Below are positions 1 to 64,000 of a DNA stretch of 64,000 nucleotides, one piece after another. The stretch's first letter is position 1. Every line of letters starts with the position of its first letter. Source of the DNA: Alphaproteobacteria bacterium (GTDB lineage Bacteria; Pseudomonadota; Alphaproteobacteria; MPNO01). A model generated the notes under the pieces. The model saw only the letters and a program-made list of their open reading frames with translations. It was not told the origin of the DNA and made no database searches. The stretch spans positions 320,001-384,000 of the forward strand of contig OZ219866.1 in assembly GCA_964291675.2 (NCBI GenBank), in the 5' to 3' direction. The position numbers and the translations under genes were made by a program.

Positions 1-1
1 G

Positions 2-454
2 ATCGAGCGCGCCGGGCTCCAGCCCATCCTCGACTATATCCGCATCGACCGGCCGCAGCCGGACTGGGCGAGCGCGGTGCGGACGATCCGCACGCTCCTG
101 CCCGACCTCGCCTACCAGGACGAGGCGATGTTCGAGGCGATGGCGCGCAACACCTGGCGCGAGGGCGAGGACGGCAAGCTGCATTTCGACTGGGACGTGA
201 ACATCGTCAGGCCGGCGCTCGCCGATGGCGGCGCGACCGCCGATCTGTGGCCCCTGTTCCGCGGGCTGCGCCGGGTGCCGCTGCTCGCCTTCCGCGGCGA
301 GGGCTCGACCCTACTCACCGCCGACTGCTTCGCCCGGATGGGCCGCGAACGGCCCGACGCCCGCATGGTCACCGTGCCGCGGACCGGCCACGCGCCGACG
401 CTCGGCGAGCCCGAATGCACGGCCGCGCTCGACGCCTTCCTGCGCGAGATCTGA
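2..454 (+). CDS. alpha/beta hydrolase, C-terminal part (5' end outside the window)
   Basis: Frame is open from the window start; C-terminal 'PLLAFRGEGSTLL...VPRTGHAPTL' is typical of the alpha/beta hydrolase His loop. Confidence 0.8.
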   Translation: MERAGLQPILDYIRIDRPQPDWASAVRTIRTLLPDLAYQDEAMFEAMARNTWREGEDGKLHFDWDVNIVRPALADGGATADLWPLFRGLRRVPLLAFRGEGSTLLTADCFARMGRERPDARMVTVPRTGHAPTLGEPECTAALDAFLREI

Positions 455-529
455 GCCGCCGTCTGGCGCGGCGACGCGCCGGCCACTATAACTGTCGCCT
501 TCTTGTCCCATGCGAGGGAGGATCCGGGG

Positions 530-895
530 GTGGCGGAGATTTACGTCGGCAAGCAAGAGGAATTCGGCGAGCGCGATCGCAAGATCGTCGCCCAGGGCGA
601 TCTCGAGATCGGGATCTTCTTCGTGGGCGGCGAGTTCTACGCCTATGAGAACAACTGCGTGCACCAGGGCGGCCCGGTGTGCCAGGGCAAGATCCTCGGC
701 AAGGTCGAGGAGGTCCTCGGCGAGGACAAGACCTCGAAGGGGCTGCGCTTCTCCGAGACCGACATCCACATCGTCTGCCCCTGGCACGGCTACGAGTACA
801 ACATCAGGACCGGCCGCCACCCGGGCGACCGCAATGTCAGGCTGAGGCCCTACGAGGTGAAGGTGGCCGACGGAGAGGTCTATGTCGTCGTCTGA
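530..895 (+). CDS. Rieske [2Fe-2S] ferredoxin
   Basis: CVHQG...CPWHG Rieske motifs; GTG start at 530 after GGAGG. Confidence 0.92.
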   Translation: MAEIYVGKQEEFGERDRKIVAQGDLEIGIFFVGGEFYAYENNCVHQGGPVCQGKILGKVEEVLGEDKTSKGLRFSETDIHIVCPWHGYEYNIRTGRHPGDRNVRLRPYEVKVADGEVYVVV

Positions 896-1214
896 CGACG
901 GCCGCGCGCCCGATTTGGACGCGCTCGCGGAGGCGACCGAGACGGCGCTCGCGATCGCCGAGAAGGCGCTCGACGACGGCGCGACCGAGGTGGTCCCGGA
1001 CGAGATGGTGCAGCGCCTGCTGACCGCCGGCGTCCGTCTGTTCGCCAACAAGGTGGAGATGGAGGACCGGGTGTTCCTCCCGTTCGTGACCGCGGAATCG
1101 GCGACCGCGACCGACGTCGTGGTTACCGTGACCGAGATGCTGCACGCCGCCAACCTCAACACCTTCGACCTCGCGATGTGGTTCCGCCGCCCGCGCCCGG
1201 GCGCGGACGACTGA
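882..1214 (+). CDS. small hypothetical protein coupled to the Rieske and amidohydrolase genes
   Basis: Overlaps the Rieske stop; acidic and helical-looking; normal GC3 codon usage. Confidence 0.75.
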   Translation: MSSSDDGRAPDLDALAEATETALAIAEKALDDGATEVVPDEMVQRLLTAGVRLFANKVEMEDRVFLPFVTAESATATDVVVTVTEMLHAANLNTFDLAMWFRRPRPGADD

Positions 1215-1228
1215 AGGAGCGCAAGACG

Positions 1229-2425
1229 ATGGACACAGGACTGGAGCCGCTCAGGGAGAACCCGGTCAGGCAGATCGACGTCGCCACCGACACGCGCGAG
1301 ATCCTGGCCCGCGCCCGGCGCCAGGCGGATGAGCGCAATTTCGACGACGTATTCATCGTCGACATGGACTCGCACCACACCGAGAGCGAGTCCTGGGCCG
1401 ACATCATCGCCTATCTCGACGACGAGGTGATCCGCTCCCAGGCGCTCGACTATCTGAAGAACCGCACCGGGACGCCGCCCTACGGGCTCAACGGCGACCT
1501 CGCGATGCGCTACCAGGATTGCGGCGGGCGCATCCCGCACCAGGCGGCGCGGCGCGAAGCGGCGGACGGCAACGGGCTCCACCGCGACGTGGTGCTGGCG
1601 AGACGCGCCTATGAGTCGATGTCGATCGACCGGCAGATCGTCTTCCCGACGCCGATGCTGTTCCTCGGCATGCACCCGCAATTCGACATGGAGCCGCTGC
1701 TCGGCAACGCCTACAACCGTTGGACCGTCGACACCCTGCTGGCCCAGGACGACAAGCTCAAGTCGATGGCCTTCCTGCCGTTCAACGATGCCGACGAGTC
1801 GAGGAGTTCGGTCGAGTTCGGCGCCGGGCGTGGTGGGCTTCATGGTCACCTCGGTGCGCAACAGGCCGGTGCATCACAACCGGTACATGAAGATCTACCG
1901 CGCGCTCGAGGAGCGCGGCCTGCCGCTCGGCTTCCACGCCGGGTATTACTGGCAGGACCCCTCGATGATGCAGATCAACCGCTTCGGCTCGATGCACGCG
2001 CTGTCCTTCGTCTGGTGCAACGTGGTCCACATGACCAACTGGGTGATGAACGGCCTGCCCGAGCGCTTCCCCGATCTCCCCGTGGTGTGGATCGAGAGCG
2101 GGCTCGCCTGGGTGCCGTGGCTGATGCAGCGCCTCGACCACACCTACATGATGCGCACCTCGGAGGCGCCGCTCTTGAGGCGCAAGCCGAGCGCCTACAT
2201 GGCCGAGATGTACTACACCTCGCAGCCGCTCGAGACCGACAACCTGAAGGCGCTGGAGCTCACCTTCGAGATGACCCGGGCGCGGACCCGCTCTATGCGT
2301 CGGACTGGCCGCACTGGGACTTCGACCCGCCGGCGGTGATCTGGGACCTCCCCTTCCTCGACGACGAGGCGCGCAAGAACATCCTCGGCCTCAACGCCCG
2401 GCGCATCTTCGATTTGGAGAAGTAG
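1229..2425 (+). CDS. amidohydrolase (Amidohydro_2) family protein with two compensating frameshifts (about 1823 and 2289)
   Basis: DMDSHH in the first frame; FHAG and WIESG in the alternative frame (ORF 1611..2339); YASDWPHWD...NARRIF back in the first frame. Confidence 0.8.
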   Translation: MDTGLEPLRENPVRQIDVATDTREILARARRQADERNFDDVFIVDMDSHHTESESWADIIAYLDDEVIRSQALDYLKNRTGTPPYGLNGDLAMRYQDCGGRIPHQAARREAADGNGLHRDVVLARRAYESMSIDRQIVFPTPMLFLGMHPQFDMEPLLGNAYNRWTVDTLLAQDDKLKSMAFLPFNDADESRSSVEFGAGRGGLHGHLGAQQAGASQPVHEDLPRARGARPAARLPRRVLLAGPLDDADQPLRLDARAVLRLVQRGPHDQLGDERPARALPRSPRGVDRERARLGAVADAAPRPHLHDAHLGGAALEAQAERLHGRDVLHLAAARDRQPEGAGAHLRDDPGADPLYASDWPHWDFDPPAVIWDLPFLDDEARKNILGLNARRIFDLEK

Positions 2426-2439
2426 TCCCCGGGGACGCC

Positions 2440-2514
2440 CTACCGCCAGTCTTCGATCGCGAAGATGCCGGGCCGGCCGTAGCCCTCGCCTTCCGGGCGG
2501 AGCATGGCGACGGC
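2440..2514 (-). repeat. displaced duplicate of the GNAT gene 3' end (direct repeat with 4731..4805)
   Basis: 72/75 identity to 4731..4805; reads AVAMLRPEGEGYGRPGIFAIEDWR* on the minus strand. Confidence 0.95.
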
Positions 2515-2561
2515 TCTAATGCAGTCAGCGGGGAGGGTCGCGGAAGGCCGGGACTACCGGC

Positions 2562-3479
2562 TCAATCGGACGACACGATATCGCCGATCTCCCGAAACTT
2601 CTCGCGCAGACGCTCCTGCGCCTCGGTTGACGGGACCGTAGGCACGATCCTTCTCTCAAGGATGTCGAGACCGCGCTGCACATCCTCCGTGCCTTGACTC
2701 TCCGTGAACAAGGCGAGGAACTTTTGCCAAGCCCATAGCGGGATGCCGGACAGTGTGTCTTCGAAAAGCTCCTGGATATAGCCGTCCATCTCCCTTGTCC
2801 GGGCGAACCGTCCGAAGTTGCCGCTGCTGTCGCTCGCAGGCCGGTCGGCAATCATGTCGCTCTTGCTCGGATAATACGTGTTCACTGCGGACAGGGTGAT
2901 GTCCTTGTTGCCGTGCCCCACGCGCGCGTGCTTCCAGTACCAGTTGCGGATTTCGGCCGCCTGTCGCGCCCCGATCACGTAAGGAGAGAACACCTTGGGC
3001 GAGCCGGAAATGACGTTGGACAACACCCACGGCACCACGACCAGGAGGTCCGCGGGCGCGCAGACGGCGGGGGTGACCTTGTAGCGGAAGCTGGGCTCCC
3101 TCTCCTTCGCGAGCACGTACCAACCCTTGAGCTCGATTCCCATGAGTACTTTCTGTTCAACGTCCGGAGCGGACGTCCGCAGCACCACATCCGGGAATGT
3201 CTGGGGCTGGCGCTCGAAGCTGTAGAGCGAATATTTCTGGCCCGCGTCCCATACCGCGCGCAGCAAGTTCAGAGAGGCGATGACTTGTTCTTCGATCGTC
3301 GCGGCCAGCGAGGAATTGAAGGCGAACAGGTCCGTGGAGAGCACTCCGGAGATCGCCAACTCCGACTCGAATCGGGTCGGCAAGGTGAAGATGGCCCTCT
3401 TCACCGCCTTCCAGAGTTCAATGTGTTCCCAGGCGGGATCAGGCTCTGTTGGGCCGGGGCGACCGGGTGTTTCGTTCAA
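2562..3479 (-). CDS. putative type II restriction endonuclease (PD-(D/E)xK)
   Basis: 'FPDVVL...GIELKGW' motif; overlaps the end of the MTase; start uncertain (TTG at 3479). Confidence 0.7.
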   Translation of the reverse strand: MNETPGRPGPTEPDPAWEHIELWKAVKRAIFTLPTRFESELAISGVLSTDLFAFNSSLAATIEEQVIASLNLLRAVWDAGQKYSLYSFERQPQTFPDVVLRTSAPDVEQKVLMGIELKGWYVLAKEREPSFRYKVTPAVCAPADLLVVVPWVLSNVISGSPKVFSPYVIGARQAAEIRNWYWKHARVGHGNKDITLSAVNTYYPSKSDMIADRPASDSSGNFGRFARTREMDGYIQELFEDTLSGIPLWAWQKFLALFTESQGTEDVQRGLDILERRIVPTVPSTEAQERLREKFREIGDIVSSD

Positions 3480-4527
3480 TATCCATTGACTCCTGTTCAA
3501 GCCGATCCACAGCCGCCGAATAGAACGCGGGAATGACCTCGGCTGCGAAGCCGTGTCTGTCCGAACGGAGCGCACTGACCGCGGCGGAGCAGAGCCCCCC
3601 GAACGGCTCCCACACGACATCGCCCGGGTCGGTCGACGCTTCGACGATACGTTCGAGCAGGCGCACCGGTTTCTGGTTCATGTGAAGCGTCTTGAGATCG
3701 TCCGTCTTGACCCGTTCCGGGCCGCGCACTGCGGGCTCCGACCAGACATTGGTGACGCCGTGGCTATGGTTCCACTTCGCGCGCATTCTTTCCCATTGCT
3801 GAGCCGTCAGCGGAGTCTTGCCGTCAAGAGAGAAATAAGGCCGGTCCGTCTGCCGACCTTGCTTTGTCGCGTAGGCCGCGAGCGCGACCATCTTGTCGGC
3901 CGGGGGGAAGTACCAGAGGTGGCACTGCGTGAAATACTTCCGGGTCGCCGCGTCGACGACGCCGCAGGCCTCGTTGGTCTTGTTGAGCGGGAGGCCGCTT
4001 CGCCGCCATTCGTGGCGCAGCCACTCCTTCAAGGAGAGCCGTTGGCCATCCTCGGTTGCCAGCTTCACGTCGCGCACGTAGCGGACGCAGATTTCGGTCA
4101 CGACCGGGAATCCCCGGATCGTGTTGCCGTTGCAGTTGCCGGCGACATGCCCCACACCCTTGTCCCAGACGTGGGCCGCCTTGTACCGCCAGCCGTGCAG
4201 CTTCAGCACCGGGTGAACCTCGGCCCAGCCGACCTCCGAGCACCAGAACCACAGCGTCGTCTCGGGCAAAGCGAGACGCGCCCATTCCGCGACATGCGGC
4301 GCATACCAGTCGCCGAGCCCGTCCGCCGTGTCGGGATCGCCCGGAAACTTTCCGAGGCCGTACGGACCGTCTGCAACAATGGCTGTCGGCGGCGGCCACC
4401 TCTCGTAGCACGCCAGCGCATCCTCCAAGGTCAGAGAGACGCTGGCGTCGTCATCTCCGAAGATCGCTGGCGATCTGGGCGCCGTCTCAAGCTTGACGAC
4501 CTTGGGCATTCCTACATCTTGTAGCAT
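3439..4527 (-). CDS. N4/N6 amino DNA methyltransferase, beta class
   Basis: DGPY (motif IV-like) near the N-terminus, then 'HMNQKP' and 'EPFGGLCS' (motif I) near the C-terminus. Confidence 0.9.
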   Translation of the reverse strand: MLQDVGMPKVVKLETAPRSPAIFGDDDASVSLTLEDALACYERWPPPTAIVADGPYGLGKFPGDPDTADGLGDWYAPHVAEWARLALPETTLWFWCSEVGWAEVHPVLKLHGWRYKAAHVWDKGVGHVAGNCNGNTIRGFPVVTEICVRYVRDVKLATEDGQRLSLKEWLRHEWRRSGLPLNKTNEACGVVDAATRKYFTQCHLWYFPPADKMVALAAYATKQGRQTDRPYFSLDGKTPLTAQQWERMRAKWNHSHGVTNVWSEPAVRGPERVKTDDLKTLHMNQKPVRLLERIVEASTDPGDVVWEPFGGLCSAAVSALRSDRHGFAAEVIPAFYSAAVDRLEQESMDIERNTRSPRPNRA

Positions 4528-4730
4528 TACACTGCTCCATACCCATCATGTGGGCATTCAACGAAATAGGCAACTAGCCATGATAAGAACATACAGCGAA
4601 CATTTCTCTTCGCTCAAGGAGAAATATCGCCCACCCGCGCGTCGCAGATCGTGGCATGGACAGGCGGGGCAGTGCAGAACATCGATGGAAGTCGAGCTGC
4701 GGTCTGAGCGCAAGCCCGTCGCCCCTCCCC

Positions 4731-5660
4731 CTATCGCCAGTCGTCGATCGCGAAGATGCCGGGGCGGCCGTAGCCCTCGCCTTCCGGGCGGAGCATGGCG
4801 ACGGCGTTCATGAAGCTCCGGTAGCCGCGCTCGCGGAGCGCGCGGTAGGCCTCGCGGCGACCGGTGTTGGTGCCGGCGGCGATGGCCTCGGCGCCGCGGC
4901 GTGCGGCGAGCGCCTCGCAGGCGGCGAGCAGCAAGGCGAAATCCGCCGCCGCACCCGGGCCGGGCCTCACCGCCGCCGCCTTGACGAAGAGCAGCGCCGA
5001 ATTGCCCTCGCTGCCGGCGCCGTGATGGCAGACCGCGTAGCCCGCGAGCCCCGCCCCGCCGGCACGGTCGAGCAGCACCGTTGCGCCGAGACCGTGGCGC
5101 AGCACCGCGGCGATCTCGCGGCCGTGGTCGAGCCCGGGATAGACCGCGTCCGCCACCTCCCGGCAGGCCTCGGCGCCGGCGGGATCGGCGAGCAGCCGGG
5201 CGCGGGCAGGCATCGGCGTCGGGGACACGTCGCGGCGCAGCACCGCGATCGGGCGATGCAGCTCGAAGCCGAAGGATTCGTAGAGCCTGACATGGCGCAC
5301 GGATTGCTGGTGGGTCAGCAGCCCGACGAAGTCGTGGCCGCGCGCATCCAACACCTCCAGCAGCGCCCCGGTGAGCCTGCGTCCGATCCCCTCGCTCCAA
5401 CGCCCGGGGTGGACGGTGAGCGGGCCGAGCAGGCCGACGCTGCCCCAGTTCGACACCAGCCCCGAGGCGACGATCCCGTCGCCTTCCTCGGCGACCAGCA
5501 CGCCGCCGGGGTCGGCGAGAAAGCGCGGGCGCACCAGCGCCCCGTCGCCGCGGAACGACAGCGGGTCGGCGAGGCCGAAGAAGGTGCCGAAGGCGAGCCG
5601 GCAGACGCGCTCGGCCGCCTCGATGTCGGAATCGGCGAGCGGCCTTACGGTAACCGTCAT
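4731..5660 (-). CDS. GNAT family N-acetyltransferase
   Basis: 'LTVHPGRWSEGIGRRL' acetyl-CoA motif and 'LYESFGF'; ATGA overlap with the FAH gene. Confidence 0.85.
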   Translation of the reverse strand: MTVTVRPLADSDIEAAERVCRLAFGTFFGLADPLSFRGDGALVRPRFLADPGGVLVAEEGDGIVASGLVSNWGSVGLLGPLTVHPGRWSEGIGRRLTGALLEVLDARGHDFVGLLTHQQSVRHVRLYESFGFELHRPIAVLRRDVSPTPMPARARLLADPAGAEACREVADAVYPGLDHGREIAAVLRHGLGATVLLDRAGGAGLAGYAVCHHGAGSEGNSALLFVKAAAVRPGPGAAADFALLLAACEALAARRGAEAIAAGTNTGRREAYRALRERGYRSFMNAVAMLRPEGEGYGRPGIFAIDDWR

Positions 5661-6514
5661 CCGGCGGCCCGGACCGCGACCTCCATCGCGCCGATTCCCT
5701 CGATCTCGCAGCGCATCGTATCGCCCGGCACGACCGGGCCGACGCCCTCCGGCGTCCCGGTCATGATCACGTCGCCGGGGTAGAGCGTGTAGTGGCGCGA
5801 GGCGTAGGCGATCAGCCGGCGGCAGCCAAAGATCTGGTTGGCGGTCGTCGAGTCCTGGCGCAGCTCGCCATTGACCCAGAGCCTGAGCTCCAGCGCGTCG
5901 GGGTCGGCGATCTCGTCGGCGGTGACCAGCCAGGGGCCGAGCACGGAATACGAGTCGATCGCCTTGCGCAGGCTGCGCTCCTCGCGCCCGCGCATCGTCA
6001 TGTCGAGCCCGATCGCATAGCCCGCGACGCAGCCGAGCGCGTCGGCCTCGGCGACGTCCCTGACCTCGCGGCCGATTATCATCGCGAGCTCGATTTCGTG
6101 GTCGTTGCGCCGGTCGGTGTAGCGCAGCGCCACCCCTTCCGACGGCCCGACCGGGACCGGGTTCTTGAGGAACAGCCCGTACTCGTCGATCGCGCTGGTC
6201 GTCGCGCCGAAGGTGATCCCGGGATCCTCGTTGGCCTCGTCGATATGGGCGCGGTAGTTGGCCGGCGCGCCGATCACCTTGGTCGGGTTGGCGACCGGGC
6301 TCAGCAGCGACACGCTCGCGTGTAGCTGCACGAAGCCCCATTTGCGGCGCGCATCGACCTCGGCGCGGACGGCATCGAGCGCGGCGACCAGCCGGTCGCC
6401 CGGCGGCAGCGGCCAGCGCCAATCGCCGGCGGCGGCGATTGCCTCGGTCACGTCGATCAGCTGCTCGCCGACGACGAGGCCGAGCTTCTGGTCGTTGTAG
6501 CGGCAGAGCTTCAT
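5657..6514 (-). CDS. fumarylacetoacetate hydrolase family protein
   Basis: DHEIELA, LDMT, RKAIDS..LGPW and GDVIMTGTPEGVG motifs. Confidence 0.93.
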   Translation of the reverse strand: MKLCRYNDQKLGLVVGEQLIDVTEAIAAAGDWRWPLPPGDRLVAALDAVRAEVDARRKWGFVQLHASVSLLSPVANPTKVIGAPANYRAHIDEANEDPGITFGATTSAIDEYGLFLKNPVPVGPSEGVALRYTDRRNDHEIELAMIIGREVRDVAEADALGCVAGYAIGLDMTMRGREERSLRKAIDSYSVLGPWLVTADEIADPDALELRLWVNGELRQDSTTANQIFGCRRLIAYASRHYTLYPGDVIMTGTPEGVGPVVPGDTMRCEIEGIGAMEVAVRAAG

Positions 6515-6523
6515 GGCAGCGCC

Positions 6524-7606
6524 TCAACCGGTGACGCGGAATTCCTCGCGCGCGCCGGACGCCCAGGCAAGGCCGTGACCCGGCGCGTCGCCCGGCGTCA
6601 TCGCGCCATTCTCGTCCATCCCGAGCGGGCTGTCGAACAGCGGCTCCAGCAGCGGAAAATCCTCCAGCCAGCGCACGTTCGGAGCCGCCGAGGCGAGGTG
6701 GACGAACAGCGCCGGCAGGAAATGCGGCGCCACCGAGACGTCGTGGTACTCGGCGATGCGCGCCGCCCGCAGGCATTCGCCGATCCCGCCCATCATCGCG
6801 AGGTCGGGCTGGAGCACCGCGCAGGCGCGCGACGCGAAATAGGGTTTTAGCTCCACCACGCCCTGCAAATGCTCGCCGGTGGCGATCGGGACGGGCGAGC
6901 GCGCGGCGAGCGCGGCATAGCCCTCCAGCGCGTCCGCCGGCAGCGGCTCCTCCAGCCAGAGCGCACCCACCTCGCCACATCGCTCGGCGAGCCAGAGCGC
7001 CCGCGCGAGGTCGCATCGCTCGTTGGCGTCGGCCATCAACTCGACCCCGGCGGGCAGGGCGTCGGCGACCGCGCGCATCCGCGCGACATCGGCGCGGTTG
7101 CCGGCGAGGCGGAGCTTTATCGCCTTGCAGCCGCGCGCGGCGTAGGCGAGCGCCTGCGCGACCGCCGCATCCGGTTCCTGGTCGGGGCGGAACCCGCCGG
7201 AGCCGTAGACCGGGACCGTCCGGGCGGTGCCGCCGAGCGCGGCGTAGAGCGGCAGCCCCAGGGCGCGCGCGTGCAGATCCCAGGCGGCGACGTCGATGGC
7301 GGCGATGGCGATATAGCCGATGCCGCGCCCGAGACGGTTGAGCGAGCCGGCGAGACGGCGCCACAGCGCGTCCGGCGACGCGCAGACCTCGCCGGCGACG
7401 AAGCGCGACAAGAGGTCGTCGGCGGCCGCCTCGACCGCCGCGCCGCCGCCGCCCAGCACGTAGCTGAAGCCGAGCCCGGTGTCGCCCGCGTCGTCCTCGA
7501 GCGAGACCGCGATCACGTCGACCTCGGCGATGCCCGACCCGCCGGTCGGCCCGGAGAGCGGGTAGCGCCAGAGCTCGGCCTCGGCCCGCGCGTAGCGCCG
7601 CGCCAC
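6524..7606 (-). CDS. mandelate racemase/muconate lactonizing enzyme family protein
   Basis: AIDVAAWDL, KxR, DAN, WLEEP, TGE, QPD and PH enolase-superfamily motifs; GTG start inferred. Confidence 0.9.
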   Translation of the reverse strand: MARRYARAEAELWRYPLSGPTGGSGIAEVDVIAVSLEDDAGDTGLGFSYVLGGGGAAVEAAADDLLSRFVAGEVCASPDALWRRLAGSLNRLGRGIGYIAIAAIDVAAWDLHARALGLPLYAALGGTARTVPVYGSGGFRPDQEPDAAVAQALAYAARGCKAIKLRLAGNRADVARMRAVADALPAGVELMADANERCDLARALWLAERCGEVGALWLEEPLPADALEGYAALAARSPVPIATGEHLQGVVELKPYFASRACAVLQPDLAMMGGIGECLRAARIAEYHDVSVAPHFLPALFVHLASAAPNVRWLEDFPLLEPLFDSPLGMDENGAMTPGDAPGHGLAWASGAREEFRVTG

Positions 7607-7610
7607 CGCC

Positions 7611-8036
7611 TCAGCCCTTCGTCCGCCCGATCGTGAGCCGCACCGGATCGCCGTCCTCGACGCCCAGCGCCTCGCGCAGGCCGATCTCGGCGACGATCTC
7701 GATCTGCGCCGGCGGGTAGCTCTCGACCTCGGGGTAGACGATCGCCGCCTCGATCCTGCCCTCGACCAGCACCCTGTAGCAGCGCGCGTCGCAGTCATGC
7801 GGCCCGTTGCCGGGGTTCTCCATGCGGATCCCGGGCGTCTGCCGCAGCCGCACCCAGACCGGCACCGCGTCCGGGTCGTCGACCACGACGTTGAGGGTGC
7901 CGGGAAAGGGATCGATGCCGAGCCGTTCGACGAACTGCGCGCGCGCCCAGGGGAGCTGCGTGAAGTGCCGGCCCTGGCCGATGCCGCTGGCCAGCCGCCC
8001 CAGGATTTCCTCGCCCGTTCCGGATCGCCCCATCAT
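7611..8036 (-). CDS. ribK: CTP-dependent (archaeal-type, DUF120) riboflavin kinase-like protein
   Basis: 'G.LASGIGQGRHF', 'LGIDPFPGTLNV' and 'IEIVA...LREALG..DGD.V' match the DUF120 signature. Confidence 0.8.
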   Translation of the reverse strand: MMGRSGTGEEILGRLASGIGQGRHFTQLPWARAQFVERLGIDPFPGTLNVVVDDPDAVPVWVRLRQTPGIRMENPGNGPHDCDARCYRVLVEGRIEAAIVYPEVESYPPAQIEIVAEIGLREALGVEDGDPVRLTIGRTKG

Positions 8037-8232
8037 CGCGGCGGTAATGACAGCCGACCGTCCCGGGGTCCAGCGAAATCGCCCGCGTCCTTCGATACGC
8101 CTCCAAGTCGTCATGCCTGGCTGCCGGAACGAATCCGGCGGTGTTCCGCTGCCGTCCGGTCTGGATTTTCGGCGCGGGCTCCACGGCATGAACGAGACCG
8201 TCTCCGTTCCCCCTCTTATCGGCCCTGTACCC

Positions 8233-8341
8233 TCGTCATGCCCCCCCAATCGTCATGCCCGGACTTGATCCGGGCACCCATGCAGCCTCTCGGCGCGCAC
8301 GGCGGCCGGGCGGGAAAGGTGTTGGCGGCAGTGGGTGCCCG
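8233..8341. repeat. REP-like palindromic repeat, left part (interrupted by the IS)
   Basis: GTCATGCCCGGACTTGATCCGGGCACCCA; similar to the intact copy at 14368..14538. Confidence 0.85.
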
Positions 8342-8420
8342 ATGGAGTGGACGCCCCCTCCGACGGCATCTGTGTGCCAAAGTGGCGGTGTCATCAACCC
8401 ACTTGGAGGAGGGAGCATCC

Positions 8421-9452
8421 ATGGCCGAGGTTAGCATGATCGGGATCGATCTTTCGAAGCGGAGTTTTCAGCTGCACGGGATGTGCGCGGACGGCTCGGT
8501 GGGTTTCCGCCGGACGCTGAGCCGCGGCAGGCTGCTCGCCTTTCTGGCGCGTCAGCCGCGCTGCGTGGTGGCGATGGAGGCGTGCGGGGGCGCGCATCAC
8601 TGGGGTCGCGAGATCCTCGATCTGGGCCATGAGGTGCGGCTGGTGCCGCCGGTCTATGTGAAGCCCTTCGTGAAGCGCCAGAAGAACGATGCGGCGGATG
8701 CGGCGGCGATCTGCGAGGCGGCGTCGCGGCCGACCATGAGCCTGGTTGCGGTGAAGACGGCCGAGCAGCAGAGCCGCGGCATGCTGTTCCGGGTGCGCGA
8801 TCTCCTGGTGCGCCAGCGCACCCAGGCGCTCGACGCGCTGCGCGGCCATCTGGCGGAGTTCGGGCTGGTGGCGCCGAAGGGTCCGGCGAGTGTCGGCAAG
8901 CTCGCGGTGGCGCTGGAGGCTGCGCGGGCCGGTCTGCCGGACCGGGTGGGCGAGCTCGCCGGGGTGCTGCTGGAGCAGATCGCCGGGCTGGACGAACAGG
9001 TCGCCGAGCTCGACAAGGAGCTGCGCGCCGAGGCGCGGCGGGATGCGGATGCGCGCCGGCTGATGACCATACCGGGGGTCGGGCCGGTCACCGCGATGGC
9101 GATCCAGGCCTTCGCGCCGCCGCTCGACGGGTTCCGCCGCGGGCGCGACTTCTCGGCCTGGCTCGGGCTGGTGCCGCGCCAGCACACGACGGCCGGCAAG
9201 CCGCGGCTGGGCAGGATATCGAAGATGGGCCAGCGCGATCTCAGGCGGCTCCTGGTGCTCGGCGCCATGTCGGTGGTCCGCAGCGCCGGGCGCCACGACA
9301 CGGTGCGCGACCCGTGGCTGGCCGGGATGCTGGCCACCAGGAAGCCGAAGAAGCTGATCGCCGTGGCGCTGGCCAACCGCACCGCGCGCATCGCCTGGGC
9401 GATGACCACGAGACAGCAGAGCTACCGGGCGCCCGCGCCGAACACCGCCTGA
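8421..9452 (+). CDS. IS110-family DEDD transposase/recombinase
   Basis: GIDLSK, MEACG and KNDAADA (DEDD); IPGVG; WLGLVP; strong GGAGG RBS. Confidence 0.95.
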   Translation: MAEVSMIGIDLSKRSFQLHGMCADGSVGFRRTLSRGRLLAFLARQPRCVVAMEACGGAHHWGREILDLGHEVRLVPPVYVKPFVKRQKNDAADAAAICEAASRPTMSLVAVKTAEQQSRGMLFRVRDLLVRQRTQALDALRGHLAEFGLVAPKGPASVGKLAVALEAARAGLPDRVGELAGVLLEQIAGLDEQVAELDKELRAEARRDADARRLMTIPGVGPVTAMAIQAFAPPLDGFRRGRDFSAWLGLVPRQHTTAGKPRLGRISKMGQRDLRRLLVLGAMSVVRSAGRHDTVRDPWLAGMLATRKPKKLIAVALANRTARIAWAMTTRQQSYRAPAPNTA

Positions 9453-9717
9453 GCGCGGCGGATGCGGGCCGCCGTCGGCAGTGCGGGCGAGGTCTGAGGA
9501 CGGGTAAGGACAAACGGTCGATGAGACGGGATCGGGAAAACCAGTTTGATCCGGCGCGCCGAAGAGCACGCGTGCCCGATTTGGACCCGATCCGCGTATG
9601 CCATACAGGCCCGCGGCGCCGCATAGGCCGCAAGCAGAGGCCGCATAGACGACAGCACCTGACCGCACTGTCCGAACCGTTCGAAAAAAACCTTGCACCG
9701 CCGGGGGCGTCCATAGA
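9453..9717 (+). ncRNA. putative bridge RNA/seekRNA of the IS1111-group element (ends approximate)
   Basis: Stem GGATCGGG (9529)/CCCGATCC (9586) encloses TTGATCCGG and GTGCCCG, which match the target; CATAGACGA (9644) matches the donor junction. Confidence 0.8.
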
Positions 9718-9757
9718 CGGATCAAGTCCGGGCATGACGATCGGGGGCCATGACGGG
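9718..9757. repeat. REP-like palindromic repeat, right part
   Basis: CGGATCAAGTCCGGGCATGACGAT is the reverse complement of the left arm. Confidence 0.85.
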
Positions 9758-9786
9758 TTGCGGGAAGGGCGCGGCCGGAGGGGCCG

Positions 9787-10740
9787 CTACGCGGGATCAG
9801 GGGCGGGCGACCGGTGCGTTTGCCGCGCGGCTTCGCCGCGCACCCAGTCGCGGAACGCCCTGACCCCGGGCCGCTCCAGCGCGCCGGGCGCGGTGCAGAG
9901 CACGTAGGAGGCGGGCGCGGGAACGCCGCTGCCGAAGAGCGGAACCAGAGCCCCCCGTTCGAGCTCGTCGGCGATCATCCTGGCATGGCCGAGGGCGACC
10001 CCCATGCCCTCGACCGCCGCCCGCACGGTCATGCTGTGCGACTGGAAGCCGGAGGCGAGGGAGAGGTCGGCCGGGGCCGCGCCGTGATGCGCGAACCAGT
10101 ACGCCCAGTGGGGCGCCCAGCCGAGGTCGTAGAGCAGCGGCCAGCGGTGCAGGTCGTGCGGCTCCGCGGGGCGGGCGTGCCGGCGCAGCAGCGCCGGACT
10201 GCATACCGGAACCAGCGTCTCCTCGAACAGCGTCTCGCAATCGGGGGCCGCGTCGACCCGGTCGGTGAAGGCGATCCACGCATCGAAGTCCCGCTGCGCC
10301 GGGGCGAAGGCGCCGCGGTCGGTCTCCACCTCGACGGCCAGATGGGGGTGGGCGGCCTTGAAGCCGGGCAGCCGCGGCGTCAGCCATTTCTCCGCCACCA
10401 CCTCGACCGCGACGAGCTTGAGCCGTGGCTCCCGGCCGCCGTTGCGCAGCCGGGCGTTGGCCTGGCGCAGACCGGTCAGCAGGCGCCGAACGTCCTCCAG
10501 ATAGGCCTCGCCCTCGGCGGTCAGCCGAACGCCCTGGCTGTGACGGGTGAACAGCGCTACGTCGAGACACCGCTCCAGGCACTTGACGCGATAGGCGATG
10601 GCGGCCGCGGTGATGCCGAACTCCGAGCCGGCCGCGACGAAGCTCCCGAGGCGCGCCGCCGCTTCGAAGAAGGGCAGCGTATCCAGCACGCGCGAATCGG
10701 GCGGTTGCGTCTTCGGCGGGATCTGCGAGGGGCCGTGCAA
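9787..10740 (-). CDS. LysR family regulator (GcvA-like)
   Basis: 'FEAAARLGSFVAAGSEFGITAAAIAYRVKCLE' HTH; 'PVCSP' and 'G.GVAL' in the substrate domain; start uncertain. Confidence 0.9.
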   Translation of the reverse strand: MHGPSQIPPKTQPPDSRVLDTLPFFEAAARLGSFVAAGSEFGITAAAIAYRVKCLERCLDVALFTRHSQGVRLTAEGEAYLEDVRRLLTGLRQANARLRNGGREPRLKLVAVEVVAEKWLTPRLPGFKAAHPHLAVEVETDRGAFAPAQRDFDAWIAFTDRVDAAPDCETLFEETLVPVCSPALLRRHARPAEPHDLHRWPLLYDLGWAPHWAYWFAHHGAAPADLSLASGFQSHSMTVRAAVEGMGVALGHARMIADELERGALVPLFGSGVPAPASYVLCTAPGALERPGVRAFRDWVRGEAARQTHRSPAPDPA

Positions 10741-10996
10741 GGCTCTGGCCTCCGGACCATGGCGGAAAGCCGGGACAGCCGCCGCCCTGCCGCGGCGGCG
10801 AGTAGCCCGACCGAATATATCGATAAGATCATGTTAACATTTTTTTTGCGCATGATACAGGCCCTCGCATGTCGCAGCCGCCGCCATTGCCGGCCGGGCG
10901 CCTTGACGCGGGCCTCGTCAACGGTAATTTTGGGGAGAGGCCTCAGGTCGCCGCGCATTGCGGCCGGGAGCAGGGGTTGGCGCCCGAAACGCGCAG

Positions 10997-11071
10997 GCGG
11001 GTGTAGTTCAGCGGTAGAACGTCAGCTTCCCAAGCTGAATGTCAGGGGTTCGACTCCCCTCACCCGCTCCA
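10997..11071 (+). tRNA. tRNA-Gly(CCC)
   Basis: Cloverleaf with acceptor GCGGGTG/CACCCGC, anticodon loop TTCCCAA, TTCGA and CCA end. Confidence 0.97.
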
Positions 11072-11088
11072 CCCCTCCGGCGGCGGCC

Positions 11089-12534
11089 TCACCTGAGATA
11101 GCCGGGCAGCCAGGTCGCGACCTCGGGCGCGGCGATCAGCAGCACCAGCACCGCGAGCTCGATCAGGATGAACGGCATGGCCGACATCACCACCTGCCCC
11201 AGGGTGACGCTGAACGGCGCCACCCCCTTCATCACGTAGAGCAGCAGCCCGAAAGGCGGGGTGAGCAGGCTGATCTCCATGGTGATCAGCATGAGGACCA
11301 TCAGCCAGATCACGTCGATGTCGAACACCGCCTGGAGCGACTGCGCGCCGAGCAGGAAGAAGGGCAGCGTGAGAAGCAGCATGCTCACCTGGTCCATGAA
11401 GGCGCCGAGGAACAAGAGTACCGCCATCATGATGATCACCACGGCGAGCGGCGTGAGCTGCATCGCGGTGACCGCCCGCAGCAGCCCGTCGGTGGCGCCG
11501 GAGTTGGACAGCGCCTGGCTGAACACCAGCGAGCCGGCGATGATGAACAGGATCATCACGTTGATCTTGGCGGTCTCCATCAGCGACTTGGCGATCGCCC
11601 GCCAGCCGAAATCGGCGCCCTCGATGCCGGTGACGGTCACGGTGCGCCGGAACAGGCGGAAGAAGTAGCAGGCGGCGAGCGCGGCGAGGCAGCCGAGCGC
11701 CGCCGCCTCGGTGGGGGCGGCGATCTTGAAGAAGATGCTGCCGACGACGACCACGAAGATGATCATCAGCGGCAGAATGTAGAGCAGGAAGGGCAGTACC
11801 CGGTTGACCGCCTGGCGGTGGCGCCCGGCATAGGTCCACGACCAACGGGTCCTGCCCGCGAGGTTGAGCGAGACCGTCACCGGTGCGTCGAGCGCGCTGG
11901 TGTCCGGCGTATAGGCCGGCGCGAGCTCGGGGTTGATCGTGCAGCGCCCCACCACGTAGGCGAAGAACAGGGCGGCCATCAGGATGCCGGGGACGATGCC
12001 GGCGATCAGCAGCAGCGCCACCGACTGCTCGGCCAGGCTCGCCAGCAGCACCGCGAGCGCCGACGGCGGGATCAGCATGGCGATGCCGCCGACCGCCATG
12101 ATCGGCCCCATGGAGATCGAGGGCTGGTAGCCGCGCTTGACCATGTCGGGCAGCAGCACCGAGCCCAGGATCGCGGTGTTGGCGATGGTCGAGCCCGACA
12201 GCGAGGAGAAGATCGTCCCGCCGACGATGGAGACCACCGACAGCCTGCCGGGCACGCGGGCGATCATCCGGTCGATCGCGCCGATCGCCTTGAAGGCGAC
12301 GCCGGTCTGCAACAGGATCTCGCCCATCAGCAGGAACAGAGGGATCGGCGCGAGGGTGAACTTGATCGCGTTGTGGAACTCGGCCGGCATGAAGACCAGC
12401 CCGATATCGCCGTTGATGAACAGGAAGGTGCCGAGCACGTTGGCGGCGAAGAAGGCGAGCGCCACCGGCATGCCGAGGAACATCGCGGTGCACACCGTGC
12501 CGAGCAGCAGGATGAAGGCCCAGTACCACTCCAT
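11089..12534 (-). CDS. dctM: TRAP transporter large permease
   Basis: 'LGMPVALAF', 'PIPLFLLMGEIL', 'LIPPS', 'PTEAA' and 'LLTPPFG'. Confidence 0.93.
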   Translation of the reverse strand: MEWYWAFILLLGTVCTAMFLGMPVALAFFAANVLGTFLFINGDIGLVFMPAEFHNAIKFTLAPIPLFLLMGEILLQTGVAFKAIGAIDRMIARVPGRLSVVSIVGGTIFSSLSGSTIANTAILGSVLLPDMVKRGYQPSISMGPIMAVGGIAMLIPPSALAVLLASLAEQSVALLLIAGIVPGILMAALFFAYVVGRCTINPELAPAYTPDTSALDAPVTVSLNLAGRTRWSWTYAGRHRQAVNRVLPFLLYILPLMIIFVVVVGSIFFKIAAPTEAAALGCLAALAACYFFRLFRRTVTVTGIEGADFGWRAIAKSLMETAKINVMILFIIAGSLVFSQALSNSGATDGLLRAVTAMQLTPLAVVIIMMAVLLFLGAFMDQVSMLLLTLPFFLLGAQSLQAVFDIDVIWLMVLMLITMEISLLTPPFGLLLYVMKGVAPFSVTLGQVVMSAMPFILIELAVLVLLIAAPEVATWLPGYLR

Positions 12535-12537
12535 CGC

Positions 12538-13068
12538 TCAGAACCCCGACCCGGCGGCCGGGTCCTTGTCCGCTTCCAGGGCTTCCGGCGCGCGGCGGAA
12601 GCGCAGCGCGAACTCGATCGCCAGCAGCAGGAAGGACAGCGCGAAGACCGCCATCATGTACCAGTTCTCGATCCTGAGATCCTTGTCCGGCAGGGTGCCG
12701 TCCTGGAATTCGAGCAGCGCGAGCCGCAGCCCGTAGACGCAGAGCAGCAGGCAGAGCAGCACCCCCGCCACGTCCAGCACCTTCTCCAGCCGGGCGGCGG
12801 CGGCCTTGGGGAGCGCCGCGGTCACCACGTCGACGCGGATATGCGCGCCCTGGCGCAGCACCCAGGGCGCGCCGATGAACACGCCGACATAGAGCGCGTA
12901 CTCGACCGCCTCGAACAGCCAGGGAAGGGTGCCCCACTCCGCCTTGACGAGGAAGAGGTTGAGCGGGATGAGCACCGCGAACAGCCCGACCGAGACGGCG
13001 ACCAGCACCGCCAGCCACTCGACGAAGCGCGCGAACGCCGCTTCGAATGCGTCGATCCGGCTTGCCAT
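12538..13068 (-). CDS. dctQ: TRAP transporter small permease
   Basis: Four TM segments; 'GAHIRVD'. Confidence 0.9.
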   Translation of the reverse strand: MASRIDAFEAAFARFVEWLAVLVAVSVGLFAVLIPLNLFLVKAEWGTLPWLFEAVEYALYVGVFIGAPWVLRQGAHIRVDVVTAALPKAAAARLEKVLDVAGVLLCLLLCVYGLRLALLEFQDGTLPDKDLRIENWYMMAVFALSFLLLAIEFALRFRRAPEALEADKDPAAGSGF

Positions 13069-13153
13069 GGCGCGCCGCGCGGTCGTCCGGCCGGGGGGTG
13101 GGCGGAAACCCGCGTGACGCGCCGGCTCCCGCCCTCGACTCCCGTGTCGGCCG

Positions 13154-14140
13154 CTACTTGGTGAACAGCGCCCTGAGCTTGGGGCCGTGCTCCGGGCTGC
13201 GTTCGATCACCTGCGCCCAGGCCGCGTCATTGGCGGTCTTGACCCACTTCTCGCCCTCGGCGCCGGTGAAGGTGATGGTCTTCAGCCCCTCGCTCGCCAT
13301 CCAGTCGAGCTGCTTCTTCTGCCTCGCCTTGAACTTGGGTCCGCTGGTCTCCGCGTCGACCTCGAAGGCGAGCCCGATCTTCTCGATGATGTCGCGCGCG
13401 GCCTGCGGCGTCTTCTTCCACGCCCTGAGATTGGCCAGCGTGTGCAGCGTGGCGAGGTAGAAGCCGGGATCGACCCGGTACTTGGTCACCTTGATCCACG
13501 CCGGCACCCAGCCCACCGCCGGCCACCCGAAGCCCTGGACGGTGTTGTTCTCCATGTAGGTGTAGACCTGGGCGATGTTGGAGAGCTGGGTGGTCGCGCC
13601 AAGCGCCTTGAAGAACGGCGTGTAGACCGGCGACACGCGAAGATGGAGGCCGGTCAGATCGGGCTTGTCGATCGGCTTCGACAGCCACAAATGGAACGGA
13701 CCGTTGTCGTCGTGCCGGGCGATGAACTGGATGTTCTTCTTCGCCAGCAGCTGTTGAGCGTAGTCGAGCGCACCGTTCTTGCGCAGCTCCGCATAGGTCA
13801 TGTTGCTGAGCCGGAATACCGGCGCCTCGGGCAGCACGTTGCCGAAATAGGCCTCCGTGCAGCCCACCATGTCGTAGGCGCCCCGCGCCATCTTCTGGGT
13901 CAGGGTGAACGGGCTGCCGATCGCCGGCGCGCCGCCCTTGAGGTCGATCTTGACGGTATCGCCGCCCTGGGCGTTGATCTCCTTGACCAGCGCCTCGAAG
14001 GACCGGCTGGGCGGGCTCCCGATCGGGAAGCAGCTCGCCGCGGTCAGCGTCGTCGCGGCGGATGCGGGCATCGTCGAGCCGCCGAGCGCGGCGGCCGCGG
14101 CAAGGACGGCCGCGCACGCGAATTCAATACGCCTGGTCAT
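13154..14140 (-). CDS. dctP: TRAP transporter substrate-binding protein
   Basis: Signal peptide; 'DLTGLHLRV' and 'QVYTYME..TVQG'; in an operon with dctQM. Confidence 0.88.
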   Translation of the reverse strand: MTRRIEFACAAVLAAAAALGGSTMPASAATTLTAASCFPIGSPPSRSFEALVKEINAQGGDTVKIDLKGGAPAIGSPFTLTQKMARGAYDMVGCTEAYFGNVLPEAPVFRLSNMTYAELRKNGALDYAQQLLAKKNIQFIARHDDNGPFHLWLSKPIDKPDLTGLHLRVSPVYTPFFKALGATTQLSNIAQVYTYMENNTVQGFGWPAVGWVPAWIKVTKYRVDPGFYLATLHTLANLRAWKKTPQAARDIIEKIGLAFEVDAETSGPKFKARQKKQLDWMASEGLKTITFTGAEGEKWVKTANDAAWAQVIERSPEHGPKLRALFTK

Positions 14141-14367
14141 GTCGATCGTCTCCCTGTTCGTCTCCCCGCCGGTCCTGCCGGCGGCCGGTCGGCGGAGTCT
14201 ATAGCCTATCCGGTCCGGTTGGAACCGCGGCGGAATTCCGCCCTTCGATAGGGGCTTATCCAGATTACTTGACGGAGCGGGGGCCGGGCGTCACGGGGGG
14301 CGGCGCGCCCGCCGGCGATCCCCGGCGTCGCGCCCGAACGTCGGAACGCTCGCCATGCCTCCCCACC

Positions 14368-14538
14368 TCGTCATGCACCCCCCGTCATGCCCGGACTTGA
14401 TCCGGGCACCCATGCGGCCTATCGGCGCGCACGGCGGGCCGTGGGGAGGCGTGGCGGCGCCGGTGGGTGGCCGGATCAAGTCCGGCCATGGGTGCCCGAA
14501 TCACCCCCGGACTCGATCCGGGGGCCGGGCATGACGGA
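14368..14538. repeat. REP-like palindromic repeat cluster (same family as the IS target)
   Basis: GTCATGCCCGGACTTGATCCGGGCACCCA with inverted partners ...GGATCAAGTCCGGCCATG and ...CCGGGCATGAC. Confidence 0.88.
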
Positions 14539-14583
14539 AGAAGTGTCGTTGGCGTCCCGCCCGGCAAGTATTCGGTATAAGCC

Positions 14584-14638
14584 CCCTTCGATACGCCCCG
14601 GCTCGGGTCCGGGGCTTGTTCCGGGGCGTATCGAAGGG
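14584..14638. repeat. 18-bp perfect inverted repeat (second repeat family, possible terminator)
   Basis: CCCTTCGATACGCCCCGG / CCGGGGCGTATCGAAGGG directly after the livF stop. Confidence 0.8.
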
Positions 14639-14642
14639 CGGC

Positions 14643-15352
<710 letters not shown>

Positions 15353-15356
<4 letters not shown>

Positions 15357-16084
15357 TCCCGGACGCGCCCGAGATAGGCCTCGATCACCGTCGGGTCGGC
15401 GGCGATCTCGCCGGGCGGCCCCTCGGCGATCTTGACCCCGTGATGCAGCACGACGAGGCGCTCGCAGAGCCGCATCAGCGCCCGCATGACGTGCTCGATG
15501 ACGACGACGGTGAGGCCGTGGCGCTCCTTGAGCCCGACGATCATCTCCAGCGCGTCCGACACCTCGGCCGGGGTGAGGCCGGCCATCACCTCGTCGAGCA
15601 GCAGCAGCCGGGGCCTGGTGGCGAGCGCCCGGGCGATCTCCAGGCGCTTGCGCCCGGCGAGCGTCAGCGTGCCGGCCGGGTCGGCGGCGCGCGCGGCGAG
15701 CCCGACCTCTTCCAGCACCTGCATCGCAAGCTGCCCGGCGGCGCGCGGCGAGCGCTCGCGCCCGCTGCCGAACAGCGCGCCGACGGCCACGTTCTCGCGC
15801 ACGCTGAGCCCGGCGAAGGGGCGGACGATCTGGAACGCGCGCGCGATGCCGAGCCGGTTGACCCGGTCGGGGCGGAGCCCGTCGATGCGCCGGCCGCGGA
15901 AGCGGATCTCGCCCGCGCCCGGGCGCAGATTGCCGGCGATCAGCCCGAACAATGTGGTCTTGCCGGCGCCGTTGGCGCCCATCAGGCCGAGGATCTCGCC
16001 CTCCTCGACCGCCATGTCCATCGAATCGACCGCGACCACCCCGCCGAAGCGGCGCCCCACCCCGCTGAGCTCCAGGAGGCTCAT
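15353..16084 (-). CDS. livG: branched-chain amino acid-type ABC ATPase
   Basis: MSLLELSG...GANGAGKTT, LLLDEVMAGL and VIEAYLG. Confidence 0.93.
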
Positions 16085-16989
16085 CCGCGCGCCCGCCGCC
16101 AGGCCGCGATCCGGCCGTGGATCCCGTCCGGCACCCCGAGCACGAAGGCGACCAGCAGCGCGCCGAGCAGGATCATGTAGATCTCGGGCCAGTTGGCCCA
16201 CAGCATCTCCTGCAACAGCACCAGGAACAGCGCGCCGAGGACCGGCCCGGGCACGTCGTCGCCGCCGCCGATGATGGCGATCGAGACGATGGTGAACGAG
16301 GTGATCGGGTTGAACAGGTCGAGCGGCTCGAAATAGGTCGTCCGCATCACCATCGCCGCGCCGACCATGCCGGGGACCACCGCCGACAGGGCGAAGGCGA
16401 GCACCTTGTAGCGCGCCACGTCGATACCGAGCGTCTCGGCGGCCTCCTCGTTCTCGCGGATGGCGCGCAGCCCGGCGCCGAAGCGCGAGCGCCGCACCGC
16501 ATAGGTGATCGCCGCCGAGGCGGCGGCAAGCGCCAGCACGACATAGAAGATCTCGGCGAGCCCCGGCCCGCCGAACAGCAGCCTGCCGAACTGGCCGAGC
16601 GCGGCCTCGATGTTGATGACGACGAACTTGACCAGCTCGGCCAGGCCGAAGGTGAGGATCACGAAATAGGGCCCCCGCACCCGGAGGCAGGGATAGCCGA
16701 CGACCAGCGCGAGCAGCCCGGTCGCCGCGCCGGCGACGATCACCGAGGCCCAGAACGGCAGCGAGCCGAAGCACAGCACCATCGCATAGGCGCCGGCGCC
16801 GAAGAACACCGCGTGGCCGAGCGAGACATAGCCGGTCATCGCCGACAGCACGACCCAGCTCTGGGTGAGCGCGATCCACATCAGGAGGTTGAGCGCGACG
16901 CCGATCGCGTAATCCCCGCCGAGAAACGGGACCAGGGCGAAGGCGGCGGCGAATGCGGCCAGCAGGGCGGCGAAGCAAGGCGGGGTCAC
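16081..16989 (-). CDS. livM: branched-chain amino acid-type ABC permease
   Basis: 'GYVSLGHAVFFGAGAY' and 'AIRENEEAAETLGI'; GTG start overlaps the livH stop. Confidence 0.9.
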   Translation of the reverse strand: MTPPCFAALLAAFAAAFALVPFLGGDYAIGVALNLLMWIALTQSWVVLSAMTGYVSLGHAVFFGAGAYAMVLCFGSLPFWASVIVAGAATGLLALVVGYPCLRVRGPYFVILTFGLAELVKFVVINIEAALGQFGRLLFGGPGLAEIFYVVLALAAASAAITYAVRRSRFGAGLRAIRENEEAAETLGIDVARYKVLAFALSAVVPGMVGAAMVMRTTYFEPLDLFNPITSFTIVSIAIIGGGDDVPGPVLGALFLVLLQEMLWANWPEIYMILLGALLVAFVLGVPDGIHGRIAAWRRARG

Positions 16990-17876
16990 CGCACCACGCT
17001 CCTGCGGCCGAACAGCCCCTGGGGGCGCCATACCAGGATCGCGATGAACACGCCGTAGATCAGGATCGAGCGCATGCTGGCGCTGGTGAGCGCCACGCCA
17101 TAGACCTCGATCGCGGCGAGCACCGCGGCGCCGGCGAGCCCGCCCGCGATATTCCCGAGCCCGCCCAGGATGATCACGATGAAGGCGGCGATGGTGAAGG
17201 GGAAGCCCATGAAGGGCGAGACCTGCTCGATCATCGAGATCAGGCAGCCGGCGACGCCGGCGATGGCGAAGCCGAGCGCGAAGGCGACGGTCCGCATGCG
17301 CTCGACGTCGACGCCGACGAGATGCGCCGCGTCGGGCTGCTCGATCAGCGCGCGGATCGCGAGCCCGGTGCTCGACAGGCGGAAGAACAGGATCGCGGCG
17401 AGGCAGAGCGCGAGCCCGATGCCGAGCACGACGAGCCGGTCCGCCGTCACCTGGAAGGCGCCGATGCGCACGATGTCGTCGAGATAGGGGTAGGCGCGGG
17501 CGGTCGCGGTGAAGGAGAGCGCGATCGCGTTCTGCAGGACGATCGAGACGCCGAACAGGACGAGCAGCGAGTTGGCCTCGATCTGCTCGATCAGCCGCGC
17601 CGAGCGCAGCACCCGGCGGCACAGCGTGCGATAGACCGCGGCGCCGAACGCGCCGGCCAGCACCAGAGCGAGGAACATCGACCACACCGGCCCGACCCCG
17701 GTCAGGGTGAAGCACCAATAGGCGAGATAGCCGCCCAGCATCAGGATCTCGCCATGCGCCACGTTGAGCAGCCGCATGGTGCCGTAGATCAGGTTGAGGC
17801 CGAGCGCGACCAGCCCGTAGATCCCCGCCAGCACCAGGGCGGCGATCAGCAACTGGCCGGAGAGCAGGTCGGCCAT
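16986..17876 (-). CDS. livH: branched-chain amino acid-type ABC permease
   Basis: 'ALGLNLIYGTMRLLNVAHGE' and 'ILGGLGNI.G'. Confidence 0.92.
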   Translation of the reverse strand: MADLLSGQLLIAALVLAGIYGLVALGLNLIYGTMRLLNVAHGEILMLGGYLAYWCFTLTGVGPVWSMFLALVLAGAFGAAVYRTLCRRVLRSARLIEQIEANSLLVLFGVSIVLQNAIALSFTATARAYPYLDDIVRIGAFQVTADRLVVLGIGLALCLAAILFFRLSSTGLAIRALIEQPDAAHLVGVDVERMRTVAFALGFAIAGVAGCLISMIEQVSPFMGFPFTIAAFIVIILGGLGNIAGGLAGAAVLAAIEVYGVALTSASMRSILIYGVFIAILVWRPQGLFGRRSVVR

Positions 17877-17925
17877 CGCCGTCTCCCGGCCGCGCGGCGG
17901 GGCGCGTCGCGGGCGGGCGCGGGCG

Positions 17926-19095
17926 CTACTTCCAGGCGGGCTTGGCGATCGGCTCGGCGGTGCGCTCCTCGGGCGGCCAGACGATGTGCTGGGTGCCGCC
18001 CTGGATCTGCGAGATCATCGTCGGCAAGGCGACGTTCATCACGCCTTCGAACCTGACCGGCCCGTTGATGGTGGCGAAAGCCGTGCCGGCGATGGTCTGG
18101 CGCAAATTGTCCTTGTCGAGCCCGGCCACGGCGACCGCCTGCTGCAGGATCTCGACCGAGACATAGGCGAGCGGCGCGTCGAGGAAGTCGGGGTCGGTCT
18201 TCCACCTCGCCTTGAAGGCGGCGGCGAAGGCCTTGGCCGAGGGCCAGTCTTTCCGCGCCGGCGTCCAGTGGCCCATCGTCAGGATGCCGTTGCGCGCGGC
18301 TCCGAAGATCTTGCCGAAAAAGTCGTATTGCGGGCCAAGCAGCACGACCTGGGTCCGCTGGTCGAGCCCGACCTCGCGCGCGCCGTTCATGTAGAGCACC
18401 GCGTCCGCCGGGTAGGTGTAGGCGAGCACCGCGTCGGGCTTGGCGTTCTTCACCTTGGTGAGCACCGCCGTCAGGTCCTTCACGTCGGGCGGGTAGTCCT
18501 CGTTCAGCACCAGCTCGATGCCGGCCTTCTTCAGCGCCGGTACGACGAAGGCCTTGTTCTCCTGGGTGTAGGGAAGCTGGTTGGTCACCAGCGCCGCCGA
18601 GGAGACGCCCCGGTCCTTGAGCAGCGCCGCCAGCGCCTCGCTCTGCCGGTCGGGGAACAGCGAGGTCGGGAACCAGATATTGCCCGCCTTCAGCTTGCGT
18701 AGCTGCACCGAGGCCGCGGTGTTGCCGACGACGGGGAACTTGTAGCGCTCGATGACGCCGGCGATGGCGAGGTGGAGCGACGTGCCCCAGGGCGCGAGCA
18801 GCAGATCGACCTTGTCGTCGGTGATCAGCTTCTCGTAGATCTGCACCGCCTTGCCCGGGTTCGACTGGTCGTCGTAGGAGACGAACTCGACCTTGCGCCT
18901 GGCTCCGGCGACATCGAGCCCGCCGGCGGCGTTCACCTGCTCGCGCCACAGATTGTAGGACTGGTACTGCGACGTGGCGGCCTGGGCGAACAACCCGGTC
19001 TTCGATTCCGAGAAACCGATCTTGACGGGTTCGGCCGCGTTGGCGGCGATCGATCCGGCCAGCGCCGCCGCGATGGCGGCGAGAAATTTCTTCAT
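17926..19095 (-). CDS. ABC transporter substrate-binding protein (Liv family)
   Basis: Signal peptide MKKFLAAI...; 'VNAAGG' and 'YDDQSNP'. Confidence 0.9.
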   Translation of the reverse strand: MKKFLAAIAAALAGSIAANAAEPVKIGFSESKTGLFAQAATSQYQSYNLWREQVNAAGGLDVAGARRKVEFVSYDDQSNPGKAVQIYEKLITDDKVDLLLAPWGTSLHLAIAGVIERYKFPVVGNTAASVQLRKLKAGNIWFPTSLFPDRQSEALAALLKDRGVSSAALVTNQLPYTQENKAFVVPALKKAGIELVLNEDYPPDVKDLTAVLTKVKNAKPDAVLAYTYPADAVLYMNGAREVGLDQRTQVVLLGPQYDFFGKIFGAARNGILTMGHWTPARKDWPSAKAFAAAFKARWKTDPDFLDAPLAYVSVEILQQAVAVAGLDKDNLRQTIAGTAFATINGPVRFEGVMNVALPTMISQIQGGTQHIVWPPEERTAEPIAKPAWK

Positions 19096-19124
19096 CGTCC
19101 TTTGCCTTCCCTGTCTGGATGCCG

Positions 19125-20189
19125 TCAGCGCGCGACCCGTTGCACGACCATGTCCGGGTCGGCGAACCGCCCCCTGTCGAGGATGAGCTCGTTGTCGAGC
19201 ATGATCGAGCAATCGCGCATCGGCACGTCGTAATGGCCGGTGGTGGTCCGGCTGCCGCCGCCCTGCGAGTTCGGCCCGGTGGAAAACAGGAAGTTGCCGG
19301 CAAACGCGCGCAGCGAGGCGTTCGAGCGGTCCGGGTCGTCGCCGTAGAGCGCCACGTTGTCCCAGCGCGATTGCGGGTTGAGCCCCCAGCCGAGATGCGA
19401 GACCGCATGCCCGTCCATGTCGCCGGCATGGGCCCGGTTGTCCTCCAGCCACTGGCTCATCAGCTTGGCGTCGAGCCCGCCCTCGATCCGGCGGATGAAG
19501 CCGTCGCGGATCTCGAGCCGGATCTCGTCGCTGACGTAGCGGTTGTAGGGGAGGACGACGAAATCGCCCGGGCGGATGACCACGGTGCCGTTCGCCGAGC
19601 CCTCGTTGGGGAAGGTGTGGACGTGCCCGGCGCCCCAATGGTCGAAGCGGCCGGGCTCCTCGGCGAAGCCGTACTGGATCATCGTCGGGTACTCGCCGAG
19701 CGAGACGGTGAGATCCATGCCGTCGTCGTTGAACATGCGCATGGTCTCGGCCTGTTCGAGGCGCTTGCCCGAATGGATCGCCGCCTGCTTGAGCCCGGGC
19801 GGCGCCATCGTGCGCTCCAGGTCGTCCGGATGGTCGACCACCATCAGCACCCGGGTCCCGGCGTCGCGCACCTGCTTGAGCCATTTGGTGAACAGCGGGA
19901 TGTGCAGGCAGACCAGCATGTCGGCTGCCTTCAGCGCCTCCAGCGTGCCCTTGCACGCGCCGACCGTCGCCACCCCGACCGAGGTCCAGCTCGGCACCGC
20001 GTTGACGCACATCTCGTAGGCATCGGCGCCCAGCGCTTCCGCGGCGGCGAACGAGGCCTGGACGTACTCGCGCCTCGTCGCCAGATCGCTCAGCAGCGCG
20101 ACCGTCTCGCCCTTCTGCACGTTGCTGAGCTCGAACTCGGCGCGGAACAGATTGGCCAGCCTGGCCGGATTCAGGGATTGCGGGCGCAT
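19125..20189 (-). CDS. nicX: 2,5-dihydroxypyridine 5,6-dioxygenase-like protein
   Basis: 'YGFAEEPGRFDHW', 'SHLGWGLNP', 'RAFAGNFLFSTGPN' and 'HYDVPMR' closely resemble NicX and keep the His/His/Asp metal ligands. Confidence 0.85.
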   Translation of the reverse strand: MRPQSLNPARLANLFRAEFELSNVQKGETVALLSDLATRREYVQASFAAAEALGADAYEMCVNAVPSWTSVGVATVGACKGTLEALKAADMLVCLHIPLFTKWLKQVRDAGTRVLMVVDHPDDLERTMAPPGLKQAAIHSGKRLEQAETMRMFNDDGMDLTVSLGEYPTMIQYGFAEEPGRFDHWGAGHVHTFPNEGSANGTVVIRPGDFVVLPYNRYVSDEIRLEIRDGFIRRIEGGLDAKLMSQWLEDNRAHAGDMDGHAVSHLGWGLNPQSRWDNVALYGDDPDRSNASLRAFAGNFLFSTGPNSQGGGSRTTTGHYDVPMRDCSIMLDNELILDRGRFADPDMVVQRVAR

Positions 20190-20257
20190 CTCGGCATCCT
20201 CCCGAACGGGGTCCGGCGAACCTTCACACGCGGCCCGGGGTCTGTCAATTTTCGCCC

Positions 20258-21007
20258 ATGGCGGGCGTCTCCCTGATCACCGGCGGCGGCAGCGGCATCG
20301 GCCGCCAGACCGCGATCTCGCTCGGCCAGGCGGGCGATGCGGTGGCGGTCGCCGATATCGACGCCGGCGCGGCAGGCAAGACCGCCGATGCGATCGTCGG
20401 CACCGGCGGCATCGCCGTTCCGTACGCGCTCGACGTCGCCGATGCGGCGGCGGCGGCCCGCGTCGCAGGCGCCGTCGCCCGCGATCTCGGACCGGTCGAG
20501 CGGGCGGTCAACCTCGCCGGCATCGTCGGATTCGCCGATATCGAGCACATCGCCGACGCGGACTGGCAGCGGATGATGGCGGTGCATGCCGGTGGCACCT
20601 TCCATGTCTGCCGCGCCGTCGTCCCGGCGATGGTCGCGCGCCGCAGGGGCGCCATCGTCAATGTCGCCTCGGTATTCGCGCTGCGCGGCCAGGCCGGCGC
20701 CGCCCACTACGCCGCGGCCAAGGCGGCGGTGATCGCGTTCTCCAAATCGGTGGCGCGCGAGAAGGCGCCGTTCGGGGTGCGCGTCAACGTGGTCTCCCCC
20801 GGCCCGGTCGACACGCCGTTCTTCGGCCGCGGCATGGCGGGCGACGAGCTCGACAGGGTGCGCCGAGAACGGGCGCGAACCATCCCGCTCGGCGCCGTCG
20901 CGCGGGCCGAGCAGGTCTCGTCGGTGATCGTCTTCCTGCTCGGCGACGGCGCCGCCCACATGACCGGCCAGGTGGTCCCGGTCGACGGCGGCGAGACCAT
21001 GCGCTGA
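20258..21007 (+). CDS. SDR family oxidoreductase
   Basis: TGGGSGIG, NLAG and YAAAK. Confidence 0.93.
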   Translation: MAGVSLITGGGSGIGRQTAISLGQAGDAVAVADIDAGAAGKTADAIVGTGGIAVPYALDVADAAAAARVAGAVARDLGPVERAVNLAGIVGFADIEHIADADWQRMMAVHAGGTFHVCRAVVPAMVARRRGAIVNVASVFALRGQAGAAHYAAAKAAVIAFSKSVAREKAPFGVRVNVVSPGPVDTPFFGRGMAGDELDRVRRERARTIPLGAVARAEQVSSVIVFLLGDGAAHMTGQVVPVDGGETMR

Positions 21008-21016
21008 TCGAGCGCT

Positions 21017-21123
21017 TCCCTCGATACGGCCCTTCGGGCCTACTCGGGATGAGGGAAAGTTACTTCGGCCTCCGGCAAATCCCCCTCATCCTGAGTAGCG
21101 CCCGGAGGGCGCGTATCGAAGGA
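21017..21123. repeat. REP-like palindromic element (TCGATACG...CTCATCCTGAG...CGTATCGAAGG family)
   Basis: Nested inverted repeats TCGATACG/CGTATCGA and TACTCGGGATGAGGG/CCCTCATCCTGAGTA. Confidence 0.8.
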
Positions 21124-21148
21124 CGCCACAGCGTGGCGCGCGGAATCG

Positions 21149-21176
21149 AAAAGGGGCCGGACGGGCCGGCCCCTTT
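21149..21176. terminator. bidirectional rho-independent terminator
   Basis: AAAAGGGGCCGG-acggg-CCGGCCCCTTT between convergent genes. Confidence 0.75.
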
Positions 21177-21197
21177 CCCTTTGCCGCGAAACAAGCG

Positions 21198-22247
21198 TCA
21201 GGACTTCGGGCGGTGCCTCTCCGCCACGATCTTCAGCTTGCCGTACAGCTCGCGCACCAGGGGGTTCTTGTGCTTGCCCAGGATCTCCTCGCCCAGCGGG
21301 CGCAGCTTCGCGAGGTAGCGCTTCTGGTCGGCCTCGGAGAACCGGATCAGCTCGACCCCCGCCTCCTCCCAGATCTTGTGCGATGCCGCGACCTTGTTGC
21401 GGACCGCCTCGGCCACCTCCTCCTCCAGCTCGCCGGGGATCTCGAGGGCCATCTTGCGGATGTCGGCCGGGAGCTTGTTCAGCCAGGCCTTGCTGTACCA
21501 GGTCGCGGTCGGGATGTAGCCGCCGCCGGACACGGTGGTGAACTTGGCCACGGTCTGGAACTTCAGCCCGGTCATGGCGACGATGCTGGAGCGGCAGGCA
21601 TCGACCACGCCGCGCTGCATCGCCGGCACCACCTCGGTGAAGTTCATCGGCACGCCGGTGCCGCCCCAGGCGCCGGGTATCGCGCGCTCCACCGGGCTCG
21701 CCAGCACGCGGATCTTGAGCCCGGCGATGTCCTCTGGCTTGCGGATCGGCTTGGTGCTGGCATAGGAGGTGCCCTCATAGACGATCAGCCCGGCGCCGAC
21801 CACGCCCTTGGCCTCCGCGGCGGCCAGGAAGGGCGTCTTGAACTCGGGGTCGCGGATCGCGTCGTTGCCGTGCTTCTGGCTCAGGAAGATGCCCGGCGCG
21901 TCGGGCACCATGAAGGCCTGGTTGACGCCGACATAGAAGGCGGGCGGGGTCAGGAAGACCTCCTGCGTGCCGAGCAGGGTGGCCTCGACCTGGCGCGCGA
22001 TGGTGCCGAGCTGGCTCAGCGGGAACACCTTGTAGGTGACCCGGCCGCCGCTGCGCTCGGCCAGCGCCTTGCCGATCTTCTCGCCCCATTCCTGCTGCGG
22101 GTCGTTGATCGTCGCCATGCCGATCTTCATGTGGAATTTCTGGGCCACCGCCGCCGACGGCTGCAGCGCGAGCGCCGCGACGGCCCCGCCGGCGACGAGG
22201 GCGACGGCGAGCGCGCCCTTCCCGGCATATTTCGAACGCTTAGGCAT
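21198..22247 (-). CDS. dctP: TRAP substrate-binding protein without adjacent permeases
   Basis: Signal peptide; 'DIAGLKIRV' and 'PMNFTEVVPAMQRGVVD'. Confidence 0.9.
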   Translation of the reverse strand: MPKRSKYAGKGALAVALVAGGAVAALALQPSAAVAQKFHMKIGMATINDPQQEWGEKIGKALAERSGGRVTYKVFPLSQLGTIARQVEATLLGTQEVFLTPPAFYVGVNQAFMVPDAPGIFLSQKHGNDAIRDPEFKTPFLAAAEAKGVVGAGLIVYEGTSYASTKPIRKPEDIAGLKIRVLASPVERAIPGAWGGTGVPMNFTEVVPAMQRGVVDACRSSIVAMTGLKFQTVAKFTTVSGGGYIPTATWYSKAWLNKLPADIRKMALEIPGELEEEVAEAVRNKVAASHKIWEEAGVELIRFSEADQKRYLAKLRPLGEEILGKHKNPLVRELYGKLKIVAERHRPKS

Positions 22248-22381
22248 GTGGTCGTCTCCCATCGTTGGTCTTCGACGCGCAGACGGCGCCGTCCCGGATT
22301 GCGTCGCCGCTTCGGGGGCGGCATTTTGCCCGTTTAGCGGCGTGCCCGCCAGAGCAAATCGCAATCGCCGGGGAGGGCTCC

Positions 22382-23845
22382 GTGCCGGTCAGGACGGGCG
22401 ATCAATATGTCGAGGGGCTGAGGGCGCGCCCGCGCGCGGTGTGGATCGGCGGCGAGAAGGTGGACGACGTAGCCGCGCACCCCGCCTTCCGGCGCCCGGT
22501 CGCCCGGCTCGCCGGCCTGTTCGACCTGCAGCACGACCCGGCGCTGCGCGACCGCATGACCTGGGCCTCGCCGGCGACCGGCGACGACGTGGCGACCGCC
22601 TTCATGCCGGCGAGCGATAGCGCCGATCTGGAGAAGAAGCACGCCGCCTATCGCGGCATCGCCGAGGCGACGCTCGGCCTGATGGGGCGCTCTCCCGACT
22701 TCATGAACTGCACGCTGCTCGCCTTCGCCGAGGGGGCCGAGGTGTTCGCCCGGGGCGGCGAGCGCTTCGGCGAGAACATGGTGCGCTACTACGAGTTCGT
22801 GCGCGAGAACGACCTGTTCCTGACGCACGCGCTGATGTCGCCGCAGAACGACCGGTCGAGGGCGTCCTCGGCGCAGGCCGAGCGGGACCTCCATCTCGGG
22901 CTGGTCTCGGAGTCCGGCGACGGCATCGTGGTGTCGGGCGCCCGCATGATCGCGACGCTCGGTCCGGTGGCCGACGAGGTGCTGATCTACAACATCCCGG
23001 GCTTGCCGCCCGAGGACGCGCGGCACGCGCTGGTCTTCGCCGTCCCGATCGACGCGCCGGGGCTCAGCCAGATCTGCCGCGAGCCCTATGACCGGGGCGA
23101 CACCGAGCCGGCGGATCACCCGCTCGCGGCGAATTTCGAGGAGCCGGACTCGCTGATGATCTTCGACGAGGTGCTGGTCCCCTGGGACCGGGTGTTCGTC
23201 TACAACGACGCGGCGATCGCCAACGCGATCTTCCCCGACACCAGCCTGCGGTCGTATACCGCGCACCAGACCTCGGTGCGCGGGCTGGTCAAGCTGGAGT
23301 TCGCGGTCGGCGTCGCCATGGCCATCGCCCGCGCGGTCAGGACCGACCGCTTCCTGCACGTCCAGCAGATGCTGGGCGAATGCGTCGAGGCGATCGAGAT
23401 CGTCCGCGCCTGCATCACCCGGTCGGAGGTGCATCACGAGCCGACGCTCGCCGGGTCGGTGCGCCCGGAGATCGCGCCGCTGTTCATGGCGCGCACCTAT
23501 CTCGCGCGGACCTACCCGAGGGTGATCGAGATCATGCAGACGGTGGGCGCGGGCGGGCTGCTGGCGATGCCGAGCATGGCCGATTTGCAGAGCGCCATCG
23601 GCCCCGAGATCGAACGCTACTACCAGGGCGCCGAGGGCATGCCGGGCGCCGAGCGGGTGGCGCTCTACAAGCTCGCCTGGGACCTCTGCGGTGAGGCCTT
23701 CGGCATGCGCCAGCTACAATACGAGCGCTACTACGCCGCCGATCCGGTGCGCAACATGGCGGCCAACTACCTGAACTACGACCGTTCCACCTGCGACGCG
23801 CTGGTCGAGAAGGCGCTGGCGCTGGGCGGGCGGGGGGAACCGTAG
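22382..23845 (+). CDS. hpaB: 4-hydroxyphenylacetate 3-monooxygenase (HpaB) family flavin-dependent oxygenase
   Basis: 'RTGDQYVEGL', 'MGRSPDFMN', 'GIVVSGARMIAT', 'LAWDL' and 'RQLQYERYY'. Confidence 0.85.
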   Translation: MPVRTGDQYVEGLRARPRAVWIGGEKVDDVAAHPAFRRPVARLAGLFDLQHDPALRDRMTWASPATGDDVATAFMPASDSADLEKKHAAYRGIAEATLGLMGRSPDFMNCTLLAFAEGAEVFARGGERFGENMVRYYEFVRENDLFLTHALMSPQNDRSRASSAQAERDLHLGLVSESGDGIVVSGARMIATLGPVADEVLIYNIPGLPPEDARHALVFAVPIDAPGLSQICREPYDRGDTEPADHPLAANFEEPDSLMIFDEVLVPWDRVFVYNDAAIANAIFPDTSLRSYTAHQTSVRGLVKLEFAVGVAMAIARAVRTDRFLHVQQMLGECVEAIEIVRACITRSEVHHEPTLAGSVRPEIAPLFMARTYLARTYPRVIEIMQTVGAGGLLAMPSMADLQSAIGPEIERYYQGAEGMPGAERVALYKLAWDLCGEAFGMRQLQYERYYAADPVRNMAANYLNYDRSTCDALVEKALALGGRGEP

Positions 23846-23870
23846 CAATTCGAGCGAAGCGGGGCGCGAC

Positions 23871-24572
23871 ATGGACCTGAACGGCAGGAACGCGGTCGTC
23901 ACCGGGGGCGCGGGCGCGCTCGGCACCGCCGTCGTGGCGCGGCTGCTGGAAGCCGGCGCGACATGCCACGTCCCGGCCCTGGACGATGCGGAGGCGGCGC
24001 GCTTTGCCCATGCCGGGCACGAGCGCGTGCGGCTCGTCGTCGCCGGCGACCTGGCGGACTGGGGCGCGGTCGAGCGGTTCTATTCCGGTATCGACGGCCT
24101 CTGGGCCTCGATCCACCTCGCCGGCGGGTTCGACATGGGCGGCATCGCCGAGGCCCCGCCCGAGACGTTCGCGCGCCAGATGTCGATGAACGCGGCGACC
24201 GCCTATCTCTGCTGCCGCGCGGCGGTCGCCGCTTTGCGCCGGGCGGGCGCGGGCGGGCGCATCGTCAACGTCTCGGCCCGGCCCGGGGTCGAGCCGCGCA
24301 GCGGCGCCGGCATGGCGGCCTACGCCGCCGCCAAGGCCGCGGTCGCGGCGCTGACCCAGGCGCTCGCCGAGGAGGTCGCGGCCGAGGGCATCCGGGTCAA
24401 CGCCGTCGCGCCCTCGATCCTCGACACCCCGGCCAACCGCGCGGCGATGCCGGACGCCGACCACGCCGCCTGGCCGAAGACCGAAGAAGTGGCCCAAACC
24501 ATCGCCTTCCTCGCCGCGCCCGACAACGCGGTCACGCGGGGCGCCGTGGTGCCGGTCTATGGCGGGGTGTAG
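23871..24572 (+). CDS. SDR family oxidoreductase
   Basis: TGGAGALG, YAAAK and 'NAVAPSILDTPANRAAMP'. Confidence 0.92.
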   Translation: MDLNGRNAVVTGGAGALGTAVVARLLEAGATCHVPALDDAEAARFAHAGHERVRLVVAGDLADWGAVERFYSGIDGLWASIHLAGGFDMGGIAEAPPETFARQMSMNAATAYLCCRAAVAALRRAGAGGRIVNVSARPGVEPRSGAGMAAYAAAKAAVAALTQALAEEVAAEGIRVNAVAPSILDTPANRAAMPDADHAAWPKTEEVAQTIAFLAAPDNAVTRGAVVPVYGGV

Positions 24573-24670
24573 AGCGGTGACGCTTCACCAAAATATTTCT
24601 TACACTCTATCAATTTATGCTTCTATGGCATATTTTGTAAGGAGCTTTCCCCATTGTAAGGAATTCCTCG

Positions 24671-24907
24671 ATGGTCGAGTCCGCAGTCACATCCAAGGGG
24701 CAGACGACGTTGCCCAAGGCCGTCCGGGAGGCGCTGGGTGTTGGGCCGGGAGATCGGGTGCGCTATGTGATTCTGGACAATGGCGAGGTCCGGATAATGC
24801 CCGTGCGGCCGATATCCGAGCTGTTCGGCGTGCTCAAGTATGAGGGGCCGCCGGTGACGCTGGAGGACATGGAACGCGCCGTGGTGGAGGGGGCGACCGG
24901 TCGGTGA
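24671..24907 (+). CDS. vapB: AbrB/MazE-type antitoxin
   Basis: 'VTSKGQTTLPKAVREALGVGPGDRV'. Confidence 0.9.
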   Translation: MVESAVTSKGQTTLPKAVREALGVGPGDRVRYVILDNGEVRIMPVRPISELFGVLKYEGPPVTLEDMERAVVEGATGR

Positions 24908-25335
24908 TCGCCCTCGACACCAACGTGCTGGTGCGTTTTCTCGTCGATGACGATGCGGTGCAGTCGAGAGCCGCTCGCGCGTTGATCGCCGAGCTCTCGC
25001 CCGAAGCGCCCGGATTCGTGTGCCGCGAGGTCCTCGTGGAGCTCGTTTGGGTGCTGGAACGGGCCTATGGATTTTCCCGGGACCGGATTGCCTCGGTCCT
25101 CGAAATCCTTTTCGGAACTCCGGCTCTGCGCATCGAGGTAGCGGACGACGTGATCCGCGCCGCATTTGGATACCGTCGTGGCGGCGCGGAGTTCGCCGAC
25201 CGGATGATCGCCGCTGCTGCGCGGCGCGCCGGGGCAGCGGCGCTCTACACCTTCGACCGGCAGGCGGCTCGGCTCGAAAACGCAACCTTGCTGGCAGCGG
25301 ACGGCCCCGCATCGACGGGCGGCGCCGACGCGTAA
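24904..25335 (+). CDS. vapC: PIN-domain toxin
   Basis: 'IALDTNVLVR', 'E...VL', 'FADRMI' and 'YTFD'; GTGA overlap with the antitoxin. Confidence 0.92.
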   Translation: MIALDTNVLVRFLVDDDAVQSRAARALIAELSPEAPGFVCREVLVELVWVLERAYGFSRDRIASVLEILFGTPALRIEVADDVIRAAFGYRRGGAEFADRMIAAAARRAGAAALYTFDRQAARLENATLLAADGPASTGGADA

Positions 25336-25379
25336 GCCGTTGCGCCGCCGGCCCCGGCTGTGGCAGAAACCGGGGCGGC

Positions 25380-25454
25380 GCCGCAGTAGCTCAGTGGTAG
25401 AGCGCACCCTTGGTAAGGGTGAGGTCGAAAGTTCAATCCTTTCCTGCGGCACCA
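25380..25454 (+). tRNA. tRNA-Thr(GGT)
   Basis: Acceptor GCCGCAG/CTGCGGC, anticodon loop TTGGTAA, CCA end. Confidence 0.97.
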
Positions 25455-25500
25455 CCTCCTTCTCTTGCGACCCGCATCGTGGTAAGTGCTGGCCCCTGCC

Positions 25501-25593
25501 GGAGGGGTGGCCGAGTGGCTGAAGGCGGCGGTTTGCTAAACCGTTATAGGGGTAGTACCTCTATCGAGGGTTCGAATCCCTCTCCCTCCGCCA
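25501..25593 (+). tRNA. tRNA-Ser(GCT)
   Basis: GGAGGGG acceptor, anticodon loop TTGCTAA, long variable arm, TTCGAATCC, CCA end. Confidence 0.97.
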
Positions 25594-25610
25594 CCGAACT
25601 CTCCCGCCGC

Positions 25611-26882
25611 GTGCTCGCGCGGATTCTCTGCGCGGCCGGCGCGCTGGCTTCGATCGCCTCGACCGCCGCCGCCGAGCCGGACCGGGCGCGCTGGCTGCGG
25701 CTCGCCGTCGAACGGATATGCCCGCAGCCCGCCCTGTCGGGCCTCGATGCGCAGCACGCCCTGCCGGGAAGCTGGCTGCTCGGCGAGACCCGCCGGCCGG
25801 ACGACGGCGAGCCGCGGCGCATCGCCGTCCGCCTGCTGCTGCCCGGGGCCGACGAGCTCGTCGTCGAGCGGCGGCAGTTCAGGGGCGGGCTGCGTCAGTT
25901 CCGGGTCTTTTACGCCGCGCATGACGGCGACCGCGCCCGGCCGTCGCTTCAGGCGATCGCGGACGGGACCTGCCGCATCCGCTCGGGCCGGGCGATCCGC
26001 ACGGGCGGCGCGGGCTGGCGATATCTCGACCAGCTCGACGGCGATCTCCAGACCCTCAAATGGACCGAGACCCTGCAGGCCCCGTGGCCCGCGGGCAGCG
26101 ATCCCGGGGGTGTCCGGGTCGCGCTGGTGGATTCGGGCCTGGCCTACGACCTGCCCCTGTTTCGCGACCGGCTCGCCCGCGACGGCGCGGGCATGCCGCT
26201 GGGCTACGATTTCTGGGATCTCGACCCCTGGCCCTATGACGGCGATGTCTCGCGCGGACCCTTCCTGCCGATCCGCCACGGCACGGCGGTCGCATCGGTG
26301 CTGGCGCGCGAGGCGCCCGGGGCCGCGCTGATCCCGTTCCGCTATCCGCGCCCCGACATGAGCCGCATGGGCGAGGTGGTCGCGCGCGCCGCCGCCGCCG
26401 GCGCCCGCATCCTCGCCTTGCCGCTGGGCAGCCGCCGGGCGGAGGACTGGCGGGAATTCGAAGCGGCGCTCCGCGGGCGCGACATCCTCGCCGTGGTCTC
26501 GGCCGGCAATGACGGAAGGGACATCGACGCCGACCCGGTCTACCCGGCCTCTCTCGGGCTCGACAACATGCTCACCGTGACCTCGGCCGACGGCTTCGGC
26601 CGCCTCGCCCGGGGGTCGAACTGGGGGGCGGCGAGCGTCGACGTGATGCTGCCGGCCGAAAACCTCGCGGTCGTCGATTTCCGCGGCGCGTCGGGCCGGG
26701 CGTCGGGATCGAGCTACGCGGTCCCCCGCCTCGCCGCCCTTGCGGCGAGGCTGTTGGCGCGGGAGCCGGGGCTCGGCGCGGCCCGGCTCAAGGCGCGCAT
26801 CCTCGCCCGCGCGGCGCCGTCCCCCTATGAGCGCGAGGGCGTCGTGGCGGCCGGCTGGATCCCCGACCCGCTCGCGGACTGA
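25611..26882 (+). CDS. secreted S8 subtilisin-like peptidase
   Basis: Signal peptide; VDSG, HGTAVAS, SAGN and GSSYA catalytic motifs. Confidence 0.88.
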   Translation: MLARILCAAGALASIASTAAAEPDRARWLRLAVERICPQPALSGLDAQHALPGSWLLGETRRPDDGEPRRIAVRLLLPGADELVVERRQFRGGLRQFRVFYAAHDGDRARPSLQAIADGTCRIRSGRAIRTGGAGWRYLDQLDGDLQTLKWTETLQAPWPAGSDPGGVRVALVDSGLAYDLPLFRDRLARDGAGMPLGYDFWDLDPWPYDGDVSRGPFLPIRHGTAVASVLAREAPGAALIPFRYPRPDMSRMGEVVARAAAAGARILALPLGSRRAEDWREFEAALRGRDILAVVSAGNDGRDIDADPVYPASLGLDNMLTVTSADGFGRLARGSNWGAASVDVMLPAENLAVVDFRGASGRASGSSYAVPRLAALAARLLAREPGLGAARLKARILARAAPSPYEREGVVAAGWIPDPLAD

Positions 26883-26885
26883 GCG

Positions 26886-28925
26886 CTACCTCCGCCTTGG
26901 CGCGGGCGGGGCGTCGTCGATGAACCGGCGGGCCGCCCGGGCCTGGCGCGGGTCCGCCTTGCGGAGCGCCCGCCAGGCCGCTTCGGCGAGATCCGGCGCG
27001 CCCCCCCAGACGCCGGACTGGATGGCGAGGCGCAGGGCCTGCGGGTCCTCGGGCGCCATCGTCATCGCCCGGCGCGCATGCCCGGTCATCTCGGCGAAGC
27101 GCCCGGCGAGCTGCAGCGCGACCAGCAGCGAGAGCCTGGCGTTGATCGAGTTTGGGACCTGGCGCGCGGCCTGGCCGAGCAGGGCGATCGCGCCGTCGAA
27201 GTCGCGCGCCCGCGCCAGCAGCCGCCCGGCCTTGAGGAGCTGGCCGTGGTTCATCGCCGCGGCGCAGGCCCTGGACAGCGCATCGCGGTCGGGCTGTTGC
27301 GCCGCGCGCGGGCGGAACCCGTCCATCCGGGCGGCGCAGTCCGCGAACGCGCGGCCCAGCCGGCGGGTCACCCGGGCGGCGTTCGCATCCGCGCGCAAGT
27401 CGAGCAGCGCGCGCAGGCCCGCCAGCGGTATCGCCTCGAAACGCCCCTCGCCGCCGCCGACCGCGATGCCCACCAGCTCGCCGTCCCGGTCCACCAGGGC
27501 GCCGCCGCTGACCCCCGGCTGCATGCGCGCGCGCACGTGGAGCCGTCCGAGCGCGGCGCCCTCGGCCGGGTGCGCGATCAGCCCGCCCGGGGCGAAGACG
27601 CGCACCTGCTTGCGGGCGATGTCGGCCCCGACGGCGTAGAACGCGCCGTCCGAAAATTCCCCTTCGAGGTCCGGGATGGCCCCGTCGGGCAGACCCTCGA
27701 CCTCGAGCAGCGCCAGATCGCCGCGATAGGCGGACGGGACCACCCTTGCCTTCCTCGACCCGTCCGGGGTGTGGACCAGCGCATCCGGGCGGTCCGCGAC
27801 GACATGCCGGTTGGTGACCAGCAGCGCGGGGCCGATCCGCGTGGCGCTGGCCGCGGGGTCGAAGCCGGAGACCGGGAACACCGCCTGGCGCGCGCGGCAG
27901 ACCGGCGCCGGGTGGGGGCAGTCGCCGCGCGCCCGCGGCCTCTCCCGCGGCGCCGGCGGCTCGGGCGCGGCGCCGAGACGGAGCGCGGCGACGCGCCGTT
28001 GTCCGCCGCGCTCCACGGTGACCTCGACCGGCCCGCCGGGATCGCGAATGACGGCGAAGGCGGCGATCGAATCGCGCGGCGTGCGAACCCGGCGCGCGCC
28101 GATCTTCAGCACCGCGTCGCCCGGCGCGATGCCCGCCCGGGCCGCCGGACCGCCCCGCTCGACCGCGCGCACCACGGGCGCGGCCAGCCCGGCCAGCCGG
28201 TCGCGCGGGGCGGCGCGCAGAGCCCAGCCGGGCGACGGGTAGCGCACCGCGCCGTCGGCGACCAGCGCGTCGACGACGCGGAGCAGCAGCGCCGCCGAGA
28301 CCGCGAAGTTGACGCCGATATCGGTGTCCCCCTTGGAGGCGAAGATCGCCGACATCATGCCGACCAGCCGGCCGTCCGCGTCGACCAGCGCGCCGCCCGA
28401 GGTGCCCGGGTTCGACGCGGCGTCGGTCTGGACGAAGTCCTCCACCGGGTTGAACCCGGCATCGGTCACGTTCAGCGCCGACACCACGCCGCAGGTCACC
28501 GAGAGGCCCAGACCGAAGGCGTTGCCGATGGCGCAGACCGGCTGCGCCAGCCGCGGCGCGGGCGCGATCGCGACCGGGGTCGACGCGGCGTCGACGCCGA
28601 GCACGGCGATGTCGCTCGCCTCGTCGCCGGCGATCAGCCGGGCCGGCAGGATGCGCCCGTCGGACAGGCGAACGTCGATCCTTCTTGCCGGCTTGACCAC
28701 GTGCCAGGCCGTCGCGACGATCCCGGGCCGCAGCACCACGCCGCTCCCTTCCGGCGCGACGCCGGGACGACCGCCGCCGCCGCCCTGCGCCCGCCCGGGC
28801 CAGACCGGCAGCACCGAGACCACCGAATTCAGGGTCTCGGCGGGAAGCGCGAACGCCGGGCTCGGATGGGCGGCGAGCAACGCGAGCGGCAGCGCCGCCG
28901 CCCGGCAGACCCGCCGCCACCGCAT
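26886..28925 (-). CDS. HtrA-like serine protease: trypsin + PDZ + second trypsin + TPR-like tail
   Basis: TAWHVV/DIAVL/NPGTSGG; PDZ 'GPAARAGIAPGD'; TNRHVV/DLALL/QPGVSGG; helical repeat C-terminus. Confidence 0.85.
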   Translation of the reverse strand: MRWRRVCRAAALPLALLAAHPSPAFALPAETLNSVVSVLPVWPGRAQGGGGGRPGVAPEGSGVVLRPGIVATAWHVVKPARRIDVRLSDGRILPARLIAGDEASDIAVLGVDAASTPVAIAPAPRLAQPVCAIGNAFGLGLSVTCGVVSALNVTDAGFNPVEDFVQTDAASNPGTSGGALVDADGRLVGMMSAIFASKGDTDIGVNFAVSAALLLRVVDALVADGAVRYPSPGWALRAAPRDRLAGLAAPVVRAVERGGPAARAGIAPGDAVLKIGARRVRTPRDSIAAFAVIRDPGGPVEVTVERGGQRRVAALRLGAAPEPPAPRERPRARGDCPHPAPVCRARQAVFPVSGFDPAASATRIGPALLVTNRHVVADRPDALVHTPDGSRKARVVPSAYRGDLALLEVEGLPDGAIPDLEGEFSDGAFYAVGADIARKQVRVFAPGGLIAHPAEGAALGRLHVRARMQPGVSGGALVDRDGELVGIAVGGGEGRFEAIPLAGLRALLDLRADANAARVTRRLGRAFADCAARMDGFRPRAAQQPDRDALSRACAAAMNHGQLLKAGRLLARARDFDGAIALLGQAARQVPNSINARLSLLVALQLAGRFAEMTGHARRAMTMAPEDPQALRLAIQSGVWGGAPDLAEAAWRALRKADPRQARAARRFIDDAPPAPRRR

Positions 28926-28956
28926 GCGAGGCGTCTCCCGCGCCGGGCGGGACCTC

Positions 28957-29961
28957 CTACATGGCGCTTGCGGGGACCTTGACGCCAGCTTCCTTGTAGT
29001 AGCGCAGCGCCCCGGGGTGCAGCTTCATGTTCATCTGCTTGAAGGCGTTGCCGATGTTGATGGCGTCCTTGGCCCACGGGGCGACGGCGTGCATCTCGTC
29101 GATATGCTCCCAGAAGGTCCTGGTCATCTTGTAGATGACCTCGTCCGGGATCGCCTTCCGGGTGACCAGCCCGACCCAGGCGGCGATGGTCTGCACCGGC
29201 TTCTCGTTGGCCTGGTTGGCGCCGTAGACATCGGCCGGGAACTGGCCGCGGGTGCGCCCCGGGATCGCCATCACCTTCTTCATCGCAGGCTTCTCCCAGT
29301 CGGCGTCGGACGCGCCGAGGAAGCGGATCTTGTTGGTCAGCGCGACCTGGACGAAGTTGGACGAGGGCGGGTTGCCGGAGGCCACCAGAACGTCGATCTG
29401 GCGGTCCTGGAAGGCCTGCATGGCGGGCGAGAAGCCGAGCTTGACGACCTCGTAGTCCTTGCCCGGCTCCAGCCCGCTGATCGCCCTGGCGAAGCCGCCG
29501 GCGACCACGCGCTGCACCGCGGCGGGCGGGCCCAGAAACACCCGCTTGCCCTTGAGGTCGGCCATCTTCCTGATGCCCGAATCCTCATAGACGCCGAACT
29601 GGTAGAAGCCGATCCGGTAGTTGAACACCGCGCGCAGATTGCCGGCGAGCTCCTTGGCGTTCTTCACCTTGGCGAACATCGCCTTGCCGTGCGACATCAG
29701 GTGGTGAAGCGCCGGCGCCCCCATCAGGAAGTCGGTCTTGCCGCGCGCCGCGTCGAGCGCGTGACGCGGCGCCGCGCCCGTCGCGTTGACCTGGATCTCG
29801 ATGTCCGGGTTGTATTTCTGGACCAGCTTGGCGAACGTCGTGTTGATGGCGAACGGCGTCGGCAGGCTGATCGTCGACATCCGGTAGAATTCCTTGGCAT
29901 GGGCGCCGCCGACAAGGCCGGCCGCCAGCGCTGCGATTGCCAGTGTTGCGAGTGTTCTCAT
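28957..29961 (-). CDS. TAXI family TRAP solute-binding protein
   Basis: Signal peptide; 'DLKGKRVFLG' and 'LHPGALRYYKEAG'. Confidence 0.92.
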   Translation of the reverse strand: MRTLATLAIAALAAGLVGGAHAKEFYRMSTISLPTPFAINTTFAKLVQKYNPDIEIQVNATGAAPRHALDAARGKTDFLMGAPALHHLMSHGKAMFAKVKNAKELAGNLRAVFNYRIGFYQFGVYEDSGIRKMADLKGKRVFLGPPAAVQRVVAGGFARAISGLEPGKDYEVVKLGFSPAMQAFQDRQIDVLVASGNPPSSNFVQVALTNKIRFLGASDADWEKPAMKKVMAIPGRTRGQFPADVYGANQANEKPVQTIAAWVGLVTRKAIPDEVIYKMTRTFWEHIDEMHAVAPWAKDAINIGNAFKQMNMKLHPGALRYYKEAGVKVPASAM

Positions 29962-31907
29962 GGCTTCGAAGCCTCCTTGGGATCCGCATCCGGTGACGGG
30001 GGGCCTCCGCCGCCCCCGTTCTCGCCGCCAAATCTAGCACTTCGCGCCCGCCGGGACTCGACAAACAGCAACGCGATCGACAGCGCGACGGCGGCGACCT
30101 GGAGTTCGGTCATGCCGTGCAGCGCACCGATGCCGAGCGCGAGCCGCGCCGCCCGGGACCAGGGCGGCAGGCGGGTCCGGTCGACGCCGCCGAGCGCCGT
30201 GGTCATCAGCCAGATCGCGAGCCCGAGCCGCGCCACCACCCAGAGGAAGGGCAGGGTCTCGAAGCCGACCACCAGAGACAGCGACGGGTTGTAGACGAAC
30301 ACGAAGGGGACGATGAACCCGACGAAGGAGAGCTTGAGCGCCTGCACCGCCGTGGTCATCGGGTTGGCGCCGGCGATCGGCGCGGCGGCGTAGGCGGCGA
30401 TGGCCACCGGCGGGATGATCGCCGACAGCACCCCGTAATAGACCACGAACAGGTGCACCAGGATCTTGGGCACGCCGAGGTTCTCGATGGCCTGGCCCAT
30501 GATCAGCACGATGATCAGATAGGCCGGGATGGTCGGCAGGCCCATGCCGAGTATCACGCTGGTCGCCGCGACCAGGAACATGGCGAAGAACAGGTCGGTC
30601 CCGGCGAAGGCGAGGATCATGTTGGAGAACCGGATGCCGAGCCCGGTCAGGTTCATCACGCCGACGATGATGCCGATGGCGGCGACCGCGACCATGATGC
30701 GCCCGCATTGCTCGCCGCCCCGGACCAGCGCCGTGAGATAGATCCGCGGCTTGCGGCGCACCTCCGGGTTCATCAGCCCCAGCGCGGCACCGACGGCGGT
30801 GGCCCACAGCCCGGCCATGGCCGGCGACCGTCCGGTCACCAGCACGCCGATGATGACCAGGATCGGGATGACGAACATCAGCGACATCCACCAGTCCCGG
30901 CGCGACACCCTGGCGCGCTGCGAGCGCGGGATCGCCTCGATGCCGCTGCGCGCGGCCTCCACCCAGACGGCGACGAACAGGCTGGCGTAGTAGAACAGCG
31001 CCGGCATCAGCGCGGCAGCGATGATCACCACGTAGGGGATGCCGGTGACATCGGCCATCACGAAGGCGACCGCGCCCATCACCGGCGGCATGAACTGCCC
31101 GCCGGACGACGCCGCCGCCTCGACCCCGCCGGCGAACGAGCTCTTGAAGCCGCGCTCCTTGATCATCGGGATGGTGAACACGCCGGTGCCGACGACGTTG
31201 GCCGAGACGCTGCCGGAGATGGTGCCGAAGAACCCGCTGGCGGCGATCGCCGCATGGGCGGGCCCGCCCCTGAGCCCGCCGGTGAGGCTGACCGCGATGC
31301 GCAGCAGCACCGCGCCGGCCCCGGTCGCCTCCAGCACCGCTCCGAAGACGATGAAGATGAAGATCAGCGAGATGACGGTGATCACGATAAAGCCGAACAC
31401 GCCGTCGAAGGAGTACCAGACGGTCCGCATCACGGTCTCGAGGTCGTAGCCGGCATGGGCGAAGATCCACGGCAGGTCCTCGCCGAACAGGGCGTAGGCG
31501 ATGCACAGCAGCGACAGGGCCGCGAGCGGCCAGCCGAAGGCGCGCCGGGTCAGCTCCAGCACCGCGAGCAGCCCGCCGGCGCCGACCAGGATGTCGAGGG
31601 GCAGGAAATCGTAGAGCCCGCTCTCCAGCTCGTCGTAGACCGAGGCGAACCAGTAGAGCGAGAGCGCCATCAGGAAGATCAGCGCCCCGTCGATGGCGAG
31701 CAGCGCGGCCCGCACCGCGCCCCGCCCCGACCGGTAGAGCCGGACCAGCGGAACCGTGAGGGCGACCAGGATGACCGACGCGCCGACGGTGACCGAGCGC
31801 TGGTAGATCTCGTCGATCACCCCGAAGGCCGCGGTATAGACCGCCATCGCGGCGATGCCGAAGGCGATCGCCCCGATCGGCCAGCGCGCGATGCCGATGC
31901 CCGGCAA
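29958..31907 (-). CDS. TRAP fused permease (4TM/12TM)
   Basis: 'GGPAH', 'SGSVSANV', '[16 protein letters not shown]', 'GMGLPT' and '[11 protein letters not shown]'. Confidence 0.93.
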
Positions 31908-31912
31908 GCCGG

Positions 31913-33664
31913 CTACCTCCCGGCCGGGGAGTCGACGCGGACGGTCACCACGTCGGTGTCGTGGTATTGCTGGTGGTGAACCGACGAGGCGACATGGCGC
32001 AGCAGGCGCAGCGAGACCTCGCGCTCGGCCGGGGCTTCCTCGGCCCGTTCGCCGAGCAGCGCGATCCGGTCCTGCAAGTTCTCCTCGCCGGGCGCGGCGA
32101 TGAATTCGAGGATCGCGCCGCCGCCCTCGCGGTGGGCGGTGAGCAGCAGGCGCCGCCGCACGGGGTCCTGGTCTTCCTCGTCCCGGCGCAGCAGGGTCAG
32201 CAGCGTCTCCTCGGCGGCGGCGTCGAGGCGATGCGTCATCGCCCCGTCCCAGCCGCTGCGCGCGGCGAACCCGGCGAGGAACTCCCTGATCCGCGGCAGC
32301 TCGGAGATCTCGAAGCTCACCTGGATGCGGCCGCGGCGGGGCGCGGTGAGCTCCACGAAGAGCGTCATCAGGATGGCCACCAGCCCGCCCGCCGTCATGC
32401 CGTTCTCCAGCAGCCCGCCGGCGAAGTCGGAGAAGAACTCGGGGTAAATCAGCCCGTTCTGGAAGCCGACCCCGGCCCAGAACGAGACGCCGACGATCAG
32501 CCCCTTGCGGTAGTCGACCCCGTCCTGGATCACGATCTTCATGCCGAGCACGAACAGCATGGCGAGCAGCACCGTGACATAGGCGGCGGCGACCGGGCCC
32601 GGTATCGCGAGCACCACGGCGAGCGCCTTGGGCAGGAAGGCGACGGCGACGAAAACGATGCCGAGGGCGATGCCGACGCGGCGCGAGGCGACGCCGGTGA
32701 GCTCGGTGACCGAGACGCTCGTCGAATAGGTCGTGTTGGGCACCGTCGCGGCGAGGCCCGACAGCAGGTTGCCCACGCCGTCCGCCGCCACCGCGCCCTG
32801 GACGGCGCGGAAGTCGACCGCCCGCTTCCGCCGCCAGGAGACGCCCTGGATCGCCACCGCGTCGCCCACCGTCTCGATGGCGCCGACCAGGGTGACGAAG
32901 ACGAAGCCGGGAAGCAGCGCCCAGAACACCGTCCCGAAGCCGAGATCGAGCCCGGGCCAGGCGCCGCCGGGAAGGCCGATCCAGGCGGCTTCCGCGACCC
33001 GCCCCGTGTCGTAGAGCCCGTAGAACCCGGCGACGAAAGAGCCCGCGACCACCCCGATGACCGGCGCCCAGAGGCGCAGCGCCCCCCGCGCCTTGAGCGC
33101 GATGCCGACGATCGCGACCACGGTGGCGAGCGCGCTCAGCGGGCCGGCCAGCGCCGGGCCGCCGTCCGGCACGTGCTTCAGCATGTCGAAGATGATCGGC
33201 ATCACGGTGACCGGTATCAGCATGATCACCGTCCCGGCGACGCTCGGGGTGAGCACCCGGCGGAACAGGGAGAGCCGGGCGGCGAGCGCGAACTGGAACA
33301 GCGCGGAGACCGCGACCAGCGTCGCCAGCATGGCCGGGCCGCCCTTGGCGAGCGCCGCGACGCAGATCGCGATGAAGGCGCCCGACGTACCCATGGCGAG
33401 CACGTAGCCGGCGCCGACCCGGCCCAGCCTGACCGCCTGCAAGACCGTGGTCGCGCCGCTGATGGCGACCGCGGCGAACACCGCCCAGGTCAGGAAATCC
33501 TCGGCCCCGCCGGCGGCGCGCACCACGATCGCCGGCGTCAGCACGACGCCGCCCAGGGTGAGCACGGCGAGCTGCAGCCCGAGACCGAGGGCGAGCGCCG
33601 GCGGCGGTTTCTCGTCCGCCTCGTATCGGATGCCGGCGGTCCCGCCGCCGTCTTCGCTCGTCAT
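31913..33664 (-). CDS. NCS2 xanthine/uracil permease fused to a C-terminal RsbW/HATPase-like domain
   Basis: 'YEADEKPP', 'TVLQ', 'AIETVGD' and '[17 protein letters not shown]'; soluble tail of about 135 aa. Confidence 0.85.
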
Positions 33665-33781
33665 GCCCCGGCCCCGGTCGGAGGAAGAGAATCGCGCAGA
33701 CTATGGCATATTGCGCCCGCCCGCGGGCAGGGCCCGCGGATTCGCAAGCACATCCGCTCGACCGGAACGAAGAGGCCTCTC

Positions 33782-34072
33782 ATGCCGATGAAGAACCCGC
33801 CCCATCCCGGGCTGTCGGTGCGCCACGACTGCCTGGAACCGCTCGGACTCAGCGTGACCGAAGCCGCGCGCGGGCTCGGTGTCAGCCGCAAGCAGCTCTC
33901 CGGCCTCGTCAATTGCCGGTCCGGCATCTCGCCGGAGATGGCGATCCGCCTCGACAAGGCCTTCGGCGGCGGGGCGGAGACCTGGTACCGGCTGCAGGCG
34001 GCCTGGGACCTCGCGCAGGCGATGAAGCAGGCGCACCGGATCGAGGTGGATCGTCTGACGACCGCCGGCTGA
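33782..34072 (+). CDS. higA: HigA family antitoxin with no adjacent toxin
   Basis: 'MKNPPHPG...[18 protein letters not shown]...[13 protein letters not shown]...W..LQ'. Confidence 0.92.
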
Positions 34073-34082
34073 AGCGGGCTGG

Positions 34083-34568
34083 CTAGGAGCCGAGCGCAGG
34101 CGTCGCCACGGCCTGGCCGGGCCGGATGCCGAGCCGCGCCGCCGTCCCGGCGTTCAGCTCGAGCACCGCGCGCACCGTGCCGCGGGACGGGATGTTCTCC
34201 GTCGACAGCGGCACCGTGCGTTGGACGATCTGCGAGATCCGCCCGCTCGGCGCGATGAAGATCATGTCGAGCGGGATATAGGTGTTGCGCATCCACATCG
34301 AGACCGGCCGGGGCGGGTCGTAGACGAACAGCATCCCGGCATCGGCCGCCAGCCGGCGGCGGAACATCAGCCCTTGCGCATGCTCGCGGGGGGTCCGGGC
34401 GACCTCCACGGTGAAGCGGTGCAGCTTTCCCCCGGCCGCTATGGCGAGGCTCGTTCTGGCGAACTTGGCGAGCGCGCGCTGGGCGGCGGCCGGAGCGGCC
34501 ATGAGGCCGGCGAGACAGGCGGCTAGGCCGAGCGCCACCTGCCGGCGACACACCGGCGGCCCGTTCAC
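34083..34568 (-). CDS. DUF192 family protein
   Basis: 'VEVART...QGLMFR', 'GMLF', 'MWMRNTYIPLDMIF' and 'VLELNAG'. Confidence 0.92.
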   Translation of the reverse strand: MNGPPVCRRQVALGLAACLAGLMAAPAAAQRALAKFARTSLAIAAGGKLHRFTVEVARTPREHAQGLMFRRRLAADAGMLFVYDPPRPVSMWMRNTYIPLDMIFIAPSGRISQIVQRTVPLSTENIPSRGTVRAVLELNAGTAARLGIRPGQAVATPALGS

Positions 34569-34594
34569 GGCAAGGCGACGCCCCCAACCGGGCG

Positions 34595-35158
34595 CTAGAC
34601 GAACTGCTCGACGCTCCCCGGACCGGGCAGCCTGATCTCGACCGCCTGCATCCCCTTTGGCCCCTGCGCCGTCTTGACCATCACCTTCTGCCCGGTCACC
34701 AGCCCGGCCAGGTTGGCGCGGCGCAACGTCACCATGTGGATGAAGACGTCGAGCTGCGTGTCGTCCGGACACACGAAACCATAGCCCTTGTGCGGGTTGA
34801 ACCATTTGACGGTGGCCATTTCGAAGTCGCCATGCACCTCGGGATGGGCGGGCGAAACGGCGGGCGGGCCGCGCTCGAACCCCCCCTCGCCCTCGGGTAT
34901 CGCCGTCGAGAGGTCGACCGTGAGGATCGACTGGACCTGAAGCCCCTTGGCCGCCTGGACCGTCTCGCACTCCACGGTCGAACCCACCGGAAGCTTGTCC
35001 AGGCCGGCCTGACGCAGCACCGTCATGTGAAGAAAGACGTCGCCCGACGCATCCTCCGGCGTGACGAAGCCGTACCCCTTGACCGCGTTAAACCACTTAA
35101 CCGTACCCCGCATACGGGACGAGGCAACTTGTTCGCCCCCGTCGTGAGACTCCGACAC
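34595..35158 (-). CDS. cold-shock protein with two CSD domains
   Basis: Two 'VKWFN..KGYGF...DVF.H' repeats. Confidence 0.93.
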   Translation of the reverse strand: MSESHDGGEQVASSRMRGTVKWFNAVKGYGFVTPEDASGDVFLHMTVLRQAGLDKLPVGSTVECETVQAAKGLQVQSILTVDLSTAIPEGEGGFERGPPAVSPAHPEVHGDFEMATVKWFNPHKGYGFVCPDDTQLDVFIHMVTLRRANLAGLVTGQKVMVKTAQGPKGMQAVEIRLPGPGSVEQFV

Positions 35159-35384
35159 GACGAATTCTCCCTGAAAAAATTTTTGTTTTGGTTACATTGG
35201 TACCAATTTGGAGAGAATAGCATTATTGCTCCATGCGGTGCCAATACTTTCGTGGGGCGGTTTCCGGCAGGGGCGGCACTTTGGGCTGGTCAACCGGATG
35301 GCCGCGGATTAGGGTTCGCGGACGCGCGATCGGCCCGGGGACGCGGCGCCGAACGTCGACGGTCATGTCTGCGACAGGGCGGTA

Positions 35385-35861
35385 GTGGTTCACGCATTAT
35401 CTCTGGGTTGTGTGCTGTTCGGCACCTGGCTACTGCTTTCCGGCCATTACGATCCGCTGCTCATCGGGCTCGGGCTCGCCTCCTGCGCGACCGTGGTCTA
35501 CTTCACCCACCGGATGGACGTGATCGACCATGAGGGGCACCCGGTCCACCTGACCTGGCGCGGGGCGGTCTACTGGCCCTGGCTGATGGCCGAGATCGGC
35601 AAGGCCAATATCGACGTGGCCCGGCGCATCCTGACGCCCGGCCGGTCGATCAGCCCGACCCTGCTGCGCGTCCGCGCCAGCCAGTCGACCGATCTCGGCC
35701 GGGTGATCTTCGCCAACTCGATCACGCTCACCCCGGGCACCGTGTCGGTCGATGTCGGCGCGGGCGAAATCCTGGTCCACGCGCTCTCGCGCGACGGCGC
35801 CGAGGAGCTGGCGCGCGGCGAGATGGACCGCCGGGTGACCCGGATGTCGGGCGGCGGCTGA
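35385..35861 (+). CDS. mnhE: Na+/H+ antiporter subunit E
   Basis: 'ANSITLTPGT' and 'VHAL'. Confidence 0.92.
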   Translation: MVHALSLGCVLFGTWLLLSGHYDPLLIGLGLASCATVVYFTHRMDVIDHEGHPVHLTWRGAVYWPWLMAEIGKANIDVARRILTPGRSISPTLLRVRASQSTDLGRVIFANSITLTPGTVSVDVGAGEILVHALSRDGAEELARGEMDRRVTRMSGGG

Positions 35862-36127
35862 TGTTCACCGCCGCCGCCATCGGGCTGGTCGCGGCCATGG
35901 CGCTGGCGCTCGCCCGCGCGCTGCTGGGGCCGACGCTGTACGACCGCATCCTCTCGGTCAACACGTTCGGCACCAAGACGGTGCTGATCCTCGCCGTCGT
36001 CGGCTTCCTGTTCGGCCGGCCCGAGTTCCTCGACATCGCGCTCGCCTACGCGCTGATCAACTTCATCGGCACCATCGCGGTGCTCAAGTTCTTCAAATAC
36101 GGCGACCTCGGCGGCACCGGCGGCTGA
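35861..36127 (+). CDS. mnhF: Na+/H+ antiporter subunit F
   Basis: 'GPTLYDRIL' and 'DIALAYALINF'. Confidence 0.92.
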   Translation: MFTAAAIGLVAAMALALARALLGPTLYDRILSVNTFGTKTVLILAVVGFLFGRPEFLDIALAYALINFIGTIAVLKFFKYGDLGGTGG

Positions 36128-36459
36128 TGGCGCTGGTCCTCGACATCGCGAGCTGGGTCCTGCTGCTGGGCGGCGGCGCGCTGGTGGCGATCGGCGGGAT
36201 CGGCATCGTGCGCTTTCCCGACGTCTACACGCGGAGCCACGCGGCCGGCGTCACCGATACCGGCGGCGCCGGGCTGATCCTGATCGGGCTCATGCTGCAG
36301 GGCGGCGCGACCCTGGTGACCGTGAAGCTGATCATGATCCTGGTGTTCATCTTCTTCACCAGCCCCACGGCGACCTTCGCGCTGGTCCATGCCGCCTATG
36401 AGAGCGACGAGGAGCCGGAGCTCGACCACGACCTCCGGGACGGGGAGGCGGAGCTCTGA
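36127..36459 (+). CDS. mnhG: Na+/H+ antiporter subunit G
   Basis: 'RFPDVYTRSHAAG' and 'TSPTA'. Confidence 0.92.
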   Translation: MALVLDIASWVLLLGGGALVAIGGIGIVRFPDVYTRSHAAGVTDTGGAGLILIGLMLQGGATLVTVKLIMILVFIFFTSPTATFALVHAAYESDEEPELDHDLRDGEAEL

Positions 36460-37016
36460 ACGAGGCCGTCAACATCGTCATCCTCCTGTTCATGGCGGTC
36501 GCGGTGATCGGCATCGTCAGGGCGCGCAACCTGTTCGTCGTGGTCATGCTGGCCGGGATCTACAGCCTGCTGGCGGCGACCATCTTCGTAATCCTCGATG
36601 CGGTCGACGTGGCCTTCACCGAGGCCGCGGTCGGCGCCGGCATCTCGACGGTGCTCTTCCTCGGCACGCTCGCGCTCACCACCAGCGAGGAGAAGAAGCC
36701 GGTCCACAACGCCTGGATCTCGCTCGCCGTGGTCGCGGTGACCGGCGCGGTGCTGATCTACGGCACGCTCGACATGCCGCGCTACGGCGATCCGGCGGCG
36801 CCCGCCAACCACCACGTGGTCCCCGAATATCTCGAAGCCGGGCCGGAGAAGACCGGCATTCCCAACGTGGTCACCGCGGTGCTGGCGAGCTACCGCGGCT
36901 ACGACACGCTGGGCGAGGTGACGGTGATCTTCACCGCGGGCATCGGCGTGGTGCTGCTGCTCGGGCGCTGGCGCGCGCATCGCCGCGAGACCGAGGCGGC
37001 GGAGGAGGAGGCATGA
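36456..37016 (+). CDS. DUF4040/MnhB-N antiporter subunit
   Basis: 'DAVDVAFTEAAVGAG' and 'NVVTAVLASYRGYDTLGE'; start probably CTG at 36456 (otherwise ATG at 36492). Confidence 0.85.
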   Translation: MNEAVNIVILLFMAVAVIGIVRARNLFVVVMLAGIYSLLAATIFVILDAVDVAFTEAAVGAGISTVLFLGTLALTTSEEKKPVHNAWISLAVVAVTGAVLIYGTLDMPRYGDPAAPANHHVVPEYLEAGPEKTGIPNVVTAVLASYRGYDTLGEVTVIFTAGIGVVLLLGRWRAHRRETEAAEEEA

Positions 37017-37429
37017 GGGATTTGCTGATCCTCCGCGTCGTCACCAAGCTGCTGATGCCGTTCATCCTGATCTTCGCGCTCTATGTGCAGTTCCACGGCG
37101 ATTACGGGCCGGGCGGCGGTTTCCAGGCCGGCGTGATCTTCGGCGCCGGGTTCATCCTCTACGGGCTGGTCTTCGGCCTCGACGATTTGCGCGGCGTGCT
37201 GTCGTCCGGCGTGCTGCGCGCCGGGTTCGCCCTCGGCCTGCTGATCTTCGCCGGCGTCGGCGTCGCCGGGCTGATGCTGGGCGGCAACTATCTCGACTAC
37301 AACGTCCTCGCCCGCGACCCGGTGCACGGCCAGCATCTCGGCATCCTGCTGATCGAGTTCGGCGTCGGCCTCACCGTCGCCTCGGTGATGGTGTCCATCT
37401 TCTACTACTTCGCCGGGCGGGAACGCTGA
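37013..37429 (+). CDS. mnhB: Na+/H+ antiporter subunit B
   Basis: 'HGDYGPGGGFQAG'. Confidence 0.92.
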   Translation: MRDLLILRVVTKLLMPFILIFALYVQFHGDYGPGGGFQAGVIFGAGFILYGLVFGLDDLRGVLSSGVLRAGFALGLLIFAGVGVAGLMLGGNYLDYNVLARDPVHGQHLGILLIEFGVGLTVASVMVSIFYYFAGRER

Positions 37430-37430
37430 G

Positions 37431-37790
37431 TTGGTGGATTTCGTCGGCCTCTACAACTACTGGATCGTCGTCTTCCTGATGATGGCGGGGCTCTATCTCG
37501 TCATCGAGCACGGCAATTTGGTCAAGAAGATGGTGGGGCTCACCGTGTTCCAGGCCGCCGTCTTCGTGCTCTACATCACCCTCGGCAAGGTCCGGGACGG
37601 CACCGCGCCGATCGTCGCCGAGGGGATCGAGATCTACTCCAACCCGCTGCCGCATGTGCTGATCCTGACCGCGATCGTGGTCGGCGTGGCGACGCTCGCG
37701 CTCGGCCTCGCGCTGGTGGTGCGCATCCGCGAGGCCTACGGCACCATCGAGGAGGACGAGATCGGCGACCAGGACGGGCCGGCGATATGA
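37431..37790 (+). CDS. mnhC: Na+/H+ antiporter subunit C
   Basis: 'NPLPHVLILTAIVVG'. Confidence 0.92.
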   Translation: MVDFVGLYNYWIVVFLMMAGLYLVIEHGNLVKKMVGLTVFQAAVFVLYITLGKVRDGTAPIVAEGIEIYSNPLPHVLILTAIVVGVATLALGLALVVRIREAYGTIEEDEIGDQDGPAI

Positions 37791-39262
37791 CGGCCCACCT
37801 GCCCGCCCTCCAGGTCGTGCTCACGCTGCTGGCGGCGCCCGCCTGCATCCTGGTGCGGGGGCGCGACCTCGCCTTCTTCCTCGCCCTGTCGACGACCTGG
37901 GCGGCCTTCGCGGTGTCCTGCCTGCTGCTGGACCAGGTGTTGGTAGAGGGCGTCATCAGCTACGAGCTCGGCGGCTGGGCCGCGCCGTTCGGCATCGAGT
38001 ACCGGGTCGACGCGCTCAACGCCTTCGTGCTGCTGATCGTCAGCGGAATCGGCGCGGTGGTCCTTCCCTTCACCCCGCGCAGCCTGCTGATCGAGATGGT
38101 GGGCGAGAAGGCCTATCTGTTCTACTGCGCCTTCCTGCTCTGCGTGACCGGGCTGCTCGGCGTCGCGATCACCGGCGATGCGTTCAACCTGTTCGTCTTC
38201 CTGGAGATCTCCTCGCTCGCCTCCTGCATCCTGATCAGCCTCGGGCCGCACCGCCGGGCGCTCACCGCCGCCTTCCAGTATTTGATCGTCGGCACCATCG
38301 GGGCGACCTTCATCGTCATCGGCATCGGGCTGATCTACGGCGCGACCGGCACGCTCAACATGAACGACATCGCCGAGCGCCTGCCGGAGACCGGCTACAA
38401 CCGGACGGTGATCGCCGCCTTCGCCTTCCTGATCGTCGGCGCGGCGATCAAGCTCGCCCTGTTCCCGCTGCATTTCTGGCTGCCCAAGGCCTACACCTAC
38501 GCGCCGTCCACGGTCAGCGCCTTCCTCGCCGCGACCGCGACCAAGGTGGGCGTCTATGTCCTGATCCGCTTCCTGTTCACCGTCTTCGGCGTAAAATTCT
38601 CTTTCGACATCCTGCCCACCGCGCTGCCGCTGATGGTGCTCGCGGTGCTCGCCATGTTCGTCGCCTCGACGATCGCGATCTTCCAGGACAGCGTGAAGCG
38701 CATGCTCGCCTATTCGAGCGTCGCCCAGATCGGCTACATGGTGCTGGGCTTGAGCCTGGTGACGGTGGACGGGCTCACCGCCTCGATAATCCACCTGTTC
38801 AACCACGCGCTGATGAAGGGCGCGCTGTTCCTCGCCATCGGCTGCATCGCCTACCGCCAGGCCTCGTTCCGGATCGAGGATTTCGCCGGCATGGGCAGGC
38901 GCATGCCGTGGACCATGGCGGCGTTCGCGGCCGGCGGGCTCAGCCTGATCGGGATCCCGCTGACCGCGGGCTTCATCTCCAAGTGGTACCTGATCCTCGC
39001 CGCGCTCGCCGCCGGCGAGCCGTTGATCGCCGCGCTGATCGTGATCTCCTCGCTGCTCGCGGTGGTCTATGTCTGGCGCGTGGTGGAGGCGGCCTATTTC
39101 CGCGCGCCCCCGCCCGATGCGCCCACCGGCGAGGCGCCGGCGGCGCTGCTCGTCCCGACCTGGCTGCTGATCGCGCTCAATTTCTATTTCGGCATCGAGA
39201 CCTCGCTCCCCGTCGGCGTCGCCGAACACGCCGCGCGGGCGCTGATGGGGGCGGGGCCGTGA
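37787..39262 (+). CDS. mnhD: Na+/H+ antiporter subunit D
   Basis: 'DAFNLFVFLEI', 'KLALFPLHFWLP.AY' and 'KRMLAYSS'. Confidence 0.92.
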   Translation: MTAHLPALQVVLTLLAAPACILVRGRDLAFFLALSTTWAAFAVSCLLLDQVLVEGVISYELGGWAAPFGIEYRVDALNAFVLLIVSGIGAVVLPFTPRSLLIEMVGEKAYLFYCAFLLCVTGLLGVAITGDAFNLFVFLEISSLASCILISLGPHRRALTAAFQYLIVGTIGATFIVIGIGLIYGATGTLNMNDIAERLPETGYNRTVIAAFAFLIVGAAIKLALFPLHFWLPKAYTYAPSTVSAFLAATATKVGVYVLIRFLFTVFGVKFSFDILPTALPLMVLAVLAMFVASTIAIFQDSVKRMLAYSSVAQIGYMVLGLSLVTVDGLTASIIHLFNHALMKGALFLAIGCIAYRQASFRIEDFAGMGRRMPWTMAAFAAGGLSLIGIPLTAGFISKWYLILAALAAGEPLIAALIVISSLLAVVYVWRVVEAAYFRAPPPDAPTGEAPAALLVPTWLLIALNFYFGIETSLPVGVAEHAARALMGAGP

Positions 39263-40779
39263 GCGTTCCCCTCGCCATGGCGGTGGCCCTGCTCGGCCCG
39301 CTCGCTGGCGCGGTGCTGATCGCGCTGTTCGGGCGGCGGCCGAACCTGCGCGACGGCGCGATGATCGCCGCCTCGGTCGTCACCTTCCTCGCGGTATACC
39401 GCATCCTTCCGGCGGTCGAGGCGGGCGGCAGGCCGGAGCTGTTCTTGTTCGACTTCGTGCCGGGGCTCGGCCTCCGCTTCGTGGTCGAGCCGCTCGGCAT
39501 GCTGTTTGCGCTGGTCGCCTCGTTCCTCTGGATCGTCACCGCGTTCTACGCCATCGGCTACATGCGGGGGCACCACGAGGAGAACCAGACCCGGTTCTAT
39601 GTCTGTTTCGCGATCGCCATCTCGGCGGCGCTCGGCGTCGCCATGTCGGGCAACATGCTGACGCTGTTCATCGCCTACGAGGTGCTGACGCTCTCCACCT
39701 ACCCGCTGGTCACCCACCACCAGTCGCCGGAATCGATGCGCGCCGGGCGTACCTATCTCGGCATCCTGCTGTCGACCTCGATCGGGCTCCAGCTTGTCGG
39801 CATCGTCTGGACCTACGGGGCGGCCGGCACGCTCGACTTCACGCCCGGCGGCATCCTCGCCGGCAAGGTCGAGGGCTGGGCGCTGATCCTGCTGCTGTTC
39901 CTCTACATGTACGGCATCGGCAAGGCGGCGCTGATGCCGATCCACCGCTGGCTGCCGGCGGCGATGGTGGCGCCGACGCCGGTCAGCGCGCTGCTGCACG
40001 CCGTCGCCGTGGTCAAGGCCGGCGTGTTCACCGTGCTCAAGGTCGCGATCTACATCTTCGGCGTCGACTATCTCAGCGAGACCGGGGCGAGCACCTGGCT
40101 GATGTATGTCGCGGGCGCCACCATCGTCATCGCCTCGCTGGTCGCGCTGACCAAGGACAACCTCAAGGCCCGGCTCGCCTACTCGACGGTGAGCCAGCTC
40201 AGCTACGTGGTGCTCGGCGCGGCGCTGGCGACGAGCTGGAGCGTGGTCGGCGGGGCGATGCATATCGCCATGCACGCCTTCGGCAAGATCACGCTGTTCT
40301 TCTGCGCCGGCGCGATCATGGTGGCGGCGCACAAGACCGAGATCAGCGACATGGGCGGGCTCGGGCGGCGCATGCCGTTCACCTTCGCCGCCTTCGCCAT
40401 CGGCGCGCTCAGCGTCACCGGGCTGCCGCCGCTCGGTGGCGCGTGGAGCAAGTGGTATCTCGGCCTCGGCGCGGCGGATGCCGAGCAGCTGATCTTCGTC
40501 GCCGTGCTGATGATCTCGTCGCTCTTGAACGTCGCCTATCTGATCCCGGTCGCCGCGCGCGGCTTCGTCTCGCTCAGGCGCGAGGGAGAGCCCGCTCCGC
40601 TCCCGGCGGGCGCCGCGGTCGCGCCGGGGCACGGCGAGCATGACGACGAAGGCGGCGGCATCAGGGAGGCGCCGATGTTCTGCGTCGTGCCGCTCTGCCT
40701 GACCGCGATCGGCTGCCTGGTGCTGTTCTTCGCGGCCGACGACATCGCCGCCTTCCTCGCCCCCATCGCCGAACGCTGA
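39259..40779 (+). CDS. MnhD/MnhA-like proton-translocating subunit
   Basis: 'KAALMPIHRWLPAAMVAPTPVSALLHAVAVVKAG' and 'LAYSTVSQ'. Confidence 0.9.
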   Translation: MSVPLAMAVALLGPLAGAVLIALFGRRPNLRDGAMIAASVVTFLAVYRILPAVEAGGRPELFLFDFVPGLGLRFVVEPLGMLFALVASFLWIVTAFYAIGYMRGHHEENQTRFYVCFAIAISAALGVAMSGNMLTLFIAYEVLTLSTYPLVTHHQSPESMRAGRTYLGILLSTSIGLQLVGIVWTYGAAGTLDFTPGGILAGKVEGWALILLLFLYMYGIGKAALMPIHRWLPAAMVAPTPVSALLHAVAVVKAGVFTVLKVAIYIFGVDYLSETGASTWLMYVAGATIVIASLVALTKDNLKARLAYSTVSQLSYVVLGAALATSWSVVGGAMHIAMHAFGKITLFFCAGAIMVAAHKTEISDMGGLGRRMPFTFAAFAIGALSVTGLPPLGGAWSKWYLGLGAADAEQLIFVAVLMISSLLNVAYLIPVAARGFVSLRREGEPAPLPAGAAVAPGHGEHDDEGGGIREAPMFCVVPLCLTAIGCLVLFFAADDIAAFLAPIAER

Positions 40780-40789
40780 GACCCGGGCG

Positions 40790-41056
40790 ATGGCCGAGAG
40801 CAGGAGACCCGAAGGCGAACGCGAATACTGGCTCGACCGCCCGGGCAGCGTGACCAAGGTGTTCTGGGCGGTGGTCGGCGTCTGTGCGGCGCTCGGGCTG
40901 CTCGACTTCTTCTACCACAAGCATGCCGAGCTCGGCTTCGACGGGTCGTTCGGGTTCCAGGGATGGTACGGCTTCGTCTGCTGCGTGTTCCTGGTGCTGG
41001 CCGCCAAGGAGCTCAGGAAGCTCCTGAAGCGGGACGAGGACTACTATGATCGTTAG
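40790..41056 (+). CDS. small membrane protein of the mnh cluster
   Basis: Two TM segments; ends 'KRDEDYYDR*'; the stop codon is completed by the MITE end. Confidence 0.8.
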   Translation: MAESRRPEGEREYWLDRPGSVTKVFWAVVGVCAALGLLDFFYHKHAELGFDGSFGFQGWYGFVCCVFLVLAAKELRKLLKRDEDYYDR

Positions 41057-41240
41057 CCTGCATTTCGCACCAGGGTCACGGCCTGCGTCGCGCCCGGGCG
41101 CGACCCTTCGGGCGGCGCTGTCCGGCCGACAGGGTGCGTCGAGGCGCTTGCCCGATGTCCCCGCATCGCGCTGCGCGCCTCTCCTGCCCTGTCGGCCGGA
41201 CAGCGCCGCGCAGGCCATGACCCTGGTGCGAAATGCAGGC
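41056..41240. mobile_element. MITE, 185 bp, with TA target duplication
   Basis: Terminal IR GCCTGCATTTCGCACCAGGGTCAyGGCCTGCG with one mismatch, an inner 23-bp IR, and flanking TA at 41054-55 and 41241-42. Confidence 0.88.
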
Positions 41241-42924
41241 TAACCTCCCGCCCGGCCTCCTGCTGATCGTGGCCGCGCTGGCGATCCCCATCCTGCCGGA
41301 CGTGGCGCGCCGCGCCTGGACGGTCGCGGTGCCGGCGGCGGGGCTCTGGGCGCTGATCGTGATCGAGCCCGGCAGCTATCTCGCCTTCACCTGGTTCGGC
41401 GCCGAGTTCGTGCCGGTCCGCGTCGACAAGCTCAGCCTGGTCTTCGGCTACATCTTCCACATCGCCGCGATCGTCGCCGCGATCTACGCGCTGCACGTGC
41501 GCGATACCGTCCAGCACATGGCGGGGATGGTCTATGCCGGGAGCGGCATCGGCGCGGTCTTCGCCGGCGACCTGGTGACGCTCTTCGTCTATTGGGAGGC
41601 GATGGCGATCGCCTCGGTGTTCCTGGTCTGGGCGCGCGGCGGCGAGACCGCCTACCGCTCCGGCATGCGCTATCTGATCGTCCAGATCGCCTCGGGCGTG
41701 CTGCTGCTGTCGGGCGCCATCCTGCAGGCCGAGCAGACCGGCTCGATCGCCTTCGACCGCATGGCGCTCGGCAACCTCGCGACCTGGCTGATCTTTCTCG
41801 CCTTCGGCATCAAATGCGCCTTCCCGTTCCTGCACAACTGGCTGCAGGACGCCTACCCCGAGGCGACGGTGACGGGGACGGTGTTCCTGAGCGCCTTCAC
41901 CACCAAGGCGGCCGTCTACGCGCTCGCCCGCGGCTTCCCGGGCACCGAGATGCTGATCTTCGTCGGCGCGGCGATGACCGCCTTCCCGATCTTTTATGCG
42001 GTGATCGAGAACGACCTGCGCCGGGTGCTGGCCTACAGCCTCAACAACCAGCTCGGCTTCATGGTGGTGGGCGTCGGTATCGGCACGCCGATGGCGCTCA
42101 ACGGCGCGGCGGGACACGCCTTCGCCCACATCCTCTACAAGGCGCTGCTCTTCATGTCGATGGGGGCGGTGCTCTACCGCGTCGGCACGATCAAGGGGTC
42201 CGAGCTCGGCGGTCTCTACAAGTCGATGCCGCTCACCACCGTGTTCTGCATCGTCGGCGCCGCCTCGATCTCCGCCTTCCCGCTGTTCTCGGGCTTCATC
42301 GCCAAGGCGCTGACGCTGTCGGCGGTCGCCTATGAGGGTTACGTGGTCGTCTGGCTGATCCTGATGTTCGCCTCGGCGGGCGTGTTCCACCACTCGGGCA
42401 TCAAGATCCCCTATTTCGCCTTCTTCGCGCACGATTCCGGCAAGCGCTGCAAGGAGGCCCCGCTCAACATGCTGGTCGCGATGGGGATCGCGGCGTTCCT
42501 CTGCATCGCGCTCGGGGTGTGGTCGCCGGCGCTGTATTCGATCCTGCCCTACGACGTCGACTACGAGCCCTACACGCCGACCCACGTGATCGGCCAGCTG
42601 CAGCTCCTGATGTTCTCGGCGCTCGCCTTTGCGGTGCTGATCCGCTACCGCATCTACCCGCCGGAGCTCAAATCGACCAATCTCGATTTCGACTGGGTCT
42701 ACCGCAGGGGCGTCCCGGCGCTGATCGCCGCCGTCTGGCCCGCCCTCTGGGCGGCCTGGCGGGGCCTGCTGGGGGCGCTCCAGGGCGGGCTCAGGCTCGG
42801 CATCGACGCGGTGATGCGCCTGACCGGACCCGAGGGCACGCTGGCGCGCACCTGGCCGCTCGGCTCGACCACGCTCTGGGTCGCGGTGCTGCTCGGCGGC
42901 TTCCTGCTGATCTACTATCTGTAG
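41233..42924 (+). CDS. Na+/H+ antiporter subunit D-like protein
   Basis: 'GDLVTLFVYWE', 'LHNWLQDAYPEAT' and 'RRVLAYS'; the ATG lies within the MITE TIR. Confidence 0.9.
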   Translation: MQANLPPGLLLIVAALAIPILPDVARRAWTVAVPAAGLWALIVIEPGSYLAFTWFGAEFVPVRVDKLSLVFGYIFHIAAIVAAIYALHVRDTVQHMAGMVYAGSGIGAVFAGDLVTLFVYWEAMAIASVFLVWARGGETAYRSGMRYLIVQIASGVLLLSGAILQAEQTGSIAFDRMALGNLATWLIFLAFGIKCAFPFLHNWLQDAYPEATVTGTVFLSAFTTKAAVYALARGFPGTEMLIFVGAAMTAFPIFYAVIENDLRRVLAYSLNNQLGFMVVGVGIGTPMALNGAAGHAFAHILYKALLFMSMGAVLYRVGTIKGSELGGLYKSMPLTTVFCIVGAASISAFPLFSGFIAKALTLSAVAYEGYVVVWLILMFASAGVFHHSGIKIPYFAFFAHDSGKRCKEAPLNMLVAMGIAAFLCIALGVWSPALYSILPYDVDYEPYTPTHVIGQLQLLMFSALAFAVLIRYRIYPPELKSTNLDFDWVYRRGVPALIAAVWPALWAAWRGLLGALQGGLRLGIDAVMRLTGPEGTLARTWPLGSTTLWVAVLLGGFLLIYYL

Positions 42925-42980
42925 GGGCCGAGTGCCGTCACGCTGAGACGCCCGCCGACACCGGTGCGGTGACGGAGGGC

Positions 42981-43029
42981 TGTAAGGCAGTGCTTGACAT
43001 TTGGACCGCGGACCTACACCCTGCCGCAG
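42981..43029 (+). promoter_or_regulatory. higBA promoter with overlapping operator palindrome
   Basis: Imperfect dyad TGTAAGGCA-G-TGCTTGACA overlaps TTGACA; CACCCT lies 17 bp later; no RBS before the GTG (possibly leaderless). Confidence 0.55.
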
Positions 43030-43310
43030 TGATCGCAAGCATTCGCCACAAGGGGCTACGGGAATACTGGACCGGTGGACGAGCGAGGGGTCTCAACGCG
43101 GCGTGGATACGGAGGTTGAGGCGTATTTTGTCGGCGCTCGAAGCGGCCGAAAGGCCCGAAGAAATGAACTATCCGGGGTCGTACTTCCACCCTCTGAAAG
43201 GCGACAGGGCAGGTCGCTACGCCGTTCGGCTGACCGCCAACTATCGCGTGACCTTCGGCTGGGACGAGGACGGGGCGGTGGACGTGGACATTGAGGACTA
43301 TCACCGATGA
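43029..43310 (+). CDS. higB: HigB/RelE-type toxin
   Basis: 'IASIRHKGL', 'FHPLKGDRAG.YAV.LTANYRVTF' and 'DIEDYH'. Confidence 0.92.
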   Translation: MIASIRHKGLREYWTGGRARGLNAAWIRRLRRILSALEAAERPEEMNYPGSYFHPLKGDRAGRYAVRLTANYRVTFGWDEDGAVDVDIEDYHR

Positions 43311-43606
43311 TCGACAGGCACCCCTCCATAGTGCCGGCCCATCCCGGGGAAATCCTGCGCGAGGACATCCTGCCGGCGATTTCGATGAGCAAGACGGCGG
43401 CGGCGGAAGCGCTCGGGATATCCCGGCAGACGCTTTACGACATTCTCAACGAGAAGCAGCCGGTCAGTGCCGGGATGGCGGTTCGCCTCGGCAAGCTGTT
43501 CGGCAATGGCGCCCGCTTCTGGATCGATCTGCAACGCAACCACGACCTGGCGGTTGCCGAGCGGAGCGTGGACGTGTCGCGGATACCGACCCTCGCCCGC
43601 GTTTGA
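43307..43606 (+). CDS. higA: HigA antitoxin
   Basis: 'HPGEILREDIL', HTH and 'MAVRLGKLFG...FW..LQ'. Confidence 0.93.
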   Translation: MIDRHPSIVPAHPGEILREDILPAISMSKTAAAEALGISRQTLYDILNEKQPVSAGMAVRLGKLFGNGARFWIDLQRNHDLAVAERSVDVSRIPTLARV

Positions 43607-43661
43607 CTCGCCCGGCCCGGCGGCTACTTCTCCTCGGAGCGAGGGGTCCGGTTATTTCACC

Positions 43662-44876
43662 ATGACGGCATTCTGGCGCACGCCGCTATTCGTGCTCTGC
43701 GGCACCGTGGCGATCCTGCTGATCGCCAACGGCTCGCGGCAGAATTTCGGCCTTTTCCTGGAGCCGATCAGCACCGACCTCAACTGGGGCCGGGCCGAGT
43801 TCTCGCTCGCCATCGCGATCCAGAACATCGTCATGGGGCTCGCCGCGCCGTTCGTCGCTGCGGTCGCCGACCGGTGGGGGCCGATCAAGGTGATGGCGGC
43901 CTCGGGGGCGTTCTACGCCTTCGGGGTCTACATGATCTCGATCTCGGGCACGCCGGAGACGATGACGGTGAGCGCGGGGCTGCTGGTCGGCATCGGCGCA
44001 TCGGGGATCGGCTTCACCCTGCCGCTCGCCCTGGTCGGCCGGGTCGCCCCGGAGCAGGCGAGGAGCCTCTGGCTCGGCATCGTCACCGCCGGCGGCTCGG
44101 TCGGGCAGTTCGTCTTCGCACCGGTCAGCCAGGGGTTGATCTCGGGGCTCGGCTGGTCGGACGCCATCGTGGTGCTCGCCATCGTCATCGCCTTCACCGT
44201 GCCGCTCACCCTGGCGCTCCGCGCCGGGGCGGAGAAAGCGCTCTCCCAGCCGGCGCCGCAGAGCCTCGGCGCGGCGCTCGGCGAGGCCGGCGGGCATCGC
44301 GGCTACTGGCTGCTGGTGACGGGCTTCTTCGTCTGCGGCTTCCAGGTGCAGTTCATCGGCACCCATCTGCCGGGCTTCATCACCGATTCCGGCCAGTCGG
44401 CCTGGATCGCGGCATGGGCGCTCGCCCTGATCGGCGGGTTCAACCTGGTGGGCACGCTGACCGCGGGCTGGCTGGGCGGGCTGTACCGCAAGAAATACCT
44501 CCTGAGCCTGCTCTATCTGCTGCGCGCCCTGCTCTTCTTCGTCTTCATCCAGATTCCGGTCAGCGAGACCTCGGTGCTGGTCTTCGCCGCCATCATGGGC
44601 CTGCTCTGGCTGTCCACCGTGCCGCTGACCAGCGGCATCGTCGCCCAGATCTTCGGCCCGCGCTACATGGCGACGCTGTTCTCCATCGTCTTCCTGTCGC
44701 ACCAGCTCGGCAGCTTCTGCGGGGTGTGGCTGGGCGGCGTGTTCTACGACCGGACCGGCAGCTACGACGCCGCCTGGTGGCTCGCCATCGCGCTCGGCGT
44801 CGCCGCGGCGCTGATCCACTGGCCGATCGACGACAAGCCGGTCGAGCGGACGGCGGCCGAGCCGGCCGCATTGTAG
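43662..44876 (+). CDS. MFS transporter
   Basis: 12 TM segments; 'ADRWG', 'GFFVCGFQ' and 'HQLGSF.G'. Confidence 0.92.
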   Translation: MTAFWRTPLFVLCGTVAILLIANGSRQNFGLFLEPISTDLNWGRAEFSLAIAIQNIVMGLAAPFVAAVADRWGPIKVMAASGAFYAFGVYMISISGTPETMTVSAGLLVGIGASGIGFTLPLALVGRVAPEQARSLWLGIVTAGGSVGQFVFAPVSQGLISGLGWSDAIVVLAIVIAFTVPLTLALRAGAEKALSQPAPQSLGAALGEAGGHRGYWLLVTGFFVCGFQVQFIGTHLPGFITDSGQSAWIAAWALALIGGFNLVGTLTAGWLGGLYRKKYLLSLLYLLRALLFFVFIQIPVSETSVLVFAAIMGLLWLSTVPLTSGIVAQIFGPRYMATLFSIVFLSHQLGSFCGVWLGGVFYDRTGSYDAAWWLAIALGVAAALIHWPIDDKPVERTAAEPAAL

Positions 44877-44909
44877 CGCGGCGCCGAATTTCGCGCTAAA
44901 GTAGCCGGC

Positions 44910-45113
44910 ATGAGCGAAGCCGTCGACTTCGCCACCCTCGGCGTGGGGATCGCGATCCTCGCCTTCCTGTGGAACCTGCACCGGGACTTCACGACCCTCC
45001 AGCGGGAATTCTCCAGCCTGCGCGAACGGATCGCCGGGCTGGAGGGCGCGGTCGAGCTGTTGACCAGGTTCCTGATCGACCGCGAGCGGGAGCGCCCGGC
45101 AACCGGACGATAG
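44910..45113 (+). CDS. small protein with N-terminal TM helix and coiled coil
   Basis: Hydrophobic N-terminus followed by the heptad-like 'LQREFSSLRERIAGLEGAV'. Confidence 0.7.
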   Translation: MSEAVDFATLGVGIAILAFLWNLHRDFTTLQREFSSLRERIAGLEGAVELLTRFLIDRERERPATGR

Positions 45114-45210
45114 CGCGCCCCCGGCGGGTCGCCCGGCCGGGACCTCGCTTGCCGGTCCCCGGGCAACCGGCTAGGTTGCGGCACGGCCGCAACAGGCGCT
45201 GGAGGCAGCC

Positions 45211-45783
45211 ATGGAGATGACCGGCGAGCGGCGGATCCCGGCCTCGCGACAGACGGTGTGGGACGCGCTCAACGACCCCGAGATCCTGAAGCAGTGCATC
45301 GCGGGCTGCGAGGAGCTGGAGAAGACCTCCGACACCGCGTTCTCGGCCAGGGTGACCTCCAAGGTGGGCCCGGTCACCGCGAAGTTCACCGGCAAGGTTG
45401 AGCTCTCCGACGTGGATGCGCCCAACGGCTACACCATCTCGGGCGAGGGCCAGGGCGGGGTCGCCGGCTTCGCCAAGGGCGGCGCCAAGGTGAGCCTCGC
45501 CGATGACGGCGACGGCACGCTGCTGACCTACGAGGCGACCGGAACCGTCGGCGGCAAGCTCGCCCAGATCGGCTCCCGGCTGATCGACTCCACCGCGCGC
45601 AAGATGGCCGACGACTTCTTCGACAAGTTCGCCGAGGCGGTCGGCGGGGCGGTGGAAGAGCCCGCCGAGGAGCCGCCGGAAGCGCCCGCGCCGGCGGCGA
45701 AATCCGAGGGGCTGAGCCCCGCGGTGTGGATCGGCGGGCTGGTCGCGATCGCCGTTATCGTGCTCGTCATCGTGCTGAGCTGA
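45211..45783 (+). CDS. coxG: CoxG accessory protein
   Basis: '[17 protein letters not shown]' and '[12 protein letters not shown]'; C-terminal TM anchor. Confidence 0.92.
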
Positions 45784-45937
45784 CGCCCCGCCGCGCCTTG
45801 ACCCGCCCGGGTTCGGGCGGGATACTGCGGCGCGAAGAAATCGCGAGCGAAACCCTTCCCGCAACGGGTTCGTTCGGCTCGATTACCGCCTCGTTCAGCG
45901 CGCGGGGCGGCTCCGGTTGGCTCAAGGAGGGTCACAG

Positions 45938-46414
<477 letters not shown>

Positions 46415-46438
46415 CGACCTTGACCCGGGAGGCAAGAC

Positions 46439-48817
46439 ATGCCTGAGGGAGGAATCGGCGCTTCCGTCAAGCGCAAGGAAGACTTCCGCTTTCTGACCGG
46501 CCGCGGCAGCTACACCGACGACCAGGTGCGCGCCGGACAGCTCTACGCCCATATGCTGCGCTCGCCGCACGGCCACGCCGAGCTGGCGTCGGTCGACACG
46601 TCCGCGGCCGAGGCCGCGCCCGGCGTGGTCTGCGTGCTGACCGGCCCCGACGCGGATGCGGACGGGATCGGCGGCCTACCCTGCGGCTGGGGGATCACGT
46701 CGAAGGACGGCAGCCCCATGGTCGAGCCCAAATGGCCGGTCATAGGCCAGGGCAAGGTGCGCTATGTCGGCGAGGTCGTCGCCGCGGTGATCGCGGAGAG
46801 CGCCGAGCAGGCGGCGGATGCGGCCGAGCTCGTCGAAATCGACTACCGTCCGCTCGACGCGGCGGCGGTAACGGAGACCGCCCATCTGGACGGGGCGGCG
46901 CAGGTCCACGACGAGGCGCCCGACAATCTCTGCTTCGACTGGGATTTTCCCGGGCAGGAGGCGGCCGACGCCGTCGACGCCGCATTCGCCGCGGCGGCAC
47001 ACACCGCGAGGCTGGAGCTCGTCAACCAGCGCATCATCCCGCATTCGATGGAGCCGCGCGCGGCAGTCGCCGAGTACGACAAGGGCGAGGAGAAGCTCAC
47101 GCTCTACTGCACCGCCCAAGCGGCGCACGCGATGCGCCTGCTGCTCGGCGCCTTCGTGCTCAACCAGCCGGAGCACAAGTTCCGCGTCGTCGCGCCCGAT
47201 GTCGGCGGCGGGTTCGGCTCCAAGGTCGCGCCCTATGCCGAGTACGCGATCATCTGCTGGGCGTCGCGCAAGCTCGAACGGCCGGTGCGCTGGCTGGGCG
47301 AGCGGGCCGAGTGCTTCGTCACCGACGCGCACGGGCGCGATCACGTGACCGAGGTCGAGCTGGCGCTCGACGGCGACGGCAAGTTCACCGGTCTCAGGGT
47401 CAACACGATCGCCAATATGGGGGCGTATCTCTCCGCCTTCGCGCCGCTGATCCCGACCTTTCTCTACGCCACGCTGTTCGCCGGCCAGTACACCACGCCG
47501 GCGATCTGCTGCAACGTCAAGGCGGTGTTCACCAACACCTCGCCGGTCGATGCGCTGCGCGGCGCCGGCCGGCCCGAGGCCACCTATCTGCTGGAACGGG
47601 TGATCGACGAGGCGTCGCGGGTCACCGGCATCGACCCGGTGGAGATCCGCCGGCGCAACTTCATCGCAGACGACGCCTTCCCCTACCAGACGCCGGTCGC
47701 CCTGCTCTACGACTCGGGCGCCTACGAGCGCGCGCTCGACATCGCGCTCGAGAAATCCGACTGGAACGGGTTCGGGGCGCGCAAGAGTGCGTCGGAAGCC
47801 GACGGCAAGCTGCGCGGCATCGGCGTCGCCTCGCCGATCGAGGCGACCGGGGCGGCGCCGTCGGCGATCGCCGGACAGCTCGGCGCCCGCGCGGGGCTGT
47901 ACGAGTCGGCGCAGGTGCGGTTCAACGCCACCGGCACGGTGACCGTCTTCTCCGGCGGCCACAACCACGGCCAGGGGCACGAGACCACCTTCGCCCAGCT
48001 CGTCACCGACAAGCTCGGCGTGCCGCTGGAGAACGTCGAAGTCGTCGAGGGCGACACCGACCGGGCGGTGATGGGGATGGGAACCTATGGCTCGCGCTCG
48101 CTCTCGGTCGGCGGCAGCGCGATCGACCGGGCGATGGACAAGATCATCGACAAGGGCAAGAAGATCGCCTCCCATTTGCTCGAAGCCTCGGTCGACGACA
48201 TCGAGTTCGACAGCGGCACCTTCACGGTCTCGGGCACCGACCGGACGGTCGGCATCGGCGAGGTCGCCTTCGCGGCCTATGTGCCGCACAACTACCCGCT
48301 GGAGGAGCTGGAGCCCGGGCTCGACGAACAGGCGTTCTTCGATCCGGTCAACTTCAACTTCCCCTTCGCATCCTATGTCTGCGAGGTGGAGATCGACCCG
48401 GAGACCGGCTCGGTCTCGGTTGAGCGCTTCACCGCCGTCGACGACGTGGGCAACATCATCAACCCGATGATCGTCGAGGGGCAGGTGCATGGCGGGCTCG
48501 CCCACGGCATCGGCCAGGCGCTGATGGAGGGGGCGGTGTTCGACGAGGCGGGCCAGCCATTGACCGGCTCGCTGATGGACTACACCCTGCCCAGGGCCGA
48601 CACGGTGCCGAGCTTCGACCTCGACCACACCGTGACGCCGTGTCCGATGAACCCGCTCGGCGTCAAGGGCGTCGGCGAGATCGGCGCGATCGGCGCGCCG
48701 GCCGCGGTGGTCAACGCGATCGTCAACGCGCTTCTGCCGCTCGGTATCAACCACGTCGACATGCCGGTCACGTCGCAGAGCGTGTGGCAGGCCATTCGAT
48801 CGGCCAAGGCGTCCTAG
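46439..48817 (+). CDS. coxL: xanthine dehydrogenase family molybdopterin subunit (form II CoxL-like)
   Basis: 'VGGGFGSK', 'ALRGAGRPE', 'GQGHET' and 'KGVGE'. Confidence 0.88.
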
Positions 48818-48829
48818 GAGGATTGGATC

Positions 48830-49627
48830 ATGTACGATTTCAACTACCGCAAGGCATCGTCGGTCGAGGACGCCGTGAGCGCGGTGACGGGCGCCGAGGA
48901 CGGCCGCTTCCTGGCGGGCGGGATGACCATCATCCCGACCATCAAGCAGCGCCTCGCCAAGCCCTCCGACCTGGTCGATCTCGCGGGGATCGGCGGCCTC
49001 GCCGGGATCTCGGTCTCGGGCGGCGCCGTCGAGATCGGCGGCATGGCGCGCCACGCCGAAGTCAACGCATCGGCCGCGGTGGCCGACGCCATCCCGGCGC
49101 TGGCCAGGCTCGCCGGCATGATCGGCGATCCCCAGGTGCGCAACCGGGGCACGATCGGCGGCTCGATCGCCAACAACGACCCGGCGGCGGACTATCCGGC
49201 GGCGGTGGTCGGGCTCGGCGCCACGGTGCACACAAACAGGCGCGCGATCGCTGGCGACGAATTCTTCACCGGCATGTTCGAGACCGCGCTGGAGGACGGC
49301 GAGCTGGTCACCAAAGTGAGCTTCCCGGTGCCCTCCAAGGCGGCCTATATGAAGTTCCCCAACCCGGCCTCGCGCTATGCCATCGTCGGCGTGTTCGTCG
49401 CCGCGACGGCGGGCGGGCCCAGGGTCGCGGTGACCGGCGCCGGACCCTGCGTGTTCCGCGTGGCGGAGATGGAGCGGGCGCTCGGCGGCAATTTCGCGCC
49501 CGAGGCGGTCGCCGACATCAAGATCGGCGACGGCGACCTCAACAGCGACATCCATGCGAGCGCCGAATACCGCGCCCATCTGGTCACGGTGATGGCCAAG
49601 CGCGCCGTCGCCCAGGCCAACGGCTGA
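48830..49627 (+). CDS. coxM: molybdo-hydroxylase FAD subunit
   Basis: 'LAGG' and 'QVRNRGTIGGS'. Confidence 0.93.
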   Translation: MYDFNYRKASSVEDAVSAVTGAEDGRFLAGGMTIIPTIKQRLAKPSDLVDLAGIGGLAGISVSGGAVEIGGMARHAEVNASAAVADAIPALARLAGMIGDPQVRNRGTIGGSIANNDPAADYPAAVVGLGATVHTNRRAIAGDEFFTGMFETALEDGELVTKVSFPVPSKAAYMKFPNPASRYAIVGVFVAATAGGPRVAVTGAGPCVFRVAEMERALGGNFAPEAVADIKIGDGDLNSDIHASAEYRAHLVTVMAKRAVAQANG

Positions 49628-49769
49628 ACGCGGCCGCCGGGCGCGAACCGGCCCGCGAATCCTCGAAGGGGAGGTCGATGCCGGCCTCCCCGCATTTTTG
49701 CAACGTCGAATCGGAGAGTTGGCCGTGACGCCGTTCGGTTCAGCCCAGATGCGCGGCCCGGGCACGCCG

Positions 49770-50693
49770 ATGAAGCAGGCCCTGCCCGACAGCGTCGACG
49801 CGGCGATGGAGCTGCTCGCCGCCGGGCGCTATGTCGCCGACCGGTCGCTGGCGACGGCGCTGTTCCTCGCGCTCCGGCTGGAACGGCCGCTGTTTCTCGA
49901 AGGCGAGGCCGGGGTGGGCAAGACCGAGATCGGCAAGGTGCTGTCGGACGCGCTGGGGCGCCGGCTGATCCGCCTGCAATGCTACGAGGGCCTGGACGTT
50001 TCCTCGGCGGTCTATGAGTGGAACTACAGCCTCCAGATGATCGACATCCGCATCGCCGAGGCGACCGGCGAGACCGACCGCGAACGGATCGAGAAGGGCA
50101 TCTTCTCGGAGCGCTTCCTGATCAAGCGCCCCCTCCTGCAGGCGCTGGAGCCCGACGTCTCGGGCCTGCCGCCGGTGCTGCTGATCGACGAGCTCGACCG
50201 CACGGACGAGCCGTTCGAGGCCTTCCTGCTGGAGCTGCTGTCCGACTTCCAGGCGACCATCCCGGAGATCGGCACCGTCACGGCGCCCACGCCGCCGATC
50301 GTCGTCGTCACGTCGAACCGGACGCGCGAGATCCACGACGCGATCAAGCGGCGCTGCTTCTATTTCTGGGTCGACTACCCGGACGCCGCGCGCGAGCTCG
50401 AGATCCTCAAGGTCAAGGTGCCGGGCGCGGCGGAGGAGCTGTCGCGCCAGATCGTCGCCTTCGTCCAGGAGCTGCGCAACCGCGACCTGTTCAAGCTGCC
50501 GGGCGTCGCCGAGACCATCGACTGGACCAACGCGCTGATCCAGCTCGACAAGATCGATCTCGACCCCGACACCGTCAATTCGACGCTCGGCGTGCTGCTC
50601 AAATACCAGGACGACATCGAGAAGATGCGCGGCAGCGAAGCCGCCAGGATCCTCGACGAGGTCAAGAGCCAGCTCGCGCAAATCCAGCCATGA
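49770..50693 (+). CDS. coxD: MoxR family AAA+ ATPase
   Basis: 'LEGEAGVGKT', 'RLQCYEGLD' and 'LLIDELD'. Confidence 0.92.
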   Translation: MKQALPDSVDAAMELLAAGRYVADRSLATALFLALRLERPLFLEGEAGVGKTEIGKVLSDALGRRLIRLQCYEGLDVSSAVYEWNYSLQMIDIRIAEATGETDRERIEKGIFSERFLIKRPLLQALEPDVSGLPPVLLIDELDRTDEPFEAFLLELLSDFQATIPEIGTVTAPTPPIVVVTSNRTREIHDAIKRRCFYFWVDYPDAARELEILKVKVPGAAEELSRQIVAFVQELRNRDLFKLPGVAETIDWTNALIQLDKIDLDPDTVNSTLGVLLKYQDDIEKMRGSEAARILDEVKSQLAQIQP

Positions 50694-51949
50694 GCCCGGA
50701 GGAGGCGGCACCCCGCCCCTTCGCGCTGCTGGATTCGCTGGAGGGCAGCCGGCTGGCCGCCAACGTGATGCATTTCGGCCGCATCCTGCGCGCGGCCGGG
50801 CTGCCGGTCGGCACCGGGAAGGTGCTCGATGCCGTCGGCGCCGTGCGCGAGGTCGGCGTCGCCAACCGCTCCGATTTCTACTGGGCGCTGCACGCGGTGT
50901 TCGTCAACCGGCGCGACCAGCACGACCTGTTCGACCAGGCGTTTCACATCTTCTGGCGCGATCCGAAGATCCTGGAGCGCATGATGGGCATCGTCATGCC
51001 GGAAGCCGAGGTGGCGGCGCCGCCGCCCGAGCCGCCGAGCCGCCGCCTGCTCGAAGCGCTCAGCCCGCAGAACGACGACCCGCAGGCGGACGAGGAGAAG
51101 GAACGGGACGAGGAGATCGAGCTCGACGCGGCGATGACCGCCTCGGCCAACGAGCTCCTGCAGGAGATGGATTTCGAGGACATGAGCGCCGACGAGATCG
51201 CCCGGGCGAAGGCGGCGATCGCCCGCATGCGCCTGCCGATCGCGGAGATCCCGACCCGCCGCTTCCGGCCCGATGCGCGCCAGATCCGGGTCGACATGCG
51301 GGCGACGCTGCGCGCCGCCTTGCGCTCGGGCTCGGGCACGATCCCGCTCAAATGGCGCAGGCGGGCGACGCGGCTGCCGCCGCTGGTGATCATCTGCGAC
51401 ATCTCGGGATCGATGAGCCGCTACACCCGCATGTTCCTCCACTTCATGCACACGCTCACCAACGACCGCGACCGGGTGCACACCTTCCTGTTCGGCACGC
51501 GGCTCACCAACGTCACGCGGCATCTGCGCCAGCGCGACATCGACGTCGCGCTCGGCCGCGTCGCCGAGTCGGTCGAGGACTGGTCGGGCGGCACGCGGAT
51601 CGGCGAGTCGCTCAAGGAGTTCAACCGCTTCTGGTCGCGCCGCGTGCTCGGCCAGGGCGCGGTGGTGCTGCTGATCAGCGACGGGCTCGACCGCGATGCC
51701 GGGCGCGGCCTGCATGGCGAGATCGAGCGGCTGCACAAATCCTGCCGCCGGCTGATCTGGCTCAACCCGCTGCTGCGCTTCGAGGGGTTCGAGCCGCGTT
51801 CGCAGGGCATAAGGTCGCTGCTTCCGTTTGTCGACGAGTTCCGGCCGGTGCACAATCTCCTTAGCCTCGAAGAACTGATCGGAGCGCTCGGCCGGCCCTC
51901 GGCCCGGCGCAGGGAAGGGATGGACAGATGGCTGCAGATGCTGGCGTGA
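50690..51949 (+). CDS. coxE: VWA domain protein
   Basis: MIDAS 'DISGSM', 'WSGGTRIG' and 'ISDGLD'. Confidence 0.92.
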   Translation: MSPEEAAPRPFALLDSLEGSRLAANVMHFGRILRAAGLPVGTGKVLDAVGAVREVGVANRSDFYWALHAVFVNRRDQHDLFDQAFHIFWRDPKILERMMGIVMPEAEVAAPPPEPPSRRLLEALSPQNDDPQADEEKERDEEIELDAAMTASANELLQEMDFEDMSADEIARAKAAIARMRLPIAEIPTRRFRPDARQIRVDMRATLRAALRSGSGTIPLKWRRRATRLPPLVIICDISGSMSRYTRMFLHFMHTLTNDRDRVHTFLFGTRLTNVTRHLRQRDIDVALGRVAESVEDWSGGTRIGESLKEFNRFWSRRVLGQGAVVLLISDGLDRDAGRGLHGEIERLHKSCRRLIWLNPLLRFEGFEPRSQGIRSLLPFVDEFRPVHNLLSLEELIGALGRPSARRREGMDRWLQMLA

Positions 51950-52275
51950 GCGCGGTTTCGAAGGACGACGACGTGCTGGGCGAGGCCCGGAGCTGGCGGC
52001 GCCAGGGGCGCGACGTGGCGATCGCCACGGTGATCAGGACCTGGGGCTCCTCGCCGCGGCCGGTGGGCAGCCATCTCGCCATCGATTCCGGGCAGAACTT
52101 CGTGGGCTCGGTCTCGGGCGGCTGCATCGAGGGCGCGGTTATCCACGAAGCCCAGGAGGTCATCGAGACCGGCAAGCCGAAGATCCTCGAATACGGGGTC
52201 ACCAACGAGCTCGCCTGGGAGGTGGGGCTCGCCTGCGGCGGCCAGGTCCATGTCTATGTGGAGAAGCTCGACTAG
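51946..52275 (+). CDS. XdhC/CoxF family, N-terminal module
   Basis: 'GSVSGGCIEG' and 'GLACGG'. Confidence 0.88.
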   Translation: MSAVSKDDDVLGEARSWRRQGRDVAIATVIRTWGSSPRPVGSHLAIDSGQNFVGSVSGGCIEGAVIHEAQEVIETGKPKILEYGVTNELAWEVGLACGGQVHVYVEKLD

Positions 52276-52980
52276 ATGAAGACGGAGATTCTCGAACGCG
52301 TCCTCGCCGACCGCGAGGCCAAGCGGCAGTTCGCGCTGGTCACCGAGCTCGCGACCGGCGCGCAATCCATCGTCTATCTCGACGGCGCGGGGGAGGCCGG
52401 GGTCGAGCCGGGGCTGCGTCCGGCGGTCGAGGACGCGATCCGCGACGACCGGTCCGGCACCGTCCAGGGCGCGAGCGGGGATGCGTTCGTCGAGGTGTTC
52501 AACCCGCCGCTCCGCCTGCTCATCGTGGGCGCGGTCCATATCGCCCAGCCGCTCGCGCGGATGGCCTCGGTAGCGGGCTACGACGTGGCGGTGATCGACC
52601 CGCGCGGCTCGTTCGCGACCGACGACCGGTTTCCCGGGGTGACGCTGGTCAACGAATGGCCCGACGAGGCGATGCCGCCGCTCGACCCGGACCGGCGCAC
52701 CGCCGTCGTCACGCTCACCCACGACCCGAAGATCGACGATCCGGCGCTCGCCGCCGTGCTGCGCTCGGACGCCTTCTATATCGGCGCGCTGGGCAGCCGG
52801 AAGACCCACGCGGCCCGCGTCGAACGGCTCACCGAGGCCGGCTTCGACGCCGACGAGATCGGCCGCATCCACGGACCGGTGGGGCTGTCGCTCGGCGCCG
52901 TGTCGCCGGCCGAGATCGCGGTCTCGATCCTCGCCCAGGTGACCCAGGCGCTGCACGCCAGGGAGCGCGTCGCCGCGTGA
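52276..52980 (+). CDS. coxF: XdhC/CoxF family, Rossmann module
   Basis: 'LTHDPKIDD', 'YIGALGSRK', 'GPVGL' and 'PAEIAVSI'. Confidence 0.88.
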   Translation: MKTEILERVLADREAKRQFALVTELATGAQSIVYLDGAGEAGVEPGLRPAVEDAIRDDRSGTVQGASGDAFVEVFNPPLRLLIVGAVHIAQPLARMASVAGYDVAVIDPRGSFATDDRFPGVTLVNEWPDEAMPPLDPDRRTAVVTLTHDPKIDDPALAAVLRSDAFYIGALGSRKTHAARVERLTEAGFDADEIGRIHGPVGLSLGAVSPAEIAVSILAQVTQALHARERVAA

Positions 52981-54581
52981 AGTTCGGCGCGACGCCACTC
53001 TCGCAGGCCGAAGGCGCGCTGCTCGCGCACGCGATGGCGCTGGCCGACCGCACCCTCAAGAAGGGGCACCGTCTCGCCGCCGCCGACATCGCGGCCATCG
53101 CCGGCGCAGGGTTCGACGAGGTCGTCACCGCCCGGCTGGAGCCCGGCGACGTGGGCGAGGACGAGGCGGCGGCGCGGCTCGCCGAGGCGTTTCGCGGAGA
53201 CGGGCTCACCCTGGATCCCCCCTTCACGGGCCGGACCAATCTGCGGGCGGCGGCGGCCGGGCTCGCCGTCGTCGATGTCGAACGCATCGAAGCGATCAAC
53301 GCGGTCGACGAGTCGATCACCATCGCGACCGTCGCCCCCTTCCAGATGGTCTCCCCGCGCGCCGTCGTGGCGGTGGTCAAGATCGTCCCCTTCGCGGTGG
53401 ACGAGGCGACGCTCGCGGCGGCAGCGGCGCTCGCCGACCGAACGGCGCCGCCGGTGCGGGTCGCGCCCTTCTCCCCCCGGCGGTTCGGGCTGATCCAGAC
53501 CGAGCTCGCGGGCACCAGGAAATCGCTTGTCGAGAAGACCATCGCGGTGACAAGCGGGCGGCTGGAAACGCTCGGCTGCCGCCTGGAACGGACGGAGCGG
53601 GTCGCGCATCGCGCGGACGCGGTGGCCGCGTGTCTGGAATCCTTCCGCGACGACGGGATCGATGTGGCGTTGATCCTCGGCGCATCCGCCATCGTCGACC
53701 GGCGCGACGCGGCGCCGTCGGCGCTGCTGCGCGCCGGCGGCACGATCCTTCGCCTCGGCATGCCGGTCGACCCCGGCCATCTGACCCTGCTCGGCCGGCT
53801 GGGAGGGATGCACGTGCTCGGCCTGCCGGGTTCGGCGCGCTCGCCCCGGACGCACGGCTTCGACCGGGTGTTGCAACGCATCGTCGCGGGACTCGGGGTG
53901 ACCGGCGCGGAAATCGCCCGCATGGGCGTGGGCGGGCTGCTCAAGGAGGCCGCGGGCCGGCCGGCACCGCGCGGGTCGCGGGAGGAGGCGGTCGCCGGCA
54001 TCGTGCTCGCGGCCGGCGCCTCGCGCCGCATGGGCGCGGAGAACAAGCTGCTGGCGGAGATCGAGGGGACGCCGATGGTGGCCCGGACCGTCGATGCGGT
54101 GCTCGCCTCGGGCGCCGATCCGGTGCTGGTGGTGACCGGGCACGAATCGGAGAAGATCCGCGCGACGCTCGCCGGGCGGAAAATCCGCTTCGTCCACAAC
54201 GCCGACTACGCGACCGGGCTCGCGGGCTCGCTCAAGGCGGCGCTCGCGGCCCTGCCGGACGAGGCCGAGGGCGCGCTGGTCTGTCTCGGCGACATGCCGC
54301 TGGTGACCGCCCGGCACCTCGCCCGGCTGGTCGAGGCCTTCCGGGACGAGGACCGGCCCGCCATCTGCGTTCCGACCCACAACGGCAAGCGCGGCAACCC
54401 GTCCCTCTGGCACCGCCGGTTCTTCGCCGAGATGGGCGAGGTCACGGGCGATTCCGGAGCGCGCGCACTGATCGGCGCGCATGCGGACGCGGTCGTCGAG
54501 GTCGAGATGCCGGACCCGGGCGTGCTGGTCGACATCGACACGCCCGAGGCGCTCGCGGCAGCCCGGGCGGGGGAAGGCTGA
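52977..54581 (+). CDS. mocA: molybdopterin-binding domain fused to molybdenum cofactor cytidylyltransferase
   Basis: N-terminal MoeA-like 'GMPVDPG'; C-terminal 'LAAGASRRMG.NKLL', 'LGDMP', 'GD.GAR' and 'DIDT'. Confidence 0.85.
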   Translation: MKFGATPLSQAEGALLAHAMALADRTLKKGHRLAAADIAAIAGAGFDEVVTARLEPGDVGEDEAAARLAEAFRGDGLTLDPPFTGRTNLRAAAAGLAVVDVERIEAINAVDESITIATVAPFQMVSPRAVVAVVKIVPFAVDEATLAAAAALADRTAPPVRVAPFSPRRFGLIQTELAGTRKSLVEKTIAVTSGRLETLGCRLERTERVAHRADAVAACLESFRDDGIDVALILGASAIVDRRDAAPSALLRAGGTILRLGMPVDPGHLTLLGRLGGMHVLGLPGSARSPRTHGFDRVLQRIVAGLGVTGAEIARMGVGGLLKEAAGRPAPRGSREEAVAGIVLAAGASRRMGAENKLLAEIEGTPMVARTVDAVLASGADPVLVVTGHESEKIRATLAGRKIRFVHNADYATGLAGSLKAALAALPDEAEGALVCLGDMPLVTARHLARLVEAFRDEDRPAICVPTHNGKRGNPSLWHRRFFAEMGEVTGDSGARALIGAHADAVVEVEMPDPGVLVDIDTPEALAAARAGEG

Positions 54582-54587
54582 GCGCGG

Positions 54588-55025
54588 CTACTTGGTCGCT
54601 TCCTTGAGGTAGGCGATCAGGTTGTGGCGGTCCTTCTCCTTCTTCAGCCCCTTGAAGACCATGCGGGTCTTGGCCTTCTTCTTGCCGATGAAGGAGCCGA
54701 CGAAGGGCTTGGGGTTCTGCAGATAGGTGAACAGGGTCTTCTCGGTCCACACCAGACCCTTGGCGCCGGCCGCCTTCATGTCCTTGGAGTACTTGAACTT
54801 GGCGAGCGTCCCGGCGGTGCGGCCGAAGAGGCCGTTGAGGTTGGGACCGACCCCCTTCTTGCCCGCGACCGTCTTGTGGCAGGCCTTGCACTTGGCGAAG
54901 ACCCGCTTGCCCTTCTTGACGTCGCCGGCGGCGTGGGCCGGCTGGGCGGTCACCACCGCATCGGCGGCGAGCGCGCCGACAGCGAGAAACAGCCCGAGCA
55001 TGAGGCTGCGGAGTATCCTGATCAC
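54588..55025 (-). CDS. cytochrome c2-like class I cytochrome c
   Basis: Signal peptide; CKACH, 'GPNL.G' and a distal Met. Confidence 0.93.
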   Translation of the reverse strand: MIRILRSLMLGLFLAVGALAADAVVTAQPAHAAGDVKKGKRVFAKCKACHKTVAGKKGVGPNLNGLFGRTAGTLAKFKYSKDMKAAGAKGLVWTEKTLFTYLQNPKPFVGSFIGKKKAKTRMVFKGLKKEKDRHNLIAYLKEATK

Positions 55026-55103
55026 GTCCTGTGGTCTCCGAACGACAAAAGCGGCATTTGAACTACCTGTTTAGCAGAGAATCGGGAGCGGACAAGTGCG
55101 ACT

Positions 55104-55895
55104 TCAGGCCGCTCCGGCCGCACTTTCCAGATAGGAAGCGGGCAGCTCGCGGAAATCGGTCATCAGCGAGCCGAACCCCTCGATCACGTCGTCATAGCCG
55201 TTGGCCCGCATGGCGTACCAGTAGGTCGCGGTGTTGATCGCCAGCACCGGCTTCTTGAGCCATGTCTCGGCCTCGCCGGCGAGTCTCGCCATGGCGAGGT
55301 TGGTGCCGCACTGCACCAGCGCCTCGACATCGTGGCCGTCGAGCTCGATCAGCGCCTCGCGCAGCTCGTCCTCGGTCACCTGGGCGATCTTCGCCGGGCT
55401 CTCGCATTTGAGGCCCTTGATGGCGGCCACCTCGAAGCCGCAATCCTCGAAGAACTTCTTCACGTTCTCGTCGCCGACCGGCCAGTACGGGGTGAGCACG
55501 CCGATCCGCCCGATGTCGCCGTAGCAGCGCAGCGCGGCCTGGCAGGCGTCCGAGCCCATGGCGACGCCGAGGCCGGAGAGCTTCTTGACCTGCTCCCTGA
55601 GCTCGATGCTCTTGGCGAGCCCGTCCCAGAAGGTCTCGGCCGACATGCCCATGACGATGTAGTCGGGGTTGCAGGTCATGACGCGCAGGATCGCGTTGTC
55701 GAACTCGCGGCGAATATTGTCCATCAGCCGGTTGAAGTCCTCGTCCGAATGCACCGGCTCGTCGGGAATCCAGATGCGCACATGGTGGTTGGTCACGCCG
55801 GGCGGGCGCATGTCGTCGAACTCGGGCTGGACCGAGGTGTTGGTCGACGGCGCGATGACGCCCCAGTTCGCCCGCCAGCCGATAGAATCGGTCAT
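55104..55895 (-). CDS. Asp/Glu racemase superfamily protein (arylmalonate decarboxylase/maleate isomerase-like)
   Basis: 'PSTNTSVQPE', 'LTPY', 'QCGTNL' and 'KPVLAIN'. Confidence 0.85.
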   Translation of the reverse strand: MTDSIGWRANWGVIAPSTNTSVQPEFDDMRPPGVTNHHVRIWIPDEPVHSDEDFNRLMDNIRREFDNAILRVMTCNPDYIVMGMSAETFWDGLAKSIELREQVKKLSGLGVAMGSDACQAALRCYGDIGRIGVLTPYWPVGDENVKKFFEDCGFEVAAIKGLKCESPAKIAQVTEDELREALIELDGHDVEALVQCGTNLAMARLAGEAETWLKKPVLAINTATYWYAMRANGYDDVIEGFGSLMTDFRELPASYLESAAGAA

Positions 55896-56551
55896 TTCGC
55901 GGCCTCCACGGGCCCGGCCTGCGCCGGCGCCAGCGCGGCGAGCGCCGCCCGCACCTCGGCGAGCGGCATCACGTCGGCGTATTTCTGGTCCATGTCGAAC
56001 AAATTGGCCTCGTGCGGGCCCTGGGCGCGGTCGCCGGAGCACTCGGCGGGCACGATGGGGCGGAAGCCGTGGCCCATCGCGTCGACCACCGTCGCCCGGA
56101 CGCAGCCCGAGGTGGTGCAGCCGGTGACGATCGCGGTGTCGACGCCTCGCCTGGCGAGCCAGTTGGCGAGGTCGGTGGCGAAGAAGCCGGACGGGTAATG
56201 CTTGCCGATCACCCGCTCGCCGGGGCGCGGCTCGAGCTGGTCGACGATCGCGGTCGCGCGGGTGTTGGGGACGAGCTTGCTCAGCCCGGGCGACTTCATG
56301 TTGAAGATCCCGTCCTCGCTGCGGTCGGTGGCGTAAACGTGGCTGGTGAAGGCGATCGGCAGGTCGAGATGGCGCGCGAGCCCGAGCAGATCCTCGGTGT
56401 GGTCGATCGCCGACTGGATGCTGCCGCCGCCGAACATCTCGGGATCGTTGAACGCGTTGATGAAGTCGATCACGATCAGCGCCGGCTTCTGGCCGAACCC
56501 GATGCGATTGCCGAAGCCCTGCTTCTCGTAGATGTCGAGATCGTCCGCCAC
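55892..56551 (-). CDS. isochorismatase family hydrolase (maleamate/N-carbamoylsarcosine amidase-like)
   Basis: 'LIVIDF', 'K..PSGF', 'GCTTSGCVRATVVDA' and 'DMDQKYADV'. Confidence 0.9.
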   Translation of the reverse strand: MADDLDIYEKQGFGNRIGFGQKPALIVIDFINAFNDPEMFGGGSIQSAIDHTEDLLGLARHLDLPIAFTSHVYATDRSEDGIFNMKSPGLSKLVPNTRATAIVDQLEPRPGERVIGKHYPSGFFATDLANWLARRGVDTAIVTGCTTSGCVRATVVDAMGHGFRPIVPAECSGDRAQGPHEANLFDMDQKYADVMPLAEVRAALAALAPAQAGPVEAAK

Positions 56552-56626
56552 GATGCCCTCCCTGCCAGCGCGAGGCGGTCAGAGCTTAGTCGCGGCCTTG
56601 GAGCCCGGCAACGGAAACGCGGCGAT

Positions 56627-57151
56627 TTATTCGCCGGTTCCGCTGTACCGGGTCATGGCCTTCTCGAACGCTTCGCTTGTCGCTTTCAGCTTGCCCATCA
56701 TGGCGAGATTTGCCGGGTCCAGGTCGCCAGCCAACTGGCCATCCCAGTCGCGGATCAACCGGAGGGCGGTTTCCAGATCGAAGGCGGGATCGCCGGGCGG
56801 GTCGATCAAGGCCCGGATACCCAGGTCGATGAGATCGCCCGTGTCGAGCTCTCCCTTGGCGACGGCGAGATCCTCGAACGGGACCCGAGGCCCGTCGCCG
56901 AGCGACAGCAAGACGGCATCCGCACCGCGGTCGTGCGTCACATGGAGCCGGACATCGTCGGACCGGGAGGCAACCGCTGCGATGGACACGATCTCGCCGC
57001 CGTGCTCCGCTGGCCCCTGCGCGACGATCCTGACGTTCCACTTCTTTCCCAGCCGCTTGGACAGGACGGAACGAAACGACTCGGCGGAGGACCAGTCGCC
57101 CGCGCGATTCCCTTCTTCTCCAGCCAAGGCACGTCCCCCGGTCCGCGTCAT
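56627..57151 (-). CDS. hypothetical protein, candidate immunity protein
   Basis: ATGA-coupled to the upstream toxin-tip-like ORF; atypical codon usage. Confidence 0.5.
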   Translation of the reverse strand: MTRTGGRALAGEEGNRAGDWSSAESFRSVLSKRLGKKWNVRIVAQGPAEHGGEIVSIAAVASRSDDVRLHVTHDRGADAVLLSLGDGPRVPFEDLAVAKGELDTGDLIDLGIRALIDPPGDPAFDLETALRLIRDWDGQLAGDLDPANLAMMGKLKATSEAFEKAMTRYSGTGE

Positions 57152-57435
57152 GACGGCCAGACCTGTCCGGTCGGAAACGGTACGCCCTTCGACCGCAAGC
57201 AATACGCCTCCCGGAACAGCCAAGAGGGCGGACGCGCCGACCTCGGATCCGCCGCCCAGACGAACGCGTCGCGGGCGGCCGGCATGGCGTCCAGGAAATG
57301 CCGGTTGGCTTCCCACCGCGCCGCGTCGTCTTGCAACGCGTTCCGGGCGGGCGGGCCGATGTCGAAGCGGCGCCCCCCGAGCTCGTCCGACACCCGTATG
57401 TAGTCCGGAAAACTTCCGACCACGCTGACGCCCAT
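57148..57435 (-). CDS. hypothetical protein resembling a polymorphic-toxin C-terminal domain (possibly degenerate)
   Basis: The pattern 'VVG.FPDY...ELG.RRF...WEANRHFLD...SW..RE..L.SKG' resembles Rhs tip domains (from recall, not searched). Confidence 0.45.
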   Translation of the reverse strand: MGVSVVGSFPDYIRVSDELGGRRFDIGPPARNALQDDAARWEANRHFLDAMPAARDAFVWAADPRSARPPSWLFREAYCLRSKGVPFPTGQVWPS

Positions 57436-57519
57436 CGAGCCGCCTTTCCGCCCGGTGCCATCGCGATGACAGCTTGGCGGAGGCGCCGCATTTCTTCAAT
57501 CATGACGTGCATGCCGGGC

Positions 57520-58839
57520 TCAGGGCCGGATCGACCGCCCCACCGCCGGGTAGGCAACCCCGAGCGTCACCCCGCGCAGCGCCATGAAGGCGGCGAAGGC
57601 GAGCCACAGTCCGTGATTGCCCCAGAGCGGGATCAGAGCCGCGCAGAGCGCGAGATAGGCCGCCACCGAGACGACCATCATGTTGCGCATCTGCCGCCCG
57701 AGCGTGGCGCCGAGGAAGATGCCGTCGAGCTGGAAGGCGGCGACCGAGAGCGCCGGCATCGCCACCGCCCAGGGGAGGAATTCGCCGGCGGCATCGCGCA
57801 CGTCCTCGATGCCGGTCAGGAGCGCGACGATCCCCGCCCCCGCCGCGGCGTAGACCAGGACCAGGCCGCAAGCGGTCACCGCCGCCCAGAACGAGGATAC
57901 CCGGATCGCCGCGCGCAGCTCCGCCCGGTCGGCGGCACCCACCGCGCGCCCGACCATCGCCTGGGCCGCGTGGGCGAATCCGTCGAGCCCGTGCGCCATA
58001 AAAATCTGGAAGTTCATCAGCACCGCGTTGGCGGCGAGCAGCACGTCGCCCATCCTGGCGCCCTGGGCGGTGAACCAGGCGAAGGCGAAGACCAGGCAGA
58101 CGGTGCGGACGAAGATGTCGGCGTTGAGGCCGAGCGTCATCCGCATCCGCCGGCGCGACCGCACGCGGCCCCAGTCGAGCCGCCCGGCGATCTCTCGCAG
58201 CGCGCCGCGCATCAGCCAGAGCGCGAGGCCGAGCCCGGCGAACTCGGCGATCACGGTGGCGAGCGCCACCCCGAACACCCCCCATCCGAAGCCGACCACG
58301 AAGACCACGTCGAGGACGATGTTGAGGCCGTTCATCCAGAGCTGCACGTAGAGCGTCGCCCTTGTGTTCTGCAGGCCGAGAAACCAGCCCAGGATGACGT
58401 AGATGGAGAGTGCCGCGGGCGCGCCCCAGATCCGCGTTAGCACATAGATGCGGGCGGAGCTTTCGACATCGGCGCTCGCCTCGACCGCCTCGAACACGAT
58501 GAAGACGATCGGCCCCTGGGCGGCGACGGTGACCAGCGCGATGGCGCCGGCGATCGCCAGCCCGCGCGCGACCGCGGCCCGCACCTCGTCCGCATCGCCG
58601 GCACCGTGGGCCTGCGCCGTCAGCCCTCCGGTTCCCATGCGGAGAAAGCCGAACCCCCAGTAGATGAAGTTGAACACCATGCTGCCGAGCGCCACCGCCC
58701 CCAGATGGTGAGGCTCCGGCAGGTGCCCGACCACGGCGGTGTCGACGGCGCCCAGGAGCGGCACCGACAGGTTGGACAGGATGATCGGGACGGAGAGGCG
58801 CCAGACCGCGCGATGATGCTCCGCGGAGCCCGCGATCAT
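57520..58839 (-). CDS. MATE efflux transporter (DinF-like)
   Basis: 'PIILSNLSVPLLGAVDTAVVGHL', 'FGFLRMGT' and 'NIVLD'. Confidence 0.93.
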   Translation of the reverse strand: MIAGSAEHHRAVWRLSVPIILSNLSVPLLGAVDTAVVGHLPEPHHLGAVALGSMVFNFIYWGFGFLRMGTGGLTAQAHGAGDADEVRAAVARGLAIAGAIALVTVAAQGPIVFIVFEAVEASADVESSARIYVLTRIWGAPAALSIYVILGWFLGLQNTRATLYVQLWMNGLNIVLDVVFVVGFGWGVFGVALATVIAEFAGLGLALWLMRGALREIAGRLDWGRVRSRRRMRMTLGLNADIFVRTVCLVFAFAWFTAQGARMGDVLLAANAVLMNFQIFMAHGLDGFAHAAQAMVGRAVGAADRAELRAAIRVSSFWAAVTACGLVLVYAAAGAGIVALLTGIEDVRDAAGEFLPWAVAMPALSVAAFQLDGIFLGATLGRQMRNMMVVSVAAYLALCAALIPLWGNHGLWLAFAAFMALRGVTLGVAYPAVGRSIRP

Positions 58840-60056
58840 CGCGCCGGCACCGCCCTCCGCCCTGCGGCAAGAGCGAGCACGGCGAGCCCGCTGACCGCGG
58901 CCAGCACCAGAATGGCGAGGTCAGGCCGGCCGAGATCCATCAGCCCGCCGACGGCGATCGGGCCGAGCGCGAAGCCGATGCTGAGCCCGGTCGAGGTGAA
59001 GCCGAAGGCGAGGCCCAGCGACCCGGCGGGGGCGCGGGCGCGGACGATGAGGTCGCGCGACGGGCTGGAGACGCCGAGCAGGAAGCCGCTCGCCGCGATC
59101 ACGGCGACCCCGGCGAGGAAACCGCCGTGCCCGAAGGCGAGCAGCGCGAGCGCCGCCGCCCCGCCGGCCACGGTCCACGCCGCGAGCCTGTCATGCGCCG
59201 AGATTCGGTCCGCGAGCACGCCGCCGAACAGGACCGCGCAAGCCATCGTGACCATGAACACCGTGAGCGAGAGATTGCCGCCGGCGAGATCGGCGCCGAA
59301 CAGCTCCATCATCGCGATGGCGAGGAACCCGGCGAGGCCGCCGATGGTCATGGAGGTGAACATGAAGAACAGGAAGATGCGGATCATCGGCCCGTCGGTC
59401 ATCGCCATCAGCCGGGCGCGGATGTCGAAGCGTTCCTTTTTCCTCTCTTCGCCCGCGGCCACGGCGCTGGGCTCGTCGTCGAACACCGTCCGGCGCCACT
59501 GGATCAGCGCCGCGACCGCGAGCCCGGCGATCCCGGCGCCGAGCAGCGCGCCGCGCCAGCCGAACGCGGCGTTGAGCCCGGCGATCGACATCGGCGCGAT
59601 GGCCCAGCCGACATAGCCGACGAAGCTGTGCAGGCTGACGGTGCGTCCGAGCCAGGCGCGGTCGACCCGGCGGGCCAGGATCGAGAGGTCGGCCGGATGG
59701 AAGACGCTGTTCCCGAGCCCGGCCACAGCGAACAGCGCGATCACCTGCCAATACGCCTCCGCCCCGCCGGCGAGCGCGAGGCTGCCGCCCAGCAGCACCA
59801 GGCCGATCACCAGCACCGGCCGCCCGCCATAGCGGTCGACCGCCAGCCCGACGGGGATTTGGGCGACGCTGGTGGCGATGGAGAAGACCGTCATCAGCGC
59901 GCCGAGCGCGACATAGCTCACGTCGAACGCCTCGCGCAGCGCCGGGAACAGCGGCGCCACCGCCACCGAGCTCAGATGGCTGTAGCAATGCCCCGCGCTG
60001 ATCAGCGAGACGACCGTGCGCTGCCCGGGCAGCGCGCGGGGGGCGGTCGCGCTCAC
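58836..60056 (-). CDS. MFS transporter
   Basis: 12 TM segments; 'DRYG' and 'GLGNSVFHPAD'. Confidence 0.92.
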   Translation of the reverse strand: MSATAPRALPGQRTVVSLISAGHCYSHLSSVAVAPLFPALREAFDVSYVALGALMTVFSIATSVAQIPVGLAVDRYGGRPVLVIGLVLLGGSLALAGGAEAYWQVIALFAVAGLGNSVFHPADLSILARRVDRAWLGRTVSLHSFVGYVGWAIAPMSIAGLNAAFGWRGALLGAGIAGLAVAALIQWRRTVFDDEPSAVAAGEERKKERFDIRARLMAMTDGPMIRIFLFFMFTSMTIGGLAGFLAIAMMELFGADLAGGNLSLTVFMVTMACAVLFGGVLADRISAHDRLAAWTVAGGAAALALLAFGHGGFLAGVAVIAASGFLLGVSSPSRDLIVRARAPAGSLGLAFGFTSTGLSIGFALGPIAVGGLMDLGRPDLAILVLAAVSGLAVLALAAGRRAVPAR

Positions 60057-60068
60057 GGCCTGAGGCGC

Positions 60069-60629
60069 CTAGTTAGCCTGTTCCGCGTCCTTGGCGACCT
60101 GCATGCGGACGATCTTGTCGGGGTTCTCGACCACGCCGCCGCGGCGCGCATCGCCGCGCTTGAGCTTGTCGACGAACTCCATGCCGTCCGTCACCTTGCC
60201 CCAGACGGTGTACTGGCCGTCGAGATGGGGCGCCGGGGCGAACATGATGAAGAACTGGCTGTCGGCGCTGTTGGGGTCGTTGCTGCGCGCCATCGAGGCG
60301 ATGCCCCGGACATGCGGCTCCCTGGAAAACTCGGCCGGCAGCTTGTTGCCGGACCCGCCGGTCCCGGTGCCCGTCGGGTCGCCGCCCTGCGCCATGAACC
60401 CGTCGATCACGCGGTGGAACACCACCCCGTCATAGAACCCGGAGCGGGCGAGCCGCTTGATCTGCTCGACATGCCTGGGTGCGAGGTCGGGGCGCATCTC
60501 GATGACCACGCGGCCATGCTCCAGGTCCATGTAAAGCGTGTTCTCGGGGTCGGCCGCGGCGGTTTCGCTGGTCATGAGCGCTGCTCCCAGGAGGAAGGTG
60601 AACGCACCCACCAGCCTGCTCCGTTTCAT
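60069..60629 (-). CDS. cyclophilin-type peptidyl-prolyl isomerase
   Basis: 'FHRVIDGFMAQGGDPTGTG' and 'SMAR...SADSQFFI'. Confidence 0.95.
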   Translation of the reverse strand: MKRSRLVGAFTFLLGAALMTSETAAADPENTLYMDLEHGRVVIEMRPDLAPRHVEQIKRLARSGFYDGVVFHRVIDGFMAQGGDPTGTGTGGSGNKLPAEFSREPHVRGIASMARSNDPNSADSQFFIMFAPAPHLDGQYTVWGKVTDGMEFVDKLKRGDARRGGVVENPDKIVRMQVAKDAEQAN

Positions 60630-60686
60630 GGCGCCTCTCGGTCTGGACAGTGGATGGGGAATCGGCCGCACCATAGACCAGCGGCG

Positions 60687-61682
60687 TCAAACGCGGAATA
60701 CCGACTGCACCTCTTCCGGGTAGAGATCCTCGGGCTCGAGCCTCCGGTGGCACAGCCCCTGGTCGTGGCAGAACCGCAGGAACGCCTCGATGGTCGGACG
60801 GTTGGGCTCGATCCCGTAGGGCCAGTAATCGCCGCCCGGGAAGATCTCGCCGCCGAGCTCGGGCACGGTGTCGTAGATCCACGGCACCGGGATCTGCGAA
60901 TGCGTCACGCTGGTGAGCCTGGCGACGCTCCGCTTCTTGGCCGCCTCGAAACCGTTCAGCAGGTTCATCGCGATCCACGGATGCCTGTCGTAGGTGTCGC
61001 GGCGGATCGCCACGGTGTGCATGATCGGGTAGATCCCGGTCCGCCGGAAATAGTCCTGCTCCTGCGTCCGGTAGTCGGGGATCAGGCGCACGATCCGCTC
61101 ATCCCCGTCGAGGAAGGCGCGCGGCGGGCGGGCGGAGACCAGCGCGTCGATATCGCCGGCGAGCAGCATCTCGGTGAGCGAGCGCCCGGGCACCTGGCGG
61201 TAGCTTATGCCTTCGGGGAGCTTGAGATGGGCGAGCTCGATGCGGCCCGGCTCGTTGACCCCGGCCTGCACCCATTCGACCTCGTCGAGCGCAATACCTG
61301 CATCCTCGGCGAGCCAGCCCCGGGCATAGACCGTCGCGGTCTGCGACCATTCGGGGATGCCGATCCGCTTGCCGGCGAGGTCGGCGACCGTCCCCACCCC
61401 GCCCCCGGCGGCGACATACCAGGCCGAATGCCGGAAAACCCGGGAGACGAAGACCGGAATGCCGGTGATCGGCGGGTCGGGCTGCGACACGATCGAGCAG
61501 TACTTGGCGAAGGAAAGCTCGGATACGTCCCACTCGAAGGCGCTCGCGAAGCGGTAGAAGATCTCCTCGACATCGAGGTTGAGCCAGGTGAGCTCGATGC
61601 CCTCGGCGTTGACCTTGCCCTGAAGCAGGTCGCGGGTGTGGTCGTACTCGTCCATCGCGAGCGTCAGGTGGATGTTCGCCAT
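60687..61682 (-). CDS. 4,5-dihydroxyphthalate decarboxylase-like protein
   Basis: 'YDHTRDL', 'EEIFYR', 'DVSELS', 'RVFRHS', 'YPIMHTV' and 'WPYGIE.N'. Confidence 0.8.
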   Translation of the reverse strand: MANIHLTLAMDEYDHTRDLLQGKVNAEGIELTWLNLDVEEIFYRFASAFEWDVSELSFAKYCSIVSQPDPPITGIPVFVSRVFRHSAWYVAAGGGVGTVADLAGKRIGIPEWSQTATVYARGWLAEDAGIALDEVEWVQAGVNEPGRIELAHLKLPEGISYRQVPGRSLTEMLLAGDIDALVSARPPRAFLDGDERIVRLIPDYRTQEQDYFRRTGIYPIMHTVAIRRDTYDRHPWIAMNLLNGFEAAKKRSVARLTSVTHSQIPVPWIYDTVPELGGEIFPGGDYWPYGIEPNRPTIEAFLRFCHDQGLCHRRLEPEDLYPEEVQSVFRV

Positions 61683-61791
61683 TCGCTGCCTCCGCCAAGC
61701 GTGTCCGGCCGCGAGAGTGCCCTGTCGCCCGAGCGTGCGCAACGCTCCCCCGGCGGCTATGATGGCGCCCGCCGCAGACGGGGAGGATCGG

Positions 61792-62703
61792 GTGGCGAGG
61801 CGCGAGGACATCGACCCGCAGGCCGCGAAGGAAGAGATCTTCGCCTATTGCAAGCGCAAGGGCGCGCTCGCCGTCGGCGTCGCCGATCTGGAGGCGCTGG
61901 AGCGCATCGCACCGCCCGGCCACCGCCCGACCGACCTCATGCCGAGGGTGAAGTCGGTGATCGCGCTCGGCGTCGGCGGCCAGACCCAGGGGGCCTGGGC
62001 GCTGCCCGCCAAGGCGCTCGGCTATTTCGGCAGCACCGAGACGCGGGCCTACACCATCGCCTATGGCTGCGCCTTCTTCATCGAGAACCGCTTCGGCATC
62101 CGTTCGATCTACTGCCCGCCCGACATGGACACCGAGTCCGGGCCCAGGGTGCCGCTGCAAAGCCTCAAGCTGCACGCGGAGGTCGCCGGGATCGGCGCCC
62201 GCTCGTTCGCCGGCGACATCCTGCTGCACCCGGATTTCGGCTACATGTATTTCGCCTCGGTGTTCACCGAGCTCGAACTGCCGCCCGACGCGCCGATGGA
62301 GGAGAACCCCTGCCCTGCGCCGTCCTGCGTCAGCCTGTGGCGCAAGACCGGCCAGACCCCGTGCATGAAGTTCTGCCCCGTGCAGTGCCTGTCGGGCGAG
62401 ATCGACGCCGACGGCAACCAGGCGACGATGCGCTACGACATGGCGGCCTGCGCCGAGATGACCCAGCAATTCGAGGCGGTGCCGTCGATGATCGCCGATG
62501 CGGTCGAGGCCAGGGACGAGGTCGAGCGCGAGGACGCGCTGTTCGACGCCGACCAGAAGATCCTCTGGTACAAGATGTCGGTCGGCTCCGGCGGGCTGCT
62601 CGCCCAGTGCTTCGAATGCATGCGGGTCTGCCCGATCGCCACCCAGGCGCCGCAGGCCGACCCGATCCGGCGCTTCGAATACGCGGCCGACGACAGCGAC
62701 TGA
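61792..62703 (+). CDS. QueG/reductive dehalogenase-like 4Fe-4S protein
   Basis: 'VGVADL', 'SLKLHAEVAGIG', 'LHPDFG', 'SVFTELEL', and Cys clusters 'CPAPSC...CMKFCP' and 'CFECMRVCP'. Confidence 0.75.
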   Translation: MARREDIDPQAAKEEIFAYCKRKGALAVGVADLEALERIAPPGHRPTDLMPRVKSVIALGVGGQTQGAWALPAKALGYFGSTETRAYTIAYGCAFFIENRFGIRSIYCPPDMDTESGPRVPLQSLKLHAEVAGIGARSFAGDILLHPDFGYMYFASVFTELELPPDAPMEENPCPAPSCVSLWRKTGQTPCMKFCPVQCLSGEIDADGNQATMRYDMAACAEMTQQFEAVPSMIADAVEARDEVEREDALFDADQKILWYKMSVGSGGLLAQCFECMRVCPIATQAPQADPIRRFEYAADDSD

Positions 62704-62751
62704 CGTCCCGGTTCCCAAGCTCCATGCCTTGCGCTGCCCTATCACTTCACC

Positions 62752-62838
62752 CGTCATGCCCGGACTTGTTCCGGGCATCTCTCTCCATGGGTTGCCTTGC
62801 GGGCGGCATGGATGGCCGGGACAAGTCCGGCCATGGCG
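62752..62838. repeat. REP-like palindromic repeat (variant of the IS target family)
   Basis: GTCATGCCCGGACTTGTTCCGGGCATC ... GATGGCCGGGACAAGTCCGGCCATG. Confidence 0.85.
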
Positions 62839-62888
62839 CGGTGGAGACAGGATACGAAAGCACAAGAAACTCTGAAACGGGACACTAG

Positions 62889-64000
62889 ATGACGCGCGGC
62901 CTCAACCGGGTCCAGATGGGTCTGACCGAGGAGATGATCGAGGCCTATGGCGAGACCATCTGGGACCTCAGCCACAACATCCAGGTCCGCATCGGCGATC
63001 CGGTGCGCATGCTCGAGTGGGATCAGATCGAGGCGCAGCGCGGCGGCGCCGGGCTCGCCGACGTCCAGATAGCCGAGCGCATCGGGCTCACCCGCGAACA
63101 GGTCACCCACATCCGCCTGCTGCTGGAGCACCGCAAGTTCCAGCGCCATCACTACCACCGGCTCTACGAGCTCGGCGGCGGACGGCGCTACCGGGCGGAG
63201 CGCTTCGTCCCGGTGGAACGGCGCGCGAGCCTCGGCGAACGGGCGATGGCGCTGCGCGCCGCCCTGAAATTCGACGCGGGCGAGGCCGAGCGCCACATCC
63301 GGACCGGACACTGGGGCGCGGCGACGCCCGCCAGCCGGCTGCGCGCGCTCGCCGCGGCGGACGGCCACGGCCTGGCGATCGACGGCGCGGACGGCGCGCT
63401 GGACTGGCGGGAAGCACTCGAACGGTCCCTGTCGCTCGCCGGCGGGCTGGCCGGGCGCGGCATCGGCCGCGGCGACGTGGTCGCGACGGTCGACCTCAGG
63501 CCGTCCTCGCTGCTGCCCGCCTATGCCGCGGCGTCGCTCTCCAGCGCCGTGCTGTGCCCGCTGCCGGACGCCCTGCCGCCGGAAACGCTGGAGACATGCC
63601 TGGAGCGGATCTCGGCGCGCCTGCTGATCGCCCGCGACGGCGCGGCGATCGAGGATTTGTGCGGCACGGTGCCGAAGGACTGGGACGGGGATGCGGTGGC
63701 GAGCGACCCGCTGGCGATCCTGTTCGCCGGGCTCGACGAGGGGACGCCGCGCGCCGCGGTCCACAACGCGCACACACTGCTGGCGGGCAACGACTGGGCG
63801 AGCGCGCGTTTCGCCCTGTCGCCGGCGGATCGCATCGCCGTCGCCGCGCCCGACCCGGCTTGCGCCGTCACCGCCGTCAACCTGGCGCTCGCCTCGGGGG
63901 CGGCGCTGTGCGAGGCGGGCGCGACGATCGCCGTCGGCGGCGCGCTGCCGGGCGCGCGGCTGACGCTCGCGGCGGATACGGGCTGCCGGGTCTGGATCGC
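62889..64000 (+). CDS. HTH-like N-terminal domain fused to a degenerate AMP-binding (acyl-CoA ligase-like) domain; runs off the window end
   Basis: Translated by hand, absent from the ORF track: 'LADVQIAERIGLTREQVTHIR', then 'GHW', 'GIGRGDVVA' and 'LFAGLDEGTPRAAVHNAHTL'. Confidence 0.75.
   Translation, partial: MTRGLNRVQMGLTEEMIEAYGETIWDLSHNIQVRIGDPVRMLEWDQIEAQRGGAGLADVQIAERIGLTREQVTHIRLLLEHRKFQRHHYHRLYELGGGRRYRAERFVPVERRASLGERAMALRAALKFDAGEAERHIRTGHWGAATPASRLRALAAADGHGLAIDGADGALDWREALERSLSLAGGLAGRGIGRGDVVATVDLRPSSLLPAYAAASLSSAVLCPLPDALPPETLETCLERISARLLIARDGAAIEDLCGTVPKDWDGDAVASDPLAILFAGLDEGTPRAAVHNAHTLLAGNDWASARFALSPADRIAVAAPDPACAVTAVNLALASGAALCEAGATIAVGGALPGARLTLAADTGCRVWI

Follow-up and report, generated by a model that had tools for sequence, protein, structure and literature searches.

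Positions 8342-9717 of the window, by which we mean the whole 64,000-nucleotide stretch of DNA that was analysed, very probably represent an autonomous and intact insertion sequence of the IS110 family, IS1111 group, which carries its own predicted guide RNA. Comparison of its genomic copies and of its relatives showed a defined anatomy, insertion at a single site (4 of 4 copies), a conserved RNA fold, and guide segments that co-vary with the flanks and with the ends of each element. This is a well-supported further example of a mechanism published in 2024, and not a new mechanism: RNA-guided target choice in IS1111/IS110 elements, REP targets included, was shown in that year. The clade to which the element belongs contains 38 natural guide pairs, all different, built on a single conserved scaffold of about 150 nt, and the rules that they follow can be read off. 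A guide of about 6-10 nt corresponds to the core plus the right flank, a 7-nt guide to the left flank plus the core, the core is CG or TG, and the donor segment tracks five right-end bases. It is a compact natural set for IS1111-type programming rules.

The element and its insertion site

The limits of the element, of its gene and of the interrupted target are given below.

8252..8277, minus strand: upstream REP copy, inverted; it forms the left part of a doublet with the interrupted REP, from which a 57-nt spacer (8278-8334) separates it
8335..8341, plus strand: left half-target GTGCC with the first CG core; same sequence as the sense guide (9572-9578)
8342..9717, plus strand: whole insertion sequence, 1,376 bp; four full genomic copies, same junctions, end layout as in relatives
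8342..8358, plus strand: left end, made of the terminal extension ATGGAG (8342-8347) and the left subterminal inverted repeat TGGACGCCCCC (8348-8358)
8421..9452, plus strand: transposase gene (343 aa and a stop codon), preceded by the ribosome-binding site GGAGG
9703..9717, plus strand: right end, made of the right subterminal inverted repeat GGGGGCGTCCA (9703-9713) and the terminal extension TAGA (9714-9717)
9718..9739, plus strand: second CG core, right half-target GATCAAG, remainder of the REP (to ...GGGCATGAC)

On its left the element abuts GTGCC-CG (8335-8341), on its right CG-GATCAAG (9718-9726), and the empty site GTGCC-CG-GATCAA had been reconstructed correctly in the original prediction. 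The genome has four full copies (100% identity for two of them, 98% for the others), at four different loci, with about 95 nt of left flank common to all and unrelated flanks beyond. Junctions are identical in 4 of 4 copies, with CG on each side, at one position and in one orientation of a REP-like palindrome; over the four copies they take the form (G/A)TGCC-CG, IS, CG-GATCAAG, copy 4 having A for G at target position -5. Insertions into unrelated sequences, which would speak against the prediction, were not seen among these copies, all of which sit at the same REP position. Relatives have a CG or TG core at both sides. For the annotation of this genome, the element accounts for four repeats of 1.36-1.38 kb.

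The subterminal inverted repeats are 11 bp long and lie 6 nt and 4 nt in from the ends, as expected for the IS1111 group, in which such repeats of 7-17 bp are inset from the ends. Of the 81 relative loci scanned, 63 have both repeats at conserved distances. Non-coding sequence amounts to 79 nt on the 5′ side of the transposase gene versus 265 nt on the 3′ side, the longer region being downstream. The length of the protein, 343 aa, fits the 330-350 aa of the IS1111 family. It matched Pfam PF01548 and PF02371 (E = 1.4e-12 and 2.6e-22) and NCBIfam NF033542, “IS110 family RNA-guided transposase”, the latter with 319 bits for a cut-off of 140. These matches, together with the subterminal repeats and the long 3′ non-coding region, bore out the earlier assignment to the IS1111 group. 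Among solved structures, the sole sequence matches were the IS110-group transposases ISCro4 and IS621, both distant.

The DEDD residues are D10, E53, D90 and D93; the three aspartates are invariant, and E53 is kept in 38 of the 39 distinct relatives. The motif GLVPRQHTTAG (residues 249-259) reads T-A in place of T-G. A glycine occupies the position of A258 in 38 of 39 relatives, which read T/S-G, and Piv, a relative, is reported to need this glycine (PMC11187229, section 6). The same section describes the T-A form as occasional in natural IS1111 members, and on that report it is therefore no bar to IS1111 membership. Thr257 of the T-A motif may act as the nucleophile.

The target repeat is abundant, as had been claimed. 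The genome contains 67 uninterrupted copies of the empty-site 13-mer, and the wider 26-nt palindrome has 285 genomic copies with at most 4 mismatches; the further claim, of an intergenic safe harbour, was examined at this locus only. Positions of the REP stem change together (CCCGG/CCGGG versus GCCGG/CCGGC), and 72 inverted pairs of the “-+” type, with modal spacers of 57 and 78 nt, were counted. The element occupies 4 of the 71 exact target sites (67 empty and 4 split). The REP family extends across the genus (10 of 11 congeners). Among the matches listed, the congener REP is mostly ATGCCCGGAACAAG; the guides of the element fit GTGCCCGGATCAAG, present 67 times and thus the variant abundant in this genome. 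No RAYT (Y1 transposase, PF01797) was found in the genome, which is 93.7% complete, by a search that was positive in 6 of 14 reference genomes used as a control.

The predicted bridge RNA

The 3′ non-coding region is predicted to encode the following features.

9516..9664, plus strand: predicted bridge RNA, or long seekRNA, of about 149 nt, closed by the outer helix P1 (GGTCG 9516-9520 / TGACC 9660-9664)
9529..9593, plus strand: target-binding stem-loop, with P2 (9529-9536/9586-9593), P2b (9541-9542/9583-9584) and the apical hairpin P3 (9556-9559/9566-9569)
9546..9554, plus strand: top-strand guide TTGATCCGG, reverse complement of C+CG+GATCAA
9572..9578, plus strand: bottom-strand guide GTGCCCG, equal to left flank plus core
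9600..9652, plus strand: predicted donor-binding loop, with P4 (9608-9611/9639-9642) and P5 (9613-9617/9627-9631)
9693..9698, plus strand: -35-like hexamer TTGCAC, which after circularisation would lie 17 nt upstream of a junction-spanning GACGAT

RNAalifold, applied to 38 distinct RNA-region sequences from relatives whose transposases are 58-75% identical, gave a conserved RNA of six helices. In this fold 99.0% of the cells were paired, versus 20-45% when the partners were slid, and compensatory changes were seen in 13 of 28 pairs, versus 2-5 when slid; none of 500 shuffles matched the observed values. The outer helix P1 was paired at 98.9%, with compensatory changes in 2 of its 5 pairs. The stem proposed from the start to close the first loop, P2 (halves GGATCGGG, 9529-9536, and CCCGATCC, 9586-9593), does covary across relatives, with compensatory changes in 6 of 8 pairs and 98-100% of cells paired. 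P3 of this element has one C-A mismatch. Many G-U pairs of the fold fit the plus strand only. Folding of the region had been suggested as a check: the comparative six-helix fold supported the proposal. Single-sequence folding, which is not counted as support, was no better than shuffles (z = -1.34 and -1.49), and in the minimum-energy fold the two target guides are partly paired with each other.

The covariance model R1 scored this copy at 153 bits, and a search of the genome with the model recovered the four element copies only, without solo RNA copies. An Rfam scan of 8000-10000 (E ≤ 1) returned no bridge-RNA family, and one chance-level match inside the coding region. Contigs from two RNA libraries overlie parts of 9095-9604, covering parts of the gene and of 9457-9604; they come mostly from relatives (90-95% alike) and are no indicator of transcription. 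Under a tenth of the sampled words were present in the best RNA-library runs, and the circle junction was not found in the contigs. Two runs labelled sponge metagenome (X2, X3) contain near-identical pieces.

Guides in the element and in its relatives

Within the target-binding loop the top-strand guide stands 5′ of the bottom-strand guide. The two overlap on CCG of the target and jointly read 13 bp of the REP, GTGCC-CG-GATCAA; in copy 2, a C at 9545 lengthens the top-strand match to 10 nt. All strings named in the original prediction, namely TTGATCCGG, GTGCCCG, CCAT (9601-9604), CATAGACGA and the stem halves GGATCGGG/CCCGATCC, were found where it had placed them. In 5,000 dinucleotide shuffles of 9453-9702, a sense match of at least 7 nt through the core appeared 991 times, a reverse-complement match of at least 9 nt 77 times, and both together 19 times (0.4%). 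The sense 7-nt match is weak by itself. For the guide reading as a whole, the decisive support lies in the relatives and not in the single sequence.

The relatives surveyed are those listed in the collection scan, which confirmed 456 more, and guides were counted in 44 relatives with distinct targets. Four loci with a poorly complementary right inverted repeat (L023, L032, L040 and L048) were dropped, 18 loci whose right repeat was not found within the scanned range are out of all counts, and L058 and L065, which have short flanks, were left out of the 44. The “flanks” counted include duplicated right ends (L039, L057, L086) and the end of a sibling element (L062); since these misread flanks were kept, the match rates are slightly conservative.

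In 33 of the 44 relatives, the non-coding region contained the left-flank-plus-core 7-mer of that relative's own site. The 7-mers of other elements were present in 129 of 1,846 comparisons (7%), and with wrong-sense controls the counts were 0 and 4 of 44. Spacing between the guides was 25 nt in 10 of the 11 elements with both exact matches, and 24 nt in the remaining one. In the aligned guide windows, matches to own targets had mean lengths of 6.6 and 6.8 nt, versus 3.35 and 3.2 nt for the targets of others. The summed guide-target match was 510, versus 256 +/− 11.5 after permutation of the targets, and 0 of 20,000 permutations reached 510. The exact left 7-mer was missing in 11 of the 44 relatives, and the exact right 7-mer through both core bases was found in 13 of 44 only; some of these inexact matches result from the alignment register and from duplicated right ends misread as flanks. 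Many of the relatives with the same scaffold and protein are inserted in sequences unlike this REP. Sister elements in congeners use a different position of the same REP, and their guides differ correspondingly.

In the donor-binding loop, the CCAT of the 5′ segment GCCAT (9600-9604) is the reverse complement of the left-end ATGG, and the 3′ segment CATAGACGA (9644-9652) equals the right end, the core and the first left-end base. The claim that this second loop, through CCAT and CATAGACGA, matches the predicted circle junction CATAGA-CG-ATGG was upheld, the right-end 8-mer being exact in 38 of 44 relatives, over 10 different matching 8-mers. In relatives the donor segment follows CG versus TG cores and five-base variants of the end. 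The left-end segment is largely CTCCAT, with few co-variations (CGCCAT with ATGGCG); the left-end match of this element is a weak point, as it is only 4 nt long, one base of the CTCCAT of most relatives having been lost. The change of loop segments with the flanks and ends of each element, put forward as a check of the prediction, was thus observed. As to its cautious statement that the mechanism is known and the guide pair perhaps new, none of 11 congeneric genomes was found to contain the exact pair, and no relative above 75% protein identity was present in the genome collection, among the matches listed. A TTG(C/A)(A/C)-type hexamer at the spacing of TTGCAC occurs in 28 of 38 distinct predicted junctions, and TTGCAC-17-GACGAT may be a promoter across the circle junction.

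The mechanism we propose would involve a DEDD (RuvC-like) recombinase and a bridge RNA of about 150 nt, encoded 3′ of the gene on the same strand. The RNA would be closed by its outer helix and hold two stem-loops. In the first, two single-stranded segments would flank a small hairpin, TTGATCCGG pairing with the top strand (core and right half) and GTGCCCG with the bottom strand (left half and core). In the second, CCAT and CATAGACGA would recognise the junction of the two ends in the excised element, ...CATAGA-CG-ATGG.... Strand exchange by the recombinase at the shared CG core would then lead to insertion at one position and in one orientation of the REP. Production of the RNA, its binding to the protein and a circular intermediate are inferred from published work on ISEc11, ISPa11 and IS621.

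Alternative readings and known systems

Copies 3 and 4 have an 18-nt deletion in the target loop, which starts exactly after GTGCC-CG, leaves P2 and P2b without their 3′ strands, and brings the model score from 153 down to 97.6 bits. Such a deletion in 2 of 4 copies could mean that an element of RNA-guided design is now decaying or without activity in this genome, its copies being relics whose guides record past activity. The alanine at 258, where 38 of 39 relatives have glycine, the left-end guide short by one base, and the occupation of only 4 of 71 exact target sites go in the same direction. We nevertheless find this unlikely. All four copies retain an intact ORF, only 3 bases, all non-coding, distinguish copy 1 from copy 2, and the T-A motif is reported in natural IS1111 members (PMC11187229, section 6). 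Moreover, copies 3 and 4 are identical inside the element and sit at different loci, which points to recent movement, even after the deletion arose. Guide-encoding DNA is half-target sequence by design, and could for this reason serve the recombinase as an internal pseudo-target. We tentatively consider, giving it some chance although we would not bet on it, that the guide DNA is such a pseudo-target or fragile site that reshapes the RNA module, and that copies 3 and 4 have spread by means of the guide RNA of copies 1 and 2, acting in trans. Two relatives contain perfect tandem arrays of the donor-loop-plus-right-end module, one in a congener (period 142 bp, joints exactly at the CG after the left-flank guide) and one at L057 (period 131 bp). 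No half-match to any guide was found at the right boundary of the 18-nt deletion, and slippage at a 2-nt microhomology is therefore at least as likely as the recombinase.

RNA-guided site choice must also be weighed against recognition of the REP hairpin, or of its structure, mainly by the protein, RNA pairing being a secondary check. All four copies are in a hairpin-forming REP, copy 4 is inserted despite a mismatch at target position -5, and for ISPpu10 a target stem-loop is described as adding specificity beyond base pairing in a 2026 preprint (10.64898/2026.03.19.712850). However, relatives with the same scaffold insert in sequences unlike this REP and their guides change with the sites, sister elements of congeners are found at another REP position with guides that differ accordingly, and orientation is set by asymmetric loop bases that the guide reads. 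Choice of site mainly by the protein is, in our opinion, very unlikely. Finally, the matches could be due to chance, or be captured REP fragments without guide function: at 69% G+C a 7-nt sense match is common (991 of 5,000 shuffles), and with so abundant a target, capture of a REP fragment is conceivable. But both matches jointly appeared in only 19 of 5,000 shuffles, they occupy fixed positions of the scaffold, in opposite senses and split at the core, the same positions in relatives match their own, differing flanks (0 of 20,000 permutations reach the observed total), and the surrounding helices covary. An origin of this kind is hardly credible.

With guidance by the RNA as the preferred reading, the element can be compared to known systems. 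ISPa11, an IS1111-family element of Pseudomonas aeruginosa, likewise uses one position in the REP of its host (PMC11187229, section 8), and long as well as short RNAs from its 3′ non-coding region are recovered with the purified transposase (sections 8 and 9 of the same paper). Host, REP and guides differ between ISPa11 and this element, and the likeness is one of description. In IS1111 seekRNAs as described in section 9 of PMC11187229, the top-strand match precedes the bottom-strand match in the RNA and shares target bases with it, as here. Sections 8 and 10 report natural retargeting for ISEc11 and ISXne4, whose transposases are about 72% identical, the stem being conserved and the target-matching bases replaced; a short RNA of about 82 nt contains the target guides, and the long form measures about 154 nt. 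The relatives studied here (58-75% identity) show this pattern too, 38 distinct guide pairs having been counted, and the RNA closed by P1 measures about 149 nt. With ISEc11 the short RNA was enough, and no role was assigned to the long form; here the match of the second loop to the ends covaries strongly (38 of 44), an argument for donor recognition by the long form in this clade.

The bridge RNA of IS621 (IS110 group; PDB 8wt6 and others) also has a target and a donor loop, each with two guide segments around a hairpin, and recombination takes place at a shared core dinucleotide (PMC11208160). The C-terminal domain of the IS621 transposase aligns to this protein (E = 1e-10). In contrast to the present element, IS621 has its RNA 5′ of the gene, its guides in the reverse order and very short subterminal repeats; the protein is distant. 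Insertion into REP is also known for ISPpu9 and ISPpu10, IS110-family elements of Pseudomonas putida. According to PMC12288879, ISPpu10 circles have a hybrid junction promoter and ISPpu9 forms several kinds of circles. The small RNA of ISPpu9, Ssr9, was reported dispensable and exists in solo copies, whereas our genome search found no solo RNA. IS4321 and IS5075, of the IS1111 family, have transposases that are alike over the full length, with 39-40% identity over 98% of the query. They belong to the same class with subterminal inverted repeats, but their target is the end of Tn21-family transposons and not a chromosomal REP. One relative, L062, resembles them in this habit, as it sits in the right end of a sibling element.

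Anatomy, copies and target of the element

The element, an IS1111-group member of the IS110 family, is 1,376 bp long (window 8342-9717), in a genome of 4.8 Mb, 69% G+C and two contigs. The following features were read from the sequence.

8342-8347, terminal extension ATGGAG, left end of the element
8348-8358, left subterminal inverted repeat TGGACGCCCCC
8421-9452, ORF of 343 aa, with a ribosome-binding site
between the ORF and the right end, non-coding region of 265 nt
9703-9713, right inverted repeat GGGGGCGTCCA
9714-9717, terminal extension TAGA, right end of the element

To its left the element is flanked by GTGCC-CG, to its right by CG-GATCAAG; the neighbours are ORFs of 212 aa (7611-8249, minus strand) and 317 aa (9787-10740, minus strand). 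The transposase hits Pfam PF01548 (DEDD_Tnp_IS110) and PF02371, and scores 319 bits against NCBIfam NF033542, 'IS110 family RNA-guided transposase' (cut-off 140). Transposases of the plasmid-borne IS4321 and IS5075 families share 39-40% identity with it over 98% of its length, and the only solved structures matching it are the C-terminal domains of ISCro4 (E = 8.6e-13) and IS621 (E = 1e-10). Every tested defining feature of known IS1111-type systems was found, so that the element belongs to an already known kind; the one point of doubt is its C-terminal motif, T-A here and T/S-G in 38 of 39 relatives. Codon 258 (9192-9194), within this S/T-G motif and beside the presumed nucleophile, encodes Ala in place of the Gly kept in the same proportion of relatives (38/39). 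Relatives from metagenome runs have a G at 9193, which restores the glycine, and the T-A variant occurs occasionally in IS1111 elements (Siddiquee et al., PMC11187229). The same genome has another, distant IS110-family transposase, either a gene or a fragment, at G000:C2:1586610-1586936 (locus L005; 67% nucleotide identity over 327 nt).

Four full copies are present, one pair 1,376 bp and the other 1,359 bp long, all with the junctions (G/A)TGCCCG, element, CGGATCAAGTCCGGGCATGAC. Their left flanks are unrelated past about 95 nt, and the 180 nt of right flank common to copies 3 and 4 is a dispersed repeat with more near-full copies elsewhere in the genome; the four copies therefore occupy four separate loci. 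The unbroken 13-mer GTGCCCGGATCAA occurs 67 times in the genome, and the 26-nt palindrome 285 times at up to 4 mismatches, both stem arms varying together. This REP family is largely arranged as REPIN-like inverted doublets (72 pairs, the spacer most often 57 or 78 nt long). One doublet lies in the window, with its left copy at 8252-8277 and, after a spacer of 57 nt, its right copy from 8335 onward, which the element interrupts. A search of this genome (93.7% complete) for a RAYT-type transposase (PF01797) found none. ISPa11 likewise targets a REP, that of P. aeruginosa (Siddiquee et al., PMC11187229).

Guides and targets across the family

The original prediction held that the non-coding region encodes an RNA with guides against a genomic palindromic repeat, and every string it named was found in place. 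TTGATCCGG at 9546-9554 is the reverse complement of C+CG+GATCAA, and GTGCCCG at 9572-9578 is identical to the left flank plus core; both target guides are enclosed by GGATCGGG (9529-9536) and CCCGATCC (9586-9593). CCAT (9601-9604) and CATAGACGA (9644-9652) match the predicted junction CATAGA-CG-ATGG, the donor 5′ segment being GCCAT, with a match to the left end of 4 nt only. In copy 2, a C at 9545 lengthens the antisense match to 10 nt. When the non-coding region was shuffled 5,000 times with dinucleotides preserved, a sense match of at least 7 nt through the core arose in 991 shuffles, an antisense match of at least 9 nt in 77, and the two together in 19, so that the element's single sequence is suggestive, not decisive.

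Relatives were surveyed with one genome per species. Among the matches listed were 80 loci with transposases 58-75% identical. Both inverted repeats could be placed in 63, the window's own included; 4 with a poorly complementary right repeat were left out, leaving 59 elements. Their target 16-mers comprise 46 distinct sequences, 44 with full flanks. All retained relatives share the architecture left flank, core (CG/TG), ATGGxG...element...xxxA, core, right flank, and their targets differ widely. In 33 of the 44 the non-coding region contains the element's own left-flank+core 7-mer in sense, against 129 of 1,846 comparisons (7%) with other elements' 7-mers; for the reverse-complemented core+right-flank 7-mer the figures were 13/44 and 3.1%. 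Wrong-sense controls gave 0/44 and 4/44. Where both matches occur they are spaced by 25 nt (10 cases) or 24 nt (1 case). In a narrower test, confined to the aligned guide windows of 38 distinct guide pairs, guides matched their own targets over a mean of 6.61 and 6.82 nt, and other elements' targets over 3.35 and 3.22 nt. The summed match of 510 was reached in none of 20,000 permutations (mean 256.4, sd 11.5, maximum 316).

The donor loop follows the element ends in the same way. Its 3′ segment equals the last five right-end bases, the core and the first left-end base in 38 of 44 elements, tracking variants that include ACACA-CG, ACATA-CG, ATAGA-CG, ATACA-TG and ATAAA-TG; in most elements its 5′ segment is CTCCAT, complementary to ATGGAG, with CGCCAT instead in those whose left end reads ATGGCG. 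Among known systems, the seekRNA top-strand match lies 5′ of the bottom-strand match, the two overlapping in the target, and close IS1111 relatives are naturally retargeted (Siddiquee et al., PMC11187229). In 93% of IS1111 elements, Durrant et al. (PMC11208160) predicted a bridge RNA with target and donor loops at the right end.

The REP family occurs across the genus, in 10 of 11 congeners at up to 2 mismatches. Among the matches listed, the congener REP is mostly ATGCCCGGAACAAG; the guides of the window's element fit GTGCCCGGATCAAG instead. None of the 11 congeners yielded its exact guide pair, and 9 have the RNA family itself. The three best-scoring congener hits carry guides to (A/G)AGTC-CG-GGCA..., in the opposite arm of the same palindrome; relatives L017, L018 and L021 share this target. 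The RNA family is greatly expanded in one same-genus genome, G004: against the four copies here it has 27 matches to R1, the covariance model of the predicted RNA. Of these, 18 score 158.8 bits and one scores 144.6 bits, while a second type accounts for the other 8, at 74.5 bits.

RNA fold and a deletion variant

RNAalifold, run on 38 non-identical sequences (alignment A1, window 9508-9670), returned six helices.

9516-9520 / 9660-9664, P1, outer helix
9529-9536 / 9586-9593, P2, closing the first loop
9541-9542 / 9583-9584, P2b, closing the first loop with P2
9556-9559 / 9566-9569, P3, apical hairpin between the two target guides
9608-9611 / 9639-9642, P4, between the two donor segments
9613-9617 / 9627-9631, P5, between the two donor segments

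Standard pairs filled 99.0% of 1,062 cells, against 20-45% when partners were slid by 1-3 columns, and changes on both sides were seen at 13 of 28 pairs, against 2-5 when slid. None of 500 shuffles attained any of five fold measures; related sequences may beat shuffles without structure, and the slid controls and double changes are the stronger evidence. Many G-U pairs make the fold compatible with the transposase-gene strand only. Anatomy, site-specific insertions, a conserved fold and guide covariation are shown here.

Copies 3 and 4, identical inside the element and at different loci, share an 18-nt deletion (9579-9596) that removes P2b and P2 on their 3′ side; they also have in common an extra A and the change L42V. 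Their RNA scores 97.6 bits with R1, against 153. Either they can do without this stem, or they were mobilised with RNA from intact copies, or the deletion spread by gene conversion.

Proposed pathway and rearranged relatives

By analogy with known systems, the RNA would be transcribed with the transposase gene or downstream of it, processed, and then bound by a recombinase tetramer; the element would pass through a circular intermediate, with strand exchange at the CG core. TTGCAC (9693-9698) is −35-like by consensus match only and would lie 17 nt from GACGAT across the predicted junction; of 38 distinct junctions, 28 have a TTG(C/A)(A/C)-type hexamer with that spacing. Two RNA libraries gave contigs that overlap 9095-9604, most of the pieces coming from relatives, but such contigs are no proof of transcription; one 88-nt RNA-library piece is identical over 9457-9544.

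Several relatives are rearranged. L093, in the same-genus genome G008, contains a perfect four-copy tandem array (1025-1594, minus strand, period 142 bp), whose unit starts just past the core of the left-flank guide (AAGTC-CG, then ATTTGG...), takes in the donor loop and finishes with the right end and its CG, each joint reading right end-CG-ATTTGG. The arrangement suggests recombination between the right junction and the DNA that encodes the guide, itself a match to half of the target; 'half-match' recombination, as described in bioRxiv 10.64898/2026.08.31.748434, may be compared. A similar array in L057 (period 131 bp, about 280-620 nt past the transposase stop) has joints of right end-CG then TATCTCCATAC, at the CG immediately 5′ of the left-end guide. 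Right ends are duplicated over 30 nt in L039 and 10 nt in L086. Because of such duplicated right ends the flanks of L057, L039 and L086 were initially misassigned; their true flanks fit their own guides. Lastly, L062 has landed in a sibling element, within the right inverted repeat (GGGGG-CG-TCCATAGA-CG), and its antisense guide TTCTATGGAC fits that site. L062 is an insertion sequence that targets an end of its own kin, reminiscent of IS4321/IS5075, whose targets are transposon ends.
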